Assembly: GCA_013378385.1 (NCBI GenBank)
Contig: JACAFS010000032.1
Span: 1-11,756, forward strand
Length of the DNA: 11,756 nt
Direction: 5' to 3'
DNA from: Nitrososphaerota archaeon
Lineage (GTDB): Archaea; Thermoproteota; Nitrososphaeria; Nitrososphaerales; UBA57
Shown here: piece after piece, positions 1 through 11,756 of the stretch
Layout: every line of letters begins with the position of its first letter
How positions within the stretch are numbered: position 1 is the stretch's first letter
The notes under the pieces: model-generated
What the model saw: the letters and a program-made list of their open reading frames with translations, nothing else
Database searches by the model: none
What the model was told of the DNA's origin: nothing
Program-made: the position numbers and the translations under genes

Positions 1-93
1 GAATTAATAGTTGAAATTACACCAAACATAAAAGAATTACCTGAAGATAAGTTATTACGTAGTTTCACCAATATAAAACAAGAGGCACGATAA
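1..93 (+). CDS. 3' end of an upstream CDS (partial, unknown product)
   Basis: Frame 1 is open from the window edge to TAA at 91-93 (ELIVEITPNIKELPEDKLLRSFTNIKQEAR*). No family is recognisable from 30 aa. Confidence 0.3.
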   Translation, partial: ELIVEITPNIKELPEDKLLRSFTNIKQEAR

Positions 94-94
94 A

Positions 95-373
95 TTGGAT
101 TTTGAATTATTATTATTGAGAGCTTTAAAGTCGTTAATTGGAGTTTTGGGTCTATTATTGGCTTATTTATCACTGAAAGCTTACAGAAAATCAAAATCCA
201 AGAACATGCTATTTCTTTCTATAGGATTCGGTATAATCACAGTAGGATCAATTTTAGCAGGACTGTCATTCGAATTTTTGGGTTTTACATTACTTCAAGT
301 AAACATTGTTGAATCATTAATGATCTTGGTCGGTTTTATAATGGTAATGTATTCAATTTATGGTATTGATTGA
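95..373 (+). CDS. Small multi-pass membrane protein (hypothetical)
   Basis: 92-aa ORF with a TTG start one base after the upstream stop. It has three hydrophobic segments and a basic loop (KAYRKSKSKN). It resembles small archaeal membrane proteins found next to wHTH regulators, from memory and unverified. Confidence 0.5.
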   Translation: MDFELLLLRALKSLIGVLGLLLAYLSLKAYRKSKSKNMLFLSIGFGIITVGSILAGLSFEFLGFTLLQVNIVESLMILVGFIMVMYSIYGID

Positions 374-639
374 GGATCAAATTTCCCATAATCTAATATT
401 GTAAAATCACGAACTTCATTAATTATATATGGATCATTCTTAGCTATTTCTAAAGCACGATCGTAATCTTCCGTACATACGATAATTAATCCTCCTGTGC
501 CATTCTTATATCTTCCCGCAATAATTAATTCGCCTTTCTCATCAACATCCTTCAAATATCTAAGATGTTCAGGTCTATGTTCATTCATAAATTCAATACT
601 TGAAAGTTGTTTCTGAAGTATTACGTAATAATTTTCCAT
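358..639 (-). CDS. YciI-like (YCII domain) protein
   Basis: 93 aa. The pattern HRPEHLRYLK...GELIIAGRY...GGLIIVCTEDYDRALEIAKNDPYI matches the YciI family layout (H-R-P-x-H-L, then A-x-x-DP[FY]). ATG at 639 lies 27.5 nt from the TATA-like GTATAAAT at 663-670. Confidence 0.8.
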   Translation of the reverse strand: MENYYVILQKQLSSIEFMNEHRPEHLRYLKDVDEKGELIIAGRYKNGTGGLIIVCTEDYDRALEIAKNDPYIINEVRDFTILDYGKFDPQSIP

Positions 640-662
640 AATATTTCCTAAATATATACAAG

Positions 663-670
663 GTATAAAT
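663..670. promoter_or_regulatory. Shared central TATA-like box for the divergent YciI-like and nadE genes
   Basis: The centre of GTATAAAT is 27.5 nt from both the minus-strand ATG (639) and the plus-strand GTG (694). The same about 27-nt spacing occurs at the tRNA (CTATATAG 3014-3021) and at 11501-11508. Confidence 0.45.
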
Positions 671-693
671 CATTCGAAAATATTCAATATTTT

Positions 694-1491
694 GTGAGTT
701 ACAATCCAAATAATTATGATTATTCAGGTATAATTGAGAAGATTGGTAAATTCATCCTCAATAAAACCCTTGAATCAAATTCAAATGGCATAGTCATAGG
801 ATTGAGTGGAGGGATAGATTCTAGTGTATGTCTTGCATTGGCCGCAAAATCACTACCAAATCATAATATTATTGGATTAATAATGCCCATGAATGGAATA
901 ACTCCTGAAGATGACGAGATGGATGCTGTAAATCTAGCAAATAAATATAATATTGAATATAGAACAATTCCTATCAATAATATCGAAGATAGTTTCAAAG
1001 CAGAAATATATCAATCGTATTCTAATGAACTCAATGAGAATAAAGTTGCACAAGGAAATTTATTAGCTAGAATAAGAATGTCAATTTTATACTATCACGC
1101 CAATCTATTGAACAGAATCGTCATAGGAACCGGTGATAAAAGTGAAGCTATGTTGGGGTATTTTACAAAATATGGAGACGGCGGAGTAGATATTGCACCA
1201 ATTGCAGATTTATATAAAACACAAGTAAGAGTTATTGCAAAAGAATTAGGCATCTCGAATAAAATAATAAATAAAAAAAGTGGCCCAAGATTATGGATTG
1301 ATCATGATGCCGAAGATGAATTAAATATGACTTATGATGAGATAGACCCAATATTATTCCAATATAGCAATAATAAAATCAACGAAGACTCATTATCGCA
1401 AGAACAAAAAATTATCTTTAATAATATCAAAGATAGGAATGTCAGGAATAATCACAAAAGCAGAATGCCTGAAATTTGTATTCTTGATTAA
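694..1491 (+). CDS. nadE: NH3-dependent NAD+ synthetase
   Basis: 265 aa with a GTG start. It has the PP-loop ATP pyrophosphatase motif GLSGGIDSSV, then GTGDKSE and YFTKYGDGG typical of NadE. Confidence 0.93.
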   Translation: MSYNPNNYDYSGIIEKIGKFILNKTLESNSNGIVIGLSGGIDSSVCLALAAKSLPNHNIIGLIMPMNGITPEDDEMDAVNLANKYNIEYRTIPINNIEDSFKAEIYQSYSNELNENKVAQGNLLARIRMSILYYHANLLNRIVIGTGDKSEAMLGYFTKYGDGGVDIAPIADLYKTQVRVIAKELGISNKIINKKSGPRLWIDHDAEDELNMTYDEIDPILFQYSNNKINEDSLSQEQKIIFNNIKDRNVRNNHKSRMPEICILD

Positions 1492-1719
1492 TTATAGACT
1501 TAGGCCCATTTTTCTTGCAATTGATCTAGCTTTTTGTGAGAATGTTATCTTATCTTTTTCATTCATTGAATTAGTTTTTTGTAATATTATTGCGTCTTCA
1601 GATGCCATAACAAATAGTTTATTTCCAGCTTCTAATTGAAGTTTATTGCGTACATCTACAGGAATAACAACTTGGCCTTTTGCAGATAATTTTGTTGTAT
1701 CAATTGATATATTTTCCAT
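1492..1719 (-). CDS. AbrB/SpoVT/MazE-type DNA-binding protein
   Basis: The core LSAKGQVVIPVDVRNKLQLEAGNKLFV is the swapped-hairpin AbrB motif (KGQ[VI]xIP..[IV]R..L.l..G). The track ORF starts at TTG 1755. I prefer the in-frame ATG at 1719 (MENISID...). The stop abuts the nadE stop with no spacer. Confidence 0.75.
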   Translation of the reverse strand: MENISIDTTKLSAKGQVVIPVDVRNKLQLEAGNKLFVMASEDAIILQKTNSMNEKDKITFSQKARSIARKMGLSL

Positions 1720-1831
1720 ATGAAAACAATGAATAATCAACAATATTGAGCGCAATCAGAAATATTCTTTACAATTTAGTCAAGGAAAATCACTCAAATT
1801 CAATAAATCATAAGTTAATCATCCAATATAC

Positions 1832-2065
1832 ATGGGCAGAATCACTACTTTGTTGACTATATGGATTGCGGGATTTATGGTCGGTTTTGTTGGATGGTAT
1901 CTATATCCACAATTATCCTCCGTACTAAGCCTATTTACTCCATTAGTTCTCAGTATATTTGATGCACAGATAACAAATGCAGCAATTGCAGGATTTGCAA
2001 CATCAATCGTTTCAGTTGTTGTAGTATTGGTCTGGGCGAATAAAACTAAAAACAATAGATTTTAG
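1832..2065 (+). CDS. Small 2-TM membrane protein (hypothetical)
   Basis: 77 aa with two clear hydrophobic helices and a basic C-terminus (NKTKNNRF). The overlapping minus-strand ORF 1819..2055 looks like its antisense shadow. Confidence 0.5.
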   Translation: MGRITTLLTIWIAGFMVGFVGWYLYPQLSSVLSLFTPLVLSIFDAQITNAAIAGFATSIVSVVVVLVWANKTKNNRF

Positions 2066-2146
2066 TAATGATATTTTATCACTAGAATTTGAAGCTAGTG
2101 TTAAAGTTAAGTATATTAAATAATTTCAGAATAATAGGATTGGGAT

Positions 2147-3001
2147 ATGAAACAAAAGAATGTAATAATAACCGGAATAACATCGGGAATAGGGACTGAA
2201 ATAGCTTTAGATTTAGCTAAGCATGGTCATATGATCAATCTAGTTGCAAGAAGTGAAGAATCTGGAAATATAATCAAGGATTTGATCTTTAAAAAAACAA
2301 AAAATAACGATATACATGTATACAAATGTGATCTGTCACTCCAAAAAGACATTCGAGAATTTGTAGATAATTTCAAAAAACAGAACAACAGTCTTGACAT
2401 ATTGATAAACAATGCAGCAATGGTTCCAAAAGAACGAATAATTACAAGTGAAGGAATAGAAACTCAATTTGCCGTAAATTATATTGCGCCATATCTACTA
2501 TCCCGACTTTTATTGGATATGTTAAAGAAGAGTTCTCCGTCCAGGATAGTAAATACATCATCTGTTGCTCATACGTCGGGAAATCTCAATGTCGATGACT
2601 TTCAGAGATTAAATGAAAAATACTCAATGCGTGGAATGCGTGCATATTGCAATTCAAAATTAGCTTTAACAATAGATACTGTCGAGCTTGCAAAAGAATT
2701 GGAAGGAACCGGAGTCACCTGCAATGCAGTTCATCCAGGAGGAGTAAATACCAATATCATGCGATATAACATCCCAAAGTTTTTGCAGCCACTGATGAAA
2801 AAAACGAAATTTATGGGAACGCTCCGGCTGTCGCCTAAAGAAGGAGCTAATCCAATCATAGAGGCAGCATGTTCAGACAAATATGATAAGGTATCTGGCA
2901 AATATTTCGATAGATTCACGCAAAAAGATGCATCAAAAAAGGTTTTTGATAAAGACGTTGTTGCAAAACTATCTGAATACACGAAAAGTATTGTAGCATA
3001 A
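2147..3001 (+). CDS. Short-chain dehydrogenase/reductase (classical SDR, retinol-dehydrogenase-like)
   Basis: 284 aa with the cofactor motif TGITSGIG, NNAA, the catalytic Ser in NTSSVAH and the YxxxK motif (YCNSK). Confidence 0.9.
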   Translation: MKQKNVIITGITSGIGTEIALDLAKHGHMINLVARSEESGNIIKDLIFKKTKNNDIHVYKCDLSLQKDIREFVDNFKKQNNSLDILINNAAMVPKERIITSEGIETQFAVNYIAPYLLSRLLLDMLKKSSPSRIVNTSSVAHTSGNLNVDDFQRLNEKYSMRGMRAYCNSKLALTIDTVELAKELEGTGVTCNAVHPGGVNTNIMRYNIPKFLQPLMKKTKFMGTLRLSPKEGANPIIEAACSDKYDKVSGKYFDRFTQKDASKKVFDKDVVAKLSEYTKSIVA

Positions 3002-3044
3002 CACCCATCAAATCTATATAGTATTATTCCCACAAATTTCTTAC

Positions 3045-3133
3045 GGTGGGATGGCGGAGAAATACAATTCTGCAACGGTTTACGCGTGCGCCTGCAAAGC
3101 GTATATACATGGGTTCAAATCCCATTCCCACCT
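3045..3133 (+). tRNA. tRNA-Cys (anticodon GCA) with about 13-17 extra nt in the D-arm region (probable non-canonical intron)
   Basis: The acceptor stem is a perfect 7 bp, GGTGGGA/TCCCACC. The T arm is ATGGG-TTCAAAT-CCCAT. The anticodon arm is TGCGC-CTGCAAA-GCGTA, with GCA at 3094-3096, and there is a 5-nt variable loop. U8 and A14 are present, and the discriminator is U, as expected for tRNA-Cys. There are 35 nt between the acceptor and anticodon stems, against 18-22 canonically. TATA-like CTATATAG lies 27 nt upstream and a T6 run lies just downstream. Confidence 0.75.
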
Positions 3134-3185
3134 TGTTATCTATTTACTTGTTTTTTAGAAAAAGTTAAAGGAGCAGAAATTACAA

Positions 3186-4025
3186 TTGACACATTTGACT
3201 AATGTCGTAATTGATCATGATGTAATTGGCTGGGCACATAGCAATATGCAAAAACTCAAAGATCGATATAATAATATCTACATAGTTGGAAAAGATAATT
3301 CTCCAGAAGAATTAATGAATAATAATATTAGTGATCTGAATATTGCTAAATATTGCCTTAATAATAATTGCGATCTCGTGACTGCAGATAAGAAATCATA
3401 TGTTGATTGGTTTAATTCATATAATGGAATAACTAAATTAGTCATTTCAAAATTTGATTATTGGAATGAAGGACATAGACCAATTTTACTTATTCAAATT
3501 GAAAATACTAATCATATTGAGAACATTACACCATATAATTTCAATCTCAAAATATCAAAGCCACTTGAAACAGCTCCATCTAGATTCAAGAATAAAATCA
3601 TAACAATGGTTAATGAATCATTACTTCACTTTCCAGAATTATCAGATGATAGAATTACTTTGGGAATAACACATGTCAATGATGGAAATGCATCATGGGA
3701 AGAGGGCTATAAGATTAGGCTGAATCCGAGAAGACTGACATATTTTACTATAGGACATGAACTCATGCATTTGTTACAGTTTAAGGGAGATTTGCCCATG
3801 ACTGAAAACTCCACAGATATCTTCACACTTGCAAGATCCATGTTATTTCTTGACGAACCTCCTTGTTATCTAAAAATACCCAGGAAATTACAGAATTATT
3901 GGGAAGAAAATGCCGAATCAATACACAGTATCTGTAAAGATGCAATTGAATACAGAAAAACACATAGAAATTATATAAAATGGACTGAAGACAAATTCGG
4001 TCAATTGACTATCAAAACGAGATAA
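3186..4025 (+). CDS. Two-domain protein: N-terminal PIN-like (DUF5615-like) domain fused to a C-terminal HExxH putative zinc metallopeptidase domain
   Basis: 279 aa with a TTG start. The N-terminus has VVIDHDV ... ISDLNIAKYCLNNNCDLVTADKKSY, which resembles the DUF5615/Mut7-C PIN-like signature (lDEN ... sDeeil.lA...g.ilvT.DkDF). The C-terminus has FTIGHELMHLLQ (HELMH encoded at 3756-3770), as in SprT/DUF45-type metallopeptidases. The domain calls are from memory of the motifs. Confidence 0.65.
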   Translation: MTHLTNVVIDHDVIGWAHSNMQKLKDRYNNIYIVGKDNSPEELMNNNISDLNIAKYCLNNNCDLVTADKKSYVDWFNSYNGITKLVISKFDYWNEGHRPILLIQIENTNHIENITPYNFNLKISKPLETAPSRFKNKIITMVNESLLHFPELSDDRITLGITHVNDGNASWEEGYKIRLNPRRLTYFTIGHELMHLLQFKGDLPMTENSTDIFTLARSMLFLDEPPCYLKIPRKLQNYWEENAESIHSICKDAIEYRKTHRNYIKWTEDKFGQLTIKTR

Positions 4026-4028
4026 TCT

Positions 4029-4049
4029 CCCGAGATGGAATATCTCGGG
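4029..4049 (+). terminator. Perfect 8-bp hairpin followed by T3, just after the 3186..4025 stop
   Basis: CCCGAGAT (4029-4036) pairs with ATCTCGGG (4042-4049) across a 5-nt loop, followed by TTT. A second hairpin, TTGGAT/ATCCAA, lies at 4051-4073. Confidence 0.35.
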
Positions 4050-4179
4050 TTTGGATATCGAATTAAAATCCAACTGAACCATAGATGAAAAACAATTCGA
4101 TAATTATTTTATTATATTTATCTATATAATATACAGAGTTAATTGTCAGTTCTGATAACCAAATAATAAAATAACTTGA

Positions 4180-4461
4180 TTATGGATATAGTAAATTATT
4201 TGCTCTATCTATCTCGGCTTGAAATGAATCTTCTGCAACAATTGACATCACTATGACAAGAACGGTTCCATTGTTTGAATCAAATGCACTCATTTCGTCA
4301 ATAGTCCATCCTTCATGAGAGAGTATGTTTAATTCACGCTCTACTTTTGATTCAGAACCTGATAATACTTTGTATGCTAAATCGTCATCTAATTCTTCAT
4401 CTTCGTATTCATCATCTTCAAATTCATCATCTTCTAATTCTTCATCTTTGTCGATATGCAT
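4180..4461 (-). CDS. Acidic-tailed small protein, DUF4177-like C-terminal domain
   Basis: 93 aa. The N-terminal 27 residues are almost all D/E. The remainder, YKVLSG...ELNILSHEGWTIDEMSAF...GTVLVIVMS, resembles the DUF4177 pattern (YKV...L+.lg.eGWel...). Confidence 0.55.
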   Translation of the reverse strand: MHIDKDEELEDDEFEDDEYEDEELDDDLAYKVLSGSESKVERELNILSHEGWTIDEMSAFDSNNGTVLVIVMSIVAEDSFQAEIDRANNLLYP

Positions 4462-4494
4462 ATTTGTGATAATAAATAATCTATATATAAATCC

Positions 4495-4734
4495 ATGGAC
4501 GAAAAAATTTTTATCGAAATCAATAGAATGAAAAATTCCTTATATGATAGAATCTCAAATTCAATGTCCAATGAAAAAAATGTTGCAAAATCAAAAAAAA
4601 TTCATAATGAATTAGAAATCATGTTGAGTATTTGGACCGATAATGAAAATATGAAGACACTTTCGGATAAAGATAAAACTGACATCTTCAATACAGCAAA
4701 ATTAATCATAAAAAAGGCAGATGACTTACTATAG
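4495..4734 (+). CDS. Hypothetical helical protein
   Basis: 79-aa ORF that is K/E/N-rich, with no recognisable motif. The TATA-like TATATATAAA lies only about 14 nt upstream, so the start is uncertain. Confidence 0.4.
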   Translation: MDEKIFIEINRMKNSLYDRISNSMSNEKNVAKSKKIHNELEIMLSIWTDNENMKTLSDKDKTDIFNTAKLIIKKADDLL

Positions 4735-4769
4735 ATCAATTAAGGTGAAGGCACACGAACAAAATAATC

Positions 4770-5066
4770 TTGAAAATCAATGAATTCCAGCGTAAATTTA
4801 GATATTATTTCATCATAATATTCATTACATATGTAATTTTAGATTTATTTGGCATATTTCCATACGGAATCGGACGAATTCCAGTTAAACCTGAATCTAC
4901 TATTCCTGGCTTGAACTATCTTTATGCTATTGGTTTTTCCTATCTTTTTGCAATAATAATGTCGATAATTAATCCTAAACGGACAATATTATGGTTATTT
5001 GCAATTCCTCCAGTAGCATTAATCTATAGGATTCTGAAAAAAATTACAAAATATTATAAAAAATAA
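4770..5066 (+). CDS. Hypothetical 3-TM membrane protein
   Basis: 98-aa ORF with a TTG start, hydrophobic helices and a basic C-terminus (KKITKYYKK). No family is recognised. Confidence 0.45.
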   Translation: MKINEFQRKFRYYFIIIFITYVILDLFGIFPYGIGRIPVKPESTIPGLNYLYAIGFSYLFAIIMSIINPKRTILWLFAIPPVALIYRILKKITKYYKK

Positions 5067-5462
5067 TTATTTCTCTTTCAACAGGATAATTTCTGATTTA
5101 TCATACGACCCAAAGTATCGAAATAATTTCAGTGCAATGTAAAACAAATGATATTTTGTTCTAAATTTTTTATCTATAATTTTATAATCTGTATGACTTA
5201 ATTCCACTACTTCAGCTTTAATTTCAATCTTATCTCCAGTTATTTTACCTGAATTTGTACATGGAGCAATAATGGCCTTGTGATTGTTCTTTATTCTCTT
5301 AACTTTACCTGCGGATTTAGATGTTTTTACATAACCTAAAGTTCCGTCGGTAACTACCCATACCGGTGTATGAACTACGTCGCCTGATTTCCTATATGTT
5401 GTAAGGTTTATTGTTCTACTATCAAGTATTTTATTAAATAAATTCAAATTCATTTCAATCAC
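5067..5462 (-). CDS. PPOX-class (pyridoxamine 5'-phosphate oxidase-like, probable F420/FMN-binding) split-barrel protein
   Basis: 131 aa. INLTTYRKSGDVVHTPVWVV.DG.LGYVKTSKSAGKVKRIKNNHKAIIAPC matches the PPOX/F420-dependent family pattern (l.T.rkdG.p..tPVW...dg.lyv.t...s.KvkRlrnnp.v.lapc). The track start is GTG at 5462, with an alternative ATG at 5453. Confidence 0.8.
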   Translation of the reverse strand: MIEMNLNLFNKILDSRTINLTTYRKSGDVVHTPVWVVTDGTLGYVKTSKSAGKVKRIKNNHKAIIAPCTNSGKITGDKIEIKAEVVELSHTDYKIIDKKFRTKYHLFYIALKLFRYFGSYDKSEIILLKEK

Positions 5463-5575
5463 ATAATCAAGATTATATTATGAATCAAAATCATCATATC
5501 ATATTATAAATTTACTGAACAAGATAATTTAACAAATCATAACAATTATTAGAGATTAATCAACTAAATAATCAA

Positions 5576-5671
5576 ATGCTTGCAGATCCCATGTTCAAAA
5601 AGGCGATAATTATTGGCGGACTTATATTTGTAGGAGCGATTTTATTGCTTTTTTACGAGATTTTGAGGTAA
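5576..5671 (+). CDS. Possible 31-aa single-TM micro-protein
   Basis: An ATG-started ORF, MLADPMFKKAIIIGGLIFVGAILLLFYEILR*, lies inside a 355-bp intergenic gap. A T7 run at 5761-5767 lies downstream. The only evidence is the ORF and its hydrophobicity. Confidence 0.25.
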   Translation: MLADPMFKKAIIIGGLIFVGAILLLFYEILR

Positions 5672-5817
5672 AATAACCAATAAAATGCTAATTTTGATTA
5701 TCCGGTAACTTTAAATTAGATAAATACACTATAAGATTTGGATTTCAGCATAACAGGGGATTTTTTTAAATCTCACACCTCGGTAAGGAGGCTGTTTGTT
5801 GTATCCCATTAATTTTA

Positions 5818-6507
5818 TCAAATTAAATCTAACCAACGATTAAAGATTATTCTTCCATTAGAATTGACTTTCTCTACTTTTTCGTCTAGATTTGACAATA
5901 TATTGGATTTATCAATAGATTCAGATAAAAGATCAGATTCAAATTTAGCAGTTATATTTTGTACTATGTCTTTCGTAATTTCTAAATGAAACAATAATCC
6001 ATAACATGTCTTTCTATAAATAAATGCTTGAATGTCAGAGATTTTACTAGAAGCTAATTTAGTAGAGTTATCCGGTAATGAGAAGATATCCCCGTGCCAA
6101 TGGAATGCAAGAAATTCATTTTCAAGATTCTGAAAGATTGTGTCTTCTTTATTAAAAATTTTTACATTATGCCAGCCAAGTTCTTGTTGAGAATTTCTGT
6201 ATATTAAACTATTCAATGCACTTGCAATGATTTGACTTCCTAAACATATTCCAATTATGGGTCTTTTAAGTTCTAAATATTTTTTCACTAATTCAATTTC
6301 AGTCTCAATAAATGAATAACGTGATTTTTCATTGACGCTCATTGGACCGCCCATAATAATAAGAGCGTCATAATCTAGAAGATTTTCATAATCAGAAATG
6401 AGATTTTTACAATCAAAACCTATATTTCTTTTCGCCATTAAATCTGCAATGATTCCTGGAGTCTCAATATCAATATGTTGAACGACAAGGATATTTTTGG
6501 AATTCAC
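5818..6507 (-). CDS. Class I glutamine amidotransferase (GATase1, GuaA-N-like stand-alone)
   Basis: 229 aa with a GTG start. It has the nucleophile elbow IIGICLGSQIIA, an FHWHGD segment, and the His-Glu pair in LFHLE. Confidence 0.88.
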   Translation of the reverse strand: MNSKNILVVQHIDIETPGIIADLMAKRNIGFDCKNLISDYENLLDYDALIIMGGPMSVNEKSRYSFIETEIELVKKYLELKRPIIGICLGSQIIASALNSLIYRNSQQELGWHNVKIFNKEDTIFQNLENEFLAFHWHGDIFSLPDNSTKLASSKISDIQAFIYRKTCYGLLFHLEITKDIVQNITAKFESDLLSESIDKSNILSNLDEKVEKVNSNGRIIFNRWLDLI

Positions 6508-6525
6508 AATATATTTGATGGATTT

Positions 6526-6533
6526 TTATATAA
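6526..6533. promoter_or_regulatory. Palindromic TATA box TTATATAA midway between divergent leaderless genes
   Basis: The centre at 6529.5 is 22.5 nt from the minus-strand GTG (6507) and 24.5 nt from the plus-strand ATG (6554). Confidence 0.4.
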
Positions 6534-6553
6534 TAAACTTAGATGCTAAAACT

Positions 6554-6766
6554 ATGTTAGAATGTAAAGATTGTAGGTTAGAGTTTACCGGAAAAGGCCC
6601 TAAATCAGATGTAATTTTCGAAGAATTCTGCCCCAAGTGTGGAAGTTATGAAATATTTGTCAAGAATAGTTCAAATCCAATTACTAAATCGATTATTGGC
6701 TGGACTGTCGTATTTCTGTTCATTAGTGCAGTACTTCTTCCATTGATTTGGTACATTCTTATATAG
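6554..6766 (+). CDS. Zinc-ribbon protein with a C-terminal TM anchor
   Basis: MLECKDCRLEF...FCPKCGSYEI (CxxC...CxxC) is followed by the hydrophobic IIGWTVVFLFISAVLLPLIWYILI. I prefer ATG 6554 to the track start 6497. The 6497 start overlaps the divergent GATase gene and lies upstream of the TATA box. Confidence 0.65.
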   Translation: MLECKDCRLEFTGKGPKSDVIFEEFCPKCGSYEIFVKNSSNPITKSIIGWTVVFLFISAVLLPLIWYILI

Positions 6767-6800
6767 AAATTATTACAGTTAATTTCAGGAGGATGTTTAA

Positions 6801-6848
6801 ATGGACGGTTGTAAATGTGGAAGTTCTTGTGATTGTGGCAGTAAATAG
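6801..6848 (+). CDS. 15-aa Cys-rich metallothionein-like micro-ORF (MDGCKCGSSCDCGSK)
   Basis: The ATG has AGGAGGA (6787-6793) 7 nt upstream. The peptide has a CxCxxxCxC pattern with Gly/Ser spacers and a CGSK terminus, like the fungal Cu-metallothionein of Neurospora (from memory ...SSCNCGS...CGSK). It is too short for the ORF track. Confidence 0.4.
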   Translation: MDGCKCGSSCDCGSK

Positions 6849-6990
6849 ATTAGTAATATTTTAGTGCGTGTTTCACGTTTAATTTTTATGAATAAATTTG
6901 AAACACTTCACACAATAATTGGTAAGATTATGATTTTATATTTAGCTATAGGCCTTATTATTGAGTTTTTTAGAGATTAAGTTGATTGAC

Positions 6991-7233
6991 ATGACAGATT
7001 TAGAACCAGATGAATTAGAGATACTTAACATGATAGAAATAGCAAAAAAATTAGGGGACGATAAATTAATCATAGCTCTATCGAAAGAGCTCGAGATAAT
7101 AAAAGAGAGAAATGAAGTTAGAAGAAATCCAAAGTCATTTATTGACGATCAGAAAGTTTTCTGCTACAACTGCAACACTAATGTAGAGAGTTCTCATAGA
7201 TTTTGTTTTCAATGCGGGGTGTTTCTTGATTAA
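6991..7233 (+). CDS. Small protein with a C-terminal zinc ribbon
   Basis: The N-terminal half is an acidic helix, followed by FCYNCNTNVESSHRFCFQCGVFL (CxxC-x10-CxxC). I prefer ATG 6991 to the track TTG at 6961. Confidence 0.6.
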   Translation: MTDLEPDELEILNMIEIAKKLGDDKLIIALSKELEIIKERNEVRRNPKSFIDDQKVFCYNCNTNVESSHRFCFQCGVFLD

Positions 7234-7452
7234 TTGAATAAATCAGACATATTGTTCGGGGGAATAATGGCATTTGCAATGTCTTTTCTCATGTCACTTG
7301 TAATGACGTATGTGTCGATTGGATTAGTGTCCGACTTTCTCATAATTTGGCTGAAATCATTTGTTATTGGGCTGATTGTCTCTTTTCCAATAGCGTTGTT
7401 TATAACGCCAATTGCAGCCAAAATAGTGAAAATGGTTGTAAAGACTGCGTAA
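7234..7452 (+). CDS. DUF2798-like small membrane protein
   Basis: 72 aa, starting at TTG immediately after the preceding stop (an alternative ATG gives MAFAMS...). FAMSFLMSLVMTYVSIGL...WLKSFVIGLIVSFPIALFITP resembles the DUF2798 pattern, from memory. Confidence 0.55.
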   Translation: MNKSDILFGGIMAFAMSFLMSLVMTYVSIGLVSDFLIIWLKSFVIGLIVSFPIALFITPIAAKIVKMVVKTA

Positions 7453-7575
7453 ATGCTCTCTGAGAAAGATATTGATCATGAACCTATCTAATCAAGTAAT
7501 CTACATCACAAAATTCTAATCGTGAATAAGTTTATTAGAGCGAGATAATTTAGAATTGATAGGAGTAATAATAAG

Positions 7576-7722
7576 ATGTCATTTAAAGACGAACGAGAAA
7601 TGCACAAAGCTACCTGCGCCGACTGTGGTAAAGAATGTGAAGTACCATTCAAACCAGACGAAGACAGACCAGTTTACTGCAAAGACTGTTTCCAAAAACA
7701 TAGAAAACCACGAAGTTTCTGA
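7576..7722 (+). CDS. CxxC-x17-CxxC zinc-ribbon protein (48 aa)
   Basis: The product is MSFKDEREMHKATCADCGKECEVPFKPDEDRPVYCKDCFQKHRKPRSF*. ATCADCGKECEVPFKP...RPVYC.DCF is the conserved CxxC-x17-CxxC domain signature. AGGAG (7561-7565) lies upstream and T5/T7 runs lie downstream. It is missed by the track, which lists an overlapping 63-aa ORF in another frame. Confidence 0.8.
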   Translation: MSFKDEREMHKATCADCGKECEVPFKPDEDRPVYCKDCFQKHRKPRSF

Positions 7723-7795
7723 GATTAGTCTAAGTATTTTTATTTAGGTTTATCGAAATGCAGCGTTTGCTATTTTTTTGTAAAAAATCCAAAAA

Positions 7796-7835
7796 CTATC
7801 AATATCGATGTCGATATCGATGACGATACTGATAG
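7796..7835. repeat. TCGAT hexamer-phased array inside a CTATCA/TGATAG inverted repeat
   Basis: The sequence is CTATCA-at-ATCGAT-GTCGAT-ATCGAT-GACGAT-ac-TGATAG. Four hexamers lie in 6-nt phase in a CpG-poor spacer. It contains the left copy of a 19-bp direct repeat (7810-7828). Confidence 0.6.
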
Positions 7836-7959
7836 TTTATATTATTTTATCCAGTTTTTTAGAATATTTCTGATCATTTGTTCGTAGTTTTAGTTTTAAA
7901 ATATTAACTATTTGTATGATAGTTATTAATATATATTAAGTATACTGATATAATTATTA

Positions 7960-8370
7960 ATGTATGTACGTAGAAAAAATGTAAAAGGATTTTCATATGC
8001 ATATCTAGTAGAAAGTAAATGGGATAAGGAAAAGAAACAATCGTATCAAGTTGTAATAAAATATCTAGGAAGGTTCGAAAATCTAAAACTTGATAAGTTA
8101 ACTTCGGAAGAACTTGCAGTGGTGGGCAAATATATGAATACAAAATTGCAGGTAAGTTGGAATATGGACTCTCATATACGTAAATATCAACAGTTAACGA
8201 ACAAAAATAAGAATAAAATGATAAAACGGAAATTAGTCGAACAAAGAAAGATAGAGAAAGTGCAGGAAAAAGTACTTTCAGATCTAAAAATGGATAAACG
8301 GCAGTTCTCAGACAGGTTCGGATGGAAGAATACTCTATCAAATTCCATAAAAATGGATATAACAGTATAG
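7960..8370 (+). CDS. Small basic protein with a transposase/integrase-type N-terminal motif (possible mobile-element remnant or DNA-binding protein)
   Basis: 136 aa. MYVRRKNVKGFSYAYLVESKWDKEKKQSYQVVIKYLG follows the M[YF][VI]R.K...Y.YLVES...(x)...[VI].YLG pattern I recall at the N-termini of IS1634/IS4-group transposases and some integrase-like proteins. The rest is K/Q/E-rich with no catalytic domain. It is flanked by 17/19 direct repeats. Confidence 0.55.
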   Translation: MYVRRKNVKGFSYAYLVESKWDKEKKQSYQVVIKYLGRFENLKLDKLTSEELAVVGKYMNTKLQVSWNMDSHIRKYQQLTNKNKNKMIKRKLVEQRKIEKVQEKVLSDLKMDKRQFSDRFGWKNTLSNSIKMDITV

Positions 8371-8385
8371 AAGGACTTTATTGAC

Positions 8386-8404
8386 GTCGATATCGTTGTC
8401 GATA
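8386..8404. repeat. Right copy of the 19-bp direct repeat (GTCGATATCGTTGTCGATA)
   Basis: It matches GTCGATATCGATGACGATA (7810-7828) at 17/19 positions and has the same TCG(A/T)T 6-nt phasing. It lies 16 nt after the 7960..8370 stop and directly abuts promoter module A. Confidence 0.55.
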
Positions 8405-8411
8405 AGAATCG

Positions 8412-8438
8412 TCCACATGATTTTTTAATTATTTTGAC
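8412..8438 (+). promoter_or_regulatory. Conserved promoter/operator module, copy A (upstream of MORN gene 1)
   Basis: The sequence is TCCACAtgattTTTTAattATTTTgac, ending 11 nt before GTG 8450. See the five-way alignment in the findings. Confidence 0.6.
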
Positions 8439-8449
8439 TTATTCATAGT

Positions 8450-8785
8450 GTGAGCCATAATGTTGATGCCATCGAATATCCCGATGGATCAAAATATTAC
8501 GGAGAAGTGAAGGAAGGTAGTCCACATGGCAAGGGCATTTCCACGTTTCCAGACGGTACCATTTATGATGGAGAATGGCAGATGGGCAAAAGGGAAGGCA
8601 CAGGAATCATGACATATCCCAATGGAATAAAGTACGAAGGTTCATGGAAAAACGATAAGAAAAACGGTAAAGGAACTATGATATACGCAGATGGTACAAA
8701 TGAAGACCTAGAATTTATCGATGATGAACCGGTCAACAAAAGCTCAAAGAAGAAAAAGTCGTTCGAGATAGATATTGATTTTTAA
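8450..8785 (+). CDS. MORN-repeat protein (3 to 4 repeats, basic/acidic C-terminal tail)
   Basis: 111 aa with a GTG start. It contains YYGEVKEGSPHGKGISTFPDGTIYDGEWQMGKREGTGIMTYPNGIKYEGSWKNDKKNGKGTMIYADGT, which fits consecutive Y.G.w..gk.hG.G MORN units. The tail is KSSKKKKSFEIDIDF. Confidence 0.85.
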   Translation: MSHNVDAIEYPDGSKYYGEVKEGSPHGKGISTFPDGTIYDGEWQMGKREGTGIMTYPNGIKYEGSWKNDKKNGKGTMIYADGTNEDLEFIDDEPVNKSSKKKKSFEIDIDF

Positions 8786-8792
8786 TAAATCA

Positions 8793-8819
8793 TCCACATT
8801 AGTTTTTAGGTATTTTGAC
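8793..8819 (+). promoter_or_regulatory. Conserved promoter/operator module, copy B (upstream of the GNAT gene)
   Basis: The sequence is TCCACAttagtTTTTAggtATTTTgac, ending 15 nt before ATG 8835. This argues against the track's TTG 8775 start, which would place the module inside the CDS. Confidence 0.6.
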
Positions 8820-8834
8820 GTAAATCAGACCATA

Positions 8835-9320
8835 ATGATAAATGAATATACAAAAAGTAATTGTTCTGAAATTCTCTATGTTGTAAATGACGCTGCCACA
8901 AGATACAAGAATTCCATCCCTGACGATTGTTGGAAAGAGCCCTACATGCCAGAAAGGGAATTACTAGATGAATTCAGAGACGGAGTAAGAATGTTAGGCT
9001 ACATGCATGGCAACAAATTAATCGCAGTGATGGGCTTCCAGGAAATAATGGATGTTGTTCTGATAAGGCATGCTTACACCTTGACTGCATGCCAAGGCAA
9101 AGGTACAGGAAGTGCATTGCTCGAACATCTATTGGGGAAATACCTGGATTCTCGCTTGTTGGTGGGCACTTGGATGGATGCAGAATGGGCAATCAGGTTT
9201 TATGAAAAATTCGGCTTTGTCCTCCATGAAAAAAAGGAATCAAATTTCTTGCTTGGAAAATACTGGAACATATCGCCGAAGCAAATCGAACATTCGGTTG
9301 TATTGGAAAAGCATGGATAG
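8835..9320 (+). CDS. GNAT-family N-acetyltransferase
   Basis: 161 aa from ATG 8835. It has the acetyl-CoA motif A, CQGKGTGSALLEHLL, then RFYEKFGF and a C-terminal KYWNISPKQIEHSVVL typical of one GNAT subfamily. GC is higher here (48% counted over 9061-9120). Confidence 0.88.
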   Translation: MINEYTKSNCSEILYVVNDAATRYKNSIPDDCWKEPYMPERELLDEFRDGVRMLGYMHGNKLIAVMGFQEIMDVVLIRHAYTLTACQGKGTGSALLEHLLGKYLDSRLLVGTWMDAEWAIRFYEKFGFVLHEKKESNFLLGKYWNISPKQIEHSVVLEKHG

Positions 9321-9340
9321 AGAAGAGTCGATCTAGATGG

Positions 9341-9346
9341 TTTTTT
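9341..9346 (+). terminator. Oligo-T (T6) run downstream of the GNAT gene
   Basis: TTTTTT lies 21 nt after the stop. Archaeal terminators are typically oligo-T tracts. Confidence 0.3.
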
Positions 9347-9420
9347 GATAGTATTTCGTACATATTATTAATTATTGCAAAGCCTATAATAGCTGACGTT
9401 AAGCTATTGGAATTATAACA

Positions 9421-10197
9421 ATGGTTTTTGAAAGTAATGTTCATTTTGATGAGGTTGCAAATTACTATGAGCGATTAAGAGAGGATGTATATTTAGATGA
9501 TATAATGGACGTTATGAAAAAATATACAACGAAAAATGATCTTTTGATGGACATTGCATCTGGAACTGGCAGAATATCAACCAATGTATGTAGATCACTT
9601 AATCTTAGACTTATACTGGTTGATAAAAACATCCACATGCTTAATGTCGCAATGAAAAAAATCAATATGCAACGTAAAATGGATAAATTAATCAATATGA
9701 ATATTTATGAGTTCTTAAAAGATGGTGGAAAAACTGATAACGTAAAGATTAATGACATTGACATATTTACATGTTTTAATGCAATACATTGGACGGGGTT
9801 AGGATTATTTAAGAAACTTGAAGAGAAGATGGCTCCAGGGTCTTTATTCGTCGTACTGACTAGAACAAAGAAACAGAATAATAAATCATTTTTTGGGTTG
9901 AATTTTCCAAAGTTTGCCGATAAAGAAACTCGCCTTTTTTCGTTAGATCAATTACTCGATGAATTTAAGAGATGCAATTTATCCGTAGTAGACACCAAGT
10001 TTTTAAAACATCAAATATTGCAAAAAAAATCCAAATTATTAGAACAGGCAAAGAAAAAATCATATTCGACCTTTTCACTATATTCAAACGAAGAATATGA
10101 AAAAGCAATGAGAATATTTAAGGACAATATCTCATCCATGCCGGAAATGCTAGATGTGCGATATGAAAATTTGCTGATTATTGGAAAGAAACTGTAA
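9421..10197 (+). CDS. Class I SAM-dependent methyltransferase
   Basis: 258 aa with motif I LLMDIASGTGRIS, a downstream acidic residue after beta-2 (LILVDKN), and a motif IV-like FTCFNAIHW. The substrate is not inferable. Confidence 0.82.
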   Translation: MVFESNVHFDEVANYYERLREDVYLDDIMDVMKKYTTKNDLLMDIASGTGRISTNVCRSLNLRLILVDKNIHMLNVAMKKINMQRKMDKLINMNIYEFLKDGGKTDNVKINDIDIFTCFNAIHWTGLGLFKKLEEKMAPGSLFVVLTRTKKQNNKSFFGLNFPKFADKETRLFSLDQLLDEFKRCNLSVVDTKFLKHQILQKKSKLLEQAKKKSYSTFSLYSNEEYEKAMRIFKDNISSMPEMLDVRYENLLIIGKKL

Positions 10198-10200
10198 AGT

Positions 10201-10244
10201 GCCGTTAAACGCGGTTATCCGCAACTAATTTTAATGATTTTGAC
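10201..10244 (+). promoter_or_regulatory. Conserved module, copy C, with a 5' GC hairpin extension (upstream of the cupredoxin gene)
   Basis: The sequence is gccgttaaacGCGGttatCCGCAactaaTTTTAatgATTTTgac. The TCCGCA hexamer is at 10218-10223. It starts 4 nt after the methyltransferase stop and ends 26 nt before ATG 10271. Confidence 0.6.
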
Positions 10245-10270
10245 TCAGAATTTTATAGGATAATAAATCA

Positions 10271-10873
10271 ATGTCAAATTCTAATTCAAAGTATATAGCT
10301 ATAATACTAATTCCCATAATTCTAGTTTTAGGGTACTTTTTACTATTTTCCAATAATCAAAATGAAGGCATTGATTCTAAGTCTGCAATAATTGAAGAAG
10401 AAAATATAATTTCCGTCAAAAAAGATCCTGTTGTTGATGTTAATCGAGCTGAACCAGTTGTTGAGCCAGAAGTTATTGTTCCAGAACCTGTTGTAGAACC
10501 AGAGCCCGAACCTGTTGTTGAGCCGGTAGTAGAACCTGAACCAGAGCCCGAACCTGTTGTTGAACCAGAAGTTATTGAAATACAAATTTTAGAAGGAAAA
10601 GTAGAGATAATTATCGAGAATACAGAATTTATTCCTAATGAAATCATTATTCGTGTCGGTACGATAGTTACATGGATCAATAAAGACAACAGCGATCCAT
10701 TATATCCAGAACATACAGTTTCAATAGACATACTAGAAATAAACTCGCCAGAAATAATCTTCGGCGGAGGCTCAAATGAAGAATGGAGTCATACTTTTGT
10801 CGAGATAGGGGAATTCAGCTATCATTGCACCATACATCCTTGGATGACTGGCAAAGTCATTGTAGTAGATTGA
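10271..10873 (+). CDS. Membrane-anchored amicyanin/plastocyanin-like type-1 copper protein (cupredoxin) with a Pro/Glu/Val linker
   Basis: 200 aa. An N-terminal signal anchor (IAIILIPIILVLGYFLLF) is followed by an (EPVV/EPEP)n linker and a cupredoxin fold. The copper ligands are His (PEHTV) and C-x2-H-x2-M in YHCTIHPWMTGKVIVV. Compare amicyanin YHCTPHPFMRGKVVV, from memory. Confidence 0.88.
   Translation: MSNSNSKYIAIILIPIILVLGYFLLFSNNQNEGIDSKSAIIEEENIISVKKDPVVDVNRAEPVVEPEVIVPEPVVEPEPEPVVEPVVEPEPEPEPVVEPEVIEIQILEGKVEIIIENTEFIPNEIIIRVGTIVTWINKDNSDPLYPEHTVSIDILEINSPEIIFGGGSNEEWSHTFVEIGEFSYHCTIHPWMTGKVIVVD
10451..10575 (+). repeat. Low-complexity coding repeat (EPVVEPEP linker) including a perfect 26-bp direct repeat
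   Basis: GAACCAGAGCCCGAACCTGTTGTTGA occurs at 10496-10521 and again at 10538-10563, an offset of 42 nt or 14 codons. Confidence 0.85.
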
Positions 10874-10883
10874 TATTCGTAGT

Positions 10884-10927
10884 ACCGCTAAACGCGGTTA
10901 TCCGCAACTGATTTTAGTTATTTTGTG
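10884..10927 (+). promoter_or_regulatory. Conserved module, copy D, with a 5' GC hairpin extension (upstream of MORN gene 2)
   Basis: The sequence is accgctaaacGCGGttatCCGCAactgaTTTTAgttATTTTgtg, matching copy C at 37/44. The TCCGCA hexamer is at 10901-10906. It ends 22 nt before ATG 10950. Confidence 0.6.
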
Positions 10928-10949
10928 ATACACGCAATTGTAAGGCCCA

Positions 10950-11285
10950 ATGACGGAAGAAAAAAGAGAATTTGAAGAGAGAGGAAGAAGAGAAAGATTG
11001 CAGAGAAGGAAAAGAAGAGAAACTGACTCAATCTATGTAGGCGAAGTCAAGGACGGCAAGAGGCACGGAAGTGGAACTCTCACATTGCCCGACGGAGAGA
11101 AGTACGAAGGGGAATTCAAGGACGGCGAGTATAACGGAAATGGAATTCTCACATTGCCCGACGGAGAGAAGTACGAAGGGGAATTCAAAGATGGCAAACA
11201 ATGGACCGTAACCTTCACCGATTTAGATGGCTCGAAGACGGAATGGAAAGACGGTTATGAAATAGACGATGAATTAGATGGATGA
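10950..11285 (+). CDS. MORN-repeat protein with an Arg/Lys/Glu-rich N-terminus and an acidic C-terminus
   Basis: 111 aa. The N-terminus is MTEEKREFEERGRRERLQRRKRRE. It is followed by YVGEVKDGKRHGSGTLTLPDGEKYEGEFKDGEYNGNGILTLPDGEKYEGEFKDGKQW (MORN units). GC is high (58% counted over 11041-11100). Confidence 0.85.
   Translation: MTEEKREFEERGRRERLQRRKRRETDSIYVGEVKDGKRHGSGTLTLPDGEKYEGEFKDGEYNGNGILTLPDGEKYEGEFKDGKQWTVTFTDLDGSKTEWKDGYEIDDELDG
11073..11195 (+). repeat. Tandem 69-bp (one MORN unit) duplication inside the CDS
   Basis: 11073-11126 matches 11142-11195 at 51/54. This includes a perfect 42-mer at 11078-11119 and 11147-11188. Confidence 0.9.
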
Positions 11286-11479
11286 CGATGTTTCGGCATT
11301 CTTCTTTTCTTTATTTCTCTCCAGGACGTGTGTATGGTGCCAGCAACGACAAATGCAATGAGGCCCACGGCCCAAGATTCCTCGAGAAGCATATTGTTGA
11401 TGTAGACATTCCAGATAACGGCTCCCATTCCAGTAGCTGTCGACACGCCCAAAATGTACTCGTTGCTTTTTAGAGACAT
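11255..11479 (-). CDS. Small 2-TM membrane protein (hypothetical)
   Basis: 74 aa with two hydrophobic segments followed by the basic REIKKRRMPKHRH. The palindromic TATA TTATATAA (11501-11508) is centred 25.5 nt upstream of ATG 11479. The 3' end overlaps the MORN gene by 31 nt. The plus-strand ORF 11282..11473 is taken as its shadow. Confidence 0.5.
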   Translation of the reverse strand: MSLKSNEYILGVSTATGMGAVIWNVYINNMLLEESWAVGLIAFVVAGTIHTSWREIKKRRMPKHRHPSNSSSIS

Positions 11480-11534
11480 ATTATACCGAATTATGTTCCA
11501 TTATATAACGCTGAGGTTCAAGTAACCGGGATCA

Positions 11535-11561
11535 TCCACAACTAATTTTAGTTATTTTACC
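11535..11561 (+). promoter_or_regulatory. Conserved promoter/operator module, copy E (upstream of the terminal membrane-protein ORF)
   Basis: The sequence is TCCACAactaaTTTTAgttATTTTacc, ending 12 nt before GTG 11574. Confidence 0.55.
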
Positions 11562-11573
11562 GTGTGAATACAT

Positions 11574-11756
11574 GTGGGGAAGAAAAAAAATTCAGAAGAC
11601 AAGTTCCAATGGACTGTAGGAACAGTAGCAATTGCACTTGTGGTACTCTATCTTTCCAGAGGACTAATCGCCACCGTGATAGAGGGAATAATACTTTTGA
11701 TAATATACATAATCAGCATTTTTGCAGTTGCCTCTGGGGCATATTTCTTCTGGACA
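11574..11756 (+). CDS. 5' part of a membrane protein (partial, runs off the window)
   Basis: The frame from GTG 11574 is open for 61 codons to the window edge (VGKKKNSEDKFQWTVGTVAIALVVLYLSRGLIATVIEGIILLIIYIISIFAVASGAYFFW). It is strongly hydrophobic and preceded by module copy E. It is absent from the track because it has no stop codon in the window. Confidence 0.45.
   Translation, partial: MGKKKNSEDKFQWTVGTVAIALVVLYLSRGLIATVIEGIILLIIYIISIFAVASGAYFFWT

Follow-up and report, generated by a model that had tools for sequence, protein, structure and literature searches.

A probable lineage-restricted 15-codon cysteine-rich mini-gene in marine ammonia-oxidising archaea and its possible role as a metal-thiolate peptide

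Introduction

Can a frame of 15 codons, four of them for cysteine, be a gene that selection maintains, and might its product handle metal? The question is raised by a locus in an archaeal window of 11,756 nucleotides (the whole stretch of DNA that we analysed), where an initial annotation pointed to a mini-ORF with an SD-like motif and proposed that it encodes a mini-metallothionein. The energy metabolism of marine ammonia oxidisers depends on copper enzymes, and the copper dependence and copper sensitivity of ammonia-oxidising archaea are well known. We found no paper on an archaeal metallothionein in the literature. Standard gene callers are blind to genes of 15 codons, and on about 40 related contigs no public call includes this one. 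If confirmed, it would indicate that selection can keep a four-cysteine peptide far below the known size of metallothioneins, and ammonia-oxidising archaea would have a first candidate for a buffer of metal in the cytosol.

Results and discussion

An exactly delimited frame

The elements at the site are the following.

6554 to 6766, plus strand: upstream cistron, which encodes a tail-anchored zinc-ribbon protein of 70 aa with CxxC...CxxC and then a C-terminal membrane helix (weak match to Pfam Zn_ribbon_8, E 0.0072)
6755 to 6849, plus strand: lineage-specific segment, about 95 nt long (net +92 nt), which supplies the upstream gene with a new stop and contains a spacer, the SD and the mini-ORF
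6767 to 6785, plus strand: variable spacer from the upstream stop codon to the SD region
6786 to 6800, plus strand: SD-like AGGAGGA (6787 to 6793) and spacer, the invariant CAGGAGGATGTTTAA, which ends in an in-frame TAA
6801 to 6848, plus strand: the 15-codon mini-ORF MDGCKCGSSCDCGSK, CxC-x3-CxC, with ATG at 6801-6803 and TAG at 6846-6848

The window here reads ...CAGGAGGATGTTTAA ATG GAC GGT TGT AAA TGT GGA AGT TCT TGT GAT TGT GGC AGT AAA TAG, which translates as MDGCKCGSSCDCGSK and agrees with the CxCxxxCxC peptide first described between these positions. Since an in-frame TAA (6798-6800) abuts the ATG, the frame is exactly delimited and no longer version is possible. Four of the 15 residues are Cys (27%) and form two CxC pairs with three residues between them; the background is Gly, Ser, Asp and Lys, with no aromatic, no His and no hydrophobic residue. 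The GC content of the window lies between about 0.27 and 0.46 per 500 nt, mostly around 0.30.

The mini-ORF was said to be unannotated, and in fact no related contig has a public gene call for it, bar one artefact. This is P0001 (contig L102, 170-349), a call of 59 aa that begins with the mini-ORF peptide. We looked at it as a possible stop loss and rejected a longer protein made by read-through: the DNA of L102 has the TAG, which the code used for the call reads as Q. P0001 thus stands in the protein collection as an artefact of gene calling under an alternative code. Downstream of the mini-ORF, a TAA closes the frame in most other haplotypes. A search of 5.8 billion predicted proteins with three alleles concatenated returned P0001 as its single candidate, and we discarded on this ground the idea that the peptide is a fragment or paralogue of a larger protein.

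Presence in one clade and absence from its sister

We gathered relatives through anchors in the neighbouring genes, and not through the peptide, which avoids selecting for intact copies of the mini-ORF. They fall into two sister clades, with an identity of the zinc-ribbon protein of 79-99% within each and of 59-71% between them. The clade of the window, which is one of marine Nitrosopumilaceae-like archaea, has the SD and an intact mini-ORF in all 36 contigs that fully cover the site (window included), always linked to the zinc-ribbon gene and 34 nt behind its stop. Both elements are missing from the 13 readable contigs of the sister clade (13/13). Hence, the mini-ORF gene is restricted to one shallow clade of marine ammonia-oxidising archaea.

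The difference between the clades has a simple structure. In the sister clade TGGTAC TTT runs straight into TTAGTAATATTTTAG (WYFLVIF*), and the zinc-ribbon gene ends in ...TGG TAC TTT TTA GTA ATA TTT TAG. In the window TTAGTAATATTTTAG stands at 6850-6864, immediately 3' of the mini-ORF, and the segment lies between TGGTAC and TTAGTAATATTTTAG. As the sister clade's TTAGTAATATTTTAG is what directly follows the mini-ORF in the window, the clades differ by one segment of about 95 nt. The families of the zinc-ribbon protein and of its 80-aa neighbour occur in these two clades only among the 5.8 billion proteins; there is no outgroup, and gain and loss of the segment cannot be polarised. A whole gene unit that one sister clade has and the other lacks, as a single segment of about 92 nt, is a natural experiment and a compact case in which to study the origin or loss of very small genes.

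Two possible origins of the segment were considered and rejected. A copy from elsewhere in the window has no source, as 42 of 100 shuffles do as well as the best candidate. A duplication of the zinc-ribbon knuckle would leave a repeat such as AAGTGTGGAAGTT (6635) and AAATGTGGAAGTT (6813), which is not significant (equalled by 53 of 500 shuffles). Among 172 kb of related loci we found no other SD-led Cys-rich mini-ORF.

A probable SD-led second cistron

The genes around the mini-ORF are the following.

5818 to 6507, minus strand: class-I glutamine amidotransferase (GATase)
6991 to 7233: 80-aa zinc-ribbon gene (DZR, E 4.9e-5, below the Pfam cutoff)
7267 to 7452, plus strand: DUF2798 (Pfam, 2e-17), with third-position-biased variation
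7576 to 7722: zf_Tbcl_2 protein (E 8e-22)

Together with the upstream cistron, the genes at 6991-7233 and 7576-7722 make up the run of Cys4 zinc-ribbon mini-genes in which the mini-ORF had been placed.

AGGAGGA was located where it had been reported, with a gap of 7 nt to the ATG. The motif was also called rare. It is indeed uncommon, but not statistically exceptional: AGGAGG has five copies on the two strands of the window against 2.2 expected, and 16 of 200 shuffles reach five. The copy of the mini-ORF is the only one in the window that stands a few nt 5' of a start codon. Across the 36 contigs none of the 15 sites of CAGGAGGATGTTTAA varies (P about 0.013-0.035), while the rate of variable sites is 0.22-0.26 in intergenic stretches and other spacers, and 7 of the 19 sites in the spacer at 6767-6785 vary within the clade.

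Most genes of the window look leaderless, with a TATA-like box some 25-30 nt 5' of the ATG and no SD. The zinc-ribbon gene at 6554-6766 is of this kind: it has the TATA-like TTTTATATAA at positions -30 to -21 relative to its ATG, an SD is absent, and the gene is probably translated from a leaderless mRNA. Conserved in both clades are GGAGG or AGGAG sites before two Pfam-supported neighbours, DUF2798 and zf_Tbcl_2, the former directly behind its preceding gene. Such a mix of SD-led and leaderless genes agrees with the description of archaeal initiation, in which both modes are used (PMC12993045). The mini-ORF starts 34 nt behind the zinc-ribbon stop and no oligo-T run of five or more interrupts the spacer at 6767-6785, for which reasons it reads as an SD-led second cistron. 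We infer that it is co-transcribed with the membrane zinc-ribbon gene and translated on its own account.

Selection on the codons

Four peptide alleles were found.

MDGCNCGSSCDCGSK: 19 contigs
MDGCKCGSSCDCGSK: 14 contigs
MDDCKCGSSCDCGSK: 2 contigs
MDGCNCGSSCDCDSK: 2 contigs

They differ by three replacements (G3D, K5N and G13D), all conservative. The 36 contigs have no indel, premature stop, start loss or Cys change in the mini-ORF, and the TAG is constant. There are seven variable sites and nine codon variants, six synonymous and three nonsynonymous. The counts for the mini-ORF and for other frames and stretches of the same alignment are given below as synonymous to nonsynonymous variants, followed by variable sites at codon positions 1/2/3.

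Mini-ORF, annotated frame: 6:3; 0/2/5
Mini-ORF, frame +1: 0:9; 2/5/0
Mini-ORF, frame +2: 1:7; 5/0/2
ORF-like stretch 6888-6980: 6:22; 13/7/8
Zinc-ribbon gene 6554-6766: 24:19; 10/7/21
80-aa zinc-ribbon gene 6991-7233: 32:30; 19/10/30
DUF2798 7267-7452: 15:12; 7/5/15

A random point mutation in the mini-ORF would be synonymous in only 16-24% of cases, so that at least six synonymous variants among nine have a probability of 0.001-0.008, in a test that rests on nine variants from a shallow clade (86-99% identity in the neighbouring protein). The pattern is coding-like, with a third-position bias in the annotated frame only and an invariant SD with its spacer. A chance ORF had been allowed for; the frame kept intact throughout the clade, the 0/2/5 pattern and the invariant SD say that it is more than that. 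We regard the mini-ORF as probably a real small protein-coding gene.

If it is not, the segment may be a conserved non-coding RNA or DNA element, or the sequences may have diverged too little, and the codon pattern would be a coincidence. The few variants would allow this, as would their distribution: five of the six synonymous ones are bunched in the last four codons, and codons 1-11 have no synonymous change. The predicted fold, which pairs the SD with the interior of the ORF (z = -2.2), and the lineage-specific segment without homologues are further points in its favour. Yet the period of three is confined to the annotated frame and does not appear in the alternative frames or in the control stretch at 6888-6980. 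Codon positions 1 and 2 vary at a rate of 0.07, as real genes do, whereas spacers vary at 0.22-0.26. The mini-ORF also has a perfect SD at the right distance, and Rfam 15 gives no match near 6787-6906 at E values up to 1. We consider a non-coding element unlikely, at perhaps half the weight of the metal-thiolate reading discussed below. A search for tRNAs found none in the region of the mini-ORF.

Likeness to metallothioneins

At the level of sequence the peptide has the traits by which a metallothionein is operationally defined: it is small (15 residues, <10 kDa), Cys-rich and has CxC motifs, with no aromatic residue or His. By the same kind of evidence it belongs to no defined family of metallothioneins. 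The Pfam and PDB scans were made with the three alleles concatenated, and the E-values of this tripled query are only indicative. Metallothionein families 5 and 2 (Metallothio_5 and Metallothio_2) scored 12.4 and 12.9 bits with the concatenated query, against cutoffs of 25 and 23. The best Pfam E-values were 0.18-0.22, and the best PDB E-value 2.2, again with the tripled query. No family threshold was reached, and the peptide has four Cys against seven in the fungal family.

The likeness to the Neurospora copper metallothionein, which the initial annotation pointed out, is real. PDB 1t2y is GDCGCSGASSCNCGSGCSCSNCGSK, and BLASTP aligns it to the peptide with identities at 8 of 12 positions and an E-value of 0.001 that holds for this single pair only; a phmmer search of the PDB with the tripled query did not retrieve 1t2y. 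This protein of Neurospora crassa (fungal family 8, 25 aa) is likewise tiny, rich in Gly, Ser, Asp and Asn, free of aromatics and built on CxC pairs, and it binds 6 Cu(I). Both peptides have GC, SSC[DN]CGS and a C-terminal CGSK. Yet 1t2y has its seven Cys in the order CxC-x5-CxC-x3-CxC-x2-C, whereas the mini-ORF peptide has only CxC-x3-CxC. Convergence is likelier than homology, given an archaeon, a fungus and a low-complexity sequence.

The only match in the PDB was the snail Cd-metallothionein (6qk5/6qk6), which carries DGCKCG and also CKCGSSCSC, a near match to the CKCGSSCDC nonapeptide of the mini-ORF; but that protein has 67 aa in several domains, and the E-value of 2.2 from the tripled query is not significant. 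In yeast Mac1, Ace1 and Cup1 the motif CxC-x(3-4)-CxC is typical of polycopper-thiolate clusters. These proteins differ from the mini-ORF peptide in that the motifs lie inside larger proteins with additional Cys or His ligands. To our knowledge, four Cys is below any characterised metallothionein.

Among prokaryotes, SmtA/BmtA and MymT are the only bacterial metallothioneins whose biological function has been investigated (PMC7387436). They are small and Cys-rich like the product of the mini-ORF, and sequester metal, but they have about 53-56 aa, and SmtA has a zinc-finger-like fold, in which nine Cys and also His serve as ligands, and a divergently encoded SmtB repressor. The mini-ORF peptide has no Pfam match of the SmtA/BmtA kind and no ArsR/SmtB-type gene among its neighbours. 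Closer at hand are the archaeal CPxCG zinc-finger or zinc-ribbon micro-proteins, such as the neighbours at 6554-6766, 6991-7233 and 7576-7722, which are also very small, have four Cys and stand among similar genes. A beta-hairpin of about 10-20 residues stands between their two CxxC knuckles, and the mini-ORF peptide, with its CxC pairs three residues apart, is too short for a ribbon; the concatenated alleles had no zinc-ribbon match in Pfam.

A separate observation concerns viruses. On the minus strand of viral contig L101 (IMGVR_UViG_3300023180_002032, 3346-3411) an unannotated ORF of 21 aa, MKCNCEVCKCGSSCDCGCCDC, has nine Cys and shares the decapeptide CKCGSSCDCG with the mini-ORF, in another genome context and with other codons. 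It starts 2 nt after the preceding stop, and 11 nt separate its end from the gene that follows; 2OG-Fe(II) oxygenase-like and GroES-like genes are among its neighbours. It may be a phage-encoded metallothionein-like mini-gene. The pattern that found it required the peptide, with about 0.1 chance matches expected by our own estimate. Hence, it shows that such mini-ORFs exist and does not speak for kinship. Relaxed patterns gave seven matches in viral contigs, which we rejected as low-complexity or out-of-context frames, none of them thaumarchaeal.

A possible metal-thiolate peptide

What could such a peptide do? We favour a metal-thiolate peptide, plausibly a buffer or hand-over agent for Cu(I) or Zn(II), and give this reading a tentative probability of about 0.4. 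The mini-ORF would share a transcript, as its second cistron, with the leaderless zinc-ribbon gene at 6554-6766 and be translated from its own strong SD-like AGGAGG, 8 nt 5' of the ATG. The product would fold only around metal-thiolate bonds. With no hydrophobic or aromatic residue a hydrophobic core is impossible, which makes such bonds the likeliest route to a defined structure. One might think of a single tetrahedral M(II)Cys4 site, or else of a small polynuclear Cu(I)-thiolate cluster held by one or two peptides, as in the fungal Cu-metallothioneins. Its likeliest role would then be to buffer or hand over Cu(I) or Zn(II) in the cytosol, possibly together with the zinc-ribbon protein encoded upstream. 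A physiological role in copper handling is speculative. Among the neighbouring genes, Pfam identifies no copper or zinc transporter, chaperone or sensor and no metal-responsive regulator; a cupredoxin-like gene lies 3.4 kb from the mini-ORF.

If the peptide does bind metal, it would be the shortest of metallothionein type and the first from archaea. The fullest version of this idea is rather improbable: a Cys4 15-mer, smaller than any other natural molecule of metallothionein type, would build a Cu(I)- or Zn(II)-thiolate centre as a monomer or a dimer and buffer copper in a clade of marine ammonia oxidisers, and its whole gene would have come or gone as one segment of about 92 nt.

The same coding evidence would serve equally well a selected peptide that buffers no metal, e.g. 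a partner or regulator of the upstream membrane zinc-ribbon protein, or a thiol/disulfide redox peptide. The lack of metal-homeostasis genes nearby would fit such a peptide, and so would its constant place 34 nt behind the zinc-ribbon gene in all contigs. But a Cys4 peptide without hydrophobic residues offers little surface for contacts between proteins unless it is folded by metal, and the zinc-ribbon protein of the sister clade functions without the mini-ORF. This reading is one we rate no higher than a non-coding element.

Downstream elements and possible control by a leader

Three elements follow the mini-ORF.

6850 to 6877, plus strand: conserved 28-nt element TTAGTAATATTTTAGTGCGTGTTTCACG, nearly identical in both clades
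6868 to 6906, plus strand: inverted repeat or hairpin, with arms 6868-6881 and 6893-6906 of 14 nt, 86% complementary, and an 11-nt loop
6888 to 6980, plus strand: ORF-like stretch MNKFETLHTIIGKIMILYLAIGLIIEFFRD, our internal negative control

In the sister clade the zinc-ribbon gene ends with five codons that make up the first 15 nt of TTAGTAATATTTTAGTGCGTGTTTCACG, and even their synonymous sites do not vary. In contigs L093, L095 and L096 the ATG of the next gene lies about 25 nt 3' of the element. It is probably the TATA-type promoter of the next, leaderless transcript. The inverted repeat had been described with 8 bp; it exists and is longer, with arms of 14 nt. Over seven haplotypes 92% of its cells are paired, with one compensatory change (G-C to A-U) and one disrupting change. 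As 58 of 500 shuffles equal this covariation, the hairpin has no statistical support as a structure, and the sister clade retains its left arm only.

These elements bear on the possibility that the mini-ORF is a regulatory leader or uORF, in which translation of the Cys codons, or the arrival of the ribosome at the stop, controls termination or a downstream promoter or gene. It has four Cys codons in 15, and the repeat, with its compensatory stem change and a T5 run in the loop, begins 20 nt past the stop. But constraint extends to the residues other than Cys, where the only replacements are the three conservative ones, and we found no alternative-hairpin architecture or mutually exclusive pairing. 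The covariation falls short of significance. None of the genes downstream is related to Cys or sulfur, and they occur in the sister clade, which lacks the mini-ORF. Attenuation by leader peptides is, as far as we know, not established in archaea. Control by a leader is distinctly improbable. Less probable by far is a RiPP precursor, e.g. for a copper-chelating compound of the chalkophore kind, which a Cys-rich core and the copper dependence of the host lineage might suggest: 15 residues leave no space for a leader, and the neighbours (GATase, zinc-ribbon proteins, DUF2798 and zf_Tbcl_2) include no known maturase, as had been remarked before.

The stretch at 6888-6980 is probably a decaying small (membrane-protein) gene, or else non-coding. 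Its ATG is an ATA in the commonest haplotype of the window's clade. MNKFETLHTIIGKIMILYLAIGLIIEFFRD resembles a 35-aa ORF in two contigs of the sister clade (L089 and L090).

Further observations on the locus

Some observations on the surrounding genes are recorded here in their own right. A 12-nt tandem duplication, TTTGGTACATTC (aligned to window 6746-6757), is found in contigs L001, L082, L085 and L103-L112, and adds WYIL to the zinc-ribbon membrane protein of the commonest group of haplotypes. A tandem duplication of the zf_Tbcl_2 gene is present in L104, L107, L108, L111 and L117, while other contigs of the clade, the window among them, have a single copy. At 7230-7475 the public calls for related contigs have an ORF of 81 aa on the minus strand, opposite the DUF2798 ORF at 7267-7452; these calls are probably on the wrong strand. 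A tRNA-like Rfam match at 3072-3125 is weak (23.3 bits, E 0.41, where the gathering score is 29), has no ARAGORN support and is probably due to chance. Finally, the window encodes at 10271-10873 a protein of 200 aa with an N-terminal membrane helix, a long linker of Pro/Glu/Val repeats and a cupredoxin-like C-terminus (...HCTIHPWMTGKVIVVD), which ranges from 167 to 202 aa across the related contigs.

Follow-up and report, generated by a model that had tools for sequence, protein, structure and literature searches.

Several described systems resemble the locus analysed here. In archaeal leaderless promoters of the BRE/TATA type, a T/A-rich box lies about 29-31 nt before the start codon, with an element directly upstream at the BRE position and a strict orientation towards the gene (PMC7289017). 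The archaeal BRE is described as typically A-rich and as adjoining the TATA box (PMC7289017), and GeneMarkS-2 placed 11 of the 11 Thaumarchaeota analysed in its leaderless group D (PMC6028130). Marine flexible genomic islands, including those of AOA, hold strain-variable genes between conserved flanks, are enriched in small proteins of unknown function and break short-read assemblies; the islands described in AOA concern glycosylation, phosphorus, ammonium, metal and defence (PMC3990693; bioRxiv 10.1101/2024.04.23.590705). Integron arrays are also alike, being made of small unrelated genes, mostly co-oriented, with a recurring short element in N+1 copies and an order that depends on the strain. 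Phage 'morons' and the promoters of T7-like phages and giant viruses similarly reuse a near-identical short promoter in autonomous promoter-gene units placed in series. Finally, the regulons of TFB paralogues (Halobacterium TFBs, Sulfolobus TFB2/TFB3) have a promoter class distinguishable by its BRE or BRE-TATA architecture, and AOA also have several TFBs.

The window, that is the whole stretch of DNA analysed, is a full metagenomic contig of 11,756 nt from a marine thaumarchaeon, and its end falls inside a hypervariable array. We consider it likely that each gene cassette of this tandem array, in a marine Nitrosopumilales-like organism, brings its own core promoter in the shape of a 24-27-nt module, found here in five copies. 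The preliminary description had reported five TCCRCA-N5-TTTTA-N3-ATTTT sites on the plus strand and, indeed, the TCCRCANNNNNTTTTANNNATTTT pattern matches exactly at 8412, 8793, 10218, 10901 and 11535, all on that strand. No match arose in 200 shuffles that preserved dinucleotides, which sets five real matches against zero expected. The ATC-R prefix of copies A, B and E, the distances to the start codons (GTG 8450, ATG 8835, ATG 10271, ATG 10950 and GTG 11574) and the gene assignments detailed below likewise read as had been claimed.

Module A (8412..8438, plus strand; TCCACA TGATT TTTTA ATT ATTTT GAC) is an exact pattern match that is identical in 11 related loci. It precedes the cassette gene of MORN-repeat protein A (8450..8785, plus strand; 111 aa, start GTG, Pfam MORN 1.8e-23), a cassette missing from the L182/L204/L216 lineage. 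Module B (8793..8819, plus strand), also an exact match, precedes the cassette gene of a GNAT acetyltransferase (8835..9320, plus strand; 161 aa, start ATG, Pfam Acetyltransf_1 1.1e-10), and its orthologous copies have TCCGCA in place of TCCACA. Module C, extended on its left (GTGCCGTTAAACGCGGTTA-TCCGCAACTAATTTTAATGATTTT; 10198..10244, plus strand), is defined by the pattern match and repeat D3. It precedes the cassette gene of a membrane-anchored cupredoxin with a Pro/Glu/Val repeat linker (10271..10873, plus strand; start ATG), which scores above the cutoff for Copper-bind (23.3 bits versus 21.2) and just below it for Cupredoxin_1 (26.6 versus 27). The linker holds repeats D2 and D4, and protein length among loci ranges from 167 to 220 aa. 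Module C accompanies the cupredoxin gene in L182, L204, L216 and L227, where the upstream neighbours differ, and is missing from the L143 lineage.

Module D with its extended left part (10881..10927, plus strand) is defined by the pattern match and a 45-nt repeat that it has in common with C (10198-10242 and 10881-10925). It precedes the gene of MORN-repeat protein D (10950..11285, plus strand; 111 aa, start ATG, Pfam MORN 3.9e-16), which belongs to the dominant cassette family and finds matches only on contigs of less than 2 kb. In three related loci (L001, L003 and L004), the MORN-D gene and the right half of its module are unchanged, while the left flank is different and the hexamer reads AACGCA. 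Module E (11535..11561, plus strand), again an exact match, precedes memE, a small membrane-protein gene of which the window holds the 5′ part (11574..11756, plus strand; start GTG), the contig stopping 180 nt past the module. Full-length relatives of memE are hydrophobic proteins of 89-93 aa with a weak 8xMP match below cutoff; elsewhere this gene is found behind TCCGCA, AACGCA, AGCGCA or TTCGCA variants and eight different left flanks.

Other genes of this region lack the module. A gene with weak similarity to SAM methyltransferases (9421..10197, plus strand) has a generic promoter of its own and varies between strains, some having it, some lacking it and some keeping a 3′ remnant. A 74-aa gene (11255..11479), with its own TTATATAA promoter, is the one gene on the minus strand that recurs in the array. 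The first gene past the conserved flank encodes a basic, lineage-specific 136-aa protein (7960..8370, plus strand), whose homologues, all with at least 63% identity, are confined to the same clade. In addition, an imperfect palindrome of 46 nt centred on TCGATATCGA (7793..7838; repeats D6 and I14) has a second copy at 8384-8405, directly upstream of module A (four matches versus 0.02 expected), and recurs inside the L143 array. A tRNA had also been listed in the window; this we do not retain, as ARAGORN makes no call and the candidate reaches 23.3 bits against an Rfam gathering threshold of 29.

The position of the module is that of a core promoter. From ATTTT to the start codon, six unrelated families have a spacer of 15 nt (14-15) and five others one of 24-25 nt, with 18 nt for the GNAT and 29 nt for the cupredoxin genes; in the window it is 14 nt for A (GTG 8450), 18 nt for B and 15 nt for E (GTG 11574). 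Independent gene calls give the same start-codon positions. Measured from the first base of the hexamer, the distance is 39 nt in six unrelated families, 38 nt for A and 42 nt for B. The TATA 8-mers of neighbouring leaderless core genes begin at -29 to -31, and the first T block of the module lies at the same place in the 15-nt class. This agrees with the place of the T/A-rich box of an archaeal core promoter, about 8 bp long and centred about 26-27 nt upstream of the transcription start, which in leaderless genes is the start codon. The module is also intergenic and always faces the downstream gene. The spacer geometry, compared with the TATA boxes of the neighbours, bears out the core-promoter-like placement proposed at the outset. 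The promoter assignment is a prediction made from geometry; the 15-nt spacing would correspond to leaderless genes and that of 24-25 nt to genes with a short leader.

Unlike the archaeal BRE/TATA promoters of leaderless genes, the module comprises about 22 nt that are near-identical across unrelated genes, and past the box, ahead of the start site, comes another conserved T tract (TTATTTT). It also carries a conserved, C/G-containing CRCAAY at the BRE position where an A-rich BRE is described (PMC7289017), and a TTTTAGTT box that matches the TTATATA boxes of the neighbours poorly. With such a CRCAAY and such a box, the module could need a special factor. About 15 neighbouring promoters, with TTATATA/GTATAAAT-type boxes, lack the module, which agrees with the earlier statement that it is distinct from the promoters of the flanking genes.

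These last observations also bear on the possibility that the sites are the generic promoter of the organism, or a chance or low-complexity resemblance. It is true that the genome is AT-rich, that T tracts are common and that one look-alike turns up at 6503, upstream of the 6554 gene, the only site added when two mismatches are tolerated. This site was rejected as a member of the family, and the 6554 gene has its own TTTTATATAATAA box. A generic or fortuitous origin is extremely improbable, given the shuffling result, the neighbouring promoters without module and the rarity of the strict pattern, which gives only 4 chance hits in 596 Gb. Moreover, in the set of related loci (259 kb of sequence), the 22-nt core CGCAACTGATTTTAGTTATTTT, counted with up to 5 mismatches, occurs 115 times on the plus strand and never on the minus strand.

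All copies precede an ORF, except the terminal copy and those cut by contig ends. Downstream genes form 18 clusters, of which at least 12 are credible unrelated families. MORN paralogues are the largest group (45 of the 82 unique cassette proteins), and the other families include GNAT, cupredoxin, CAP domain and Zn-ribbon proteins, small membrane proteins and an HNH endonuclease. About 27 genuine metagenome loci contain the motif, and all are arrays of small co-oriented genes with strain-variable content, in which assembly breaks recur. A conserved zf_Tbcl_2 gene forms the left border; the ten long contigs with this gene (24-198 kb) all stop 3-7 kb past it. In at least some strains, the right border is a convergent GGGP-synthase (PcrB) gene. 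Two loci, L190 and L153, have an alternative left flank (GAPDH/LysE side), behind which there may be more than one array or a rearrangement. At least 10 different cassette arrangements were found across related loci; assembly chimeras could lie behind some of them, and many junctions recur in independent assemblies.

Variable gene content between conserved flanks among co-occurring strains, together with the assembly breaks, makes this locus a flexible genomic island. In contrast to it, the AOA islands of PMC3990693 and bioRxiv 10.1101/2024.04.23.590705 are not presented as tandem co-oriented cassettes that each stand behind one conserved promoter block, and these papers make no mention of this array. 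It also differs from the phage and giant-virus systems in being chromosomal, between housekeeping genes, with cassettes that lack viral hallmark genes; the PHROG hits in cassettes come down to the HNH endonuclease, a single MORN protein and a weak one for a Zn-ribbon.

How the cassettes are exchanged can be read from their junctions. Otherwise unrelated cassettes are homologous from the C of CGCAAC to ATTTT(G). A single downstream gene can stand behind up to eight left flanks and a single left flank before several genes; variants within the module are associated in part with the left and in part with the right flank. The crossovers lie within the module, at points that are not fixed. The hexamer was said to be invariant, and the five sites of the window do fit TCCRCA, but related contigs carry seven variants (TCCGCA, TCCACA, AACGCA, AGCGCA, TACGCA, TTCGCA and TCCATA). 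Its first two bases (TC, AA, AG, TA or TT) go with the upstream neighbour; the TCC is junction sequence of that neighbour and lies outside the common block.

The module might be mainly a recombination site through which cassettes are inserted and shuffled, either as an att site of the integron kind or as the sequence that the HNH endonuclease cassette targets, with a secondary or coincidental promoter activity. The block of 22-23 nt is sharply bounded between unrelated flanks that occur in many left/right combinations. N cassettes carry N+1 modules, the terminal copy having no downstream gene and overlapping the stop codon of PcrB, and a free-standing HNH endonuclease (PHROG 2.8e-7, PADLOC 1.3e-6) is itself a cassette. 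We nonetheless regard this explanation as quite unlikely. While unrelated cassettes in strain-variable order are what an integron array would contain, the array has neither a nearby IntI-type recombinase nor an attC-like hairpin. Indeed, the genes over 10 kb to the left of the array, over 4 kb to its right and in the alternative left flank are housekeeping ones or of unknown function, with no integrase or recombinase among them and IntI/attI missing, and the seven repeat variants folded gave no significant hairpin (z from +0.3 to -1.8). The unfixed crossover points fit homologous recombination or gene conversion better, and unequal crossing-over also yields N+1 repeats. A strand bias this strict and a 15/25-nt distance from the start codons are predicted by a promoter and not by an att site; likewise, integron cassettes depend on a single Pc, whereas each cassette here has its own promoter. 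Separately, a dispersed repeat of the MITE or REP type was rejected on the basis of the single orientation, the lack of a significant fold and the fixed spacing to start codons.

Another possible main role of the T-rich block is that of an oligo-T terminator or insulator, at which transcription from the cassette upstream would end, maybe alongside a promoter function. Consistent with this, modules begin 8-42 nt past the upstream stop codon and contain two T4-T6 tracts, and the terminal copy comes after the last MORN gene with no gene downstream. Many cassette genes in related loci are followed by a separate conserved 3′ block, AAAACCGCGAATATCTCG, but this block is not found in the window. Such a role seems rather unlikely as the main one: module E comes after a divergent promoter region and not after a plus-strand gene, module variants often go with the downstream gene (for instance TTTTAATGATTTT with the cupredoxin gene), and termination would leave unexplained both the conserved CRCAAY and the constant spacing to the start codon that follows.

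The idea of a regulon, advanced in the preliminary description, holds that a dedicated transcription factor or a specialised TFB paralogue reads a distinct promoter class and co-regulates the downstream genes. The module is unlike the adjoining TTATATA promoters, its CRCAAY is unusual and well conserved at the BRE position, and the ATTATTTTATGTT variant keeps the distance from CGCAA to ATTTT at 22 nt by compensating indels. Furthermore, N. maritimus has eight TFBs and its dominant TFB switches in biofilms (PMC12448741), and Sulfolobus has a TFB2-specific regulon (bioRxiv 10.64898/2026.09.06.749720). This reading is possible but doubtful. TFB-paralogue regulons are dispersed and functionally coherent, while the sites here form a tandem co-oriented hypervariable cassette array with a common promoter block, confined to recombining arrays of one narrow clade, and none of the paralogues is so far associated with them. 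A strict motif scan of 185,579 species genomes, none of them a complete one from this lineage, hit just two places, the orthologous A and B sites in the related MAG ATL_18; diverged copies outside arrays are possible.

Between 92%-identical lineages, A and B are kept with 1 change in 48 nt versus about 4 expected, a difference that is not significant. Orthologues may be without the module: in this other lineage, the region upstream of the cupredoxin gene is different and has no module C. The TCC of the hexamer, as noted, belongs to the upstream junction. No candidate factor was found; the 136-aa protein of the first gene past the conserved flank (AF2 pLDDT 74) has no Foldseek match in the PDB and no family match. 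Since descent and recombination explain the identity of the copies without selection for a binding site, a dedicated factor need not be invoked for it; a preference of a TFB paralogue is possible, and the regulon and the cassette promoter are compatible rather than mutually exclusive.

Altogether, the cassette promoter is the reading that we favour. CRCAAY would take the place of the BRE and the first T block, RATTTTAG, that of the TATA box, with transcription starting about 39-40 nt past the first base of the hexamer. For A, B and E, which would be leaderless, this predicted start falls on the start codon; for D and C, which would have a short leader, it lies 9-13 nt upstream of the start codon. 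Cassettes would originate by duplication and be reshuffled through recombination, with the crossovers observed inside the module, and a gene landing behind a module would inherit the common promoter. The near-identity of the modules would thus result from common descent and recombination. The five genes of the window are probably co-expressed, because their promoter was inherited by shared ancestry and concerted evolution and not because they form a functional regulon. A bolder version, which we think unlikely, is an archaeal array without integrase whose 22-bp core promoter is at the same time its site of recombination; the array's own HNH endonuclease might drive the exchange and a dedicated TFB paralogue might read the promoter. 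If this were true, any shuffled or captured accessory gene would be expressed at once ('plug-and-play'), and abundant marine archaea would have a new, promoter-centred way to build and express their flexible gene pool.

Exact matches to TCCRCA-N5-TTTTA-N3-ATTTT were found at 8412, 8793, 10218, 10901 and 11535 (27-nt modules A to E), all five on the plus strand, and none of 200 dinucleotide-preserving shuffles of the window contained any match, which confirms the five repeated plus-strand sites of the preliminary description. Its assignment of the downstream genes as MORN, GNAT, cupredoxin, MORN and a membrane protein was likewise borne out. Module A precedes MORN-A (8450-8785, plus strand; MORN, 1.8e-23), B a GNAT gene (8835-9320, plus strand; 1.1e-10), C a cupredoxin gene (10271-10873, plus strand), D MORN-D (10950-11285, plus strand; MORN, 3.9e-16) and E the 5′ part of memE, which encodes a small hydrophobic membrane protein, starts at 11574 on the plus strand and is truncated by the contig end. 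The cupredoxin reaches 23.3 bits for Copper-bind, above the 21.2-bit cutoff, with Cupredoxin_1 slightly under its own cutoff, and full-length relatives of memE give a weak 8xMP match only. Modules C and D share a 45-nt repeat that is longer than the module itself.

The remaining promoters of the window have TTATATA/GTATAAAT-type boxes and lack the module, in line with the earlier claim that it is distinct from the generic promoters. Allowing up to two mismatches in the window brought in one extra site only, at 6503. This look-alike (6503-6526, TTCACAATATATTTGATGGATTTT, two mismatches) lies in the divergent promoter region of the GATase and 6554 genes and is conserved in relatives; the canonical TTTTATATAATAA box 3′ of it is the 6554 gene's own, and the look-alike is probably unrelated to the module family. 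Elsewhere in the window, a tRNA-like sequence (3043-3130) combines an acceptor stem GGTGGGA/TCCCACC, a T arm and a CUGCAAA anticodon loop; it would be a tRNA-Cys(GCA) whose D-arm region seems to contain an insertion or intron, and it was called neither by ARAGORN nor by Rfam at gathering score (Rfam tRNA, 23.3 bits for a threshold of 29).

The placement of the module points to a core promoter. The spacer between ATTTT and the start codon comes in two classes: 15 nt in six unrelated families (memE, the 38-aa peptide pep38, a 170-aa membrane protein, a 289-aa coiled-coil protein, a 150-aa Zn protein and MORN variants), with 14 nt for MORN-A and 18 nt for GNAT, and 24-25 nt in a further five families, with 29 nt before the cupredoxin gene. 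The start codons match independent gene calls. Members of the 15-nt class have the start of their first T block 29-31 nt 5′ of the start codon, and the TATA 8-mers of the adjoining leaderless core genes (nadE, YCII, the 6554 gene, the 136-aa gene and a 74-aa gene) stand at the same distance. As all 11 Thaumarchaeota analysed with GeneMarkS-2 fall in the leaderless group D (PMC6028130), we infer from this match in spacing that the module is a core promoter, which supports the promoter reading proposed earlier. The first T block would then be the TATA equivalent, with CRCAAY at the BRE position, and transcription is predicted to start about 39-40 nt after the start of the hexamer (TCCRCA), with the module probably acting as a promoter at this spacing. 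Transcripts from A, B and E would be leaderless (predicted starts 8450-8452, 8832-8835 and 11574-11575), and those from D and C would start at about 10941 and 10258 and carry 9-13-nt leaders with GTAAGG (D) or AGGA (C). A TATA-like tetramer of moderate conservation, at +28 to +31, would fall near -10. No Rfam family matched within the island, and a non-coding RNA reading of the repeats was rejected.

The module belongs to a family that extends over related loci. A metagenome scan with CGCAAYYRWTTTWWGTYATTTT returned 70 stretches, about 27 of them genuine (marine, GC 0.32-0.41, often with 2-6 copies), and all of these are arrays of cassettes, that is, of small genes each with its own module. 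When up to five mismatches to the 22-mer CGCAACTGATTTTAGTTATTTT were allowed over 259 kb of related loci, 115 matches were found on the plus strand and none on the minus strand. Altogether, the 82 distinct proteins encoded behind the 131 module instances form 18 clusters, and at least 12 of these clusters are credible families. The module is found before MORN proteins (45 of them), GNAT, cupredoxin, an 89-93-aa membrane protein, the 38-aa peptide, a CAP/SCP domain protein (3.1e-9), an HNH endonuclease (PHROG 2.8e-7; PADLOC 1.3e-6, ZorE-like), a coiled-coil protein, and Zn-ribbon and Cys-rich proteins. Small cytoplasmic MORN-repeat proteins form an expanded family here, for which no counterpart was found in the papers searched; MORN-A has few homologues, and the distant ones, in Bacteroidota-like and giant-virus-like contigs that lack the module, were not informative. 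The hexamer, first described as invariant, is not: TCCGCA, TCCACA, AACGCA, AGCGCA, TACGCA, TTCGCA and TCCATA all occur in the family, and module B itself has TCCGCA in orthologous loci. A more divergent lineage (L223 5937-6000; L225 1440-1546; 136-aa protein 67% identical) has an array that opens in the order zf, 136-aa gene, 130-aa MORN gene, with the diverged modules TTCGCAATTATTTTATTTTATTAC and TCCATAATTATTTTATGTTATTTT, so that the module family reaches beyond the species of the window.

The strict pattern RRTYRTCCRCANNNNNTTTTARKKATTTT, which fits modules A to E plus a sixth copy in the related contig L003, gave in 185,579 genomes four chance matches and the orthologous A and B sites of ATL_18, and a motif dispersed through genomes was therefore rejected. 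Between these 92%-identical lineages A and B differ by one change in 48 nt for about four expected, which is not significant with so few sites. A generic 16-base pattern was discarded as a probe for large collections, where chance matches dominate; the viral scan gave at least 120 matches, all of them single among those listed. The one motif-like phage match (L015/L057/L091) was also set aside as chance: it precedes a family-B DNA polymerase gene, behind a bacterial-type promoter and a Shine-Dalgarno sequence.

The array begins 3′ of the zf_Tbcl_2 gene and consists of small genes, nearly all on the plus strand, whose content and order vary between contigs, with at least ten arrangements seen. 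The L182/L204/L216 lineage lacks MORN-A and GNAT. The L143 lineage lacks the methyltransferase gene and module C and has a different sequence upstream of the cupredoxin gene; in L003, MORN-D is preceded by the membrane-protein gene memE and not by the cupredoxin gene. The right end is seen in L194 and L163, where the last module (L194 1079-1100; L163 1229-1250) has no downstream gene and its last bases overlap the Lys-stop codons (AAA TAA) of a convergent PcrB/GGGP-synthase gene (Pfam, 4.8e-53). In L190 (1-3800) and L153 (1-270) the pep38, memE and HNH cassettes stand behind another left flank, with GAPDH, LysE, paralogous small membrane proteins and a 75-aa minus-strand gene, which points either to a second locus with an array or to a strain with a rearrangement. 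The 48-aa zf_Tbcl_2 gene, single in the window, is tandemly duplicated in some strains (L143 10001-10501; also L146, L148, L150, L182, L204 and L216). Within L143, 14041-14893 and 15972-16824 form a direct duplication of about 1.9 kb (m74, cys79, zr43 and a module), which is either a true tandem duplication or an assembly artefact. The Pro/Glu/Val-rich tandem repeat of the cupredoxin linker (window 10439-10572; repeat families D2 and D4) has a strain-dependent length, giving proteins of 167-220 aa.

Homology between otherwise unrelated cassettes starts at the C of CGCAAC and stops at ATTTT(G). Of 3,020 pairs, 762 have their left boundary at this C and a further 892 at the T tract. The first two bases of the hexamer travel with the upstream neighbour. 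The same downstream gene is found behind different left flanks (eight for memE, five each for MORN-90 and pep38), and the 3′ end of the 43-aa Zn-ribbon gene is one left flank before three different genes. Module variants can follow the left flank, as with ACTA or ACTG before MORN-D, set by the upstream gene, or the right flank, as with TTTTAATGATTTT, always found with the cupredoxin gene. Thus, crossovers fell inside the module, at no single fixed point. Duplication, together with unequal or homologous recombination between short repeats, produces just such a mixing of flanks and a gene-less terminal copy (N+1 repeats). That the promoter also serves as a dedicated site of recombination, or that a private TFB reads it, is a less likely reading. 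An integron was rejected, no recombinase being present in the flanks (10 kb on the left, 4 kb on the right), as was a hairpin or attC-like element, since the folds of seven repeat variants were no better than those of shuffled sequences (z from +0.3 to -1.8). A provirus or defence island was also rejected: PHROG and PADLOC match only the HNH cassette, one MORN protein and, weakly, a Zn-ribbon, and no viral hallmark genes were found with them among the cassettes. In some haplotypes a free-standing 116-119-aa HNH endonuclease is itself a module-driven cassette (L144 14397-14747; L190 4374-4724; L184 832-1191) and could promote gene conversion in the array.

Two other blocks recur in the arrays. 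An imperfect palindrome built on GTCGATATCG(A/T)TG(A/T)CGATA has four matches for 0.02 expected (window 7793-7838 and 8384-8405; L143 13078-13110 and 14085-14115); it lies 5′ of the 136-aa gene and directly 5′ of module A, recurs within the arrays of relatives, and may serve as an operator or mark a boundary. The other intergenic block, AAAACCGCGAATATCTCG, is conserved in relatives 3′ of the stop codons of many cassette genes (L143 13320-13360, 13690-13720 and 14035-14065; many metagenome loci). It also occurs by itself, in places where the following gene has the opposite orientation, and has no match in the window with up to three mismatches.

The window is the complete 11,756-nt contig as deposited at NCBI. 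Near-identical and related contigs come from marine metagenomes (e.g. TARA, ENA, JGI), and the sole named relative is the MAG Thaumarchaeota archaeon ATL_18, 92% identical across window 1468-9350. A look-up with the exact 48-aa zf_Tbcl_2 protein (encoded at 7576-7722) retrieved ten contigs of 24-198 kb, all of which stop 3-7 kb past the zf gene, and the MORN-D protein is confined to contigs under 2 kb. Assemblies thus break systematically in the five-site region.

The preliminary description had proposed a regulon. Its promoter reading and the distinctness from generic promoters are supported; the regulon is not supported as proposed, since the strict motif is not dispersed in the genomes scanned and the genuine metagenome matches are all arrays. 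The two MORN proteins, the GNAT, the cupredoxin and the membrane protein are best read as physical members of a cassette array, not as linked by evidence of shared function. A dedicated factor for the module is not needed but may exist. TFB-paralogue regulons exist in other archaea, and ammonia-oxidising archaea have several TFBs; in N. maritimus there are eight, with the dominant one switched in biofilms (PMC12448741). The only conserved regulator candidate at the array head is the basic, clade-restricted 136-aa protein, for which no family or fold match was found. The papers searched on MORN proteins in Thaumarchaeota, Nitrosopumilus islands and promoter motifs of ammonia-oxidising archaea (AOA) do not describe the module, and those on AOA flexible islands describe islands but not this array and promoter block. 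Among known systems the array comes nearest to flexible genomic islands, integron arrays, moron-like autonomous gene units and TFB-paralogue promoter classes, with defined differences from each of them.

The module offers a handle for predicting transcription starts and for asking whether one AOA TFB paralogue reads a private promoter class. It also calls for caution, as an upstream motif common to clustered genes may be the outcome of concerted evolution among cassettes and no sign of a regulon. Marine ammonia-oxidising archaea rank among the ocean's most abundant cells, and the breaks of short-read assemblies in precisely such regions have left their flexible genome poorly resolved. The 22-nt block, the 15/25-nt spacing rule and the zf_Tbcl_2 and PcrB flanks provide a handle to recover and phase the array from long reads.
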